Shown piece by piece: positions 1 through 64,000 of a stretch of DNA of 64,000 bases. The DNA is taken from NCBI GenBank assembly GCA_963705725.1, contig CAVPKM010000016.1:32001-96000 (forward strand), read 5' to 3'. Below the pieces are notes generated by a model that saw only the letters and a list, made by a program, of their open reading frames with translations, ran no database searches and was not told where the DNA came from. Position 1 is the stretch's first letter. Every line of letters starts with the position of its first letter. The position numbers and the translations under genes were made by a program. This DNA is from an uncultured Gammaproteobacteria bacterium. Its GTDB lineage: Bacteria; Pseudomonadota; Gammaproteobacteria; UBA6002.

Positions 1-801
1 GCATTAGATGTGCTGACAACTGATAACTTACGAAGCGACCTGCTTGCGATTTGGCAAGGGAAAAAAACCAATATTAAAGGCATTATCTGCGTCACGCATG
101 ATATCGAAGAAGCCGCTATTTTATCTGATCGAATCCTTATTTTCGGCACCAACCCTGGCTATATTAAGGACGAACTACAAGTTGATCTTCCTCATCCACG
201 AAACCATCAAGACCCAAGATTTAGAAAGCTGGTTGATGATATTTATACGCTGATGACCACCCCGTCTGCCGATCGAGTCAGTATCACCGGGGCGCGCTAC
301 AAAACAATTGGGCTCGGTTATCGCTTGCCTGAGGTGGAGATTTCAGAGTTAACTGGATTTTTAGAAGCATTAGATTCCCCAGATTATCAAGACAAAGTCG
401 ATCTTCCTGAATTGGCAGAAGATTTACAGCTCAATGTCGATGATTTGTTCAACATTACTGAAGCACTAGAAATTATGCGCTTTGTCTATGTTTCGAAAGG
501 AAATATTGAATTGACTGGGGCCGGCAAACTATTCGCAAAGGCAAATATTCATCGACGCAAGCAAATCTTCGCGGCTCACCTATTAAGCTATGTTCCCTTA
601 GCAAGACACATTAGACGAGTGCTGGACGAACGCCCAGGCCATATTGCATCAGAAGATCGCTTCTTAACTGAATTAGAAGATTATTTAAGTCAGGATGCTG
701 CAGAACAAGTATTAAAAATTGTCATTGAATGGGGAAGATATGCCGAAGTCTTTGCCTATGACTACAATACGGGTTTTCTCTCTCTAGAAAATCCTGAATA
801 A
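1..801 (+). CDS. NitT/TauT-family ABC transporter ATP-binding protein with C-terminal AAA-associated domain (5'-truncated by window)
   Basis: Frame is open from the window edge; ABC H-loop region 'VTHDIEEAAILSDRILIF' followed by the C-terminal extension ending 'WGRYAEVFAYD' typical of this subfamily. Confidence 0.85.
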   Translation, partial: ALDVLTTDNLRSDLLAIWQGKKTNIKGIICVTHDIEEAAILSDRILIFGTNPGYIKDELQVDLPHPRNHQDPRFRKLVDDIYTLMTTPSADRVSITGARYKTIGLGYRLPEVEISELTGFLEALDSPDYQDKVDLPELAEDLQLNVDDLFNITEALEIMRFVYVSKGNIELTGAGKLFAKANIHRRKQIFAAHLLSYVPLARHIRRVLDERPGHIASEDRFLTELEDYLSQDAAEQVLKIVIEWGRYAEVFAYDYNTGFLSLENPE

Positions 802-813
802 GAGGAAGTAAGA

Positions 814-1683
814 TTGGAAACATTTGATATCACTAATTGGGATGAGCCACATGACGATGCCCGCAAGCAGCAGGCATTATTGTCCTTAGAAGCGGGAGAA
901 GTCCTTTACTTACCTAAACTCGCCTTCAATCTTTACCCCCTTGAAAAAAATTATTTAACCGCAAATATCGCTAATCCAAAATCAAAAAATATCAGTTACG
1001 ATGCGAGTATAGGAAATTTACAGGGGGCCATTTGTTCTAAGCAGGATTCTATTCAAATGACGCAGATGATTGAGCGATATGCCGCTTATAGCAAGATGCT
1101 CATTGAAAATTTATTGCCCTATTACCAACCCCACCTGCTGCAAGGGCGGACCAGTTTTCGTCCAGTAGAAATTAAAGATCGCAAGGCCTCCTCTTATCGT
1201 AAAGATGATACCCGCCTTCATGTCGATGCTTTTCCGGCCACTCCTACTCAAGGCAAGCGCATTCTCCGCGTATTCACCAATGTTAATCCGCTTGAACCTC
1301 GCATTTGGAGAATCGGCGCCCCTTTTCATAAAGTACTGGAATATTTTCATCCCAAATTAGCGCCGCCTCTGCCAGGTTTAGCGGCTTTACTACATACATT
1401 AAAAATTACTAAGCAAAAACGAAAAAAGTATGATCACTACCTGTTGCAATTGCATAATGCAATGAAAAAAGACATGGATTATCAACAAAAAGTACCGCAA
1501 ATCGAATTTCATTTTCCACCGCAGAGTACCTGGCTGGCTTTTACCGATCAAGTATCGCACGCAGCCATGAAAGGTAAATTTGCCTTTGAACAAACTTTTT
1601 ATCTCCCCCACCAAGCCTTATTTGAAAAGAAAAAATCCCCCTGTTCCATATTGGAGAAATATATTGGGGATAAAATGTTATAG
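814..1683 (+). CDS. kdoO: Kdo hydroxylase (Kdo to Ko dioxygenase) family protein
   Basis: Motifs 'RKDDTRLHVDAFP', 'RILRVFTNVNP', 'YDHYLLQLHNAMKKD', 'FTDQVSHAAMKG.FAFEQTF'; TTG start after GAGGA. Confidence 0.85.
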   Translation: METFDITNWDEPHDDARKQQALLSLEAGEVLYLPKLAFNLYPLEKNYLTANIANPKSKNISYDASIGNLQGAICSKQDSIQMTQMIERYAAYSKMLIENLLPYYQPHLLQGRTSFRPVEIKDRKASSYRKDDTRLHVDAFPATPTQGKRILRVFTNVNPLEPRIWRIGAPFHKVLEYFHPKLAPPLPGLAALLHTLKITKQKRKKYDHYLLQLHNAMKKDMDYQQKVPQIEFHFPPQSTWLAFTDQVSHAAMKGKFAFEQTFYLPHQALFEKKKSPCSILEKYIGDKML

Positions 1684-1729
1684 AATAAAATGATACCTAC
1701 ATATTAGCGTAACACAGGGAGGTCAAATC

Positions 1730-3103
1730 ATGGCGCTGATTGAAACAAGAAATCCTGCAACCGGCAAGCTGATAAAAACTTACGAAGAGATGCCTGAAGA
1801 CCAAATTAATCAAATCATTTCAGATGTTCACCATGAATTTCAAGCGTGGCAGCATTTCGATTTCAAAAAACGCGCTACCCTTATGCACAAAGCCGCTGAA
1901 ATATTACGTCACCATGCTAAAGACTACGCAGAACTGATGATGATTGAAATGGGAAAACCCTTTAAAAGCGGGGTCAATGAAGTTGAAAAATGCGCATGGG
2001 GCTGTGATTTTTTTGCTGAAAATGCAGAAAATTTTCTTGCTTCTGAGTCGGTCTCACTCAATGGCGCAACGAGAAGCTTTATTACTTTTCAACCGCTAGG
2101 AGCGATTCTTGCCATCATGCCTTGGAACTTTCCCTTTTGGCAAGTCTTTCGCTTTGCAGCACCCTCCTTGATGGCAGGGAATGTGGGTTTATTAAAGCAT
2201 TCTCCAAACACAACAGGATGCGCTTTAGCGATAGAAGAAATCTTTCATCAAGCAGGCTTTCCTAAAAATGCGTTTAGGACCTTAATTACCAGCAATGAAG
2301 ATATTGATAAAACTATTCCCAACAAAAAAATTGCTGCGGTAACGTTAACTGGCAGTACCCGTGCCGGCAAAACAGTCGGACAAATCGCTGGTTCTTGCGT
2401 TAAAAAAGTGGTTTTAGAATTAGGGGGAAGCGATCCTTATCTTATTTTAGGTGATGCGAATCTGGATCAAGCAGTCGACATCTGCGTATCGAGCCGCGTA
2501 ACCAATTCAGGTCAAAGCTGCATCGCAGCAAAACGTTTCATTGTGGTTGAAGAAATAAAGGATGAATTTGAGTCACGTTTTGTAGAAAAAATGCGGAAGA
2601 TTAAGATGGGAGATCCGGCAAAGGAAGACACCGATATTGGCCCGCAAGCAAGATTTGATTTAAGAGATGCGCTGCATGAGCAGGTAGTGAAAAGCATTGA
2701 AAAAGGCGCAGCTTGTTTACTTGGCGGAGAAATTCCTCATCTTCCAGGAGCCTACTATCCTCCTACTGTATTAACCAATGTTAAATCCGGCATGCCGGCC
2801 TATCACGAAGAGCTATTTGGCCCTGTTGCTGCCATTATTCCCGTTCTTGATGAAGAAGAAGCCATTACCATCGCCAACGACACCGAGTTTGGTCTCGGCG
2901 CCGCTGTTTTTACCGAGGATCGAGCAAGAGGAGAGCAGATTGCCACTACCCGGTTAAATGCCGGCACTGTCGCCGTGAATAACCTGGTGAAATCTGACCC
3001 TAGAATGCCATTTGGAGGGGTGAAAGAAAGCGGTCATGGTAGGGAGCTTTCCCACTATGGAATCAAGGAATTTGTGAATATTAAAAGCATTATCATTGAG
3101 TAA
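1730..3103 (+). CDS. NAD(P)-dependent succinate-semialdehyde dehydrogenase (Sad/GabD1 type)
   Basis: ALDH motifs 'IMPWNFPFWQVFRFAAP', 'LELGGSDP', 'GQSCIAAKRF', 'EELFGP', 'PFGGVKESG'; GGAGG RBS. Confidence 0.88.
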   Translation: MALIETRNPATGKLIKTYEEMPEDQINQIISDVHHEFQAWQHFDFKKRATLMHKAAEILRHHAKDYAELMMIEMGKPFKSGVNEVEKCAWGCDFFAENAENFLASESVSLNGATRSFITFQPLGAILAIMPWNFPFWQVFRFAAPSLMAGNVGLLKHSPNTTGCALAIEEIFHQAGFPKNAFRTLITSNEDIDKTIPNKKIAAVTLTGSTRAGKTVGQIAGSCVKKVVLELGGSDPYLILGDANLDQAVDICVSSRVTNSGQSCIAAKRFIVVEEIKDEFESRFVEKMRKIKMGDPAKEDTDIGPQARFDLRDALHEQVVKSIEKGAACLLGGEIPHLPGAYYPPTVLTNVKSGMPAYHEELFGPVAAIIPVLDEEEAITIANDTEFGLGAAVFTEDRARGEQIATTRLNAGTVAVNNLVKSDPRMPFGGVKESGHGRELSHYGIKEFVNIKSIIIE

Positions 3104-3117
3104 ATCACTTTACAGGG

Positions 3118-3849
3118 TTGCGAATGCGAATTTCTAGAATTTATTATGAGGACCCCCTGAATTTACATTTAAATATAACATTAAATCAAAAAACCAGTCA
3201 TTACGTCTCTACTGTGCTTCGTCTAAAAGTGGGTGCGGGTATGGTATTATTTAACGGAGATGGCATAGAGTATTTTGCAATTATTCAGGCGATTGAAAAA
3301 AAACAAGTGATGGTTAACATCACCGAGGCAATCAAGAAGCAGAGAGAATCTCCCTTTAACATTCATTTAGGCCAATCACTCTCCCGAAGTGAAAAAATGG
3401 ATTGGGCAATTCAAAAGTCTGTGGAGTTAGGCGTCAATGAGATCAGCCCGCTATTTTCAGATCATTGCGCACGTAAACTTGACACCACACAGTCAAACAA
3501 GAGAAATGATCATTGGCAAAATATTATTATCAGCGCCTGCGAGCAATCAGGTCGATCCACCTTGCCGATTCTCAATCCCCTGCTATCAATCGATGATTGG
3601 TTAAATGAAACCAAGAGTGACCACAAGTTATTTTTTCATCCTGATGCGAAATTTCACCTGGCAGAATTACCCCACATGGATAATGCAATGCTGCTAATTG
3701 GACCTGAGGGAGGACTTTCCACTCGAGAAACGCAACTGGCGCTTAGCCAAGGATTTAAAGCAATTTCACTAGGTCCACGGATTTTACGAACAGAAACTGC
3801 GGCGTTAGCCGCAATCGCAATTTTACAAAATCGTTTCGGAGACCTCTAA
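3118..3849 (+). CDS. rsmE: 16S rRNA m3U1498 methyltransferase
   Basis: 'IGPEGG', 'LGPRILRTETA', 'QKSVELGV', 'ACEQSGR'; true start may be ATG 3124. Confidence 0.93.
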   Translation: MRMRISRIYYEDPLNLHLNITLNQKTSHYVSTVLRLKVGAGMVLFNGDGIEYFAIIQAIEKKQVMVNITEAIKKQRESPFNIHLGQSLSRSEKMDWAIQKSVELGVNEISPLFSDHCARKLDTTQSNKRNDHWQNIIISACEQSGRSTLPILNPLLSIDDWLNETKSDHKLFFHPDAKFHLAELPHMDNAMLLIGPEGGLSTRETQLALSQGFKAISLGPRILRTETAALAAIAILQNRFGDL

Positions 3850-4028
3850 CCCAGTCCTTGAGTAGAAATTACTTGAGAAACGACACGTAAGACAGTTTTA
3901 AAATAATTTGTAGGTTTTTTTCTTATTTTTCCTAGTCAAAAAAAGAATATTTTTTGCAACTTATTGTAAATAAATGTTTTTTATTTTTTCATCATGACCG
4001 CTATATTTTATTTTTGGATAACGCAGCC

Positions 4029-4056
4029 TTGTTTAGAAACTATTTTCATTTAGAGT
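4029..4056 (+). promoter_or_regulatory. Possible sigma70 promoter of the candidate sRNA
   Basis: TTGTTT (4029-4034), 16-bp spacer, TAGAGT (4051-4056) just before the first ANGGA motif. Confidence 0.3.
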
Positions 4057-4060
4057 GCCT

Positions 4061-4184
4061 ACATGGATTAAGTCGCATTTCCTCTAAAGAGAATTCTCAA
4101 GGATGCTAGCATAGTGTGATGTGCGCAAGATTTTCAGGCAAGGATTGCCTGGAAGGGCAGCCAATTTTTTTGGTTGCCCTTTTT
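4061..4184 (+). ncRNA. Candidate CsrA/RsmA-sequestering small RNA (RsmX/Y/Z-like)
   Basis: ORF-free intergenic stretch with ATGGA, AAGGA, AAGGA and a further TGGA; one AGGAT forms the loop of TTTCAGGCA-AGGAT-TGCCTGGAA; ends in an intrinsic terminator. Confidence 0.55.
4153..4184 (+). terminator. Rho-independent terminator, possibly bidirectional
   Basis: AAGGGCAGCCAA-TTTTT-TTGGTTGCCCTT followed by T-run; 5 nt from the stop of the convergent phosphorylase gene. Confidence 0.75.
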
Positions 4185-4189
4185 AATAG

Positions 4190-5011
4190 TTACAGATTTT
4201 TTATTATATGAATAAGCAATCGACTTAAATCATCAGCTGCCGTTTTTGCCCTCGCCAAGACTGCCTCATGCGTGAGGAATTCATCAGACATACCACAGGC
4301 CATGTTGGTAATGACAGATAACGCTAACACTTTTAAATTGCAATGTCTGGCAACAATTACCTCAGGGACAGTAGACATTCCTACCACATCCGCACCTAAT
4401 TGCTTAAATGCTCTGATTTCGGCAGGAGTCTCATAACAAGGGCCTAATGTGGCTAAATAAACACCCGAAGTCATGTCAATGCCGATCATTTTGCCGGTTT
4501 CAATCGCGAGCGCAACTAAGTCCTTATCATAAGCATTCTGCAGTGAAGGGAAGCGAGGACCGAATGATTCATCATTTGACCCAACCAAGGGATTTTGAAA
4601 CTGGAAATTAATATGGTCCTCAATTACTACCAGACTACCTGGTTGCACAGTTTTTCTTAATGAAGCCGCTGCATTAGTTAATATGACTAATTCACAACCT
4701 AAAAGTTTAAGCGTGCGAATATAGGTTAAAATATCTGCATGCGTTTTCCCTTCGTAGTAATGCGCTCGGCCCTGGAGACATACCACAGGTACTCCAGCGA
4801 ATTTCCCTAACAACAGCTTTCCGCTATGTCCTGAAACAGAACAATCTGGGAAACCTGGAATTTCAGAGTAGGAGATAGTCAATTGACAATCTATTTCTCT
4901 TGCGAACTGATCTAACCCCGAACCCAGCACGATGGCAATTTTGGGCGTGATATATCCGTCATAAGCCTTAATAAAACTAGCGGATTGTTCTGATACTTCT
5001 GTTTTTTTCAA
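4190..5011 (-). CDS. Purine nucleoside phosphorylase (trimeric PNP/XapA type)
   Basis: 'IVLGSGL', 'SVSGHSGKL', 'QGRAHYYEG', 'GPCYETPAE', 'VGMSTVPEV'. Confidence 0.92.
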   Translation of the reverse strand: MKKTEVSEQSASFIKAYDGYITPKIAIVLGSGLDQFAREIDCQLTISYSEIPGFPDCSVSGHSGKLLLGKFAGVPVVCLQGRAHYYEGKTHADILTYIRTLKLLGCELVILTNAAASLRKTVQPGSLVVIEDHINFQFQNPLVGSNDESFGPRFPSLQNAYDKDLVALAIETGKMIGIDMTSGVYLATLGPCYETPAEIRAFKQLGADVVGMSTVPEVIVARHCNLKVLALSVITNMACGMSDEFLTHEAVLARAKTAADDLSRLLIHIIKNL

Positions 5012-5119
5012 AATTAGGATCCTTTGCTGAACTATACTAAGGATGATATCACTTTCTGCTAGAGAGACTATATTATGTCTTCTCGGTTACTCTAACAGCT
5101 AAAATAGAGGAGATAACTT

Positions 5120-5572
5120 ATGCGAAATACCTGGATCTTAATTGCAAATGCAAGTGAAGCCCGATTATTTAATGCGGAAAAAACAACAAAAGACATGCAA
5201 CTTGTTCAAGCGTATTCTCATCAGGAAAGTCGAGAAAAAATAGCAAATCTCATTGATGGAGGCAAGGGATCCTACCGAAAAACTCCCTCACCTAAGAGCG
5301 CATATGAAGAACCCACCAATCCCAGGCAAGTGGAGATTGAACGTTTTGCTCATCAGCTAGCCCATAAATTAAATGATGGTCGAAACAAAAATTTATATCG
5401 AAATTTAGTGCTCATTGCTCCCTCTCAGTTTCAAGGGTTATTGAATAAATTTTGTAATCCACATGTTAAAAATTTGATTGTAATTCGCATGGACAAAGAT
5501 TACACAAAATATAAAAAAGAAGAATTATTACATTATCTTGATGGAAAAATACGCATTCGCTATGCCGCTTAA
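5120..5572 (+). CDS. Host-attachment family protein (aeRF1-related fold)
   Basis: 'TWILIANASEARLF', 'ERFAHQLAHKL', 'LVLIAPSQFQGLL', 'DKDYTK' match the Host_attach pattern; GAGGA RBS. Confidence 0.78.
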   Translation: MRNTWILIANASEARLFNAEKTTKDMQLVQAYSHQESREKIANLIDGGKGSYRKTPSPKSAYEEPTNPRQVEIERFAHQLAHKLNDGRNKNLYRNLVLIAPSQFQGLLNKFCNPHVKNLIVIRMDKDYTKYKKEELLHYLDGKIRIRYAA

Positions 5573-5584
5573 CCAAGATGCCGA

Positions 5585-5636
5585 GTAACTACTCGCCCCA
5601 TTTGGTTGGACAGGCTCTTACCCCGTGAGCAGTTAC
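5585..5636. repeat. Degenerate mini-MITE of the GTAACT...AGTTAC family
   Basis: GTAACTACTC...GAGCAGTTAC terminal inverted repeats, 52 bp, same ends as the copies at 8593, 26651 and 44741. Confidence 0.5.
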
Positions 5637-5665
5637 GATGCCGACGTGTTACTTACGTCGGCATC
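5637..5665. terminator. Hairpin between convergent genes, probable terminator
   Basis: GATGCCGACGT-GTTACTT-ACGTCGGCATC perfect 11-bp stem. Confidence 0.65.
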
Positions 5666-5679
5666 TCATTATATTATTG

Positions 5680-6210
5680 TTACGCTACCGTGATCTGATG
5701 GGCTTGTAGACTATCCCCTGCATTATTCTCTGTAAAACGCACGGTTTTACCGATACTCAGCGTTGAAAACTCGGGTCCGAGCAAGTTGCTTTCACTAAAA
5801 TAATATTCATTCCCCTCCGAGGTTTGGATAAAGCCATAATCTTGAAACAATCGGACAATGACGCCCGTTAAAGGCGGCTGATGGGCTTTAGTATTTCCCC
5901 GCAGCTTTTGTACGTAATCCCCTAATTGACGTTTCATTGCGTTAAACGAATCACGAATCGCCACATACAAATCTTCATTACGATGACTGTTATTATTTAC
6001 TATCAGCACTTCTCCAGGCACATCTACTTCAATGTTCACTTGAAATAACTTTCCTTGATGCTGATTCTTTTGTGTTTCCTCCACAACAACACGGCAATAA
6101 GTGATGCGATTAAAAAATTTTTGCAATTTTTCTGCTTTATTACGAATTTTTGCATCAATTGCTTGAGTATTTTCAATATCACGAATGGTAATCTCTAATG
6201 GTAATTTCAT
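5680..6210 (-). CDS. HPF/RaiA ribosome-associated protein fused to a cold-shock domain
   Basis: N-terminal S30EA-like 'PLEITIRDI...KAEKL...EDLYVAIRDSFNAMKRQL'; C-terminal CSD 'GVIVRLFQDYGFIQTSEGNEYYF'. Confidence 0.85.
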   Translation of the reverse strand: MKLPLEITIRDIENTQAIDAKIRNKAEKLQKFFNRITYCRVVVEETQKNQHQGKLFQVNIEVDVPGEVLIVNNNSHRNEDLYVAIRDSFNAMKRQLGDYVQKLRGNTKAHQPPLTGVIVRLFQDYGFIQTSEGNEYYFSESNLLGPEFSTLSIGKTVRFTENNAGDSLQAHQITVA

Positions 6211-6237
6211 AGCTACCCCTTAAGAAATTTATTTTAA

Positions 6238-6693
6238 TTAATGTTTGATGATATGCGGATGAACTAATTTTTCAAAATCCTGATAAGACATTTTGATGAG
6301 TTCTTTATGATTGCCAGCGTTAAAAGCAATTTGGTCATCCTGCGTTAAGCCATCTGCAACATAGACATCCATATCATACAAATTACCAAATGGCGGCATG
6401 GCACCAAGCTCGCAATCAGGGAATCGATCTTGAAACTCATATTCGCTTGCCAGCTCTACCTTCTTGCCATCGCACATGGCTTCCAAGGATTTAAGATTGA
6501 CTTTTTGATGGGCTGGTTCTACTACCATAGCAAACTTGCCATCGATCTTAACAATGACAACTTTAGCCATAAACTTTCCTGAAAGATGACAATTCGCAGC
6601 AATTTCAGGAGCCGTATAAGCAGGTGTGTGCTGTATGACAGAGTACCTAACCTGGTTTTTATTGAGAAACGTTTTTAATGATGGGTTCAGCAT
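6238..6693 (-). CDS. YbaK/EbsC (ProXp-like) aminoacyl-tRNA deacylase family protein
   Basis: 'HTPAYTA', 'AKVVIVK', 'FPDCELGAMPPFG', 'FNAGNH.ELIKM'. Confidence 0.85.
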   Translation of the reverse strand: MLNPSLKTFLNKNQVRYSVIQHTPAYTAPEIAANCHLSGKFMAKVVIVKIDGKFAMVVEPAHQKVNLKSLEAMCDGKKVELASEYEFQDRFPDCELGAMPPFGNLYDMDVYVADGLTQDDQIAFNAGNHKELIKMSYQDFEKLVHPHIIKH

Positions 6694-6782
6694 GGTAGCA
6701 ACCTCCGTTTTATTAGAGAACTACTTAATTCAAAGATATTATAGCTCTTTATTGTGCTATTTTTTTCAAGAAACGCAACCGC

Positions 6783-8573
6783 TCAAGGATTCATGCTTGG
6801 ATCATCACTCGAGATTGAAGAATAAGGCAATAGATTAAGCTCTATAATGGTATCTGCATCTTCTTGAGAGGATTCTTCCCTATCCGAGTGGAAAGTAAAT
6901 GAAGAAGAACAATCTTTTTTAGCAAATACTTCGCTTAAGGATTGGGTTTCATGAAGGATAGAAAACGGTTTGCCGCTGGAGTGAATTCCAAACTGTATCG
7001 TGGTTAAAATGCTTTCCAATCTATTAAAAATACCAATTAGGTCCTGAATAGAGCGTTGTTCGACTTGTAATTGAGCCAAAGTATTTTCTAAATCTCTTAA
7101 GATTTGCTCAGTTATTTGGTAATCCTCATAGGCTCCAAGAGGTTTTAGTATTTTTTCTTCTAAACCTTGTATTTTTTCCAAAATTAATTCAGCCTCTTCA
7201 ATACCATTTTTCCAATCATCAGATTTTATTTTGTTAGGAAAACGAAAATAATAATCATATTCTTGCATAAATGCCGCACAAATCGTGAATAACAGACCTA
7301 AACCTATCGGAAATCCCACCCCAAAGCCTATGGCTGCCGCGTTATAAATTGAAGGAGCATCATTCGAGATTGACGTTTCTAGCACAGGAGAACTGTTATT
7401 TGCCCTCACGCCTAGCCATATCTCGATAGCTATAAAAAGCGGTAAGCTAGCACAAAAAGCTAACCCACCCGCCATACACGGTGAAATAATTAATTCTGAA
7501 TCTTGAGCGTTTAGCTCTGCAATAAAATTTTTAATTTCATTTAAAGCCTTGTCCAGACTTTTTAAATCCAGTATTAATTGCTTATACGTTAAGGTTGGCT
7601 TATTGCTGGATTCCTCGCTACTTTCTTCATCGCTGTCAATTACCAAGACACTTTTTCTTTTTTTCGAAAGATGATTTGAAAGACGAGATTTATAAAGGGG
7701 AACCAACTCCAGAATGCCTTGTGGTAAACGCTGAACTTCTATCCGCTGATCAAACTCTACTTTTGCTCCTGCTAAAGCAACTAATTTATAAGAGGCTGCT
7801 AAGCGGTAATAGTGATCAAGTCGCACTGGATTATTTTTATCGATAATCACCTGCTCTCGGTAAAGCGCCAAAAATTTTTCTTTAAATGCCGTATCTGCAA
7901 ACTGCGAAAGTAAGGCAACTTGCTTCTCAAAAGGAAACGTTAAAATCTTACCGAATGGCGTTTGCTCTTTATTGTTTGAAATGGTTAAATCCGCTCCTTG
8001 TTCGATTAATAAGGCAACAAGTGCTTCATTACAGTCAGCCGGTTCAACCGGAGTGGCTAATTGCAAGGGGGTATTACAGCAATGATCTGGTCTATTGATA
8101 TGATTGATAGCTTCAGGCTCTTGATTGATTTTCTTTAATAAATTTTTAGCAATAATTATATTTTTATATTTGACTGCAGCATGCAAATGCGTTTGGCCTT
8201 CAGCATAACTTTGTAGCCAAATTTTGTACCCTGGCTGATTGGGATCAAGCTGCCGGCTTGAGATTTCAAGCAGGTTATTTGCTATGTCCACGAAGTTTTT
8301 TTGAATGGCATAATATAAACAATCTTTATTTTCCCCATTTTTTCTAAAAAGCAAATCGTTATTATCTCCCTGTAACTCTAATAGTCGATCCGCCACTTTT
8401 TTTAAACTGTTCTCTAACGCAGTGCTCAAGAAGCTTTTTCCATTGTCATCATAAGAATTAAGACGAGCTGCCGGATCTTTTCGAATAAGGGTAATAAGCG
8501 TCAGCGCCTGTTCGGTATTTTGTTTCTCAATTGCTTGCTGTAATGCTGTTTCTAGTATATTTCTATCCTGCAT
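6783..8573 (-). CDS. Ankyrin-repeat protein with two transmembrane helices and coiled coil (effector candidate)
   Basis: Ank-like units 'GKSFLSTAL', 'NKDCLYYAIQK', 'GQTHLHAAVK', 'NTPLQLA...LLIEQGADLTISN'; two hydrophobic segments; acidic Ser-rich C-terminus. Confidence 0.8.
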   Translation of the reverse strand: MQDRNILETALQQAIEKQNTEQALTLITLIRKDPAARLNSYDDNGKSFLSTALENSLKKVADRLLELQGDNNDLLFRKNGENKDCLYYAIQKNFVDIANNLLEISSRQLDPNQPGYKIWLQSYAEGQTHLHAAVKYKNIIIAKNLLKKINQEPEAINHINRPDHCCNTPLQLATPVEPADCNEALVALLIEQGADLTISNNKEQTPFGKILTFPFEKQVALLSQFADTAFKEKFLALYREQVIIDKNNPVRLDHYYRLAASYKLVALAGAKVEFDQRIEVQRLPQGILELVPLYKSRLSNHLSKKRKSVLVIDSDEESSEESSNKPTLTYKQLILDLKSLDKALNEIKNFIAELNAQDSELIISPCMAGGLAFCASLPLFIAIEIWLGVRANNSSPVLETSISNDAPSIYNAAAIGFGVGFPIGLGLLFTICAAFMQEYDYYFRFPNKIKSDDWKNGIEEAELILEKIQGLEEKILKPLGAYEDYQITEQILRDLENTLAQLQVEQRSIQDLIGIFNRLESILTTIQFGIHSSGKPFSILHETQSLSEVFAKKDCSSSFTFHSDREESSQEDADTIIELNLLPYSSISSDDPSMNP

Positions 8574-8592
8574 ATGAACACCTATTTATTAT

Positions 8593-8650
8593 GTAACTAT
8601 TTCGCCCCAGGAAAGAAACGTCCATATTTGACCAAGCGCCGAATAGTTAC
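8593..8650. repeat. Mini-MITE copy directly upstream of the ankyrin gene
   Basis: GTAACTATT...AATAGTTAC ends; internal GAAACGTCCATATTT is identical to the left arm of the 54394-54565 element. Confidence 0.75.
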
Positions 8651-8778
8651 TTATTTTATATATATACAACGAGGTTGTTGCTTAATTTTAAGACAATACT
8701 AGTCGAAATTGTCTATAAAAAAAACAATTTAAAACAGGATTTTTATTAAATTTTGATTAAATAATGAATGGCGAAACG

Positions 8779-8805
8779 AAAAGGGTTAATTTAACACTTA
8801 ACCCT
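8779..8805 (-). terminator. Probable intrinsic terminator of prlC-rpiA
   Basis: AGGGTTAA...TTAACCCT stem followed by TTT on the minus strand, 16 nt after the rpiA stop. Confidence 0.5.
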
Positions 8806-8821
8806 GATGTTTGAATGACTG

Positions 8822-9490
8822 TTACTGCTTATCTAAAGAAACGACGCCGCTTGCTGTCGCCATGAGGATGACATCTGCCGGCTTGTTAGCAAAAAGACCA
8901 TTTCCTACTACGCCTGGCAAACAATTAATTTGATCCTCTAATTTTTTTGGCTGGAGTATGGAAAGATTGTAGACATCGAGAATGATGTTGCCATTATCTG
9001 TAATGAAATCTTCACGATAAACTGGGCTGCCTCCTAATTTAACGAGTTCTCTTGCAACAAAGCTTCTCGCCATTGGGATGACTTCGACTGGCAATGGACT
9101 TTGGCTGCCCAAAAGGTCGACTTTTTTTGTTTCATCAATAATGCAAATAAATTTTTTTGCTACAGTAGCTAATATTTTTTCACGAGTCAGCGCCCCGCCC
9201 TTTCCCTTGATTAAGTAAAAATAGGCATTAGCTTCATCTGCTCCATCTACATAAAGTGAAACCTGATCAACCGTATTCAGATCATAAACAGGAATACCCA
9301 GCGATTTAAGCGCGGTTTCCGTTGCCTTAGAGCTGGCTACCGTTCCTTCAATTTTATTTTTAACCTTGCTAAGGGCCTCAATGAAATAATGCACAGTGGA
9401 GCCCGTGCCTACCCCTACAATTCCTTCTTCTGGAAGCGATTGCAATGCGGCTTCCGCTGCTTGCTTTTTCATTTCTTCTTGATTCATCAT
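8822..9490 (-). CDS. rpiA: Ribose-5-phosphate isomerase A
   Basis: 'VGVGTGST', 'DGADE', '[13 protein letters not shown]', 'TDNGNIILD'; start trimmed to MMNQ at 9490. Confidence 0.95.
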
Positions 9491-9497
9491 TTCTTCC

Positions 9498-11552
9498 TTA
9501 TTGATTATGAATACCACTATGGCGCAACAAAGCTTCAACCTTCGGCTCTCGACCACGAAAGGCAACAAACAATTCCATGGGATCTTTTGCTCCTCCTTGT
9601 TCGAGTATGCTAGTTAAAAATTCTCGTCCCGTTTTTTCATCAAAAATACCCTTTTCCTCAAACTTTGAAAAAGCATCACTGGATAAAACCTCTGCCCATT
9701 TATAACTATAGTAGCCAGCTGCATACCCCCCTGCGAAAATATGCGAAAAGCCATGCTGAAAACGGTTGAATTCTGGAACCGGAATGACGCAAACTTTTTC
9801 CCTTGCCTCATCCAAAAAACGCTGTATTTGCAATTGCTCTTTTTCATCAAAAAATAAATGCAAATGAAAATCAAATATTGCAAATTCTAATTGCCTAACC
9901 ATATGCATAGCAGATTGAAAATTTTTAGCCGCTATCATTTTATCAAATAGCGCATCCGGTAAAGGCTCTTTGGTTTGATAATGACAAGCAATACTTTGCA
10001 GCGCAGCTTTTTCCCAACACCAATTTTCAAGAAATTGGCTTGGCAACTCTACTGCATCCCAAGGTACACCATTGATGCCTGATACATCAGCATAATCAAT
10101 TTTTGTCAATAGATGATGAAGACCATGACCAAATTCATGGAATAAAGTAATCACATCATCGTGAGTCAATAAGGCAGGGTCTTTGCCAACAGGCGCATTA
10201 AAATTACAGGTTAAATAGGCGATAGGAGTCTGAATTTTATCCGCTACTTTTCGGCGAACTCGACATTCATCCATCCAAGCTCCCCCTCTTTTATTGGGTC
10301 TTGCATAAAGATCCAAATAAAACTGACCTCGAAGCTCTCCTTGTTCAGAATAAATTTCAAAAAAGCGCACAGCTTTATGCCAACTATCTACCTGATTCAC
10401 TTCTTGAACCGTCATACCAAAAAGCTTGTTAACCACTTTAAATAACCCTTCCAGTACCTGATTTTCAGGAAAATAAGGTCGAAGGTCTTCTTGTGAAATG
10501 TGGTAGCGATGTTTTTGTAACTTCTCACTATAGTAAGCAATATCCCAAGCTGCTAATTGGGTCACGCCATAATTTTCTTTGGCAAAGGCTTTTAGTTCAT
10601 TGAATTCTTCTTTTGCCTTACCCACGCTTGCAAGTGCAAGCGCATTTAAAAAATGCAAGACCTCCTCTGGTTTTTTTGCCATTTTAGGAACCAATGATAG
10701 TGCAGCATAATTCGGATAGCCAAGTAGCAAGGCCAGCTTTCTGCGTGCCGCTAAAATTTGTTCAATTACCTCTGTGTTATCCCACTTCCCGGCATTAGGT
10801 CCTTGATCAGAGCTTCTTGTCACATAGGCGGTATATATCTCGTGTCTTAATTTTGCACAATCTGCATAGGTAATGACCGCCACATAGGCGGGTTGCTCTA
10901 AAGTAAAGACGTAACCGGGCAGTCCAAGTTTTTCTGCTGCTTCTTTAGCTGTGGCAATGGCAATTTTGGGTATCCCTGACAAGTCGGCTTCTTTGGTAAT
11001 ATGTTTGTACCAGCCTTGTGTCGCATCCATGAGATTATGTTCAAATTTGGCTGTTAACTTAGATAATTGTTGTTGAAGTTCTCCATATCGCTTTTTAGAC
11101 TCAGGAGAGAGATTCACCCCCGCTAATTGAAAATCACGCAATTCATTTTCAATCACCTTTTGTTGTGCCGCATCAAGAGAATTAAATTCGCTGTCTTCCT
11201 TTAAGGACTTGATCGCATTATATAACGCGATATTTTGTCCCATTTCTGTCGAATAATCAGATAATTTAGGCAAGCAAGCATCATAGGCTTCACGCAAGGC
11301 AGGAGTAGAGGCAACCGCATTGAGATGACTGACCCTGGACCACATTTGACTGAGCCGATCATCGACTTCTTCTAATGGAACCATCAAATTTTCCCAGGTT
11401 CTATGCTGTTGTTTATTGATGATTTTTTCCACATCCTCTCGATTTTCTTGCAAGACTTTATTCAGCGTTGGTTCGATTTGCTCCGGCTTAATTTCACTAA
11501 ACTTCGGAAGGGAAAATCGATCAAGCAATGGATTGGACATGGCATACCCCAT
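9498..11552 (-). CDS. prlC: Oligopeptidase A (M3 family)
   Basis: '[12 protein letters not shown]' HExxH, '[14 protein letters not shown]', '[20 protein letters not shown]'. Confidence 0.94.
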
Positions 11553-11604
11553 AATTTTTTTTTGTTAAAAATTGTAGTTCAGGAATAGTAACAAATAAAT
11601 ATAG

Positions 11605-11624
11605 ATTCCCATATTAATGGGAAT
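11605..11624. promoter_or_regulatory. Palindrome in the prlC / triple-barrel divergent promoter (possible operator)
   Basis: ATTCCCAT-ATTA-ATGGGAAT, immediately followed by TGCTATAAAAT (extended -10-like). Confidence 0.4.
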
Positions 11625-11692
11625 TGCTATAAAATGTCACCGATTCTTCCCGCCTCTTTTCTCTAAGACATGATGGTTCATAAGGATATAAG

Positions 11693-14600
11693 ATGAAGAA
11701 ATGGATTCAAATACTGGCTTGCCTGGGTTATTTCACGCCGGTATTTGGCACAGCACATGATACCTTTATGGTAACCGGCGATGAGCTACAGGAAGTTTCA
11801 AACTTTCCACATTATTTGCAAACCCCAAATTTTTTTACTCATGTTTACCCAGAAAACATCAACCCAAATTTAGTGTTAATTACCAGGACAAATCGCGGAT
11901 TTGCGTTTGGTGTCACCGGATTTTCCTCGCGAATCTTTGATAATCAAACTGATTATGCCATCGTTGATTTTGCCGATGCCTCTGGAGCGGTTTTTACACC
12001 CAGTTTAGCCTCGAGCATTAAGGCCATTCCTCCTGAATCCCATTTTGGTTATGGCGCTTACCTAGGATATGTTTATCCCTATACCGGTAAAGATATTTTT
12101 TTAGATTTTTCAATTATCGATGGGGCGCGCTCAAATACAACAGATAAGCCATTTCATGGGTCTATATGGACTCCCTTGGCGCTTTATGATCGCAGTATTA
12201 CTGCAAAAGGGGTAATGGCAAGATACTCGACAAATATTCAACAAGCGAAGCTGCTCGTTGGAGAAGAAATACGTCCCGGCACACGCTTTCGGTTTCACCC
12301 CTCTTTCGGTGCAAAATATGCCGAGATCAATCGCAAATTGTCAACCAGCTATCTTGAAGCCGCTGGCATATTAGAAGATCCACATGGCAATACGGTGGTC
12401 AGGGAAAAAAGCGAATTTCGAGGAATTGGACCCGCAATTCAATTAGATGGCGCCTATTTTTTTGCGCCACATCTGGGCCTAACAGCCCATGCGTTGACAG
12501 CCATTATAGTTGGAACGATCCAAAGTAGTATACGCGTCAATGATCTTCAAGTCCCTCCACTTGAAGCGGTTCCCCCTTCTAACACCCAAATTAATTTAAA
12601 ATCCACTGACCGCACCGTACCGAATATTACTGGAAAAATTGGGCTGGTTTACGAATATCCTTTATGCGGCAGCTTAATGAAAATTGATTTGGAAGTAGGT
12701 TATCAGTTCGACCACTTTTTTAACGCGATTGATATTTATCGCAGCACAGGAAGCGTGATTCTTGCAGATTCCTTAGTCACCACCGCCTCTACCACTTATA
12801 TTGATACTCCGCTTCATATTAAACGGCCCAACGATTTGACACTGGCAGGCCCTTATCTTTCCTTCGGCATCTCTGGCATCTCATGTCCAAGTGATAGTGT
12901 AATCGATCCTGTCTGTCTCACCGTTCCAAGACAAGAAGGCGGCTTCGTGTTTGGTATCGGCCCTGTTTATTATCGAATTCAAACCAATCAACAAGATTTT
13001 TCTATTTCTGAACCCAATTTATTGCAACCGGTTAATATCGCCCCCATCGATCTTTTATCCCCACAACCGCTTTTTATACCTAGCATACAATCATCACTTA
13101 AAAATGTGAGATCAAATAATGCAGGAGGCTTGCTCATCACTGGCGGATATATTTTTCGCGATTCGCCTTATGATATTACTGCCCATTTTGAGGGTGCGAA
13201 AACTCAGAATCGGAAAACGGCTAAGCAATCTAATGACAATAAATCCGTCATCATTTGGCCAATATTATCGATTCCTTTCTTAGACCCCAGTGCCAACCGA
13301 GTTTTTGCAAGCGATGCTAAAACTAATGCCAAGTATAGCTATAGCGAATTCCATGTTGACATTGGTCAAGCGATTAACGGCGATTCTCTTTTTTGGGCCA
13401 GACTATTTGCAGGAATACAGTATGCGCTGATAAAACAAAATTTTAATGTCACTTATGATAATCTGACCACTGTGCCAATCTTTCCTGGGACAGGAAGCAC
13501 CAATGTTCCGATTCCCCTCTTTTTTCCTCAAGAACAAATTGTTCAGGAAAGTAACTTTAGCGGAATTGGTCCACGTGTTGGTTTGGATTTTGGCCTACCA
13601 TTTGGCAATCTGTCCCTGGTTTCTGAACTGGCAACTGGCTTTTTAGCAGGAAATGTCGATGCCAGTTATAAAGATGCAGTCCAACCCGGATTTTTACCCA
13701 ATCCTGTACTAGGAGGTCAACCCATCCCGGTCATTCCCTTCCGGGTTCTGGGGACAAAAGTGGAAGGAGATCACCCCTATTCACCTTTTTTTGATTTAAA
13801 AATTGCGCTGGCTTACACCTGGAATTTTTTCTCAGGTACTAAATGGTCGGTGGAACTCGGTTATCGGGCGATCCATTACTTTAATGCCCTCACCACCTTT
13901 ACCCATCTTACTAACAACGCTGCAGTTTTTGCTAAGCAGATTGGAGACGTGAGTTTAGATGGCCCCTATCTTAACTTAACTGTTTTTGGCTTCGATGCTT
14001 GCCCACCTGATTGCGCTCCTAAAGGACCTTTCTGTGTCTATGTTCCAGAGCTTAAAGGGGGGATTGAATTAGCTTTTGAATGGCTTTATGCAAAGCCACA
14101 CGCTACCAACATTGACTTTGGCATTCTTGATCCTACGCCGGTCATTATTCCAGTCGTTGAGACCTCCCCTCCCGGTATTTATCCGCAAGGTATTCCGCTA
14201 AATCCAAGCGCCGCCTCAGCCATGAAGGTGCTAAGCCCAAGATCTCACTCTGGTGGCAGGGTGCATTTGGGTTATATTTTTCCTTTGACTTCAAACGACC
14301 TTTCAGTCAATGCCACCCTTTTCAATGAAAAAAATTACAAATTCATCACGGCCAAAACTCCCGGCGTGATTTGGACAATTAACAACGGTAATGTTGGAAT
14401 TCAAAATCCCTTAGCCCAATCTTTTTTTCCGGTACTTGCTAATCGCGCCGACGTCAGTGTTAAATTCAAATGGTTAACAGATAATGTCGAGTTTGGAAAA
14501 CGGATCAAATTTCATCAACTCATGACAAGATTTTTTGCAGGCCTCAGCTATGCAAAAATTAAGGAAGGGATCACCATTGTTTACAGTGAAGGGCTCACCA

Positions 14601-15046
14601 ACTTTTTGAATCCTACCGCCACCTTCGTTCCCCTTGATACGATTAACCAACTTAATGATTTTTGGGGTGTGGGCCCTCGTTTCGGCCTAGCTGGAGATTT
14701 AGCGTTGGGTTGTGGCTTTTCTTTAATCGGCCAAATAGCGACAGATTTACTCGTTGGCAAATTCGATAGCCATTATATTGAGCAGTCCTCATATGGCCAG
14801 GTGGATGTGTTAAACCCAAACAAACGAAATCGCTTTGTGCCAGAATTAGATGGCAAATTCGGCGCAGCTTATACTGTTGTGTTAAAAAATTGTTCTCAAG
14901 TCAGTCTCGAAGGGGGCTATAGCGCGAATCATTACTTTAAGGTCAAAGATAGTCTGCGCTTTACTGGCGCTGTTTCAAGCTTTCTTAAACAAAATCAAGA
15001 TATTAGCTTTAGCGGTCCCTATGTAAGGCTGCAAATTGATTTTTAG
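11693..15046 (+). CDS. Outer-membrane protein with three tandem Lpg1974/Legionella-MOMP-like beta-barrel domains
   Basis: Signal peptide; three repeats of F.G[IV]GP...[VS]P....K....Y...E.GY...H[FY]F...D....GPY; C-terminal beta-signal ending in Phe. Confidence 0.8.
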   Translation: MKKWIQILACLGYFTPVFGTAHDTFMVTGDELQEVSNFPHYLQTPNFFTHVYPENINPNLVLITRTNRGFAFGVTGFSSRIFDNQTDYAIVDFADASGAVFTPSLASSIKAIPPESHFGYGAYLGYVYPYTGKDIFLDFSIIDGARSNTTDKPFHGSIWTPLALYDRSITAKGVMARYSTNIQQAKLLVGEEIRPGTRFRFHPSFGAKYAEINRKLSTSYLEAAGILEDPHGNTVVREKSEFRGIGPAIQLDGAYFFAPHLGLTAHALTAIIVGTIQSSIRVNDLQVPPLEAVPPSNTQINLKSTDRTVPNITGKIGLVYEYPLCGSLMKIDLEVGYQFDHFFNAIDIYRSTGSVILADSLVTTASTTYIDTPLHIKRPNDLTLAGPYLSFGISGISCPSDSVIDPVCLTVPRQEGGFVFGIGPVYYRIQTNQQDFSISEPNLLQPVNIAPIDLLSPQPLFIPSIQSSLKNVRSNNAGGLLITGGYIFRDSPYDITAHFEGAKTQNRKTAKQSNDNKSVIIWPILSIPFLDPSANRVFASDAKTNAKYSYSEFHVDIGQAINGDSLFWARLFAGIQYALIKQNFNVTYDNLTTVPIFPGTGSTNVPIPLFFPQEQIVQESNFSGIGPRVGLDFGLPFGNLSLVSELATGFLAGNVDASYKDAVQPGFLPNPVLGGQPIPVIPFRVLGTKVEGDHPYSPFFDLKIALAYTWNFFSGTKWSVELGYRAIHYFNALTTFTHLTNNAAVFAKQIGDVSLDGPYLNLTVFGFDACPPDCAPKGPFCVYVPELKGGIELAFEWLYAKPHATNIDFGILDPTPVIIPVVETSPPGIYPQGIPLNPSAASAMKVLSPRSHSGGRVHLGYIFPLTSNDLSVNATLFNEKNYKFITAKTPGVIWTINNGNVGIQNPLAQSFFPVLANRADVSVKFKWLTDNVEFGKRIKFHQLMTRFFAGLSYAKIKEGITIVYSEGLTNFLNPTATFVPLDTINQLNDFWGVGPRFGLAGDLALGCGFSLIGQIATDLLVGKFDSHYIEQSSYGQVDVLNPNKRNRFVPELDGKFGAAYTVVLKNCSQVSLEGGYSANHYFKVKDSLRFTGAVSSFLKQNQDISFSGPYVRLQIDF

Positions 15047-15055
15047 TAAAGCCGC

Positions 15056-15673
15056 TTAACGCATCCATTCAGCATCAAGCTGAGCTTTATTAAGTTGTAG
15101 CCACTGAATGCCAATAATTGTTAGTGAACTTTTTATTCTGCCTTCTGCGAGTAACTCGAAGGCTTTTTCCGTTTTAACGGCATGAACAAAAATATCTTCT
15201 TGCTCATTTTTCAATCCATGTATTCCGCCAGCCGATTCCGTATCAATTTTGGCACAAAATAAAGTTAGGTATTCATTACTTGAACCAGGCGTCACCCAAT
15301 ATTCATAAATCTTTTTTAAATCTAGAACTTGGACGCCTGCTTCTTCCACCATTTCTCGCAACATAAGCGCTTCAGGTGATTCATCTTTAGAATTAGCAAT
15401 GCCAGCCACAAATTCTAGTAACCATGGATGTGAATTTTCCATCGCCCCGGTACGAAACTGCTCAATTAAAATCACTTCGTCACGATAAGGATCATAAGGG
15501 ATAGCCGCGGCGACATGTGTCCTGACGAGAACCTCGCGCTCGATTAATTCACTCCAACCACCAGCAAATAGCCGATGTTTTATTTGAAATTTTTTCAGCT
15601 CAAAAAAACCTTGGTAGCAATTCTCTGTGGCAATTATTTTAAGGTCTTTTTGAGTTAGCTTATTATCTTTCAT
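15056..15673 (-). CDS. nudF: ADP-ribose pyrophosphatase (Nudix)
   Basis: 'LFAGGWS', 'PYDPYRDEVILIEQFR', Nudix box 'REMVEEAG', 'GGIHGL..EQEDIFV'; start trimmed to ATG 15673. Confidence 0.9.
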   Translation of the reverse strand: MKDNKLTQKDLKIIATENCYQGFFELKKFQIKHRLFAGGWSELIEREVLVRTHVAAAIPYDPYRDEVILIEQFRTGAMENSHPWLLEFVAGIANSKDESPEALMLREMVEEAGVQVLDLKKIYEYWVTPGSSNEYLTLFCAKIDTESAGGIHGLKNEQEDIFVHAVKTEKAFELLAEGRIKSSLTIIGIQWLQLNKAQLDAEWMR

Positions 15674-15865
15674 CCCAAACGCGCCTTGCCCATTAAATGT
15701 ATCACATATAGGAAATATAGAATGAAGCGATGCCAAGATCAATAAAACAACAGAAGAACCAAAAAACATGCATTATATTTGCTGAAATTAATATTAAGTT
15801 GATACAATTCCAAGTTAGGGATTGAAGTAAGTGGCTTGGTTTAAACAGGGGTTTATTTTGATGGA

Positions 15866-15906
15866 TGGTTGCCTGCCTACGCGGGCATGACAGGGTTTTT
15901 GTCATG
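15866..15906. repeat. REP-like palindromic unit
   Basis: Minus strand GTCATGCCCGCGTAGGCAGGCAACCA resembles GTCATTCCCGCG..GGCGGGAATCCA REP units; adjoining CATGACA...TGTCATG hairpin. Confidence 0.45.
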
Positions 15907-15915
15907 GGAAATGTA

Positions 15916-16611
15916 ATGAAGCAGGATGTTTTTGCCCAATTATCGCTTAATAACCACAAAGGCCTGGAGATTGCCAGGGTCAATATGCTTAAGCAACAGA
16001 TTAGGACCTGGGATGTACTAGACGATAAAATACTTTCACTTTTTTATTCCACCCCACGCGAAGATTTCGTGCCTCAAAAATATCAACCTCTCGCCTTTGC
16101 AGACTTCTGTATCCCTTTAAATCGTGATAAAAAAATGATGCTGCCTAGAGAGGAAGCGAAAATTCTTCAGGAATTTGCATTTAATGGAGAGGAAAAAGTG
16201 CTGGTTCTGGGCGGAGATAGCGGTTTCCTCGTCGCGCTTCTCGCCAAGCTTTCAAAGGAAGTTTATTATTTCGAGAGCAATCTCACCGATCTTGAGCAAA
16301 TAAGAACAAAGTTAGCGCCGTATAAATTTTCCAATATTGTAACATTAATCGGTAACCTCAATGAGGGTTGGCAAGATCTTTGCCCATTCGATGTGATCCT
16401 CCTAACAGGTTCAATGCCCTCGATACCCGAGTTTCTCAAAAATTCTCTTTCTATGAACGGTCGTCTCTTTGTGGTGATTGGGCAGCTCCCCATTATGGAA
16501 GCGACTTTAATTATTCGATCCTCAAATTTGACTTGGGCAGAAAAAAAACTTTTTGAAACAGAACGTCCACGCTTGCAAGATAGTATCGAAGAAGAACAAT
16601 TTTTATTCTGA
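15916..16611 (+). CDS. pcm: Protein-L-isoaspartate O-methyltransferase family protein
   Basis: 'ARVNMLKQQIRTWDV', 'PREDFVP...LAFAD', 'PFDVILLTGS', 'GRLFVVIG', 'LFET'; start uncertain (15865/15904/15916). Confidence 0.82.
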   Translation: MKQDVFAQLSLNNHKGLEIARVNMLKQQIRTWDVLDDKILSLFYSTPREDFVPQKYQPLAFADFCIPLNRDKKMMLPREEAKILQEFAFNGEEKVLVLGGDSGFLVALLAKLSKEVYYFESNLTDLEQIRTKLAPYKFSNIVTLIGNLNEGWQDLCPFDVILLTGSMPSIPEFLKNSLSMNGRLFVVIGQLPIMEATLIIRSSNLTWAEKKLFETERPRLQDSIEEEQFLF

Positions 16612-16651
16612 TCATTTCCTTTCTTTATTTTTATTTTATTAAATGAGCTAA

Positions 16652-18073
16652 TTGATGGCAAAAATTCTCTGTTTTATTCTTAGCAGCTTATTATGCTGGT
16701 CTTCAGCCGCTAGTGCAGCGGATTTAATCGATGTATATTGTGAAGCAGTAGCGTGTGATCCAAAATTCAATGCAGATTATGCCGCGCTGTTAGCAAATCG
16801 CCAAGCCATCCCAATTAGCCGCGCTGAGCTTCTTCCTCGATTAGATATTCATGCTGAAGTGTCAAGAGAGAAAACTAAGCTACAAGGGATTAACTTTTCT
16901 GATTTTCAATCAACAGGTGTTTTTATACCCCATGAGTCAACAAAAACCTTTTATCAAAACGTGGTTTATTATTATCTCAAACTTTCTCAACCGGTTTTCA
17001 ATTATAAAAGCTTCTCGCAGTTAAAGCAGTCAAAAGCCACCGTGTTACAAGCGGAGGCGACATTCTGCGCTTCGACTCAAGATTTAATCTCCAGGGTGGC
17101 ACGCGCCTATTTCGACATATTAATTGCTGATACAAATTTATTTTATACTCGCCAACACAAAAAAGCCGTAGCTGAACAATTAAGACAAACACGAATAGAG
17201 TTTAAAGTAGGCACCGTTCCGATTACCAATGTTTATGAAGCAAAGGCAGCTTATGACCTGGTTGTCGCACAAGAAGTATCAGATCGCTACGCGCTTGCAT
17301 CAAAAATTGAAGTATTACGTACGATCACAGGACACCTCTATTGCAATTTGAAAGGATTAAGTGCGTATCTACCGCTTATCGTCCCAGACCCAAAAGATAT
17401 CAATGGATGGGCTTGCTCAGCAGAAAAACAAAACTGGCAATTATTAGCGGCGCGTTACAGCGCTTTGGCAACAAGAGAAAATATCAAGATTCAAGCAAGT
17501 GATAGCTTGCCCGTTATCAATTCTTATGGCCAATATACTTTTAATTATCTCAGTAATTTTCAAGGAAGCGGGATATTAAGTAGGGAAAGAGATATCGAAG
17601 CAGGGGTTGAATTAAACTGGAGTCCAATTAGAGGCGGAGGGATTAGAGCAAGAACCACACAAGCTCAATACCAATACCAACAGGCAATGGATCAGCAAGA
17701 ACAAATACACCGAAAAGTAGTGTCAGATGCAAGAAATGCTTATTTGGGTATCTTCACAGGAATTGCCGAGGTCAAAGCCTACCGAGAAGCAGTGCGATCA
17801 GGTGAGGTCTCTTTAAAAGCAACCATTGAAAGCTATAAAGTTGGATTGAGAACGATTTTGGATGTACTCAATCAAGAAACTCAACTTTATCAGGCAGAGA
17901 AAAATTTTGCCCAAGCACGTTATGATTATATTTATCAAATAATTTTATTAAAACAAGCAGCGGGCACCCTAAATTTGACTGATTTGCAGCATATTAATAC
18001 GTGGCTGTATTCTACCGTCGATATTGCAAATTACGATGCCTTACTAGACGGCTGCTTAGATGCACAGTTTTGA
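16652..18073 (+). CDS. tolC: TolC-family outer membrane efflux channel
   Basis: Signal peptide then 'ADLIDVY', 'SRAELLPRL', 'RVARAYF', 'YKVGLRTILDVL', 'ARYDYI...LKQAAGTL'; divergent from nudF; ATG at 16655. Confidence 0.9.
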   Translation: MMAKILCFILSSLLCWSSAASAADLIDVYCEAVACDPKFNADYAALLANRQAIPISRAELLPRLDIHAEVSREKTKLQGINFSDFQSTGVFIPHESTKTFYQNVVYYYLKLSQPVFNYKSFSQLKQSKATVLQAEATFCASTQDLISRVARAYFDILIADTNLFYTRQHKKAVAEQLRQTRIEFKVGTVPITNVYEAKAAYDLVVAQEVSDRYALASKIEVLRTITGHLYCNLKGLSAYLPLIVPDPKDINGWACSAEKQNWQLLAARYSALATRENIKIQASDSLPVINSYGQYTFNYLSNFQGSGILSRERDIEAGVELNWSPIRGGGIRARTTQAQYQYQQAMDQQEQIHRKVVSDARNAYLGIFTGIAEVKAYREAVRSGEVSLKATIESYKVGLRTILDVLNQETQLYQAEKNFAQARYDYIYQIILLKQAAGTLNLTDLQHINTWLYSTVDIANYDALLDGCLDAQF

Positions 18074-18077
18074 TGAA

Positions 18078-19343
18078 TTATACTAACAGGTTTGATATAG
18101 CTTGTAGGTGGCGATCAGTCGCGCCTTGATTTTTTTCAATCACGCCAAAACCTTTTTCACCGATATGGTGGCTAAAAGCTTTATCCTTCAATAAGCCCTT
18201 AGCAATCGTGGTGATAGCGGTAGTGTTAGCGCCAATCTGAAGCGCCCCCGTTTCTTGCAGTAAGCGGCTAATTAAAGTGAAATTGAAAAGGTGAGGTCCT
18301 GTAACCAGGGGCAACCTTAAGCATGCAGGCTCTAGTAAATTATGCCCTCCTACTGGGACGAGGCTTCCACCTACAAAGGCGAGGTCTGCAAGCCCGTAAT
18401 AAAAATATAGCTCTCCCATTGAATCCCCTAAAAACACCTGGGTTTGTGCAGTAGGTAGCGATTGATGGCTTCTTCTAGCTACAACATATTTTCTTTTGAG
18501 ACACAAATTTGCTACTTCATCGAAGCGTTCAGGGTGCCTTGGGACTAAGATTAGCAATATATTGGGGAATTCTATTCGTAAATTTTCATAAACTTCCAGT
18601 AACTGCTCCTCTTCATTCGAGTGGGTACTGGCAGCAACAAAAATATGATCGAAGGGCAATCGCTTTCTAAATGCTTGACTCGCTTTTATCTGAGATTCTG
18701 GTGGTTGAATATCAAATTTCAAATTACCCAATACCTTGATTTGAGTTTCTGATGCGCCAAGCGCCAAAAATCGCGCGGCATCTTCCTGGCTTTGTGCTGC
18801 AATAATCGATAGCTGCTTAAGCAATGCAGCAATCATGAAGGAGATTTTTTGATAACCTGTTAATGATTTGGGAGATAATCTTGCATTAGCCAGCAAAAGA
18901 GGAAGCCCCTTTTTCCCTGCAGTAGCAAGTAAGTTTGGCCATAGTTCAGTTTCCATGATTATCCCGATTTTTGGATGAAAATAATCGAAAAATCGATTAA
19001 ATGCAGCGGGAAAATCATAAGGCAGGTAGTGATGATGTATTTGCGTATCCTTCAGCCAGGTTGTCTGAACCCTCAAAGCACCAGTTACAGTCATAGTGGT
19101 GATAACGATTGGCATTTTTGGATAGGCAATTTTAAGTTTCTTTAATAAGGGTTCTGCAGCCACTGCCTCACCATATGAAACAGCATGCAGCCAAATTGAT
19201 TGATTCATATTTTTGCCCGAATAAAACCCCAGGCGCTCTTTTAAACGAAAGAGTTGATCTTTATTTTTTCTCGCACGCCAAGCCGCTCGAGCAAGAATAA
19301 AAGGCAATAAGAGATAAAGAGCAAATGTATAAATTTTTCTCAT
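18078..19343 (-). CDS. waaA: Kdo transferase
   Basis: 'IWLHAVSYGE', 'METELWPN', 'GNLKFD', 'AASTH..EE', 'VPRHPERF', 'GGHNLLEPA'. Confidence 0.95.
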   Translation of the reverse strand: MRKIYTFALYLLLPFILARAAWRARKNKDQLFRLKERLGFYSGKNMNQSIWLHAVSYGEAVAAEPLLKKLKIAYPKMPIVITTMTVTGALRVQTTWLKDTQIHHHYLPYDFPAAFNRFFDYFHPKIGIIMETELWPNLLATAGKKGLPLLLANARLSPKSLTGYQKISFMIAALLKQLSIIAAQSQEDAARFLALGASETQIKVLGNLKFDIQPPESQIKASQAFRKRLPFDHIFVAASTHSNEEEQLLEVYENLRIEFPNILLILVPRHPERFDEVANLCLKRKYVVARRSHQSLPTAQTQVFLGDSMGELYFYYGLADLAFVGGSLVPVGGHNLLEPACLRLPLVTGPHLFNFTLISRLLQETGALQIGANTTAITTIAKGLLKDKAFSHHIGEKGFGVIEKNQGATDRHLQAISNLLV

Positions 19344-19418
19344 GGCTAATCTTAATGATATTCATTTGGGGTTATTGTATAGTGAGTCGCATCGAATTGA
19401 TAGTTGAGCGATAATCAT

Positions 19419-19664
19419 ATGGATTTTTTATTATTTCGAAAAATGTTAATGCCATTATTAACACAATTTCTTTTCTGGTTAGGATTGATAACCTGTATTG
19501 CAGGTGCTTTCTATAGTTTTCTACATCATGCTTACCACCATGGCTTAGAGGTGTTAATTTTGGGCCCCATTATCTTGCGGCTTTTTTGTGAATTTTTAAT
19601 CGTAATTTTTAGAATTAATGAGACGCTAACAGAACTAAAAAATGCTGTACAACGAAGAGTTTAA
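19419..19664 (+). CDS. Small membrane protein (DUF4282-like)
   Basis: 'DFLLFRKMLMPLLTQFLFW...GPIILRLFCEFLIVIFRINETL'; two TM segments. Confidence 0.7.
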   Translation: MDFLLFRKMLMPLLTQFLFWLGLITCIAGAFYSFLHHAYHHGLEVLILGPIILRLFCEFLIVIFRINETLTELKNAVQRRV

Positions 19665-19706
19665 GGTGTACAAAGCTCAAGTGCGTTTCATTTGGAGTCG
19701 TTTGGT

Positions 19707-20333
19707 ATGTTGAAAAAGTTAATCCCGCAAGAGAAAGGCTTTTTTGTTTTTTTTCAAGAAGTTGCTGAAAGGGCATTACATGCTGCTGGGCATTTTAGTC
19801 GTCTAATTTGCAACTTGGAACAGCCTGATGCACATGTTGCCATGATTGAACAAGATGCAAAAGAAGGCGACGAAATTACGCGACAAACATTTGATTTGTT
19901 GCACCAAAGTTTTATTACTCCTTTTGACAGATATGATATTCATAAGTTGGCCAGTAACTTGGATGATGTTCTGGACTTACTGAATACCACTGCACAAAAG
20001 ATCATTCTCTATCAAATACAAAATCTTAGGCAAGAGATAGCCAATTTAGCGGAATTATTTCTACAAATTGCCAAGCTTGTTAAATTGGCGGTAGGTCATT
20101 TACACTCCCTTAAAAAAGGCGATCAAATTTTACAATATTGTCGTGATATTCTTAAACTTCGAAATGAAAGTGAGGATCTGGTATTGAGGGGAGTGGCTAA
20201 ATTATTCGAAGAAGAAACAGATATAAAAAATCTTTTAAAAACCAAAGAAATTTTCGAATCGATTAAACGCATGACCGATAAATCTCAAAACCTAGCGAAT
20301 ATCATGAAGGGCATCGTTCTCGAGTATGCATAG
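19707..20333 (+). CDS. DUF47 / PhoU-like phosphate transport regulator
   Basis: 'LIPQEKGFF', 'FITPFDRYDIHKLASNLDDVLD'; overlaps the downstream pit gene. Confidence 0.85.
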   Translation: MLKKLIPQEKGFFVFFQEVAERALHAAGHFSRLICNLEQPDAHVAMIEQDAKEGDEITRQTFDLLHQSFITPFDRYDIHKLASNLDDVLDLLNTTAQKIILYQIQNLRQEIANLAELFLQIAKLVKLAVGHLHSLKKGDQILQYCRDILKLRNESEDLVLRGVAKLFEEETDIKNLLKTKEIFESIKRMTDKSQNLANIMKGIVLEYA

Positions 20334-21336
20334 TATGATCATTTTTGTCGTTTTTATTATTGTTTTAGCGCTGTTCTTCGATTTCCTTAATGGATTTCAT
20401 GATGCCGCGAATTCTATCGCCACCATTGTATCAACTCGCGTCTTAAAACCTTACTTGGCAGTAGCGTGGGCAGCTTTTTTTAACTTCATTGCTTTTTTAT
20501 TTTTTAAATTAGATGTGGCAACTACCATCGGAACCGGCATTATCGATCCCGCTATTATCAATCCACATTTAGTTTGCGCTGCATTAGTAGGTGCTATCAT
20601 CTGGAACATTATTACCTGGTATTATGGCTTGCCTTCCAGTTCTTCCCATGCGCTGTTTGGCGGACTACTCGGCGCAGGTCTTGCAAGTGCTCATGGAAAT
20701 TTGCATGTCATCAATATAGTGGGGATCACAAAGATTTTTTCTGCTATTTTTCTCTCGCCGGTGCTCGGATTTTTCTTTGGCATCGCGCTGATGTTTATCA
20801 TTGTTCATCTTTTCTGGCGAATGCCGCGCTTTAAATCCGACAAACTATTTAAAAGACTCCAACTGATCTCTGCTGCCTTAATCAGTTTAGGGCATGGCGG
20901 CAACGATGCACAAAAAACCATGGGTGTGATTGCTGTACTACTTTTTTCCAGCCATTTGATCGGCAATAAATTTTTTGTTCCGATATGGGTAGTGATTACT
21001 TGCAATTTTTTTATGGCGCTTGGCACGCTTTTTGGTGGCTGGAAAATAGTGAGAACAATGGGAATGCGAATTACGAAATTGAGACCCGTGAGTGGTTTTT
21101 GTGCTGAAACAGCCAGTTCGCTTACTTTATTTTTAGCCACTCATCTTGGAATTCCTGTTTCTACCACTCATACCATTGCCGGCTCGATTTTTGGAGCAGG
21201 CAGCCTTTCTAGCTTTTCAGCGGTACGCTGGGGAATTGCTAAACGAATCGTTTGGGCTTGGATTATCACCGTCCCAGCCTCTGCCCTGGTTGCCCTCTGC
21301 TCATGGTGGTTCCTGTATTTTATTCCAGGTATTTGA
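20326..21336 (+). CDS. pit: PiT-family inorganic phosphate transporter
   Basis: 'NGFHDAANSIAT', 'GLPSSSSHAL', 'HGGNDAQKTMG', 'GIPVSTTH'. Confidence 0.92.
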   Translation: MHSMIIFVVFIIVLALFFDFLNGFHDAANSIATIVSTRVLKPYLAVAWAAFFNFIAFLFFKLDVATTIGTGIIDPAIINPHLVCAALVGAIIWNIITWYYGLPSSSSHALFGGLLGAGLASAHGNLHVINIVGITKIFSAIFLSPVLGFFFGIALMFIIVHLFWRMPRFKSDKLFKRLQLISAALISLGHGGNDAQKTMGVIAVLLFSSHLIGNKFFVPIWVVITCNFFMALGTLFGGWKIVRTMGMRITKLRPVSGFCAETASSLTLFLATHLGIPVSTTHTIAGSIFGAGSLSSFSAVRWGIAKRIVWAWIITVPASALVALCSWWFLYFIPGI

Positions 21337-21420
21337 ACTCCCTTCGCTCGCCTAGCCTAAAAATCTGTTCATAGATAGATGGTCTACACTTAAATGATCA
21401 ATATATCGAAGGAACAAATT

Positions 21421-22275
21421 ATGTGCCGCTTCATTGCCTATGTTGGAAACCCTATACTGCTAGATGATATCTTATATAAACCGCGAAATTCCTTAATACA
21501 ACAAAGCATCCGCGCCAGGGAAACTGAAGAACCACTTAATGGAGATGGATTTGGAATAGGCTGGTACGCACATGAAATTAATGTTACTCCCGCTATCTAT
21601 GCCTCTATTTCGCCCGCATGGAATGATCGCAACCTACATTATATGTCTAAAAAAATTCGTTCTAATTGTATTTTTGCCCATGTCAGAGCAGCAAGTACGG
21701 GAGGCGTTTCTTTTTTTAACTGTCACCCTTTTCACTATCATCGGTTTTTATTTATGCACAATGGAGATATAGCGGATTTCGCTAAAATTAAACGACAATT
21801 ACGACGAGGATTAACTGATAGCACTTATTCTTGGATCCAAGGTCAAACTGACTCCGAACACCTATTTGCAAAATATATCGATATCTTCAACAAGCGAGCT
21901 TATCACTATACAGCGGAAGAAATGGCCGATGCACTAATAGAAACGATTGATGAAATCAAACATCTTCAACATAAACAGCACGTAAGAGGGGTAAACTACA
22001 TTAACGCCGCGATTACCGATGGAAGAAGTATCGTGGCAATACGCTATGTTTCTAATAAAAAACAGAAAGCCCCTTCGTTACACTTTTCTGAAGGGAGCCA
22101 CTTTATCTACGACAACCACGCCTGCCACATGCGACCTTCAACAGGAGAAAATGGTGCGGTATTGGTTGTTTCAGAGGTATTAAATAGTTTTAAAGCCGAA
22201 TGGCAAGAAATTCCCACTAATCATATTTTATTAGTAAGAGATGATTTGAGTGTCAAGTTATCTCCCATCAAGTAG
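21421..22275 (+). CDS. Class II glutamine amidotransferase (EgtC/Dug3/YafJ-like)
   Basis: N-terminal nucleophile 'MCRF', 'NGDGFGIGWY', 'PAWNDRNL', 'AHVRAA', 'NCHPF', 'MHNG', 'GQTDSEH'. Confidence 0.85.
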   Translation: MCRFIAYVGNPILLDDILYKPRNSLIQQSIRARETEEPLNGDGFGIGWYAHEINVTPAIYASISPAWNDRNLHYMSKKIRSNCIFAHVRAASTGGVSFFNCHPFHYHRFLFMHNGDIADFAKIKRQLRRGLTDSTYSWIQGQTDSEHLFAKYIDIFNKRAYHYTAEEMADALIETIDEIKHLQHKQHVRGVNYINAAITDGRSIVAIRYVSNKKQKAPSLHFSEGSHFIYDNHACHMRPSTGENGAVLVVSEVLNSFKAEWQEIPTNHILLVRDDLSVKLSPIK

Positions 22276-22305
22276 CTGCCATCCGAAAGCATGGGTCAAA
22301 TCGTA

Positions 22306-23268
22306 TTACACATTGGTATAATTAAAACTCAATACGTCAGCAATATGTTTTTTACCTAGCGCTATACAAATTAATCGATCGACACCCAGTGCCACGCCAG
22401 CACAAAATGGTAAGCTTGCAAGTGCTTGGAGCAATAATTCGTCAATGGGGATGATTTCCAGGTTTTTGCTTTTTCTGATCGCATTATCCTGTTCAAAACG
22501 TATTCTTTGTTCCTGAGGGTGGCTTAACTCCTGATAACCATTTGCAAGCTCCATACCTTGATAGTAAAGCTCGAACCTTTCCCCCACCGCATAGTTTTCT
22601 TCCATTCTAATTTTGGCTAACGCAGCCTGATCTGCAGGATAATCATAAATAAAGATGGGTTTTTGGGATCCGAGTTCAGGCTCGATAAGATGAGTTAACA
22701 AGAGATCTAGCCAAAGACTCTTGGTTTCTTCTTGATCGCTTTGCAAGTCAATGCCATGCTGTATCGCCAATTTTTTTAAAACTGTATGAGTAGCCGTATG
22801 TGGATTGATGCCGACATACGATTCAAAAAGCTTTCGGTAGGATATTCTGTCAGCAGGTTTGGTTTTTAAAATTAGATCAAGCAATTCATCAATTTCATCC
22901 ATTAATGAGTGATAAGTCATGCCAACTCGATACCATTCAAGCATGGTGAATTCTGGGTTATGTTTGCTACCGCATTCATTATTTCTAAACACCTTACCCA
23001 TTTGGTAAATCGAACCATAGCCTGCAGCGAGCATACGCTTCATAGGGAATTCTGGTGATGTCTGAAGGTAGACGGATTTCGATAGGCAAGGGCCAGAACT
23101 ATGTAGGGTGGTTTTAAAACTTTCTAAATGAGGATCGGTAGCCGTACTGTGATAAAGCAGTGGCGTTTCAACTTCTAAGACATTGCGCTTTTCAAAAAAA
23201 CAACGAATTTTTTTTATAATGTTTGCTCTTTGCTGGAGAGCAGAAAGCGAAGCAGTAGGTTTCCACAT
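22306..23268 (-). CDS. epmA: EF-P beta-lysyltransferase
   Basis: 'YLQTSPEFPMKRMLAAG', 'HNPEFTMLEWYR', 'ELANGYQEL', 'GVALGVDRL'; adjacent to efp. Confidence 0.94.
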   Translation of the reverse strand: MWKPTASLSALQQRANIIKKIRCFFEKRNVLEVETPLLYHSTATDPHLESFKTTLHSSGPCLSKSVYLQTSPEFPMKRMLAAGYGSIYQMGKVFRNNECGSKHNPEFTMLEWYRVGMTYHSLMDEIDELLDLILKTKPADRISYRKLFESYVGINPHTATHTVLKKLAIQHGIDLQSDQEETKSLWLDLLLTHLIEPELGSQKPIFIYDYPADQAALAKIRMEENYAVGERFELYYQGMELANGYQELSHPQEQRIRFEQDNAIRKSKNLEIIPIDELLLQALASLPFCAGVALGVDRLICIALGKKHIADVLSFNYTNV

Positions 23269-23835
23269 TTATTTTACTCGAGAAACATAATCTCCGGTTC
23301 GTGTATCCACTTTTAACACATCTCCAGTATCAACAAATAAGGGTACTTTGATGACTGCACCTGTTTCAAGGGTAGCTGGCTTATTGCCACCACTTACGGT
23401 ATCACCTTTAATTCCCGGATCTGTTTCAATCACTTTGAGATTGACAAAGTTAGGAGCGGCGACAGTGAGAGGGTAGCCATTCCACATGGTAACGGTACAA
23501 TAATCTTGTTCTTTTAGCCATTGCTTAGCCTCGCCCACGATATTTTCCGAAGCGACATGCTGTTCAAAGGTATCCGGTGACATGAAATGCCAAAACTCCC
23601 CATCATTGTAAAGGTATTGCATTTCAGTTTCACTGACATCCGCACCAGGCAAGGTATCCCCTGATTTAAATGTTTTATCAAGTGTTCGACCTGTTTTGAG
23701 ATTGCGGTATTTTACGCGATTAAAAGCCTGACCTTTGCCAGGTTTTACGTATTCATTTTCCAAAATAGAACATGGATCATTGTCGATAATAACCTTTAAT
23801 CCGCCCTTGAAGTCATTCGTGCTATATGTCCCCAT
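23269..23835 (-). CDS. efp: Elongation factor P
   Basis: 'VKPGKGQAF', 'TDPGIKGDT', 'KPATLETG...VPLF'; start trimmed to MGTYST. Confidence 0.96.
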
Positions 23836-23872
23836 TAAATTATTCCTTACCATTTTTACCTATTTAAAATAG

Positions 23873-24379
23873 TTACTTAAATTCTTCATCCGCCTGTTCA
23901 ATTTGCCGCTGAGCATATCGTCTAAACAAGAGAGGATGGGGAATATTAGGAAATGGATCCTTACTTCCTCCCGTTCCACTTACAATAATCGTACCATAAT
24001 CGAAAAAACGACCGATGATTGATTGATAAACATGAATACTTTCAACACGCTGTAATAATATTTCCAGAGACATTCGACTAATAAAGCCAACTTTCATTAA
24101 AATTCGTCGATTTGTGATGCCATATTCTGATGTCTGATAAACCACGTAAGCCATCGTTCCTGAGATGGCAGATACAATGAGTACAAAGATTCCTAATAAA
24201 TCAGTTAATGAATAACTTCCATATAAAGGTGAATTGGCAAATGGATATTGTGGAGCAAATATAAAAATACAAATAGCCAAGAAGAACCAGCCAATCGCAG
24301 GAGTGAAAATTATCCAATGAGGCTTAGTTCGATAAAGCAATCTTTCATCTCGAATTAATGTCTCCTCGATATAGCTCAT
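23873..24379 (-). CDS. Membrane protein with bacterial PH (bPH_2) domain
   Basis: '[10 protein letters not shown]...Y...PHW', two TMs, '[14 protein letters not shown]', '[16 protein letters not shown]'. Confidence 0.78.
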
Positions 24380-26622
24380 TTCAAGCTTCCTTCTTTGACA
24401 CCTAATCGGGTAGCGAGTCTTATTCCCCGCGGCAAAATTTGACCTCTTCTTGCACGCTCTCCCTGGTAACTAGCTAGGTCTTTTGGTTTGATTATCAGTT
24501 GCTTTGTATCTGCAAACACAATCAAGGATTGATTGGCACTAAGCGTTTGAATATCGACCAGGTATTCGCCCGGTAGCACGCCTTTAGCCGGAGGTAAATT
24601 TATCATTTTATTGCCCTTACCACGGGGTAATTGTGGTAAATCGGAAACAGGAAATATCAGTAGATGCCCGCTTGACGAAAGCAATGCGACAACATCCTCT
24701 TTTTGTGATTGCACCAACCTTGGTATCAAACCTTTAGCATTTTTAGGCAAGGTCAACACAGTTTTTCCTGCTCGATTTTTACTGTATAAATTTTGCAGTT
24801 CACAAATAAACCCATAGCCCGCATTCGACGCCAATAATACCAATTGTGAAGGCTCTCCTATCAGCACACCAGTAAATATCGCATTATCGGGCGGGTTAAA
24901 GCGCCCAGTCAACGGCTCACCTTGCCCCCTTGCCGAAGGCAACGAATGTGCCAGAAGCGAATAGCTGCGGCCCGTTGAATCCAGTAATACGGCTTGTTGA
25001 TTACTTCTGCCTTTTGCACTCATCAAAAAACCATCACCTGCCTTATAGTTCAAGGTCAAGGGGTCAATTTCATGTCCTTTTCCAGCACGTATCCATCCTT
25101 TTTCCGAAAGGATGACAGTGATGAGCTCGGTTGGCAGCACTTCCTCTTCTCGCAAAGCATGCGCTTCTTCTCGCCTGACAAGCATGGAATTGCGTTCATC
25201 ACCATACTTTTCCCTATCCTCAAGCATTTCCTCTCGAATCATTAAGTTTAGGCGTTGTTGAGAGCTTAATGTTTTCTCTATTTCTACTTTCTCTTGACTT
25301 AATTCCCGTTGTTCTCCCTTAATTTTCACCTCTTCTAATTTAGCCAGTTGTTTTAATTTTAACTCTAAGATGGCTTCAGCTTGTATGACGGTTAAATTAA
25401 AACGCGTGATTAATTTTGCTTTAGGATCATCTTCGTGCCGAATAATTGCGATCACTTCATCGAGGTTAAGAAAAGCAATAAGGAGACCATCTAAAATATG
25501 CAATCGCGATAAGACCTTGTCTAGACGATATTCTAAACGCTTTCGTAATGTCTGCACTCGAAATGCCAACCACTCCTGAAGTAGGTATAAAAGATTTTTA
25601 ATCTGTGGCTTATCATTAGTGCCAATCATATTCAGATTGACGCGATAGCTTCTCTCAAGATCTGTTGTGGCAAACAAGTGCGCCATCAAAGCATCGATGT
25701 CTATTCGATTAGAACGCGGCGTAATCACTAATCGAGTGGGATTTTCATGATCAGATTCGTCGCGTAAGTCGGCAATCATAGGTAATTTTTTTGCTTGCAT
25801 TTGCGCGGCAATTTGCTCGAGTATCTTGGATCCAGAAGTTTGATGAGGCAGCGCCGTGATAATAATATCTTCCTCCTCTTTCTGAAAAACTGCCCGCATT
25901 CGTAAGTTACCCGTTCCTTTTCGGTAAATTTCAACAATTTCTTCATGGGCTGTAATGATTTCGGCCTTGGTTGGAAAATCTGGTCCTTGTATATACTGGC
26001 AGATATCTTCAAGTGTCGCTTTAGGATGATCAATTAAATGAAGCAAGGCGTCCACCACCTCCCGAAGGTTGTGAGGGGGGATGTCTGTTGTCATGCCTAC
26101 CGCAATTCCAGTCGCACCATTTAGGAGGAGGTTAGGTAACCTTGCAGGTAACAAGGTCGGTTCCTCGAGCGTGCCATCGAAATTGGGCAGCCAATCGACC
26201 GTGCCCTGTTCAACTTCTGCCAATAACACATCAGCATATCTAGAAAGACGAGATTCTGTATAACGCATAGCAGCAAAAGATTTTGGATCATCGGGTGATC
26301 CCCAGTTTCCCTGACCATCAATTAAGGGATAGCGATAGGAAAAATCTTGCGCCATTAACACCATGGCCTCGTAGCAAGCAGCATCTCCATGAGGATGAAA
26401 TTTCCCCAGCACATCGCCCACCGCTCGTGCTGATTTTTTATATTTTGCACCCGCTTTTAAGCCTAAATCAGACATGGCATAAATGATTCTTCTTTGCACA
26501 GGTTTCAGACCATCGCCGATATGGGGAAGTGCTCGGTCCAATATGACATACATTGAATAATCAAGATAAGCTTTTTCTGTGAATTCCTTTAATGGTAAAT
26601 TTTCGAATTCGATGGTAGTCAT
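24376..26622 (-). CDS. parC: DNA topoisomerase IV subunit A
   Basis: '[23 protein letters not shown]', '[15 protein letters not shown]', 'AAMRYTE'. Confidence 0.96.
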
Positions 26623-26650
26623 CTCAATAAACCTAATATATATTAATTAG

Positions 26651-26693
26651 GTAACTATTCAGCACAGGATTGAGTCCATAGCTGAATAATTAC
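26651..26693. repeat. Mini-MITE copy (43 bp) between parC and coq7
   Basis: GTAACTATTCAGCACAGGATTGAGTCCATAGCTGAATAATTAC: both TIRs plus a collapsed left arm of the long element. Confidence 0.8.
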
Positions 26694-26765
26694 TTTGAAT
26701 CAGCAAGTGTAACGATTGATTCAATGAGATGCAAACCAGGTTTAAAGGGCTTTGAGTGAGGATAA

Positions 26766-27407
26766 ATGTATAAGCGTAACCTATCGATACTAGATCATTT
26801 CATCATTGCGGTGGATAATGGCGTGCGCTCAATATTTAGTCATCCAACTGCTAGTCGAAATAATCCCGCTGACGGTATAAAAGAACCCCTCTTAACTCCC
26901 AGCGAAAAAAAACATAGTCGCGCATTGATGCGCATTAATCATGCTGGAGAAATCTCTGCGCAGGCTTTGTATTATGGTCAGGCAGAAGCGGCTCGCAGCC
27001 CAAATATTAAAGCAATTTTACTGCAATCCGGAGAAGAAGAATCCGATCATTTAGCTTGGTGTCAAGAACGATTGACAGAACTCCAGGGCCATACGAGTTT
27101 TTTCAATCCCCTTTGGTATATCAGCTCCTACCTACTAGGCCTTATTATGGGCGCAATCAATGATAAATGGAGTTTAGGCTTTGTGGTCGAAACAGAACGT
27201 CAAGTAGAAGAACATTTGAAAAAACAATTAATGCAATTGCCATTGGGTGATCATAAAAGTGAACGCATCATCCAACAAATGCGCGAAGATGAGTCTCATC
27301 ATGCCACCAATGCTATTGCTGCCGGGGCAATCGAATTGCCCTTAGCCATCAAGCAGTTGATGAAGGTTCTGTCAAAAATAATGATAAAAATCACTTATTA
27401 TATATAA
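26766..27407 (+). CDS. coq7: Demethoxyubiquinone hydroxylase (di-iron)
   Basis: 'LMRINHAGEISAQALY.GQ', 'EE.DHLAWC', 'FVVETERQVEEHL', 'QMREDESHH'. Confidence 0.93.
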   Translation: MYKRNLSILDHFIIAVDNGVRSIFSHPTASRNNPADGIKEPLLTPSEKKHSRALMRINHAGEISAQALYYGQAEAARSPNIKAILLQSGEEESDHLAWCQERLTELQGHTSFFNPLWYISSYLLGLIMGAINDKWSLGFVVETERQVEEHLKKQLMQLPLGDHKSERIIQQMREDESHHATNAIAAGAIELPLAIKQLMKVLSKIMIKITYYI

Positions 27408-27413
27408 AATTTT

Positions 27414-27485
27414 CAACTATTCAGCACAAATGCTAGCACTCGCTAAACGTTCAGATTTTAGCCAGATTCGGATAAAAAATTTAAT
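27414..27485. repeat. Half-element: right arm of the long MITE, inverted
   Basis: CAACTATTCAGCACAAATGCTAG.....GCTAAACGTTCAGATTTTAGCCAGATTCGGA.AAAAAATTTAAT is nearly identical to the reverse complement of ~54494-54565. Confidence 0.85.
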
Positions 27486-28155
27486 GAATAATGCTAACTA
27501 ACTCAGCCTTCAACCGCGCAATAGTGGCCTGATAATCATCGGCATGAAAAATCCCCGTTCCTAAAACGAAAGTATCCGCTCCTTCCTTTGCTATCTGCGC
27601 AATGTTTTCTATTTTTACTCCCCCATCCACTTCAAGACGAATAGGGTGTTCTGCTTGTTGAATAATTTGATAAGCCTGCCGAATTTTTCTCAAGCTTTGC
27701 GAGATAAAAGCTTGTCCACCAAAACCGGGATTAACGGACATCAGTAATACCATATCTAATTTATCAAGGGTGTGATCTAAATAACTGAGGGGAGTACTGG
27801 GATTAAAAGCTAGGCCTGCAAAGCATCCAAGATCTCTAATTAACTGCAAGCTTCGATCGAGATGAAAACTGGCTTCAGGATGAATGGTAATATAGGTTGC
27901 ACCAGCTTTAGCAAATTCAACAATTAATGAATCAACTGGAGTAGTCATTAGATGAACATCAATTGGAGCATCAATTCCAAATTTTCTAAGCGCCGAACAA
28001 ACCATTGGTCCTATAGTTAAACTTGGCACATAGTGATTATCCATTACATCGAAATGAATTAAATCTGCTCCTGCTGCCAACACTTTTTCCACGTCTTCAC
28101 CCAAATTTGCAAAATCAGCAGAAAGTATGGAAGCCGCAATTTTAAAATATTTCAT
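27481..28155 (-). CDS. rpe: Ribulose-phosphate 3-epimerase
   Basis: '[11 protein letters not shown]', '[11 protein letters not shown]', '[10 protein letters not shown]', 'LEVDGG'. Confidence 0.96.
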
Positions 28156-28160
28156 GATCT

Positions 28161-28960
28161 CTATCTCCTAGCCTTACAAATAGTTTCATACGCCAGTTTA
28201 ATTTCCTGTGTTTTTTGGGTGGCTAATTTAATCATTTCTTCCGGTAGTCCTTTTGATACTAATTTATCAGGATGATTTTGACTCATTAATTTTCGATAAG
28301 CTTTTTTAACCTCGCCATCATTGGTTGAGGAAGTCACCCCTAGGGTGCGATAGGCTTTTTCAAGTTGATTTGCTGCCCTCAATGGGGGTTCATAGCGACC
28401 TTGGCGTGAGCCATTACTTTGATATCGCGTATTATATTGGAAGAAAAAGTCATTAGGATTAAGATTCAAGCGATAACAGATATGTTCTAAAATTCGTTGC
28501 TTGGAACGACTCGAGTATTCCCTCTGCAAAAGCGGCTTGTAATTGAATCTCGACAAAAAGATGTAATAAATTTCTTTGATTGAGGCAAGCTTCTGCTAAT
28601 TGGCTTAACATCATGTCTAGATTAAGATCGGCTTGCTTTCCTTCGTGGAAATACTGAATGGCCTGTTGTTTTTGAGTAGCACTCAGCATCATGTTTTGCA
28701 TGATCTGAGTCGCTGCACGAATTTCATTTTCAGAAACTCGACCGTCTGACTTTGCAATGTATCCCATGATTGCGAAAGTAGAACGAAAAAAAAACGGTTT
28801 GAGCTTGATTTTGTTGTTGTCGATTCGCTGGAAAAAGTGACCAATGCCCTTTAAGCGCTAAATCAAAATAATGACCTAAAATTAAACCCAAGACAGCACC
28901 GAAAGGCCCGGCTATCATGTAGCCAAAAAGCACTCCTAAAAATTTACCTAGCCAAAACAT
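28161..28960 (-). pseudogene. djlA: DjlA co-chaperone split by two +1 frameshifts (pseudogene or sequencing error)
   Basis: Three overlapping ORFs give 'WLGKFLG...GPFGA', 'MGYIAKSDGRVSENEI' (TerB-like) and the J-domain 'VKKAYRKLMSQNHPDK'; removing one base at 28786-28794 and one near 28511-28514 restores one frame. Confidence 0.85.
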
Positions 28961-29031
28961 AATTTACAACTTATAAAAGAGTATTTGAACGAGCATAATG
29001 CTATTAACCGTAACCGCACTTAAGGATCTCT

Positions 29032-30325
29032 ATGTCTCTTGTGGATTCAAATAATATTCCCCATCTTATCACGTCATTGCAAGGACCGTTACTACAATTA
29101 GAACGGCATTTTTTATCCCATCAAATAGTCATTGAATCCTGGTTCAGAAAACAACTACGGCTCACTCCTCCACCTATTCATTGCTCTGTTGATTTACGCA
29201 ATGCCGGTTTTAAAATAGCGCCAGTTGATACAAATTTATTTCCCGGTGGATTTAATAATTTAAATCCAGACTGTATTCCGCTTTGCATACAAGCCGTTCA
29301 ATCGACAATGGAACAAATCTGCCCAAACGCAAAGAAGGTATTGATTATACCTGAAAATCATACTAGAAATATTCATTATTATGAAAATATTGCCATACTA
29401 CAACGTATTTTTACCAAAGCAGGATTTGAAGTCAAAATTGGAACGCTATTACCAGAAATCACCTCCCCAAAAGAACTCGCCCTACCCTCTCAAAAAAAAA
29501 TCGTATTAGAGCCAATTTCTCGTGAAGGTAACACGATAGCAGTCAATCACTTCCAGCCTTGCCTAATATTATTAAATAATGACCTCTCTGCGGGTGTGCC
29601 TGAAATTTTACTCAATTTAAACCAGTTAATTCTCCCGCCCGTTATTGCGGGCTGGCACACACGACTCAAATCCAAACATTTTCAACATTATCAAGCAGTG
29701 GCTAAAGAATTTGCAAAGGCTTTAGATCTTGATCCTTGGCTTATTTCCCCGCTGTTTCGTTATAGTGAACAAGTAGATTTTATTGAAATGAAAGGAGAAA
29801 AATGTCTCGTAGAAGAAGCTCATCAATTACTTCGAAGCTATTCGATCTAAATATAAAGAATACCAGATAGATAAAAAACCCTACTTAGTGGTAAAGGCGG
29901 ATAGAGGCACTTACGGGATGGCCGTGATGATGATTCAACAGCCAGAGGAATTATTACAGATGAGTCGCAAGGAACGATTAAAAATGGCAAATATCAAGGG
30001 TGGGCAGGAAGTCAGCGAGGTATTAATTCAAGAAGGGGTGCATACTGAAGAAACCTGGGGAGAAAACTCTGCTTCCGCAGAACCTGTGATTTATATGATT
30101 GGCAAATATGTCGTAGGAGGATTTTATCGAGTACATGCGAATAGGGGGGTAGATGAAAATTTAAACGCGCCCGGCATGAACTTCGAACCGCTTGCTTTTA
30201 GCACTTCTTGTAATGATCCTGATGAAGTACTCGGAAGTTGTACCAATCGATTTTATGCTTATGGGGTGATTGGTCGGCTTGCGATGATTGCTGCAGCAAG
30301 AGAACTAGGAGCAAATCATGACTAA
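29032..30325 (+). pseudogene. gshA: Glutamate--cysteine ligase (GshA) split by one +1 frameshift (pseudogene or sequencing error)
   Basis: 'SVDLRNAGFKIAPVDTNLFPGGFNNL' in ORF1 and 'VKADRGTYGMAVM...GGFYRVH' in ORF2; removing one base near 29833 gives continuous 'HQLLEAIRSKYKEYQIDKKPYLVVKAD'; upstream of gshB. Confidence 0.87.
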
Positions 30326-31280
30326 GCGCTTGCAAATGGCTGTCATCATGGATCCTATCGAGAGAATTAACTATAAAAAGGATACGACGTTAGCGTTAAT
30401 GCTGGAGGCACAAAAACGAGATTGGGATATTTTTTATCTGGAACAAAGGGGGGTTTATCTTAAGGACGGAAGGGCCTTTGGTAAGGGACTAAATTTAAAG
30501 GTAGTTGAAAATCCCAAATGCTGGTACCAGGCCATAGAAACACAAATCCGCCCACTAGGTGAGTTTGATATAATTTTAATGCGCAAAGACCCGCCTTTCG
30601 ACATGGAATATATCTACACCACCTATATTTTGCAATTTGCTCAAGAAGAAGGGGCGCATATCGTTAATGATCCACAGGGCTTAAGAGATGCAAATGAAAA
30701 ATTATTTGCCCAATGGTTCAAAGACTGCATGCCACCCACAATTACCACCAAGGATGGTCAGCTACTTAGGGATTTTATCGAAGACCACCAAGACGTGGTA
30801 TTAAAACCCCTTCACTCGATGGGAGGTGGGTCCATTTTTCATTTAAAATGGGGAGACGATAATATCAATGTTGCTATTGAAGTATTAACCGAAAATGGTC
30901 ACCGTCACATTATGGCACAACGTTTTATCCCAGAAATCACAAGTAGTGGTGATAAACGTATCTTTTTGATAGATGGCAACCCTTTGCCTTACGGATTGGC
31001 AAGATTCCCTGCGCCAGGAGAAATTAGAGGTAATCTTGCAGCTGGAGGAGAAGCAAAGGGCATACCCTTATCTCCTGAGGACTTGCACATTTGCAAAAAA
31101 GTGGGACCTACCCTGCGTAAAAAGGGGCTTTTCTTTGTTGGGTTGGATGTAATTGGCGGCTATTTAACTGAAATTAATGTTACCAGCCCAACGTGTGTGA
31201 GAGAACTTGAAGCTTTCTATTCAGTTAACGTTTGCGAACAGTTTTTTAGCGTATTAGAAAAAAATTATTTGTTCCGTTAA
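30318..31280 (+). CDS. gshB: Glutathione synthetase
   Basis: 'MDPI..I..KKDTT', 'MRKDPPFDMEYIY', 'RGNLAAGG', 'EINVTSPTC'. Confidence 0.96.
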   Translation: MTKRLQMAVIMDPIERINYKKDTTLALMLEAQKRDWDIFYLEQRGVYLKDGRAFGKGLNLKVVENPKCWYQAIETQIRPLGEFDIILMRKDPPFDMEYIYTTYILQFAQEEGAHIVNDPQGLRDANEKLFAQWFKDCMPPTITTKDGQLLRDFIEDHQDVVLKPLHSMGGGSIFHLKWGDDNINVAIEVLTENGHRHIMAQRFIPEITSSGDKRIFLIDGNPLPYGLARFPAPGEIRGNLAAGGEAKGIPLSPEDLHICKKVGPTLRKKGLFFVGLDVIGGYLTEINVTSPTCVRELEAFYSVNVCEQFFSVLEKNYLFR

Positions 31281-32839
31281 ATGCTTTCATTTTGTTTTCT
31301 AATTCGCTGTCTTTCCAGTATCAATTTTGCCTTGCTTCCTGGAATTTTATCAGGATAGAGCGTTGCCATTGAAACGGATAACCCATTTTGAGTCTTCATG
31401 CGAGTATGTGTACGATTAAGTTCTCTTGGCTCTTTGATACCACAGGAATGACAAATCACGCCAATCTCGTAATTCATGTTCATAGCATAATTGTAGACAC
31501 GAACCGCCTTGTTTGTGGGATCAAGACCATAAGTATAACGCGGATCGTTTGACGTGATTCCAGTAGGACAGGTGTTTAAGTGACAACGTAGCGCTTGAAT
31601 GCATCCCAATGAAAACATAAAGCCTCGTGCTGAATTCACAAAGTCCGCACCCACGCAAAGCGACCAGACGACCTCTGCGGCAGTGATCAATTTACCGGAT
31701 GCAATGATTTTAATTCGATCTTTTAATCCATACTCTACAAGTGTATCAACTAATACAGGCAGGGCTTCTGTTATTGGGATACCCATGTAATCCATTAAGC
31801 TCATTGGGGCAGCACCGGTGCCACCCCCTGCCCCATCCAAAGTAATAAAGTCTGGAGCAGAGTCAAGGCCTCTCTCTAGAATCAGGGTACATAATTCTTC
31901 CAGCCACTCGAAACCACCTAAACAAATCTTAAATCCAGTAGGCTTTCCAGTCACGTCTCGGACATGATTGATAAAATCAAGAAGTTCGGCTGAGTTGCCA
32001 ATTTCAGGATGTCGATTTGGGCTAATTGAGTCTTCGTGAATGGGTATACCCCGGATTGTGGCAATTTCTTCGTTCACTTTGATTGCAGGCAATAATCCTC
32101 CCTTACCCGGTTTTGCTCCTTGACTTAATTTCACTTCAAACATCACAACCTGATCGTGTGCTGCGACTTCTAGTAATTTTTCATCGCTAAGTTTGCCATC
32201 TAATGTCCGAAAGCCATATTTTGCAGTACCAATTTGGGCAATAATATCAGCGCCTCCTTCCAGATGATAGGGCGAAACGCCGCCCTCACCTGTATTGAGC
32301 CAGCAGCCGGCCATTTTTGCGCCACGTGACAAGGCAAGGATTGCATTTTTAGATAAGGCGCCATAACTCATGGCAGAAATATTAAAAATTGAAGTGGCAA
32401 TATAAGGCTTTGGACATTGCGGCCCAATAGTCACTGGTTGACTGGCCACAGCGTCCTCATTCAGTGTCGGGAAGGGCGCATCAACAAAATAAATGGTGCC
32501 GGTCGGTTTTAAATTTCGTGTAGAACCAAAGCTAATTGTATTATTTAAGTCTTTTGCAGCGCGATATACCCAAGAACGCTGCGCGCGATTGAAAGGGAGC
32601 TCATTCCGATCACCTTCAAACCAATATTGACGCAAATAAACGCCCAAATCTTCAGTGATATAGCGAAGATGACCGATAACCGGATAATTTCTTAATATGG
32701 CACGATTTTTTTGTTTTCGGTCATAAAGATACAAAGCGGTTAAACCTAGCGCGAAAACAATAAGAACAAAAAGTAAGAAGGAATCGCTAATTTTTTGCAA
32801 TTCCATGGAGACTATTTTCAATAAAGCACGGTCAAACAT
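31277..32839 (-). CDS. FMN-binding glutamate synthase family protein (membrane-anchored, YerD-like)
   Basis: 'NISAMSYGALS', 'NTGEGG', 'KLSQGAKPGKGG', 'GCIQALRCHLNTCPTGI'; N-terminal TM; start trimmed to MFDRAL. Confidence 0.87.
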   Translation of the reverse strand: MFDRALLKIVSMELQKISDSFLLFVLIVFALGLTALYLYDRKQKNRAILRNYPVIGHLRYITEDLGVYLRQYWFEGDRNELPFNRAQRSWVYRAAKDLNNTISFGSTRNLKPTGTIYFVDAPFPTLNEDAVASQPVTIGPQCPKPYIATSIFNISAMSYGALSKNAILALSRGAKMAGCWLNTGEGGVSPYHLEGGADIIAQIGTAKYGFRTLDGKLSDEKLLEVAAHDQVVMFEVKLSQGAKPGKGGLLPAIKVNEEIATIRGIPIHEDSISPNRHPEIGNSAELLDFINHVRDVTGKPTGFKICLGGFEWLEELCTLILERGLDSAPDFITLDGAGGGTGAAPMSLMDYMGIPITEALPVLVDTLVEYGLKDRIKIIASGKLITAAEVVWSLCVGADFVNSARGFMFSLGCIQALRCHLNTCPTGITSNDPRYTYGLDPTNKAVRVYNYAMNMNYEIGVICHSCGIKEPRELNRTHTRMKTQNGLSVSMATLYPDKIPGSKAKLILERQRIRKQNESI

Positions 32840-32917
32840 AATCACTCCCTTTATGTGCCATGCAAAGAGCATAGCATAGATATACCCTTGGTGAGTGGAT
32901 TTAGGCTAAGGTATCGA

Positions 32918-34630
32918 TTACTGACCAGATTTAATTTGTAGGTGACGACTATCCATGGCACCAAAAATCTGATGGGTTTGAGGATCAATTAGAATTCCAC
33001 TCACCGCACCCCATAACTCGGTTCCGTAAGGAGAACCAAGCTGCAACACATAGCCCATTTTATGCAATAAATTCCGGCTATCTTTGCAGATGGAAAAACG
33101 CTCCATAAAAATTTTATCGGGTATCGCCTGCATGTGGATACGCGGCATATCTTCTGCTTCTTGTATATCCATATCATATTCAATGACGTTCAATATGACA
33201 TTGACGAGTTGTGAAGGGATGGTAGAGCCTCCCGGCGTGCCAATTATCAAGAACGGTAGGGAATGTTTAAGCACAAAAGTCGGCGCCATGGAACTCAACG
33301 GTCTTTTGTCTCCTTGGATCAGATTTTTTGATCCTTGAACCAAACCATAAGCATTGGCACTGCCCGGTTTAATAGTAAAATCTGCTAGTTCATTATTTAA
33401 GAAAAAACCTTTATCACCAGCGATAACCTTGGCGCCAAAATAATCGTTTAATGTATAAGTAACCGAAACAGCATTGCCTGCTTTATCCACAACAACAAAG
33501 GAAGTCGTATTCTTGCCTTCCACTTTTTGAGCTGTTGCGATATCGATAGTAGGGGTAGCCTTATCTCGGTGAATGTGACTTCTAATCATTTCAATGTGTT
33601 TTCGCGAAAGCAGAAATTCAATTGGATTATGAATAAAGCGTGGATCGCCTAAATAAAAGTTGCGATCTAAATAAGCAAAGCGTAAAGCCTCTACCAGATA
33701 ATGAATGCTCATGGCAGAGTGAAAGCCCAAGCGAGCGAGAGGATAGGCTTCCAAAATTTTTAGTGTTTCACAGATTGTCACACCTGAACCTGGAGGAGGA
33801 GCGGTGGCAATCTGATAATTTTTATACTGGCAAAGAAGAGGAGGACGTTCTACTACCTGATAATTTTGTAAATCATTGACAGTGATTAACCCGCCATGCG
33901 CCCGACTCGCCGCTACTATGGCTTTCGCAATACTACCGCGATAGAAGGCAGCTGGCCCTTGATTCGCAATTTTTTTTAATGTGGCAGCAAGATTTTTTTG
34001 CAGTAATTTTTCCGAAGCACGATAGGTCCGATTATTCTTGAGAAAAATGGCCTTAACGTTTGGCTCTTTCTTAAAACTTTCTTCACCTAATTTCAATACC
34101 GCTGCATCTTGGTCATTCAGGATGTAGCCATTTTCTGCCAGATGAATTGCTGGCTCCATTACCGCCGCTCGTGAGAAAGTTCCATATTTTTTTAAAGCAT
34201 AATCCAGGCCTTTAACTGTGCCAGGTACACCAATTGCAAGATAAGGCTTGCTGAGTCCTCCTGCAATATGCTTTGAACTTAAATAATCGTCTCGTACTTT
34301 TCCTGATTGGTCAAGATAGAGGGAGGGGCGAGCCTGATGAGGCGCTTTTTCTCTAAAATCGATAAAGGTCATCTTGCCATTGGCTAGACGAATTAACATC
34401 AATCCGCCTCCCCCAATATTACCGCAACAGGGATGGACAACAGCCAAGGCATAGCCAATTGCTACTGCACTATCAATTGCATTTCCTCCTTTCTGCAATA
34501 TCGCCATACCAATTTCAGTGGCATAATGCTGAGCGCTAACCGCCATTCCCTGATTGTTGACAACCGGCGCGGGCGCAGCAGCTTTAGCGGATGAGGAAAT
34601 TAATAAAGCAAGTAGAAAAAAATAATGCAT
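32918..34630 (-). CDS. ggt: Gamma-glutamyltransferase
   Basis: Signal peptide, 'GGNAIDSAVA', 'IDFREKAP', autoprocessing 'NTTSFVVVD', 'KRPLSSMAP', 'GTPGGS'. Confidence 0.93.
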   Translation of the reverse strand: MHYFFLLALLISSSAKAAAPAPVVNNQGMAVSAQHYATEIGMAILQKGGNAIDSAVAIGYALAVVHPCCGNIGGGGLMLIRLANGKMTFIDFREKAPHQARPSLYLDQSGKVRDDYLSSKHIAGGLSKPYLAIGVPGTVKGLDYALKKYGTFSRAAVMEPAIHLAENGYILNDQDAAVLKLGEESFKKEPNVKAIFLKNNRTYRASEKLLQKNLAATLKKIANQGPAAFYRGSIAKAIVAASRAHGGLITVNDLQNYQVVERPPLLCQYKNYQIATAPPPGSGVTICETLKILEAYPLARLGFHSAMSIHYLVEALRFAYLDRNFYLGDPRFIHNPIEFLLSRKHIEMIRSHIHRDKATPTIDIATAQKVEGKNTTSFVVVDKAGNAVSVTYTLNDYFGAKVIAGDKGFFLNNELADFTIKPGSANAYGLVQGSKNLIQGDKRPLSSMAPTFVLKHSLPFLIIGTPGGSTIPSQLVNVILNVIEYDMDIQEAEDMPRIHMQAIPDKIFMERFSICKDSRNLLHKMGYVLQLGSPYGTELWGAVSGILIDPQTHQIFGAMDSRHLQIKSGQ

Positions 34631-35395
34631 AGCAACCGCCCTGTCATTTACGTAGAAGATCCTTCTCGAGTCATTGAAGGGAAACATTTATCCCATCATA
34701 CCGGATTACCCTTGGTTCAAAACCCTCAAGACTATTTATTTGTGCTGACGCTAACCAAAAATCGATTAGAGCTGCGTGTTAGAGATGAGAAATTTAAGCC
34801 CATCGCTATAGATTTTTTATCCAAACAAATGAACCATCGTCTCAACCAAGCAAGAAAGGGTAATGAGCTGATTGCCCGCGCTATTGGGTTAACATCACAT
34901 TTTTCCCCTACGGTGGTGGATGCTACAGCAGGTTTCGCACAAGATGCATTGATTTTGGCCCACCTTGGATGCCAGGTAATGATGCTAGAGCGATCCCCTA
35001 TTCTCAGCGCGCTCATTGTCGACGCCCTGCTAAGGGCAAAAAAAGTTATGCCGGAGTGGATTGACCGGCTTCAATTTTATGAAATAGAAGCTTGTGCTTT
35101 TTTACAATCGCAACTAGCCCAGCAAATCACTATCGATGCTATCTACTTGGATCCCATGTTCCCCATCCGAAAAAAAACGGCGCAGGTAAAAAAGGAGATG
35201 CAGGTATTGCAATCACTAGTTGGAATTGACAACGATACCAACGACTTATTCGCATTAGCTATAGAAATCGCAAAAAAAAGAGTCGTGGTTAAAAGACCCC
35301 TGCATGCAGACACGTTAACAAAGATACCCCCGACAATACAATATAGGGGAAGGAGTTGCCGCTTTGATGTCTATTTAACCTCAGTACGGAAATGA
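34625..35395 (+). CDS. rsmJ: 16S rRNA m2G1516 methyltransferase
   Basis: 'VVDATAGFAQD', 'ERSP', 'IYLDPMFP', 'VKKEMQ', 'RVVVKRP', 'RFDVY'. Confidence 0.88.
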   Translation: MHSNRPVIYVEDPSRVIEGKHLSHHTGLPLVQNPQDYLFVLTLTKNRLELRVRDEKFKPIAIDFLSKQMNHRLNQARKGNELIARAIGLTSHFSPTVVDATAGFAQDALILAHLGCQVMMLERSPILSALIVDALLRAKKVMPEWIDRLQFYEIEACAFLQSQLAQQITIDAIYLDPMFPIRKKTAQVKKEMQVLQSLVGIDNDTNDLFALAIEIAKKRVVVKRPLHADTLTKIPPTIQYRGRSCRFDVYLTSVRK

Positions 35396-35406
35396 CCTAT
35401 TACCAG

Positions 35407-35778
35407 TTAGTCAGAAACTACTAAAAGGCCTTCCTTGCGCCAAGCGCCAAAACCTCCTTTCAGCGACCAAACATTTTTATAACCCATTTTTTGAATGGCA
35501 TCTGCTGCTAAGGCAGAGCGAAATCCGCCCCCACAATAAAGCACAAGCGCAGCTTCTTTCTGCGGGATAAGGTCGACGATATCGCGTTCAATTGTACCCT
35601 TGCATAAATGAATTGCATCCGGCAAATGCCCTTGGTCCCATTCTGTTTCTTCACGAACGTCGATAAGTTGTGGCGGAGTTGATGAGTTAATCTCGGTAAT
35701 TAACTCCATTACAGATAATTCTTTGATGCGTGTACGCGCGTCTTCTACTAAGGCAAGAAATTCTTCATGATGTTTCAT
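35407..35778 (-). CDS. Single-domain rhodanese / sulfurtransferase
   Basis: 'LIDVRE..EW..GH...AIHL', 'LYCGGGFRSALAA', 'SLKGG'. Confidence 0.88.
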   Translation of the reverse strand: MKHHEEFLALVEDARTRIKELSVMELITEINSSTPPQLIDVREETEWDQGHLPDAIHLCKGTIERDIVDLIPQKEAALVLYCGGGFRSALAADAIQKMGYKNVWSLKGGFGAWRKEGLLVVSD

Positions 35779-37673
35779 TATTGCACCTCCGCTAAGTCAC
35801 CCTTTTTTTCTAACCAGCTTTTACGATCTGCTACTCTTTTTTTGGACAGCAACATATCAAGTAAATCTTCTGTTTTATCACCCTCTTCCACAATCAACTG
35901 AATCAGTCGCCGTGTTTCAGGAGCCATGGTCGTTTCTCTTAATTGTAATGGGTTCATTTCCCCCAAACCTTTGAAACGTTGTATATGAACCGTCCCTTTT
36001 CTTTTTTCTGCTGCAATTCGTTCTAAAATGCCTTTTTTTTCTGCATCATCTAAAGCATAGAACACTTCTTTTCCTACATCAATTCGATAAAGTGGCGGCA
36101 TTGCTACATAGACGTGACCAGCCAAGACCAAAGGCCGGAAGTGTTTTAAAAATAAAGCGCAAAGCAAGGTGGCAATATGTTGACCATCAGAATCCGCATC
36201 AGCGAGTATGCAAATTTTATTATATCTTAAATCTTCAAGGCTTTCAGTGCCAGGTGTCACTCCAATTGCAACAGAAATATCATGAATTTCCTGAGAACTC
36301 AGAATGACATTTGCATTCACTTCCCAAGTATTTAAAATTTTACCGCGCAGCGGCATCACTGCTTGAAACTCTCGATTACGTGCTTGTTTTGCAGAGCCAC
36401 CTGCAGAGTCTCCTTCAACTAAAAATAATTCGCTAAATGGTGAATTTGTCGAGCTGCAATCTGCCAATTTTCCGGGCAGAGCTGGACCTGCAGTGACTTT
36501 TTTTCTGATAATTTTTTTACTATCGCGAAATCGTCGCTGCGCATTATTAATCACCAGTTCTGCTAGGCTTTCGCCAATTGAAACGTGTTGATTTAAAAAT
36601 AGGCTGAACGCATCTTTAACCACACCTGACACAAATGCAGCGCATTCTCTTGAAGACAAACGCTCCTTGGTTTGGCCAGAAAACTGCGGTTCTTGTAATT
36701 TAACAGATAAAATATAATTACAGTTATCCCAGATATCTTCCACATTCAACTTTAAGCCACGAGGCAAAAGTTTTCTAATTTCACAAAATTCGCGCATGGC
36801 TTCAAGTAATCCCGTCCTCAAGCCATTGACGTGTGTTCCACCTTGAATAGTTGGGATTAAATTAACGTAGCTTTCTGCAATCTGTGAATTCTCTTCTGTT
36901 AACCATAACAGTGCCCAATCTGCTGCTTCTGTTGGACCTGAAAAACTTCCAATAAAAGGCTGATCAGGTATGCAGTTATCCGTCTCCAAAGACTGACTTA
37001 AATAATCTGATAATCCATTTTCATAACACCATTCTTCAGTTTTATTGACGATTTCATCATAATAATGAATATGTAGCCCTGGACAAAGCACGGCTTTAGC
37101 ACGCAAGACATGGATCAGCTCTGTGCGAGAAAATTTGCCATTATCAAAATATTCACTATCTGGCCAAAATCGCACAGTGGTTCCCGTTTCGCGCTTATTC
37201 ACTTTACCGACTTCTTTTAAGTCCTCGACTTTCTCCCCATTTTCAAAACTAATTTGATAAATTTTGCCATCTCGCTTGACATTAACTTGTAATTTTAAAG
37301 ACAGCGCATTGACAACAGAAATGCCAACTCCATGCAAACCGCCGGAATACTGATAACTTTTATTGGAAAATTTTGCCCCAGCATGTAGGCGAGTTAAGAT
37401 TAATTCTACCCCGGATATTCCTTCCTCTTTATGAATATCAACGGGTATGCCCCTGCCGTCATCGATCACTTCCAGGGAACCGTCTTTATATACCGAAATC
37501 ATAATATTATGCGCATGGCCAGCTATTGCTTCATCCATGCTATTATCAATCACTTCCCAAGCTAGGTGGTTAGGATTGCGAGTATTGGTATACATGCCCG
37601 GTCTTTTACGAACAGGATCAAGGCCACTATATACTTCAATTGCTTGAGCGGTATATTCGTTTTGTGCCATCAT
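35778..37673 (-). CDS. parE: DNA topoisomerase IV subunit B
   Basis: 'GLDPVRKRPGMYT', 'EVIDNSMDEA', 'LVEGDSAGGSAKQAR', 'ADADSDG', 'RFKGLGEMNPLQLRETT'. Confidence 0.96.
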   Translation of the reverse strand: MMAQNEYTAQAIEVYSGLDPVRKRPGMYTNTRNPNHLAWEVIDNSMDEAIAGHAHNIMISVYKDGSLEVIDDGRGIPVDIHKEEGISGVELILTRLHAGAKFSNKSYQYSGGLHGVGISVVNALSLKLQVNVKRDGKIYQISFENGEKVEDLKEVGKVNKRETGTTVRFWPDSEYFDNGKFSRTELIHVLRAKAVLCPGLHIHYYDEIVNKTEEWCYENGLSDYLSQSLETDNCIPDQPFIGSFSGPTEAADWALLWLTEENSQIAESYVNLIPTIQGGTHVNGLRTGLLEAMREFCEIRKLLPRGLKLNVEDIWDNCNYILSVKLQEPQFSGQTKERLSSRECAAFVSGVVKDAFSLFLNQHVSIGESLAELVINNAQRRFRDSKKIIRKKVTAGPALPGKLADCSSTNSPFSELFLVEGDSAGGSAKQARNREFQAVMPLRGKILNTWEVNANVILSSQEIHDISVAIGVTPGTESLEDLRYNKICILADADSDGQHIATLLCALFLKHFRPLVLAGHVYVAMPPLYRIDVGKEVFYALDDAEKKGILERIAAEKRKGTVHIQRFKGLGEMNPLQLRETTMAPETRRLIQLIVEEGDKTEDLLDMLLSKKRVADRKSWLEKKGDLAEVQ

Positions 37674-37680
37674 TTCAACT

Positions 37681-39030
37681 CTACGATTTTTTTTTCCAGT
37701 TTTTTATTGTCACTTGCCTAGCACGGCCTACTGTTAGCTCTCCAGCTGGCGGGTCTTTAGTAATTGTTGATCCAGCACCGATATAAGCATTTTCACCGAC
37801 TATAAGAGGTGCAACCAATTCCGTGCCAGAACCGATAAAAGCACCCGCTTTAATTACAGTAGTATATTTGTTCACGCCATCATAGTTACAAGTAATGGTA
37901 CCCGCACCAACATTTACGCCCTTACCCACAATCGCATCGCCAAGATACGTTAAGTGATTAATTTTACTACCCTGATCAACTTCCGCATTTTTTAACTCTA
38001 CAAAGTTACCGACATGTACATCAGATTGCAATTTCGTGTTTGGCCTAATTCTAGCAAAAGGTCCAATAATACAGTTATCAGCAATAACAGCATCCTCAAT
38101 TACGCAATGGGATTTAATGACGACATTGTTACCAATAAGTGAATTTTTGACTAGGGTATTGGGGCCAATTATCGTACCTTTTCCCACTTTGTTATTACCC
38201 TCGAAAATGACATTCACATCAATAGTGACGTCCTGTTCTGTTTCTATTTGACCCCGAAAATCCACACGTTTAGCGTCATATAATGTGACGCCTTTCTCCA
38301 TCAAGGTCTCTGCTTTTCGTCTCTGATAATGGCGTTCTGCAGCCATTAATTGCTGCCTGGTATTAATTCCTTCCACTTCCCAAAGATTTGCCTTGGTACT
38401 CACTACCTTTCGTTTTTCTTCCACTGCTTTTGAAATGATGTCCGTCAAATAATATTCCCGCTGTGCATTATTAGATTTAAGTGATGGCAACCAATTTTTT
38501 AACAAACTTGCTTTTGCGACAAGAATGCCTGAGTTAAATTCCCGGATAGTGAGTTGATCTGTTGTCGCATCTCTCTGCTCGACAATCGCCATAATTTGAT
38601 TTTCATCATTTCGGACTATCCTGCCTAAGCCCTGTGGATTTTTAGTCTCTGCAACTATAATGCCAATTTGTTCTACTGCAGTCGAAGCCAATAATTTTTC
38701 TAGGGTGGCTGTTTTAATAAGCGGGACATCCCCATATAGTACTAAAACTCTTGCATCAGGATGGATAGTAGGCATCGCCTGCATTAAGGCATGTCCTGTT
38801 CCAAGTGGAGGATCTTGTAAGACCCAATTCACGTCCAAATCGCTTAGCATCTCGCTAATTTGTTGTTTGTCTTTTCCATAAACAACATGAATTGAGTGTG
38901 GTTTTAATGTTCTTGCTGTTTCTACCACATGAGAAAGTAAGGGAATACCACCTAGAGGATGTAAAACCTTGTGCAATTGAGAGTGCATGCGCTTGCTAGC
39001 ACCTGCAGCGAGAATAACGATATCTAGCAT
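37681..39030 (-). CDS. glmU: Bifunctional GlcNAc-1-P uridyltransferase/acetyltransferase
   Basis: 'IVILAAGAS.RM', 'LYGDVP', 'EYYLTD', hexapeptide repeats, 'GAGTITCNYDG'; start trimmed to 39030. Confidence 0.95.
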   Translation of the reverse strand: MLDIVILAAGASKRMHSQLHKVLHPLGGIPLLSHVVETARTLKPHSIHVVYGKDKQQISEMLSDLDVNWVLQDPPLGTGHALMQAMPTIHPDARVLVLYGDVPLIKTATLEKLLASTAVEQIGIIVAETKNPQGLGRIVRNDENQIMAIVEQRDATTDQLTIREFNSGILVAKASLLKNWLPSLKSNNAQREYYLTDIISKAVEEKRKVVSTKANLWEVEGINTRQQLMAAERHYQRRKAETLMEKGVTLYDAKRVDFRGQIETEQDVTIDVNVIFEGNNKVGKGTIIGPNTLVKNSLIGNNVVIKSHCVIEDAVIADNCIIGPFARIRPNTKLQSDVHVGNFVELKNAEVDQGSKINHLTYLGDAIVGKGVNVGAGTITCNYDGVNKYTTVIKAGAFIGSGTELVAPLIVGENAYIGAGSTITKDPPAGELTVGRARQVTIKNWKKKS

Positions 39031-39031
39031 G

Positions 39032-39475
39032 CTAAGAATCGCTATGACCGTATTTCTTACGAAGCTGCTTAATTTGTCTAATGGCACGCAATTGTGCAGC
39101 GGTTTCTGCTAATTCGCTCAATGTTTTTGAATATTCAATGTCATTTTTGCGTGAAGCAGCGGCTTCTTCCGCCTGTTCTCTGGCTTGAATCGCTGCCAAC
39201 TCATCTAAGTCTTGTGCGCGAATAGCAGTATCGGCAAGGATGGTTGCCACTTCAGGCTGAACTTCAAGCGTCCCACCTGACACATAGAAAACTTCTTCCT
39301 TCCCACCTTGTAAAACCACACGAATCAGACCAGGTTTGATAAAGGTCAAAAGTGGTGTATGACCAGGCATAATACCCAGCTCACCCCAAATACCAGAGAC
39401 AGAAATAGATTCTGCACGTCCAGAAAAAACTTCTCCTTCTGCACTTACAATATCCAAATGAAGCGTCATTGCCAT
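39032..39475 (-). CDS. atpC: F1Fo ATP synthase epsilon subunit
   Basis: 'LDIVSAE', '[12 protein letters not shown]', 'VSGG.LEVQP'. Confidence 0.96.
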
Positions 39476-39484
39476 GCTAACACC

Positions 39485-40885
<1,401 letters not shown>

Positions 40886-40901
40886 TCAATCCCCTTTAAT
40901 G

Positions 40902-41765
40902 CTAGACAGCAGCTGCACCCGCAACGATTTCTGCAATTTCTTGCGTAATCGCCGCCTGTCTGGCCTTGTTATAAATTAATTGCAGATCTTTAATAATGTC
41001 CCCTGCATTCTCTGTTGCATTTTTCATTGCTACCATTCTTGCCGATTGTTCACAGGCAATATTTTCCATCACTGCCGTATAAACTTCCGACTCAATGTAA
41101 CGAATCAAAAGTACATTAAGTAGTTCTCTTGCGTCAGGCTCATAAATATAATCCCAATATTTCGATTCAGCCTTATTTTTTGGTATGCGAATGGGTAATA
41201 AGCTAGATATTTTCGGTTTCTGTGTCATCGTATTAACAAATTCATTAGAGGCTAAATAAATGGCATCAATACTACCATTATCATAACTATCCAGCATGAT
41301 TTTGATAATACCAATCAGCTGGTTGACGCTTGGCCTATCTCCCAAATGATCTGCTTTTGCGATAATATTTCCTCCAATGCGGTGAAAAAAATTTTCACCT
41401 TTTTGCCCAATTACACATAAGCTATTTTCAACATTTTTTTTCTGCCAGTTTTGCATATCGGTAAGCACGGCGCGAAATAAATTAATATTCAACCCACCAC
41501 ACAATCCACGATCTGTAGAAACAATAATATAACCGACTTTTTTAATGTCTTTTCTTGGTACTAGATAAGGATGATGGTACTCACTATGACTCCAGGCAAC
41601 ATTTCCCATTATCCGTTCAGTTGCTTCAGCATAAGGACGCGCCTTCTGCATAAGCTCTTGAGCTTTACGCATTTTACTAACCGCAACCAATTGCATCGCA
41701 CTGGTTATTTTTTTTGTTTTTTCAATGCTTCTGATCTTGGTTTTGATTTCTCTCCCAACTGCCAT
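40902..41765 (-). CDS. atpG: F1Fo ATP synthase gamma subunit
   Basis: 'KITSAM', 'DRGLCGGLN', '[12 protein letters not shown]'. Confidence 0.97.
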
Positions 41766-41771
41766 TTCATA

Positions 41772-43325
41772 CTACCATGATTGATTTTTTTTAAAATCTT
41801 GAACTGCTTCATGAAGCTTTTTACCAATCTCATCGCTGTATGAAGGATTGTCATTTATCGTTTGTAGTAAATCCCCATATTTATCATGCATAAATTGACG
41901 TAATTCTTCTTCAAAGCTGACCACTTTTTTAATTTCAACATCATCGAGATAACCTTGATCCGTGATAAATAAGCTTACCGCCATATCTGCTACTGAAAGA
42001 GGAAGATATTGTTTTTGCTTGAGAATTTCAGTACTTCGTTGACCACGCTCTAATTGTTTGCGTGTTGTTTCATCAAGATCAGAAGAAAATTGAGCAAAAG
42101 CTTCAAGCTCTCGATATTGCGCTTGCGCTAAACGAAGACCACCACCAAATTTTTTGATGATTTTGGTTTGTGCCGCGCCTCCGACGCGAGAAACAGAAAG
42201 TCCTGCATTGATTGCTGGCCTAATGCCTGAATTAAACAAATCGGTATCTAGATAAATTTGACCATCTGTAATTGAAATAACATTAGTAGGAACAAAGGCA
42301 GAAACGTCTCCTGCTTGTGTTTCAATAATAGGCAATGCGGTTAATGACCCCGTTCGTCCTTTCACCTTGCCATTTGTCATTTTTTCGACATATTCTTCAT
42401 TAACACGTGCGGCCCGCTCTAAAAGTCGGGAGTGGATATAGAAAACATCTCCAGGATATGCTTCACGCCCTGGTGGCCTTTTTAGCAAAAGTGAAATTTG
42501 GCGATAAGCCCAAGCTTGTTTAGAGAGATCATCATAAATAATTAAGGCATCTCTCCCACTGTCTCGAAAATATTCACCCATCGAACAACCAGCATAAGGA
42601 GCAATGAATTGCAATGAGGCAGACTCAGAGGCAGAGGCTGCAACAATAATGGTGTATTCCATTGCGCCATATTCTTCAAGTTTACGAACGATATTCGCAA
42701 TAGTTGAGGACTTTTGACCGATGGCTACGTAAACGCAAAATACATCCTTCCCTTTTTGATTAATAATGGTATCGATTGCAATCGCTGTTTTACCTGTTTG
42801 ACGATCACCAATAATCAGTTCTCTTTGGCCCCGACCAATTGGCACTAACGCATCAATCGACTTTAGCCCTGTTTGCAAAGGCTGGCTAACGGATTGCCGA
42901 GTAATCACACCGGGTGCAACTTTTTCGATTGGGGAAGTGAGTTCTGTTTCAATGGGACCCTTGCCATCAATTGGCAAACCCAGTGCATTGACTACTCTTC
43001 CCAGCAAAGCTTCACCCACAGGCACTTCAAGAATGCGTCCTGTACATTTTACCGTCTGACCTTCAGCAAGATGCTCATAGGGGCCGAGAATAACTGCACC
43101 TACAGAATCACGCTCTAAGTTTAAGGCCATACCATACGTTTGACCTTCAAATTCAAGCATTTCACCATTCATCGCTTCTTCTAAGCCATGAATTTGAGCA
43201 ATACCATCCTGTAATTTAACAATTCTACCCTGTAATGAAAATTCAGAACTTAATTTAGCGTTCTCTAAACGCTTTTGGATTAGCTCACTAATTTCAGATG
43301 GGCTTAACTGCATTTTTGTTTGCAT
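41772..43325 (-). CDS. atpA: F1Fo ATP synthase alpha subunit
   Basis: 'GDRQTGKT', '[13 protein letters not shown]', 'ITDGQI'. Confidence 0.98.
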
Positions 43326-43340
43326 CTCGAATATTCTCCC

Positions 43341-43886
43341 CTAACTACACAAACTTTCAGAAAGCTTTTTCAATTTAGTACGTAGTGATCCATCAATAAC
43401 GCGATCACCCGCATAAATAATGATACCACCCAGTAGGTTCTTATCTACCGCACACTCTAAAACGATTTGACGTTTTAAATGGTTTTGCAATGCATGAGTC
43501 AATCGTTGCAAACGAATTTCATCAATCGGGTAAGCGCTGATCACTTTTACTTCAGCTCTCTTCTCACGCTCTGCCAAGTATTTTTCATAGCGACTAGCAA
43601 TAGCCGGCAACAAGTTGAGGCGTTTTTTTTCTATTAGAATTTGAATTAAATTGGTTACCTGATGTGCCCTGCCCCCATCGATGCAAGTGACAATATCCAT
43701 AAAAACAGCACTCAAATCTTTTTTCGATATCAATGGGTTATTCAATACTGTTTGCATATTTTGATCTTCAACAATTCCAGCAAGCATGGCCAGTTCTTTG
43801 GACCAATCTTTTAAAGTCTGATTTAGCAATGCCGTTTCAAAAATCGCTTTCGCATAGGGCCTTGCAATAGTAGATAATTCAGCCAT
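43341..43886 (-). CDS. atpH: F1Fo ATP synthase delta subunit
   Basis: 'TIARPYAKA', 'LLGG...GDRVIDGS'. Confidence 0.95.
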   Translation of the reverse strand: MAELSTIARPYAKAIFETALLNQTLKDWSKELAMLAGIVEDQNMQTVLNNPLISKKDLSAVFMDIVTCIDGGRAHQVTNLIQILIEKKRLNLLPAIASRYEKYLAEREKRAEVKVISAYPIDEIRLQRLTHALQNHLKRQIVLECAVDKNLLGGIIIYAGDRVIDGSLRTKLKKLSESLCS

Positions 43887-43888
43887 GA

Positions 43889-44359
43889 TTAAATCTCATC
43901 GATTAACTGGTCAACCAATCGGTTATTCACTGACTCATCAACCTTTGTTTCTAAGATCTTTTCTGCAGCAGAAATGGCCATACCGGTGATTTGTTCCAAT
44001 AACTGTTGTTTAGCCGTATGCATTTCTTGATCAATTTGTTCTTTTGCAAGACCAATTAAACGTTCACCTTCCAGACGCGCCTTCTCCTTTGCTTCCTCAA
44101 CCATTCGAGTGGCACGTTGCATCGCTTGATCAATCACCTTACCCGCCTCAATCTTTGCGTCGCGAAGTTGTTCCACCGCTTTGTGCCTTGCAAGCTCCAG
44201 TTCATGATGACCTCTTTCGGCCGCTTCTAATCCAGCTGCAATTTGTTTACGGCGATCTTCAAGCGCCTTCATCATCGGAGGCCAGATATACTTCATTGTT
44301 ACCCCGACCAGAACCATAAAGGTAATCATTTGGCCCAATAAAGTAAGATTTATATTCAC
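43889..44359 (-). CDS. atpF: F1Fo ATP synthase subunit b
   Basis: 'MNINLTLLGQ...KYIWPP', 156 aa, GTG start. Confidence 0.96.
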   Translation of the reverse strand: MNINLTLLGQMITFMVLVGVTMKYIWPPMMKALEDRRKQIAAGLEAAERGHHELELARHKAVEQLRDAKIEAGKVIDQAMQRATRMVEEAKEKARLEGERLIGLAKEQIDQEMHTAKQQLLEQITGMAISAAEKILETKVDESVNNRLVDQLIDEI

Positions 44360-44380
44360 GGTCGTGACCCCTAATTAAAT

Positions 44381-44725
<345 letters not shown>

Positions 44726-44740
44726 TCACCTTGTCTAAGG

Positions 44741-44782
44741 GTAACTATTCAGCACAAATGCTAGAAGCCGCCGAGTAGTTAC
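44741..44782. repeat. Mini-MITE copy between atpB and atpE
   Basis: GTAACTATTCAGCACAAATGCTAGAAGCCGCCGAGTAGTTAC; the first ~27 nt match the inverted right end of the long element. Confidence 0.8.
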
Positions 44783-44784
44783 CT

Positions 44785-45995
<1,211 letters not shown>

Positions 45996-46018
45996 CTCAA
46001 TGCCATCAAACCTGGCGG

Positions 46019-46047
46019 AGTATATTATATTTTTTTATTCAGGACAA
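46019..46047 (-). promoter_or_regulatory. Sigma70-like promoter of the atp operon
   Basis: Minus strand TTGTCC-17 bp-TATACT between parB and atpI. Confidence 0.5.
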
Positions 46048-46055
46048 CCGGTTAC

Positions 46056-46964
46056 TTACTTATTCTGGTTATCGCTATCCAGATGCTGCAAGATAGTGTC
46101 GAGTTGTGTTTTTGATTTATAATGAACAATTAATTTGCCTTTATTTTCATCTTTATTCTTGATGGTTACTCTTGCGCCAAGACGTTTACTGAGCGATTTT
46201 TCGATTTGAACCAGATTTTGATCCCTTTCTACACGAATAGGAATATCATAAAGATTAATTAACCGACGAATATAAAGTTCTGTCTCTCGAACCGACATGC
46301 CTTTTAAAACTATTTGCGCTGCAACTTGACACTGTCTTTCTTCATCAAGTGATAACAATGCTCTTGCATGACCCATTTCTATCTCGCCTTTTTCGACCAT
46401 CCGCTTGACTTCAGGGGGCAATACCAACAATCGCAACAAGTTACTAATTGTGGCCCGAGATTTGCCTACTATAGTTGCGATTTGTTGATGAGTGAGTGAA
46501 AATTCTTGACTCAAGCGATGCAGGGCCATCGCTTCTTCAATAGCATTCAGATCTTCTCTTTGAATATTTTCAATTAACGCTACTGCAATCGCGGCTTCAT
46601 CTGGAATTTCTTTGATTAAAGCAGGGATTTCTTTTAATCCTGCTAGTTGAGCTGCACGCCAACGCCTTTCCCCAGCTACGATTTCATATTTATCATTTCC
46701 AACTAAGCGAATAACAATGGGTTGAATTATGCCTTGTGATCGAATGGATTCGGCAAGTTCTTCTAATCCGGTAGAATCTACATCCCGTCTTGGTTGGTAC
46801 TTTCCTGGTTGAATCCTATCGAGGGGTACCTGCTTCAAATCGGATTCTTGCAGCTGGTTAGTCTTGGGTTTTTCCTGCGTATTTTCAGATGTCATGCGAC
46901 TGAGTAATTCATTTAAACCCAGGTCATGCAAACTGCGACCCAGGCCTCTTTTTTTAACCGACAT
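46056..46964 (-). CDS. parB: Chromosome partitioning protein ParB
   Basis: 'KRGLGR', 'YQPR', 'VAGERRWRAA', 'ENIQREDL', 'MGHARALL'. Confidence 0.96.
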   Translation of the reverse strand: MSVKKRGLGRSLHDLGLNELLSRMTSENTQEKPKTNQLQESDLKQVPLDRIQPGKYQPRRDVDSTGLEELAESIRSQGIIQPIVIRLVGNDKYEIVAGERRWRAAQLAGLKEIPALIKEIPDEAAIAVALIENIQREDLNAIEEAMALHRLSQEFSLTHQQIATIVGKSRATISNLLRLLVLPPEVKRMVEKGEIEMGHARALLSLDEERQCQVAAQIVLKGMSVRETELYIRRLINLYDIPIRVERDQNLVQIEKSLSKRLGARVTIKNKDENKGKLIVHYKSKTQLDTILQHLDSDNQNK

Positions 46965-47742
46965 TAACTGCTTCCTCCTGGGTCATCCGCCTGCGAATTA
47001 ATTCACCTGCTAATGCGAGATAGGCTGCCGCGCCTTGCGATTTATCATCGTAAAGTATAATAGGCAATCCATGACTCGGTGCTTCTGCCAAGCGTACATT
47101 TCTTGGAATAACTGTTTGAAATATTTTGTCTTTAAATAAATGGCTTAATTGCTCTGACACTTCGACGGTCAAACGATTTCGACCATCATACATGGTACGG
47201 AGCAATCCTTCGATTTTCAAAGTAGGATTAACCGATTGCTGTAGTTGCTCAATCGTTGTTAATAATCCCGCTAAACCTTCCATCGCATAGTATTCACATT
47301 GCATAGGAATAAGGACTGAATCGGCTGCAACCAGTGCGTTTACAGTCAACATATTGAGAGCAGGTGGACAATCGATAATAATGAAATCATAAGCATCTAA
47401 CAGTATGGCTAAACTTTCTTTAAGAAAATACTCGCGGTTTTCCTCTTTAAGCAAGCGAATTTCTGCGACAGTCAACAAATGATTAGCAGGAATCATATCA
47501 TAATTCCCTGATGTCTTTTGTCTTACCTCTAATAAGGTATTCTCTTTCAGCAATACTTGATTTATTGTCAATGACTCGGGAGTGAGCTTAATTCCGCTTC
47601 CTACGGTGGCATTGCCTTGAGGATCCAAATCGATGAGTAATATACGACGTTTCGTCGCAGCAAGAGAGGCAGCAAGATTAACAGATGTAGTGGTTTTCCC
47701 AACGCCACCTTTTTGATTAGCAACTGCAATCACCTTATTCAT
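46954..47742 (-). CDS. parA: Chromosome partitioning ATPase ParA/Soj
   Basis: 'NQKGGVGKTT', 'DLDPQGNAT', 'IDCPP', 'NVRLAEAPSHG'. Confidence 0.96.
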   Translation of the reverse strand: MNKVIAVANQKGGVGKTTTSVNLAASLAATKRRILLIDLDPQGNATVGSGIKLTPESLTINQVLLKENTLLEVRQKTSGNYDMIPANHLLTVAEIRLLKEENREYFLKESLAILLDAYDFIIIDCPPALNMLTVNALVAADSVLIPMQCEYYAMEGLAGLLTTIEQLQQSVNPTLKIEGLLRTMYDGRNRLTVEVSEQLSHLFKDKIFQTVIPRNVRLAEAPSHGLPIILYDDKSQGAAAYLALAGELIRRRMTQEEAVNVG

Positions 47743-48368
47743 TAATCTACCCTTATGCGAACTAAATGGCGCCTCTCATCAAGAAACGGAATAATTAAGC
47801 GATGAACTTTAGCACGATTAGGTAGATTTTGCAGCTCTGCTTGCGGATAGGCTCCTTTCATAATCAATAATTCGCCGTCATGGCAAAGTAATTTTTTGGT
47901 CACTTGCAGTATGTTTTCGATAGAAGAATAGGCCCTAGCAGTGATGCAATCAAAACAAAAAGCGGGCTGATATTTTTCAATTCGATTTTGAACAATCTCC
48001 ACATTATGAATACCTAACTCAGCTGCCGCCTGCGTTAAAAATCTTGTCTTCTTACCATTGCTATCTAGTAATACCACTTGAACCTGTTCTTTTATTAAAG
48101 CACATGGTAGCCCAGGAAATCCTGCTCCTGAACCCACATCAAGCAAGCGCGTGCCATGGAGAAAGGCAATAATGCTGAGACTATCAAGAATATGATGAGT
48201 AATAATTTCGTTAGGTTCGGTAATGGCGGTGAGATTGAATACTTTATTCCATTTTATTAGAAGCTGCATATATTGCATAAGCTTTTCTGCGTTAACTTCT
48301 GTGATGGTTAACCCTAATTGCTCGATTCCCAAATAAAGTTTAGCTAACAATCGGTTGTAATTTTGCAT
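47742..48368 (-). CDS. rsmG: 16S rRNA m7G527 methyltransferase (GidB)
   Basis: '[11 protein letters not shown]', 'HILDSL', '[10 protein letters not shown]', 'DSNGKK'. Confidence 0.95.
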
Positions 48369-50223
48369 GTTTTTTAATATGTATCAGCAACAACGAAATT
48401 GCCGCAGGAGTGACCCCTGGAATGCGAGAAGCTTGTCCAATTGTGGTAGGTTTAATCAAATTTAATTTTTGTTTCACTTCATTTGACAACCCTGGCACTT
48501 TTTCAAAATCCATCCGCTTTGGAATAGGGGTATTTTCATTTTTACGTTGTCTTTGTATTTCTTCCTCTTGGCGCTTGATATAACCTTCATATTTCGCTTG
48601 TATTTCGACCTGAGTCGCCACCTCCTGATCTAATACTTTTTCAATCCCCACTAATGAAATTAAATTTTCATATTTCGCTTCAGGTCGTTTCAATAAATCT
48701 ATTATTCGATATTCGCGCTCAAGTGGTTTTCCAAATAATTCGCCAAGCTTTAAACTATTTTCATGATTTGGTCTTACCCAGATTGAGTGAAGGCGGGTAA
48801 TTTCGTTATTTAATGTGGTTTGTTTATGCTCAAATCGTTGCCAACGCTTATCATCCACTAACCCCAACTCTCTTCCAATAGGAGTTAACCGAAGATCTGC
48901 ATTGTCTTCTCTTAAAGTTAACCGATATTCTGCTCGGCTAGTAAACATTCGATAAGGTTCTTGTGTACCCGCTGTGATGAGATCATCAATTAACACGCCA
49001 ATATAAGCCTCGTCTCTTTTCGGATACCAGCCAGCTAATCCTTTAGCACGACGCGCCGCATTAAGTCCTGCAATTAAACCTTGTGCACCCGCCTCTTCAT
49101 ACCCGGTTGTTCCGTTAATCTGTCCTGCAAAATATAAACCAGCAATCTTTTTTGTTTCTAAGTAAGGAGAAAGATCTCGCGGATCAAAAAAATCATATTC
49201 AATCGCATATCCTGGACGGGTAATATGGGCATTTTCTAAGCCAACAATTGAGTGAATAAATTTTTCTTGAACGTCAAAAGGTAGGCTGGTAGAAACGCCA
49301 TTTGGATAAACTTCATGAGTAGAAAGCCCTTCTGGTTCAATAAAAATTTGATGGCTTAATTTGTCCGCAAAACGCACAACTTTATCTTCAATTGACGGAC
49401 AATATCGTGGCCCAACTCCTTCTATTACACCGGTATACATGGGTGAACGGTCAAAATTTTCCAGGATGTAGGCATGAGTTTTTTCATTAGTTTGAGTAAT
49501 ATAGCAGTTAATTTGCGCAGGATGTGCAGGGATATTTAGAAAAGAAAAATGGGGAATAGGTGTGTCGCCGGGTTGAACCTGCAACTTGGTGTAATCAATG
49601 GTCCTACCATCTAAACGTGGCGGCGTACCTGTTTTGAGGCGATTGACTCGAAAAGGTAATTCACGAAGGCGTGCTGCCAAGGATAACGAAGGAGAATCTC
49701 CCGCCCTTCCACCTTGATGATTTTCAAGCCCAATATGAATTTTTCCATTCAAAAATGTACCAGCGGTTAGGACGACTTGCCTTGCATAGAAGGCTACACC
49801 CATCTCTGTTTTTACCCCTACTACTTGATCACCTTCTAATAAAATATCCTCAACGGGTTGTTGAAAAATTCTAAGATTTGGTTGGCTTTCAAGTTTAGAT
49901 CTGATTGCTCGCTTATAAAGCATGCGATCTGCCTGTGCCCGTGTTGCTTGAACTGCCGGGCCCTTGCTTGAATTAAGGATTCTAAAATGAATACCCGCTT
50001 CATCAATCGCTTCAGCCATCACACCGCCTAGGGCATCGATTTCTTTCACCAGCTGTCCCTTGCCAAGACCACCAATAGCAGGATTACAAGACATTTGGCC
50101 GATTGTTTCAATATTATGTGTCAATAATAAAGTATTCGCACCCAGCCTAGCAGCAGCTGAAGCAGCTTCAGTTCCAGCGTGACCGCCGCCAACAATAATT
50201 ACATCAAAATGGTAAATTGACAT
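48340..50223 (-). CDS. mnmG: tRNA U34 modification enzyme (GidA)
   Basis: '[10 protein letters not shown]', 'MSCNPAIGG', '[11 protein letters not shown]', '[13 protein letters not shown]'. Confidence 0.97.
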
Positions 50224-50226
50224 TTA

Positions 50227-51576
50227 TCACTTTCCTATGCAGAAAGAAGAAAAAATTTCACCTAATAAATCATCTGCCGTAAAAATTCCGGTAATTTCAG
50301 ATAAAGCTTGCTGTGCATTGCGAAGTTCTTCCGCTAGAAGTTCTCCTGCAGTCAATTGTGCCGTTGCCTCCTGAAAATGTTGTAATGCACGTATTAAGGC
50401 ATTGAGATGTCGACTCCTCGCACTAAAGAGCGTATTTTCACAGGTATATCCCATGCATTTTTTTAGATGAGCTTTTAAAAGCGGTAAACCTAAGGCCGTT
50501 TTAGCTGAAATCTGAATCACTGGTAGATTTAATTTTTCAAGCTGATAACTAATTGCAGATTCTTCTGTTAAATCAATTTTATTTTTAACAATTATAAGGC
50601 GATCGAAATGATCGCTGAATTGTTGTACCAAGGGATGATTTTCAAAATTAAACTGATCCTCTTGTGCATCTAAAATTAGCAATATTCTATCTGCATTGGA
50701 TATTTCATTCAGCGCGCGATTGACTCCTTCTAATTCAATTGCATCTTCTGTTTGACGTAAACCTGCTGTATCTAATAAATACAATGGCATCCCATCTATC
50801 AGGATGGTCTCACGAATAACATCTCGAGTGGTTCCTGCTGTGCTACTCACAATGGCTGCATCAATACCAGCTAGCGCATTCAACAGGCTCGATTTGCCTG
50901 CATTAGGATGCCCAACAATCACTACCTTCATCCCCTCTTTCAAGGTAGCACCTTGTCTTGCTTCTGCCAAAATAGTGCGGGTTTGCGAAATCAATTCTTC
51001 AAGTTTTTCTTTAATTCTTCCCTCTGACAAAAAATCGACTTCTTCTTCAGGAAAATCAATTGCAGCTTCGACATAAGTACGTAAACGCGTAACCGCCTCA
51101 ACTAGGGTAGTAATTTTTCTTGAAAAAACTCCCTGCAACGACCTCATCGCACTACGCGCTGCTTCTTGCGATTGGGCAGCAATCACATCTGCAGTGGCTT
51201 CTGCTTGAGTAAGATCCATTTTTCCGTTTAAAAAAGCTCTTTCAGTAAATTCTCCTGGACGAGCAAGGCGTGCACCAAGCTCAATGACTCGTTGTAATAC
51301 TAAGTCCAAGATAAAAACACCACCATGCCCATGCAATTCAAGCACGTCTTCTCCGGTAAAAGAATGCGGTTTATTGAAGAATATCGCGAGTCCTTCATCA
51401 AGGATATGATTTTCACCATCTACAAAACGGGCAAAAGTGGCATGCCTAGGATCCGGAATTTCACCTAAAATCGCCTTAGCAATGGGCTGACAAAGTTGTC
51501 CAGAAATTCTTATAATTCCTACTCCGCCCATGCCAGAAGCTGTAGCACGAGCGGCAATTGTATCACTAGACGACAC
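50227..51576 (-). CDS. mnmE: tRNA modification GTPase (TrmE)
   Basis: 'SFTGEDVLE', 'GHPNAGKSSL', 'GTTRD', 'DTAG', 'NKID', 'FCIGK'. Confidence 0.97.
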   Translation of the reverse strand: MSSSDTIAARATASGMGGVGIIRISGQLCQPIAKAILGEIPDPRHATFARFVDGENHILDEGLAIFFNKPHSFTGEDVLELHGHGGVFILDLVLQRVIELGARLARPGEFTERAFLNGKMDLTQAEATADVIAAQSQEAARSAMRSLQGVFSRKITTLVEAVTRLRTYVEAAIDFPEEEVDFLSEGRIKEKLEELISQTRTILAEARQGATLKEGMKVVIVGHPNAGKSSLLNALAGIDAAIVSSTAGTTRDVIRETILIDGMPLYLLDTAGLRQTEDAIELEGVNRALNEISNADRILLILDAQEDQFNFENHPLVQQFSDHFDRLIIVKNKIDLTEESAISYQLEKLNLPVIQISAKTALGLPLLKAHLKKCMGYTCENTLFSARSRHLNALIRALQHFQEATAQLTAGELLAEELRNAQQALSEITGIFTADDLLGEIFSSFCIGK

Positions 51577-53230
51577 GCGGAGCCTTTATTGGCTTTCTTT
51601 TACCGGCATTTTCAACTTTTCGCATAATGTACCATTGTTGCAAAATGGATAAACAGTTATTCACAATCCAATATAACACTAAGCCAGCAGGAAAACTGAC
51701 GAATAAAATGGTGAACACCACGGGAAATAGCATCATGATTTTAGCTTGAACCGGATCGGGTGGTGGAGGATTAAGCTTTTGCTGCACCATCCAACTTAAC
51801 CCCATTAAAATAGGTAATACATAGTAAGGATCTTTCACCGATAAGTCATGTATCCAGAAAATAAAAGGCGCCTGCCTTAATTGTACGCTTTCAATTAAGA
51901 CATAATACAAAGCAATGAACACAGGAATCTGGATAATCATCGGCAAGCAACCACCTAAGGGATTGACTTTTTCTTTCCGATAAAGCTCCATGGTGGCTTG
52001 ACTGAGTTTCGCGCGATCGTCTGCATAACGCTCTTTCAAAGCCAATAAATTTGGCTGTAAATTACGCATCCTCGCCATTGATCGATAGCTGGTTTCAGAA
52101 AGTTTGTAAAACAACAGCTTGATGAATACAGTGACCAAGATAATCGCAAGCCCCCAGTTATGCACAAAGCGATAAATGAGATCCATGATTTTAAAAATGG
52201 GGTCTGAAAATATCCAAAGCCAACCATAATCAATGACTAAATCTAAATGCGGAGCAACTTGTTGTAGATTATTTTTTAGTTCTGGACCTGAATAAAGTTT
52301 GGTACTAAAAGTTTGGTCTCCCTTTGCCGGAATCTTCACCTCTGGAGTTTCAAAGCCAACAGTGTAAATACGATCCACGGGCTTATTTGTCTCTCCTATG
52401 GCTTGCGTTTTACTATAGTATCGCAATGTTTCATCGGCAGGGGGTACCCAGGCGCTTGCGAAATAGCGCTGCTGCATCGCTATCCAGCCTCCTTTAATCA
52501 TGCGATCCAAATTTTCTTTATCTAATTTACTGTAACTTAGCTTCTCATAAGGTGTTTGTGGACTAGAAATCGCGGCACCGGAATAGGTATGCAGTCCTAA
52601 CATATTTCCGCCATCAGAGATGCCTCTTCTAGTGATATCTGTCTTCATTACCACGTTAAGCGGAGTGTTTGATCGATTTACCAGCGAATAATTCACGCTA
52701 ATGTCATATTTTCCTGGCTTAAAAACATAGGTTTTCTGAATAGTTTTTTCTTTATCCTTCCAGGTTAATACCACAGAAAGTTCCTTACTATCTGGGGCAA
52801 GACGATAATGCATTTGAGGTGAGGTAAATAGTAATTGTTGAGTGTTTTGATCATTATTCAAAACTAGATTATTTTGTGCTGCATAGTACTGACTGGGGTT
52901 TTCAGTGAGTAAGGTTACGGGAGTATTGGGAGTTTCATAAGCAACAGGATAATCAGGCAGCTGCAAAGAAATAATATTGCCACCTAATTTATCAATTTTG
53001 ACAGCTAATGTATCGGTATTCACTTCTATCGTTCGGTCCTGAGAAGAGGAAACGGGTTGTGTTGAAATTGTTGTAGCTTGCTGCTGTTGATGCGCAGAAG
53101 CAGGCACTGCCGCGATATGATTAAAACTTACCTCAGCTTGAGGCTTTGGATAATCTTTTTGCCAAGCGGTCCAGAATAAAAACCCTACAATGGCAAGTGA
53201 AAAATAAAGGAGAATTTTTTTATCGAACAT
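51566..53230 (-). CDS. yidC: Membrane protein insertase
   Basis: 'IDYGWLW', 'NWGLAIIL.T', 'VNPLGGCLP', 'WIHDLS..DPYYVLP'. Confidence 0.96.
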   Translation of the reverse strand: MFDKKILLYFSLAIVGFLFWTAWQKDYPKPQAEVSFNHIAAVPASAHQQQQATTISTQPVSSSQDRTIEVNTDTLAVKIDKLGGNIISLQLPDYPVAYETPNTPVTLLTENPSQYYAAQNNLVLNNDQNTQQLLFTSPQMHYRLAPDSKELSVVLTWKDKEKTIQKTYVFKPGKYDISVNYSLVNRSNTPLNVVMKTDITRRGISDGGNMLGLHTYSGAAISSPQTPYEKLSYSKLDKENLDRMIKGGWIAMQQRYFASAWVPPADETLRYYSKTQAIGETNKPVDRIYTVGFETPEVKIPAKGDQTFSTKLYSGPELKNNLQQVAPHLDLVIDYGWLWIFSDPIFKIMDLIYRFVHNWGLAIILVTVFIKLLFYKLSETSYRSMARMRNLQPNLLALKERYADDRAKLSQATMELYRKEKVNPLGGCLPMIIQIPVFIALYYVLIESVQLRQAPFIFWIHDLSVKDPYYVLPILMGLSWMVQQKLNPPPPDPVQAKIMMLFPVVFTILFVSFPAGLVLYWIVNNCLSILQQWYIMRKVENAGKRKPIKAPRVV

Positions 53231-53510
53231 GACTTTTTACTTTTGAGTGATTAATAAATTTATTTGCAATAACGGGGTCGTACCCACCAGGACCAAATGG
53301 ATGACAACGTAGTAATCGCCATGTAATTAACATGACTGCTTTAACCAGATGATGGGTTTCGAGCGCCTCAATGGCATAATCCGAACAAGAGGGAAAAAAC
53401 CGGCATCGATGCCCTATTAATGGGCTAACCACATACTGATAGCCACGTAGACTACCAATCACTCCTTTCCGAAGTATCTGATTAGCTTTTCCCACACAAT
53501 ATCTAAACAT
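53220..53510 (-). CDS. yidD: Membrane protein insertion efficiency factor
   Basis: 'YQY.VSP...CRFFPSCSDYA', 'RLLRCHPF..GGYDPV'; start may be GTG 53495. Confidence 0.9.
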   Translation of the reverse strand: MFRYCVGKANQILRKGVIGSLRGYQYVVSPLIGHRCRFFPSCSDYAIEALETHHLVKAVMLITWRLLRCHPFGPGGYDPVIANKFINHSKVKSHVR

Positions 53511-53824
53511 GCTTTGATCTCAAGGTTATTCTGCAAAGACGTATCGAAGTAAACTTGAAACACCATATCAAGGTGGATCATCTGTTTATGATTCCATTGC
53601 CTAAAACTTTCCCTGATTATTCTTTTGATTCGATTGCGATCAACTGCCAGGCGCACTTGCTTTTTAGGTATGGAAATACCAACTCGACTATGAGTTTGTT
53701 CATTTCTACAAACTAGTGCGGTTATTCCTTGATACCGAAATTTCTTGGATTGCTTGAAGACTCGCTGAAAACTTGTAGCGTGACTTAACCTTACTTCCCT
53801 AGGAAAGGTATGCTTTTTAAGCAC
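53459..53824 (-). CDS. rnpA: RNase P protein component
   Basis: 'FPREVRL', 'RVGISIPKK', '[16 protein letters not shown]'. Confidence 0.93.
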
Positions 53825-53951
53825 TTAGACGTTTTCTACCCTTGCTTCTTCGATTTTTTATTACTTGCCGGCCTTTAGCCGTTGCCATTCTGGCTAAAAA
53901 GCCATGCACGCGTTTTCGTTTCAAGTTACTTGGCTGAAAGGTTCTTTTCAT
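53817..53951 (-). CDS. rpmH: 50S ribosomal protein L34
   Basis: '[44 protein letters not shown]', 44 aa from ATG 53951. Confidence 0.98.
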
Positions 53952-54094
53952 AACGTATCTCTTAATTTCAGATAAAACACTTAAGGATAACAGGATGAAA
54001 AAATTTTTCAACAGAAGAATGGCAAGAAGTATTTACTCATCTTGCGCATGACCAAGCGCCTATCATGCTCGTAAAGAAGGTATCCATCCATTAA

Positions 54095-54300
54095 CTAAGC
54101 AACAATAATAATTATAATTATATATATTATTGTTGTTATTAAGTGAATGTTTTTTGTGGATAACTTTATTTATTTAAACTAAATCAAATAGTTACAAACG
54201 ATTTAAGCGTTTTATCCTTGTGGATAATCAGGGGGCGAACACTTAACAACATTGTGATAAGTTTACTGTGAACAAAGCGACTACAATTTACTAACAGAAA
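54095..54300. other. Probable chromosomal replication origin (oriC)
   Basis: AT-rich DUE-like tract ~54101-54142; perfect DnaA boxes TGTGGATAA at 54155-54163 and 54219-54227; perfect IHF consensus AATCAAATAGTTA at 54182-54194; degenerate box TGTGAACAA at ~54267; next to rpmH-mnmG-parAB. Confidence 0.72.
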
Positions 54301-54393
54301 AATAACAAGATATCCTATACACTCTCATCAAATCACGAATGGGTATATTGCTCCCAAGGCTCTGGTGCAATCACTAGCCTTCTGGTATATTTT

Positions 54394-54565
54394 TAGCTAT
54401 TCAGCACAGGGTTGAAACGTCCATATTTTTGCCATCTTCGAACAAAAAATTTAATTAAAACTGCTCACATACTTTTGTATGCTCCGCTTTTTAATTAAAT
54501 TTTTTGTCCGAATCTGGCTAAAATCTGAACGTTTAGCAACTTCTAGCATTTGTGCTGAATAGTTG
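54394..54565. mobile_element. ~172-bp palindromic MITE-like element with ERIC/RPE-like core
   Basis: TIRs AGCTATTCAGCACA / TGTGCTGAATAGTT; inner 24-bp arms TTCGAACAAAAAATTTAATTAAAA / TTTTAATTAAATTTTTTGTCCGAA; core CTGCTCACATACTTTTGTATGCTCCGCT; fragments recur elsewhere in the window. Confidence 0.75.
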
Positions 54566-54618
54566 CTATTTTTAGGTAACAATTTGTCTGGATCGGTTAA
54601 TTTTTCAAGGAAGGTCAA

Positions 54619-55050
54619 ATGGAAAAGTATCAGAAAATTTTGTTGGCGTTAGAACTGAATCAAACCTGTGATAATCTCCCTAGTCAGCGAGCGATGCAAT
54701 TAGTGGCTGACTTTAATGCAGAGCTTTATCTTTTGCATGTTATTGAGCATCTCAGCAGTTACGGCGCGGCTTATGGCGTTGCGGCAGGCGCGGATATTGA
54801 AGAAACATTGATGCAAAATGCCCGAGAAGAAATATACAAGGTTGCAAAAAAGCTTAATGTTTCAGAAAGTAACCAGTTGATTAAAGTTGGACCTGCTAAA
54901 TCTGTTATCTTAGAAGAAGCAGAAGACCTTGGGATTGATTTGATCATAGTTGGCAGTCACGGTAGGCATGGCATCCGTTTGTTGCTTGGCTCTACTGCAA
55001 ATGCCGTTTTACATGGCGCAAAATGTGATGTGTTAGCTGTTAGGGTATAG
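54619..55050 (+). CDS. uspA: Universal stress protein
   Basis: 'YQKILLAL', 'LYLLHVIE', 'DLIIVGSHGRHG..LLLGSTANAVLHGAKCDVLAVR'. Confidence 0.9.
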   Translation: MEKYQKILLALELNQTCDNLPSQRAMQLVADFNAELYLLHVIEHLSSYGAAYGVAAGADIEETLMQNAREEIYKVAKKLNVSESNQLIKVGPAKSVILEEAEDLGIDLIIVGSHGRHGIRLLLGSTANAVLHGAKCDVLAVRV

Positions 55051-55076
55051 TTCTGGGGTTCGCATCACGCAAGATG

Positions 55077-57140
55077 TTAATGCAATAAAGAAATGTCAGC
55101 GATCTGCAAAAATAAATTTTGAAGAAGATGCAGTAAAACTAAACGATTATTTCGTTGCTTTTCATCATCTGTCAAAACCATGACTTGATCGAAAAATTTA
55201 TCAATAGGGGCTTTTAAGGTTGAAAGTAAGATTAATGCTTCTTGGTATTGATGTTTTATACAAAATTCTGTAATTTTTATTGTTTGCTGTTCAATCAGGG
55301 TGGCTAACTCTTTTTCTGCTTCATGTTCAAAAAGCTCAGGATTCAGCCCTCGGCCTGAAAGAAAATTAGCCTGTCTTAAAATATTACTCACCCGCTTATT
55401 CGCTGCAGACAGCGCTTTTGCCTCGGGTAAGGTTTGAAAGAAATTTACCGCTTGAATTCGTTGATTAAAGTCTAATGGAGAGGTGGGGTATCTTGAAAAA
55501 ACACTGTTAAAAATTGTCGTATCCATTCCTTTTTCCACATACCCTGCACGTAATCGTTCCATCATAAAGCTTAGTGTCTCTGTTACTGTTGCCGGATTTT
55601 CAAGTGGTGGATAATTGTTAACCGCTAATTCAATCAGCTCGCCTAAATCAAAAGAAAGATTTCGTTCAATTAAAATGCGATTGATAGCTAGTGCTGCGCG
55701 GCGAAGACCAAAAGGATCTTTTTCCCCTGTTGGGGCTTGATTGATACCAAAAATACCCACTAAGGTATCTAGCTTATCTGCGATAGCAATGAGGCTCGCC
55801 AGTTTTTCTGTCGGAATCCTATCACCAGAAAAGCGCGGTAAGTAATGCTCTTTTATCGCCGTTGCTACATCGTGAGAAATATTATCTTCAAGTGCATAGT
55901 AGTAACCCATAATGCCTTGTAACTCAGGAAATTCTCCCACCATTTCACTGGTCAGATCCGCTTTACAAAGCAATCCTGCACGATGTGCTTTTTGAGGATC
56001 GATCTCTATTTTTTCTGCTAGGGTCACAGCCAGTTTGGCAATCCTTAACGACTTATCATAAACAGTACCTAGTTTATGTTGAAAAATTACTGTTTTTAAT
56101 TGAGTTAACTGCTTTTCAATTCCTTGCTTCAAATCCGTTTGATAGAAAAATTCTGCATCGGCAAGTCGGGCTCTCATTACACGTTCATTACCGACAATCA
56201 CTGTTTGAGGATCTTTGCTGTTAATATTGGCGATGGTAATGAAATAAGGTAATAAATTTCCTTCTTCATCGATAAGTGGAAAACATTTTTGATGAGTTTT
56301 CATTGATGAGATAAGCGCTTCCTGTGGAACAGCGAGGAAACGTTTATCAAAACTTCCCATCAAAGCATTTGGCCATTCGACAATGCTGGTCACTTCCTCT
56401 AGAAGAGAATCATCGACTAAAGCGCTTCCCTTCGATAAGGTCAATTTTTGAATTTGGTCCAGAATACAGGTTTTTCTTTTTTGATAATCTGCAATCACAA
56501 AATTTTTTTCTAACGTTGCGGCATAATCCGAAGAACACTGAATCGTGATAGTTGAGGGTGAATGAAATCGATGTCCAAAACTCTGATTATCCGCGTCTAG
56601 ATCAAAATATCTGAATGGGATAACTTCTGCTCCATACATAACGACTAACGAATGTACTGGCCGTAAAAAAGCGGTGGAGTGATTGCCCCATAGCATAGGT
56701 TTGGGAATGGGTAGTTGGTTCAGCGCTTTTCGAATAACGGTTGGCGCGACCTCAAAGATAGACTTACCAGAAACTTGAGTTTGATAGTAGAGACATTTTC
56801 CCTTTGGAGTTTCAACGGTTTTGAGGGAGTCAGGAGTAATGCCGCAAGATTTAGCAAAACCAATTGCTGCAGAAGTTGGTTTTCCTTCTTGATCATAAGC
56901 CAAATCGACATTTGGACCAATTTTTTCTGTCAGACGTTCCATTTGCTTTTTTGCTGCTTTTTTAACGAGTACCGCAATACGTCTTGGAGTGGCGAAAAAT
57001 TGTATTTCTTCAAATGGAAGATTGGCGGCGTTAAACCCCGATTCGATTCCATTTGCAAAAAAAGTGGCCAGATTAACCAGGGATTTAGGTGGTAGCTCTT
57101 CCGTTCCAATTTCAACTAAAAAATCTTGGCTATGAGTCAT
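55077..57140 (-). CDS. glyS: Glycine--tRNA ligase beta subunit
   Basis: 'FLVEIGTEELPP', 'FATPRR', 'GNERVMRARLADA', 'MVGEFPELQG', 'DPFGLRR'. Confidence 0.96.
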   Translation of the reverse strand: MTHSQDFLVEIGTEELPPKSLVNLATFFANGIESGFNAANLPFEEIQFFATPRRIAVLVKKAAKKQMERLTEKIGPNVDLAYDQEGKPTSAAIGFAKSCGITPDSLKTVETPKGKCLYYQTQVSGKSIFEVAPTVIRKALNQLPIPKPMLWGNHSTAFLRPVHSLVVMYGAEVIPFRYFDLDADNQSFGHRFHSPSTITIQCSSDYAATLEKNFVIADYQKRKTCILDQIQKLTLSKGSALVDDSLLEEVTSIVEWPNALMGSFDKRFLAVPQEALISSMKTHQKCFPLIDEEGNLLPYFITIANINSKDPQTVIVGNERVMRARLADAEFFYQTDLKQGIEKQLTQLKTVIFQHKLGTVYDKSLRIAKLAVTLAEKIEIDPQKAHRAGLLCKADLTSEMVGEFPELQGIMGYYYALEDNISHDVATAIKEHYLPRFSGDRIPTEKLASLIAIADKLDTLVGIFGINQAPTGEKDPFGLRRAALAINRILIERNLSFDLGELIELAVNNYPPLENPATVTETLSFMMERLRAGYVEKGMDTTIFNSVFSRYPTSPLDFNQRIQAVNFFQTLPEAKALSAANKRVSNILRQANFLSGRGLNPELFEHEAEKELATLIEQQTIKITEFCIKHQYQEALILLSTLKAPIDKFFDQVMVLTDDEKQRNNRLVLLHLLQNLFLQIADISLLH

Positions 57141-57161
57141 TTGAAATCCTCTAAAAATCGC

Positions 57162-58130
57162 TTACTCAGCGGAAGCTATTGAATAAGATGTGGTTTGTTC
57201 TTGTGACCCGACATGATGAGGAGGCTTTTTATTTTTTAAAAGTAAGGGGAAATTTAATTTCTCTCTTACTGCATAATAAGATTTAGCGACGGCGAATGCG
57301 AGTTTTCGTACTCTTAAGATATATCGTTGACGTTCGGTCACTGAAATTGCATGTCTTGCATCGAGCAAGTTAAAAGCATGTGAAGCTTTTAGCACCATTT
57401 CATAGGCTGGTAAGGGGAGGTTAGCTTCTATCAGTTTTTGACATTCTGATTCATAATAGTCAAATTCTTTTAATAAATGATCAACATTGGCGTATTGAAA
57501 ATTATACGTAGACATTTCTACTTCATTTTGATGAAACACATCGCCGTAAGTCACTGTACCATTGGGTGTTTCAGCCCAAACCAAATCAAAAATACTCTCA
57601 ACTCCTTGAAGATACATGGCAATACGTTCTAAGCCGTAAGTAATTTCCCCAGTAATCGGATGACAGGCTACCCCCCCTACTTGTTGAAAATAAGTAAATT
57701 GTGTGATTTCCATGCCATTTTGCCAAATTTCCCAGCCTAATCCCCACGCTCCAAGAGTAGGCGATTCCCAGTTATCTTCAACAAAGCGAATATCGTGAAG
57801 TAAGGGGTCGATACCTAAATATCGTAAGGAACCTAAATAAAGTTCTTGAATATTATCTGGTGAAGGTTTTAGAAGAACTTGAAATTGATAGTAATGTTGA
57901 GTTCGGTTAGGGCTTTCTCCATAACGACCATCTTTCGGCCTTCGAGAAGGTTGCACATAAGCAGCATTCCAAGGTTCTGGACCAATTGCCCTTAAAAATG
58001 TCGCGGTATGAAAGGTACCTGCACCCACTTCTAAATCATAAGGTTGTAGCAAAATGCAGCCTTGTTCTACCCAATAGTGTTGGAGGGCTAATATCATGCC
58101 TTGAAAGGTCTTAACATTCATTTCGTTCAA
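57162..58130 (-). CDS. glyQ: Glycine--tRNA ligase alpha subunit
   Basis: 'GAGTFH', '[13 protein letters not shown]', '[17 protein letters not shown]', 'TYGLER'; ATG alternative at 58121. Confidence 0.97.
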
Positions 58131-58174
58131 ATTGACTTATACCTCTATATTTGAGGAGTGACGAAAATTCTGCG

Positions 58175-58199
58175 AAGGGGAAAGGTTTTCTTTCCCCTT
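58175..58199 (-). terminator. Hairpin downstream of the com1-like gene
   Basis: AAGGGGAAAG-GTTTT-CTTTCCCCTT perfect 10-bp stem 5 nt after the stop codon; no clear U-tract. Confidence 0.5.
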
Positions 58200-58204
58200 G
58201 AGGT

Positions 58205-59011
58205 TTATTTTCTGACTTGTTTAATTGCTTGCTTCACACTATCCGTTGTCACTACGCCTGGTAAGTATTCTACATGTGTTCCAATGCGATTCCCGATAAA
58301 AAAGGCAGGGGTACCAAGCAGGCCGAGATCTTGTGCTAATTTGAAATTATCGTTTAATTGATTTTCAATCTCTTTATTCTTCATGTCAGTTTGCAATTGC
58401 TGAACATTCAGACCTACTTTTTTTGCCGTTTCATTCACTTTTTCATCAGTTAAAGGAAGTGGCATTTCAAGTAATGCTCGGTGAAAAGCCAGAAATTTGT
58501 CTTGTCCTTGTTTGATTGCTGCAATAGATGCTTGCGCTGCATATTTTGAAGAGCCGCCGAATATAGGCAGTTGTTTTACCACAATACGAACTTTATTGTC
58601 TGATTTAATCAGAGAGTCGATCACCATAGACATCTCACGACAATGGGTGCACTGATAATCTAAAAATTCTACAACTGAGACATCTCCTTCCTTGTTACCC
58701 ACTGTTGGGCTACTTAGAGAATTAAATAAAGGCTTTGCATTTTTTAAGACCGCTTGTTGGGTCTTAGTTTTTGCTTTTGCAAATTCTTGATCTTGATAAG
58801 CTTGAGAAGCCTCTACTAATACTTGGGGATTTTTAACCAGATAGTCATGAACGATATTTTGTATTCCTTTAACTTGTGCATCATTAAAATTAGCTTGGTT
58901 ATTAACCAAACTTTTAGGCAAAGGAGTGGGGGGAGTAGTTGTCGCTGCCATTAAGTTTTGGCTAGTAAGTAGAGCAAGGGCAAGTAGCCCAGTAGAAAAT
59001 ATTGACCTCAT
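58205..59011 (-). CDS. Com1/DsbA2-like periplasmic thiol:disulfide oxidoreductase
   Basis: Signal peptide, N-terminal 'IVHDYLVKNPQVLVEA', active site 'DYQCTHC', cis-Pro loop 'GLLGTPAF'. Confidence 0.88.
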   Translation of the reverse strand: MRSIFSTGLLALALLTSQNLMAATTTPPTPLPKSLVNNQANFNDAQVKGIQNIVHDYLVKNPQVLVEASQAYQDQEFAKAKTKTQQAVLKNAKPLFNSLSSPTVGNKEGDVSVVEFLDYQCTHCREMSMVIDSLIKSDNKVRIVVKQLPIFGGSSKYAAQASIAAIKQGQDKFLAFHRALLEMPLPLTDEKVNETAKKVGLNVQQLQTDMKNKEIENQLNDNFKLAQDLGLLGTPAFFIGNRIGTHVEYLPGVVTTDSVKQAIKQVRK

Positions 59012-59043
59012 TTTATCCTATCCTCACAGTTATAAACAATTAA

Positions 59044-59071
59044 ACAGTAGCATGGTTAGGGGGTATGTCAA
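59044..59071 (-). promoter_or_regulatory. Sigma70-like promoter of the com1-like gene
   Basis: Minus strand TTGACA-16 bp-TACTGT with TG extension. Confidence 0.5.
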
Positions 59072-59104
59072 ATCCATTCAAGAAGGGCATGGTGACGAAA
59101 ATTG

Positions 59105-59953
59105 TCAGTTATCAAGTATTGCTTTGATTTTGTTCATTGCATTTTTTTCTAATTGCCGAATTCTTTCGGCAGTCACATTGTATTCGCTTGCAAGCTCGTG
59201 AAGTGTTGCTTTTTGGTCAATAAGCCAGCGCCTTTTTATTATTTCTTGACTTCGTTGATCTAGGCTTTTCATGGCGTGATATAATTTACTTTCTTGATCT
59301 GTTGACCAATCTTCTGCTTCTAATCTTTTGGCAGGATCATAGCGCTGATCTTCAAGATAATGAACGGGTGAGAATCCTTGTTCGTTCTCGTTTAATAAAG
59401 GATCATATGTTTCATCGGGTAATTGCAGTCTGGCTTCCATTTTGCGAACTTCATTTTCGCTTACATCTAAGTTTTTTGCTAAATCTGTCACTTCTTTAGC
59501 CGTAAACCAATTTAAGTGCTTGGTTGCCTTCCGTAGATTAAAAAATAGTTTACGCTGCGCTTTTGTCGTCGCAATTTTTACTATTTTCCAATTTTTTAGG
59601 ATGAACTCATGAATTTCAGCCTTAATCCAATGAACTGCAAAAGAAACTAATCGGACGCCAACTTGAGGATTAAATCGCTTAACAGCCTTCATTAATCCAA
59701 TAGTGCCTTCTTGAATAAGGTCGGATTGCGAGAGGCCATAACCTGCATACCCCTTCGCAACGCGAACGACAAAACGAAGATGGGCTAATACTAAGCGCCT
59801 AGCGGCTTCTAGATCACCTCTAAAATACAAGTCATCGGCTAATTGTTTTTCTTCTTCTTCAGTTAATAAAGGAATTTTATTTACCCAATGAATATAAGCA
59901 TCTAAACTGCCAATCGGTGCAGCAAATTGCAATTTTTGTAAACTTTTCTCCAT
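59105..59953 (-). CDS. rpoH: RNA polymerase sigma-32 factor
   Basis: 'DLIQEG.IGLMKAVKRF', 'HWIKAEIHEFIL.NW', RpoH box 'ATTKAQRKLFFNLRK'. Confidence 0.96.
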   Translation of the reverse strand: MEKSLQKLQFAAPIGSLDAYIHWVNKIPLLTEEEEKQLADDLYFRGDLEAARRLVLAHLRFVVRVAKGYAGYGLSQSDLIQEGTIGLMKAVKRFNPQVGVRLVSFAVHWIKAEIHEFILKNWKIVKIATTKAQRKLFFNLRKATKHLNWFTAKEVTDLAKNLDVSENEVRKMEARLQLPDETYDPLLNENEQGFSPVHYLEDQRYDPAKRLEAEDWSTDQESKLYHAMKSLDQRSQEIIKRRWLIDQKATLHELASEYNVTAERIRQLEKNAMNKIKAILDN

Positions 59954-60064
59954 ACAAACCTCAAGCGAATATGTTCACGCAGGTCAATTTAGACCGTCGA
60001 TAAAATTCCCCAATTGTACCATAATGATGAAAAATGTGTAAACCCCTCAAGGGGTTGCCCCGAT

Positions 60065-61042
60065 TCAGGGCTCCTTAGGTGCAGGCGTTGCAAATAATGC
60101 ATTGACAAACGCTTCTTTATCAAAGGGAAGCAGATCATCAATTTGTTCCCCAACACCAATAAAGTAGATGGGGATTTTCATCTTGTCGGCAATGGCAAAA
60201 ACAATTCCACCTTTAGCTGTTCCGTCCAATTTAGTAATGATGATACCGGTTATTCCCATTGCTTGATGGAATATTTCTGCCTGTTTTAAAGCATTTTGTC
60301 CAGTTGTGGCATCGAGTACGAGTAGGACTTCATGCGGAGCTTCACTATCAATTTTTTGTAATACGCGTTTTATTTTTTTTAACTCTTCCATTAAATGCGT
60401 TTGCGTATGCAGGCGACCTGCAGTATCTGCAATAAGCAAATCAAAATCACGAGATTTTGCAGCGGTGTATGCATCGAAAATAACAGAGGCACTGTCTGCT
60501 CCTATATGCTGAGCAATAACAGGGATATGATTTCTTTCTCCCCATACTTGCAACTGATCAATTGCTGCGGCACGAAAAGTATCCCCAGCCGCTAACATGA
60601 CCTTCATTTTTTTTTCTTGAAAAAATTTTGCCAATTTTCCAATACTTGTGGTTTTACCTGTGCCGTTCACCCCGATGACTAAAATCGCAGACGGCCGATG
60701 GAAATTTTCAAGTAATGTTTGATCAAGGGAAGGATTTAGGATGGAAAGTAATTGCTGCTTAAGTGCTTCATATAAGGCTTCAGAATCATTTAATTCTTTG
60801 CGAGAAACTTGTTTAGTGAGGTTGTTAATGATCTTTTGAGTCACCTCAACGCCAACATCAGCAAGAATAAGCTGGGTTTCTATTTCTTCCATTAAGCTTT
60901 GATCAATGACTTTTTTTCCAAGAAATAAATTGCCGAGACCGCTGGATAAATGATCACGGGTTTTTTTTAATCCGCGTGTAAATGAAGAAAAAAAACCACC
61001 TTTTTTTTCCTCATTTTTTTTTGATTTCAATAAATTTAACAT
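60065..61042 (-). CDS. ftsY: SRP receptor FtsY (short, NG domain only)
   Basis: 'GVNGTGKTT', 'DTFRAAA', 'DTAGR', 'TKLDGTAKGG', 'GVGE.IDDL'. Confidence 0.96.
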   Translation of the reverse strand: MLNLLKSKKNEEKKGGFFSSFTRGLKKTRDHLSSGLGNLFLGKKVIDQSLMEEIETQLILADVGVEVTQKIINNLTKQVSRKELNDSEALYEALKQQLLSILNPSLDQTLLENFHRPSAILVIGVNGTGKTTSIGKLAKFFQEKKMKVMLAAGDTFRAAAIDQLQVWGERNHIPVIAQHIGADSASVIFDAYTAAKSRDFDLLIADTAGRLHTQTHLMEELKKIKRVLQKIDSEAPHEVLLVLDATTGQNALKQAEIFHQAMGITGIIITKLDGTAKGGIVFAIADKMKIPIYFIGVGEQIDDLLPFDKEAFVNALFATPAPKEP

Positions 61043-61105
61043 TTAAAAGACCTTTTATTCTGCTTTGGAAACAGCGACAAATCAGCTATCCTATATTGCT
61101 CGTAA

Positions 61106-61127
61106 AACTATTCAGCGCAAATGCTAG
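61106..61127. repeat. Solo terminal fragment of the MITE family
   Basis: AACTATTCAGCGCAAATGCTAG, one mismatch to the element end; between ftsY and the M16 gene. Confidence 0.65.
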
Positions 61128-61148
61128 CTATCTAAAGGTATAAACAAG

Positions 61149-62531
61149 ATGCGTATTTATATATTACTATGTACTTTTATTTTCGGCTTTATCTGTCACG
61201 TCACTTATGCTGAGTCAAAAATCAATGAATATCAACTTCCAAATGGATTAAAAGTTTTAATCAAGGAAGATCATCGGTTACCTGTTGTGGTAACAGAGGT
61301 TTGGTATAGAGTCGGCTCGAGTTATGAACCGAATGGAATTACCGGTATTTCTCATGTTCTCGAGCATATGATGTTTAAAGGCACTAAGGCGTATGGCCCG
61401 GGTGTTTTTTCAAAAATTGTGGCTGAAAATGGTGGAGAAGAGAATGCTTTTACTGCCGATGATTACACTGCATATTACCAGAGGGTGGAGGCCAAGAAAT
61501 TACCCATCAGCTTAGAGTTAGAAGCAGATCGCATGCGTAATTTACTTTTAAGCCAAAATGAATTTGTTAAAGAAATTGAAGTGGTCAAAGAGGAAAGAAG
61601 ACTTCGTACTGATGATAATCCACAAAGTTTGACCTATGAACGCTTTGGAGCAGCTGCCAATGTGGGTAGTCCCTATCATCATCCGGTAATCGGATGGATG
61701 TGGGATTTGAATCACCTGAAGGTTGAAGACGTTCAAAAATGGTATCGTACCTGGTATGCGCCAAGCAACGCGGTTTTAGTCATTGTTGGCGACGTGAATC
61801 CTAAAGAAACAATTAAACTTGTTCGTCGCTATTTTGACCCATTACAAACCCCAGCCTTACCAGTTAGCAAGACACCTAGTGAATTTAAAGATTTCGGCGA
61901 GCGTCGCCTCGTTGTTCAAACGCCAGCAAAATTACCTTTACTAATAATGGGTTACAATACTCCTTCGTTTAAAACTGCAGAGAATAAGGAAGAGGCGTAT
62001 GCGTTAGTGGTTCTGTCTTCCCTTTTAGATGGGGGGGATAGTGCGAGATTACCGACTCGAATTGTAAGGGGAAAGCAACTCGCAAGTGATGTTGATGTGG
62101 GTTACGATATTTTTAGTCGCCTGGATAATATCTTTACAATTACTGCTATTCCTTCTTCGGGACGAACCCCGCAAGAAGTAGAGCAAGCCATCACAGCTGA
62201 AATTAACGATTTAAAAAATAAACCAGTAGATAGTAAAGAATTGGCTCGTGTTAAAGCACAAATTATCGCTAATAAAATTTACGAAAAAGATTCAATCATG
62301 AATCAAGCAAATGAGATTGGCGCTTTGGAAGCCGTGAATCTTTCTTGGAAAGATGCGGATACTTACTTAGAGCAAATTAAAAAAGTTACGCCAGCTCAAA
62401 TTCAAGCTGTGGCGAAAAAATATTTTTCACCGAATAAATTGACCGTTGCAATTTTAAAGCCACTTCCGATTGATGCAAAAACGCAAGATAAGCCGGTGTT
62501 AACGACCGGAGGAGAGCAAAATGTTCGCTAA
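61149..62531 (+). CDS. M16B zinc peptidase, catalytic subunit
   Basis: Signal peptide; inverted zinc motif 'SHVLEHMMFKGT' (HxxEH); 'NAFT..DYT.Y'. Confidence 0.9.
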   Translation: MRIYILLCTFIFGFICHVTYAESKINEYQLPNGLKVLIKEDHRLPVVVTEVWYRVGSSYEPNGITGISHVLEHMMFKGTKAYGPGVFSKIVAENGGEENAFTADDYTAYYQRVEAKKLPISLELEADRMRNLLLSQNEFVKEIEVVKEERRLRTDDNPQSLTYERFGAAANVGSPYHHPVIGWMWDLNHLKVEDVQKWYRTWYAPSNAVLVIVGDVNPKETIKLVRRYFDPLQTPALPVSKTPSEFKDFGERRLVVQTPAKLPLLIMGYNTPSFKTAENKEEAYALVVLSSLLDGGDSARLPTRIVRGKQLASDVDVGYDIFSRLDNIFTITAIPSSGRTPQEVEQAITAEINDLKNKPVDSKELARVKAQIIANKIYEKDSIMNQANEIGALEAVNLSWKDADTYLEQIKKVTPAQIQAVAKKYFSPNKLTVAILKPLPIDAKTQDKPVLTTGGEQNVR

Positions 62532-63870
62532 TTTTATACGACTCATTTGCTTATTATCCGTGATTTTTGAGTGTGCAAGCAGCTTTGCTACTGAAAAGTC
62601 TATCCTCCCTATCAAAACCTGGAAAACAAAGGTTGGCACACCTGTTTTTTATGTTTATGAACCTGAGTTGCCGATGATCGATATCCAGGTCGCATTTGAT
62701 GCCGGGTCAGCGCGTGATGGAAATCAAGCAGGCATTGCTAAATTAACGAATGAATCACTGTCAGTAGGCACGACAACTCAATCCGTGGATGCAATTGCAG
62801 CGGCTTTTGAAAATGTTGGAGCAATCTATTCTAATGCGATAAATCGTGACATGGCAGTAGTGGCACTTCGGTCTCTGTCAGACCCTCATGCTTTTCAACC
62901 TGCCTTAGCTACCTTTACTGAAGTGCTTACCAAGGCTAATTTTCCATCTCACGAGTTTTCACGTGTTCAGAAACAGTTACTCCGGACATTGGAAGAGCAA
63001 GAAGAGTTACCTGCTTCCATTGCTTTAAAAAGTTTCTACCATGCACTTTATGATAATCTACCCTACGGTCATCCTATTTCGGGGTATCTTAATACCGTTA
63101 ATCTGTTAGCTGCGAAAGATTCACTCAAGTTTTATCAACAATTTTATACGGCTCAAAATTGTTTGATTGCTATTGTTGGAGACATTGATGAATCTAATGC
63201 TCATCTTATTGCCGAAAATTTATCAAAAAACATGCAACAAGGTAAAAAAATACCAATGTTTGCTACAAAAAAAATGAATTCGGGAGCGATCAAAAAGCAT
63301 ATCTCATTTCCGTCAAGTCAAACCAATGTTTTAATGGGCCAAATAGGAATAACACGATCAGATCCAGATTATTATACGGTTGTGGTGGGCAATTATATCC
63401 TAGGAGGAGGGTCGCTTACTTCTCGCTTGTTTGATGAGGTAAGAGAAAAGAGAGGGCTTGCTTATACGGTGAGAAGCCAATTTAATGCATTAAAAGAACG
63501 CGGACCTTTTCTTATCGAATTGCAAACTCGTAATAGCGAAGCAAAAAACGCTATTAATGTTGTCAGCCATACTTTGAATAATTTCATTAGCAATGGCCCG
63601 ACCAATCAGGAGCTTGCTGGTGCAAAAGAGAATCTTGCCCATGGCTTTGTCTTGAAATTAGCAAGTAATTCAGCAATCATCTCTCAACTGCTTAATATTG
63701 GCTTTTATCATTTATCACTGGATTATCTGGATACTTATGCTGACAATATTAATAAGGTGACGGATCAATCCATCAAGCAAGTTTTTAACAGGATCATCCA
63801 TCCCAATAACCTGGTAACAATTACTGTTGGTAAGGAAATGAATGAGCAAGAAGCAGGTACGAAGACCTAA
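62521..63870 (+). CDS. M16B peptidase, non-catalytic partner subunit
   Basis: M16 fold motifs 'FDAGSARD', 'SRLFDEVREKRGLAY' without HxxEH; overlaps the upstream gene. Confidence 0.85.
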   Translation: MFANFIRLICLLSVIFECASSFATEKSILPIKTWKTKVGTPVFYVYEPELPMIDIQVAFDAGSARDGNQAGIAKLTNESLSVGTTTQSVDAIAAAFENVGAIYSNAINRDMAVVALRSLSDPHAFQPALATFTEVLTKANFPSHEFSRVQKQLLRTLEEQEELPASIALKSFYHALYDNLPYGHPISGYLNTVNLLAAKDSLKFYQQFYTAQNCLIAIVGDIDESNAHLIAENLSKNMQQGKKIPMFATKKMNSGAIKKHISFPSSQTNVLMGQIGITRSDPDYYTVVVGNYILGGGSLTSRLFDEVREKRGLAYTVRSQFNALKERGPFLIELQTRNSEAKNAINVVSHTLNNFISNGPTNQELAGAKENLAHGFVLKLASNSAIISQLLNIGFYHLSLDYLDTYADNINKVTDQSIKQVFNRIIHPNNLVTITVGKEMNEQEAGTKT

Positions 63871-64000
63871 ATTAGGTCAAGTCCGCATCATTGGCGGGGA
63901 GCTTCGCAGTCGCATTATTCATTTTCCTATTATTCCAGGACTGCGCCCCACACCGAATCGAATTCGGGAAACGTTGTTTAATTGGCTTACACCCATCATA
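63842..64000 (+). CDS. rsmD: 16S rRNA m2G966 methyltransferase, 5' part (frameshift near 63898; runs off window)
   Basis: 'GQVRIIGG' in one frame continues as 'LRSRIIHFPIIPGLRPTPNRIRETLFNWL' in another. Confidence 0.8.
   Translation, partial: MSKKQVRRPKLGQVRIIGGELRSRIIHFPIIPGLRPTPNRIRETLFNWLTPII

Follow-up and report, generated by a model that had tools for sequence, protein, structure and literature searches.

The closest described systems are trimers and fusions of outer-membrane barrels. [quoted passage not shown] Chlamydial MOMP is described as a trimer of 10-stranded barrels that share an extracellular cap, and is reported to be a non-porin (PMC13254160). In 2021, Solan et al. presented a class of proteins that carry several barrels in one chain; their paper counts 34 architectures and 186 families and gives a median linker length of 22 +/- 13 residues (PMC8346858). 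[quoted passage not shown] The main text of that paper contains none of the terms 'Legionella', 'PF05150', '10-10' or '10-stranded', and in the open-access full-text literature we found no described fused MOMP, fused porin trimer or 10-10-10 MOMP fusion. The preliminary description of the locus presented here had called it the best candidate for an undescribed system. This may hold for the 10-10-10 MOMP fusion, but the protein is less novel than claimed because multi-barrel proteins have been known as a class since 2021 (PMC8346858).

The stretch of DNA that we analysed (the window; 64,000 nucleotides) belongs to an uncultured environmental Coxiella-like bacterium, a relative of the Coxiellaceae. 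It encodes a chain in which the three-subunit complex of Legionella appears as one polypeptide, an architecture that appears to be rare in nature. Its features are as follows:

11682..11686, + strand: AAGGA, a Shine-Dalgarno-like site 6 nt upstream of the ATG, read directly
11693..15046, + strand: whole open reading frame (P0001), 1117 aa plus stop, ATG start, uninterrupted
11693..11755, + strand: signal peptide, aa 1-21, MKKW, a hydrophobic run and G-T-A, read from the sequence
11756..11878, + strand: N-terminal segment, aa 22-62, about 40 aa, conserved, periplasmic
11879..12883, + strand: barrel unit 1, aa 63-397, PF05150, own HMM E 9e-68, ten predicted strands (70-82 ... 375-396; DSSP)
12884..12919, + strand: linker 1, aa 398-409, 12 residues, C398-P-x-x-x-V-I-D-P-V-C408
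12920..13993, + strand: barrel unit 2, aa 410-767, PF05150, own HMM E 2.7e-55, ten predicted strands (417-431 ... 746-767; DSSP)
13994..14041, + strand: linker 2, aa 768-783, 16 residues, D-A-C770-P-P-D-C774 ... C781
14042..15043, + strand: barrel unit 3, aa 784-1117, PF05150, own HMM E 8e-66, ten predicted strands (790-804 ... 1104-1116; DSSP)

The reading frame at 11693..15046 proved to be real, a single uninterrupted frame of 1117 codons with an ATG start. The cleavage site of the signal peptide was inferred from the -3/-1 rule, and most orthologs have A-T-A in place of G-T-A at its end. Cys10 of the signal peptide is present in only 8 of 19 orthologs, so a lipobox is unlikely, and a lipoprotein reading was rejected. 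The N-terminal segment (aa 22-62) has a mean pairwise identity of 55% among orthologs, and its last ~15 residues are similar to linker 1; in the AF2 model, aa 1-56 have pLDDT values under 50. Around the gene, the promoter scan returned 10 candidates against 8.5 expected, the site at 11606-11635 being no better than chance; the terminator scan was likewise at chance level (4 against 4.3), and GC content gave no island signal.

Against Pfam, the whole chain matches PF05150 (Legionella_OMP) in three stretches, with an E-value of 2.9e-110 and 368.1 bits. Each unit on its own exceeds the gathering score of 25.4 bits and covers most of the 281-position profile: unit 1 at positions 37-279 (E 1.4e-27, 96.8 bits), unit 2 at 1-279 (E 7e-37, 127.3 bits) and unit 3 at 2-280 (E 5.9e-45, 153.8 bits). 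Three non-overlapping, nearly full-length Legionella_OMP matches had been expected and were obtained. At the level of sequence, this confirms a chain composed of a signal peptide, an N-terminal segment and three complete PF05150 domains. Since multi-barrel proteins are recognized by at least two non-overlapping full-length barrel matches and short linkers, the chain falls into that class with three matches and linkers of 12 and 16 residues. Unit 3 also matches the sequence of 9nh1_A directly (aa 925-1113, E 1.8e-6, phmmer). The only other Pfam match of the whole chain is a weak one to DUF2715 (aa 182-277, 22.2 bits), which overlaps PF05150 and adds nothing; no classical porin family was found in this search. 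NCBIfam returned 0 families for the whole chain, none for two of the units, and for three single-barrel relatives only two unrelated chance matches (E 0.13-0.14); for the label 'Lpg1974' used in the preliminary description, there appears to be no model there.

The three units are related to one another and, as had been claimed, strongly diverged. BLASTP between the cut units gave E-values of 4e-13, 8e-20 and 5e-30 at 22-29% identity, and profile-profile comparison (hhalign) gave probability 100 with E 1e-56 to 1e-65; self-BLASTP of the whole chain listed the diagonal alone. These comparisons place the internal repeat well outside what chance would produce. Each of the 12 motif strings quoted earlier was found, in identical order in each third of the chain (aa 240/620/988, 309/697/1049, 334/721/1073 and 381/752/1103). 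The G of the recurring GPY lies at aa 386, 757 and 1108; the last residues before the stop are Y-V-R-L-Q-I-D-F. In the sequence and in the ortholog alignment alike, a free hydrophobic C-terminus is confined to the last unit; the 19 orthologs end it in F (9), L (6) or I (4). In the internal units the terminal aromatic residue is lost and a glycine occupies the equivalent position. The differing Pro-rich stretches are also present (4-8 Pro per 21-37 residues); the predicted topology of the model places them in extracellular loops, which are long in unit 2.

The AF2 model of the full chain, calculated from a shallow alignment of 16 rows, has a pLDDT of 76.8 and a pTM of 0.82 and shows three sets of ten long strands (DSSP); in every unit the connections are short turns at one face and long loops at the opposite face. 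Searched against the PDB with Foldseek, the top three matches were 9nh1_A, 9nh1_B and 9nh1_C (E 3e-13 to 1.5e-12; TM 0.78-0.81, target-normalized), so that each unit is predicted to have the 10-stranded barrel fold of 9NH1. Three closed barrels had been anticipated. Ten long strands per unit with a 9NH1-like fold were obtained, and closure of the barrels is predicted from the pTM, DSSP and Foldseek scores. The next barrel-sized Foldseek matches were the 10-stranded pOmpT, OmpT and Pla (TM 0.45-0.52). As a group, OmpT, Pla and OpcA (TM 0.45-0.57) resemble the units in having ten long strands that protrude from the membrane, but they are monomeric proteases or adhesins without sequence relationship or fusion. 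With ten strands per unit, the protein is not a 16- or 18-stranded porin of the OmpF/OmpC type, and no chain of that type is among the 49 Foldseek matches listed.

Two side observations concern pores and models. The preliminary description had proposed three different pores; the barrels are 10-stranded, not 16-18-stranded, and the trimeric 10-stranded MOMP of Chlamydia has been reported as a non-porin (PMC13254160). AF2 predictions may be biased by a prior taken from porin trimers, a point against the pseudo-trimer proposed below.

It is highly improbable that the chain forms one giant barrel of ~30 strands or is an artefact, be it a misassembled tandem array or a product of missed stops. Single barrels of very large size do have precedents (PMC8346858), and tandem single-barrel PF05150 genes do occur elsewhere, four in a row in one genome (G279) and two in another (G211). 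Nevertheless, the PF05150 profile is spanned in full within every unit, and the model can be laid over a closed 10-stranded barrel with a TM of ~0.8, which would be impossible for a sector of a 30-stranded barrel. An artefact is further contradicted by the uninterrupted frame, by 19 independently assembled proteins with the same architecture and by linkers that lack signal peptides. Both versions are close to refutation.

These 19 further metagenomic proteins, all unnamed, share the three-unit chain at 30-51% identity; they include 15 full-length homologs at 39-51% and more distant triples (P0019, P0020 and P0022) at 34-35%. An HMM that we built from 105 single-barrel relatives detected three domains in all 20 proteins of at least 998 aa. 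Because the same architecture recurs in these 19 proteins, misassembly, which the preliminary description had asked to exclude, can be set aside. Public sequencing runs yielded one soil-metagenome DNA run containing 0.13 of the sequence words, and no RNA run was listed. Read placement gave only three short contigs (13262-13975). Since none of them crosses a linker, support for the linkers comes from their conservation in the 19 other assemblies. [quoted passage not shown] The notion of a genetically fused trimer is also sound, because the single-barrel relative of solved structure, 9NH1, is a homotrimer. Compared with Lpg2961, the protein shares PF05150 and the 10-stranded fold, and it has three units where Lpg2961 is a trimer in situ. 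In contrast to the homotrimer of separate chains, its barrels of 335-358 aa lie in one polypeptide and are 22-29% mutually identical. Its linkers, rich in Cys and Pro, its longer loops and its additional N-terminal segment, which is conserved, also set it apart.

The linkers resemble the N-terminal segment of the mature single-barrel relatives, a segment that starts with VP-x-x-x-GGF, and a single-barrel paralog in the same genome carries a Cys cluster, RCDVCVPSYC, as their counterpart. We count this correspondence in favour of the pseudo-trimer proposed below, but it would also suit a polyprotein that is exported once and cut in its linkers by a periplasmic protease, releasing three different single barrels in equal amounts. 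We regard such processing as quite improbable: the linkers are short, rich in Pro and Cys and as conserved as the barrels, and the terminal aromatic expected at the free C-terminus of an outer-membrane protein is lost in the internal units. We know of no precedent for polyprotein cleavage into single barrels.

All eight cysteines of the mature chain lie in linkers or in periplasmic turns, according to the model topology, and are conserved in 11-19 of the 19 orthologs. In linker 1, Cys398 is found in 17/19 and Cys408 in 12/19; in linker 2, Cys770 is found in 18/19, Cys774 in 19/19 and Cys781 in 11/19. A DSBA-family gene lies within the window, which we count in favour of the pseudo-trimer proposed below. 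Chlamydial MOMP offers a parallel, being a 10-stranded trimer of an intracellular bacterium with periplasmic cysteines described as serving envelope cross-linking (PMC13254160), but it belongs to another family (the window chain has no chlamydial-MOMP Pfam match), is unfused and has a shared extracellular cap. Conserved periplasmic cysteines could also serve linked barrels that do not close an intramolecular trimer and pair with other chains or with the two single-barrel paralogs, their tethers knitting a cross-linked outer-membrane lattice. Further points for this arrangement are that the genome retains these two additional single-barrel PF05150 genes, that double-barrel relatives are unable to close a trimer alone, and that Legionella trimers have been reported in ordered arrays (PMC12501162). 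We nonetheless consider it unlikely, since linkers of 12-16 residues hold neighbouring barrels close and the pTM values of two independent triples (0.82 here, 0.72 for P0027, described below) point to one defined, compact arrangement.

From the definition of pTM, we infer that a value of 0.82 in a three-domain chain of 1117 aa implies confidently predicted mutual positions of the domains. That the three barrels pack in a triangle is indicated only indirectly, by this same pTM. In a complex prediction of unit 1 with unit 3, run without controls, the best score was 0.27, the mark being 0.32, a result that weighs neither way.

In trees of the units, these group by position and all units of the family form one clade (FastTree support 96; IQ-TREE SH-aLRT 91). 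The trees show a single old triplication in the Coxiella-like lineage. An unrelated triple, P0027, known as a single sequence on a single contig, has units that are mutual nearest kin (support 100; 48-58% identity), and its model (pTM 0.72) matches 9NH1 at TM 0.79-0.84. This appears to be a second, independent and younger triplication. Fusion to exactly three units would then have happened twice, matching the number of subunits in the trimer, which argues against linked barrels that do not close. The earlier statement that the family is normally single-domain applies to most relatives; double-barrel members exist as well (family L009). One such double is the only family member in a 98%-complete genome (G059), which a simple 'one chain equals one trimer' logic fails to explain. 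In another relative (G004), unit 1 is interrupted by frame changes and stops; should this break be genuine and not introduced by sequencing, the protein may be able to do without unit 1. ESM Atlas clusters of PF05150 and BBP7 are of single length only. The genome carries dotD, dotC, dotB and icmW; the DotH profile (PF12293) had no match anywhere, controls included.

Taken together, the protein is probably a covalent, single-chain, asymmetric pseudo-trimer of three 10-stranded MOMP-type (PF05150) barrels that arose by internal triplication of a homotrimer-forming single-barrel gene. The chain would be exported by Sec through its lone N-terminal signal peptide, and BAM would insert the three barrels sequentially, each through its own last strand (GPY-x-hydrophobic alternation). 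The 12- and 16-residue linkers would remain periplasmic, and the barrels would pack side by side in a set order, giving an asymmetric pseudo-trimer that resembles the Lpg2961 trimer of 9NH1. Fusion would fix the 1:1:1 stoichiometry and the cyclic order, and with these fixed the protomers would be free to diverge to 22-29% identity and to gain different Pro-rich surface loops. The same logic, interface replacement that frees the copies, was proposed for the Solan et al. multi-barrels; these, in particular the fused OMPLA dimer PLA1-PLA1 (12-12), resemble the window protein in having several complete barrels per chain and short linkers. The conserved cysteines, all on the periplasmic side, could fasten the linkers or form cross-links in the envelope. 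The protein is likely to be one of the envelope's major structural and surface components, and channel activity of the barrels is possible. For a broader proposal the chances seem evenly balanced: that homotrimeric barrels became single-chain tandem trimers at least twice independently, in the old Coxiella-like event and the young P0027 event, yielding obligate fixed-order asymmetric heterotrimers with specialised surfaces that BAM assembles barrel by barrel from internal signals without the C-terminal aromatic.

No applied or safety significance is obvious. If the chain is made and remains intact, it would be a natural, evolutionarily stable one-polypeptide fusion of a trimeric outer-membrane protein. 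For oligomer evolution, an intact chain would represent an escape from the constraint of identical subunits, with 22-29% identity and all three units under similar constraint. With its three barrels, ~120 kDa and two internal 'last strands', it would also be a substrate on which BAM assembly and release could be studied and, if independent tandem trimers are true, a natural test of how BAM lets go of a finished barrel and begins another. Structural studies of MOMP-type trimers, seen only in situ in 2025, would gain a scaffold of fixed stoichiometry. The recurrent fusion, together with the double-barrel proteins, suggests that the family as a whole has access to this route.

The window gene is a single uninterrupted frame of 1117 codons (11693–15046, forward strand) that starts with an ATG, six bases 5' of which lies AAGGA. 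The three Legionella-type domains proposed in the preliminary description are recovered by Pfam as three stretches of PF05150 (Legionella_OMP; E 2.9e-110), and its twelve motif strings are all present, in identical order in each third of the chain. The GPY motifs fall at residues 386, 757 and 1108; LQIDF forms the C-terminus. Scanned singly, each unit covers nearly the whole 281-position profile (E 1.4e-27, 7e-37 and 5.9e-45). Whole-chain self-BLAST returns the diagonal alone; aligned pairwise, the excised units give E 4e-13 to 5e-30 (22–29% identity), and comparison of their profiles gives a probability of 100. The threefold repeat is real and far above chance, and we regard a chain of three barrels as nearly certain. 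Its parts are as follows.

Parts of the window protein
aa 1–21: Sec-like signal peptide, read from the sequence (MKKW, a hydrophobic run and G-T-A; A-T-A in most orthologs)
aa 22–62 (window 11756–11878): conserved N-terminal segment, 55% mean identity among orthologs, low model confidence, no family match
roughly aa 63–397: barrel unit 1
between units 1 and 2: linker 1, 12 residues, with C398 and C408
roughly aa 410–767: barrel unit 2
between units 2 and 3: linker 2, 16 residues, with C770, C774 and C781
roughly aa 784–1117: barrel unit 3

The motif V-P-x-x-x-G-G-F opens each unit and also starts single-barrel relatives directly after their signal peptide. A cysteine cluster (RCDVCVPSYC) sits at the matching N-terminal place in the genome's own single-barrel paralog. 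The linkers thus represent the mature N-termini of ancestral single genes, kept without their signal peptides. Both are open and conserved in all 19 members of the triple-barrel family (57% and 48% identity), which excludes misassembly and missed stop codons; cleavage of a polyprotein within them is a very unlikely alternative. The eight mature cysteines all lie in linkers or periplasmic turns, each kept in 11–19 of the 19 orthologs. Conservation does not extend to Cys10 (8 of 19), which makes a lipoprotein unlikely. A gene matching DSBA-family thiol:disulfide oxidoreductases (E 1.1e-23) lies at about 58223–58675 on the reverse strand of the window (G000:C16:90223–90675) and bears on the conserved periplasmic cysteines.

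An AlphaFold2 model built on a 16-row alignment (mean pLDDT 76.8, pTM 0.82) has, by DSSP, ten long strands per unit, with turns of 2–6 residues alternating with long loops. An outer-membrane barrel would be expected to show this alternation, the turns being periplasmic and the loops extracellular; the Pro-rich stretches pointed out earlier are present, and the model topology places them in the extracellular loops. A Foldseek search of the PDB places the three chains of 9NH1 on top (E 3e-13 to 1.5e-12, TM 0.78–0.81 on the target), followed by the 10-stranded pOmpT, OmpT and Pla (TM 0.45–0.52). By sequence, 9nh1_A is the sole PDB match (E 1.8e-6, aa 925–1113). [quoted passage not shown] Among the relatives only Lpg2961 thus has a solved structure, that of a homotrimer, and the window protein carries three such barrels in one chain.

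The evidence for mutual packing of the barrels is the pTM of 0.82: from its definition, undefined domain positions could not give such a value in a three-domain chain. Packing like that in 9NH1 is rather likely; barrels tethered like beads on a string, open and joining other chains, would be an unlikely arrangement, and one giant barrel, or an artefact, an extremely improbable one. Overall, the best reading is that the three MOMP-type barrels probably form an asymmetric pseudo-trimer, covalent and of fixed order. BAM would assemble it via the internal last strands of the units; notably, units 1 and 2 carry a conserved Gly at the site that corresponds to the terminal Phe. The suggestion of three different pores finds no support here: each barrel has ten strands, and the analogous chlamydial 10-stranded MOMP trimer is reported not to be a porin (PMC13254160).

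Fifteen full-length homologs occur in a large protein collection (998–1111 aa, 39–51% identity, 14 of them covering 99–100% of the query), all metagenomic and with no name beyond 'hypothetical protein'. An exhaustive representative search gave 1085 relatives at E ≤ 1e-3; the best 150 include six full triples (P0007, P0016, P0019, P0020, P0022 and P0027) and seven full doubles (604–715 aa), most others being single barrels of ~350 aa. All 20 proteins of at least 998 aa contain three domains by an HMM built on 105 singles. Among the 19 family members, the barrels are conserved to a degree similar to the linkers (45%, 43% and 48%), so that decay is seen in no unit. Read placement on the window gene yielded three short contigs from one soil run, none crossing a linker.

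The source genome is a MAG of 1.58 Mb, 92% complete; among named records, orthologs occur in 'Coxiellaceae bacterium UBA6002' and in an uncultured gammaproteobacterial MAG. The order, family and genus of the source genome amount to five genomes in the set compared, three of which carry an intact triple (the window's own genome, G001 and G002). In the G004 ortholog (L012 / L001, G004:C45), unit 1 is broken by stops and frame changes at about aa 61–150 and about aa 253, which may reflect sequencing error or real decay; units 2 and 3 still share one 811-aa frame. No triple was seen in G003 (77% complete), nor, among 400 genomes sampled across the class, in any outside this genus.

A FastTree phylogeny covered 181 units, of which 60 belong to triples and 16 to doubles, with 105 singles. 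Within it, 19 triples have their units grouped by position: T3 with support 98, T2 with 90 and 18 of 19 T1 units with 98. All 57, together with two units of the fragment P0021, form one clade (support 96). IQ-TREE, run with a subset of 88 rows (13 of 20 triples, seven full doubles and 35 of 105 singles: five FastTree neighbours and 30 random, the long-branched P0164 omitted), agrees, with 36 triple units in one clade (SH-aLRT 91) and T3 at 98, T2 at 92 and 11 of 12 T1 units at 99. Position-wise clades inside one overall clade indicate that this lineage radiated after one single-barrel gene had been triplicated, the probable order being ((1,2),3).

Fusion seems to have recurred. The three units of P0027 (metagenomic, 1051 aa) are nearest to each other (support 100, 48–58% identical) and placed among other singles, with the single-barrel P0157 as nearest relative; its linkers lack Cys, and its model has three ten-strand units (pTM 0.72, TM 0.79–0.84 to 9NH1). 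P0027 thus represents a second triplication, independent and much younger, attested by one sequence from a single contig. A third and separate fusion family is made up of the doubles (IQ-TREE, seven representatives: D1 support 99, D2 support 100). One, L009:890–2875 in G173, encodes 661 aa with two full PF05150 domains (E 5.6e-33 and 3.3e-39); another, L014:442–2040, has a first domain truncated at the called start and is the sole PF05150 gene of G059 (98% complete). Simple trimer logic does not explain the doubles. Tandem unfused single-barrel genes, all encoding a signal peptide of their own, occur as four copies in L008 (G279:C1:220500–227000) and two in L010 (G211); such arrays are plausible precursors of fusion.

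The window gene stands alone among housekeeping genes, with oligopeptidase A and RpiA on one side and a NUDIX protein, PCMT, a TolC-like OEP and KdtA on the other. The oligopeptidase–RpiA neighbourhood recurs in locus L002 and is absent in L001; the surroundings imply no partner gene. Elsewhere, the genome holds the following features.

Further features of the source genome
window 6783–8573, reverse: ankyrin-repeat ORF, 596 aa (Ank_2, E 2.8e-9)
G000:C1:72000–80617 (L015), contig end, outside the window: Dot/Icm type IVB secretion cluster
L015 2505–2957, reverse: IcmW
L015 5931–7085, reverse: DotB-like ATPase
L015 7099–7962, reverse: DotC / T4SS_TraI
L015 7962–8492, reverse: DotD
G000:C8:14378–15667, reverse, outside the window: single-barrel PF05150 paralog, 480-aa open frame, unusually long loops, N-terminal Cys cluster
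G000:C9:13216–14379, forward, outside the window: single-barrel PF05150 paralog, 453-aa open frame, unusually long loops

Ankyrin repeats typify effector-like proteins from intracellular bacteria; together with the Dot/Icm genes, the ankyrin-repeat protein fits an intracellular, Legionellales-like lifestyle. Given DotD, DotC, the DotB-like ATPase and IcmW, the setting of Legionella MOMP trimers, around the Dot/Icm outer-membrane complex, may by analogy be present in the source organism.

A bioinformatic study of 2021 established multi-barrel outer-membrane proteins, among them a fused OMPLA dimer in which interdomain contacts are proposed to replace interchain contacts (PMC8346858, main text); that main text contains no Legionella, PF05150 or any 10-10 architecture. 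A 2026 review, in its accessible part, restates the idea and adds no new cases (PMC13721041). Searches of the open-access literature turned up no account of such a fusion for a MOMP trimer: the multi-barrel class is already known, and the fused MOMP trimer is apparently undescribed in open-access text. Both the trimer structure of 2025 and the fact that the fusion recurs add to the interest of the finding.
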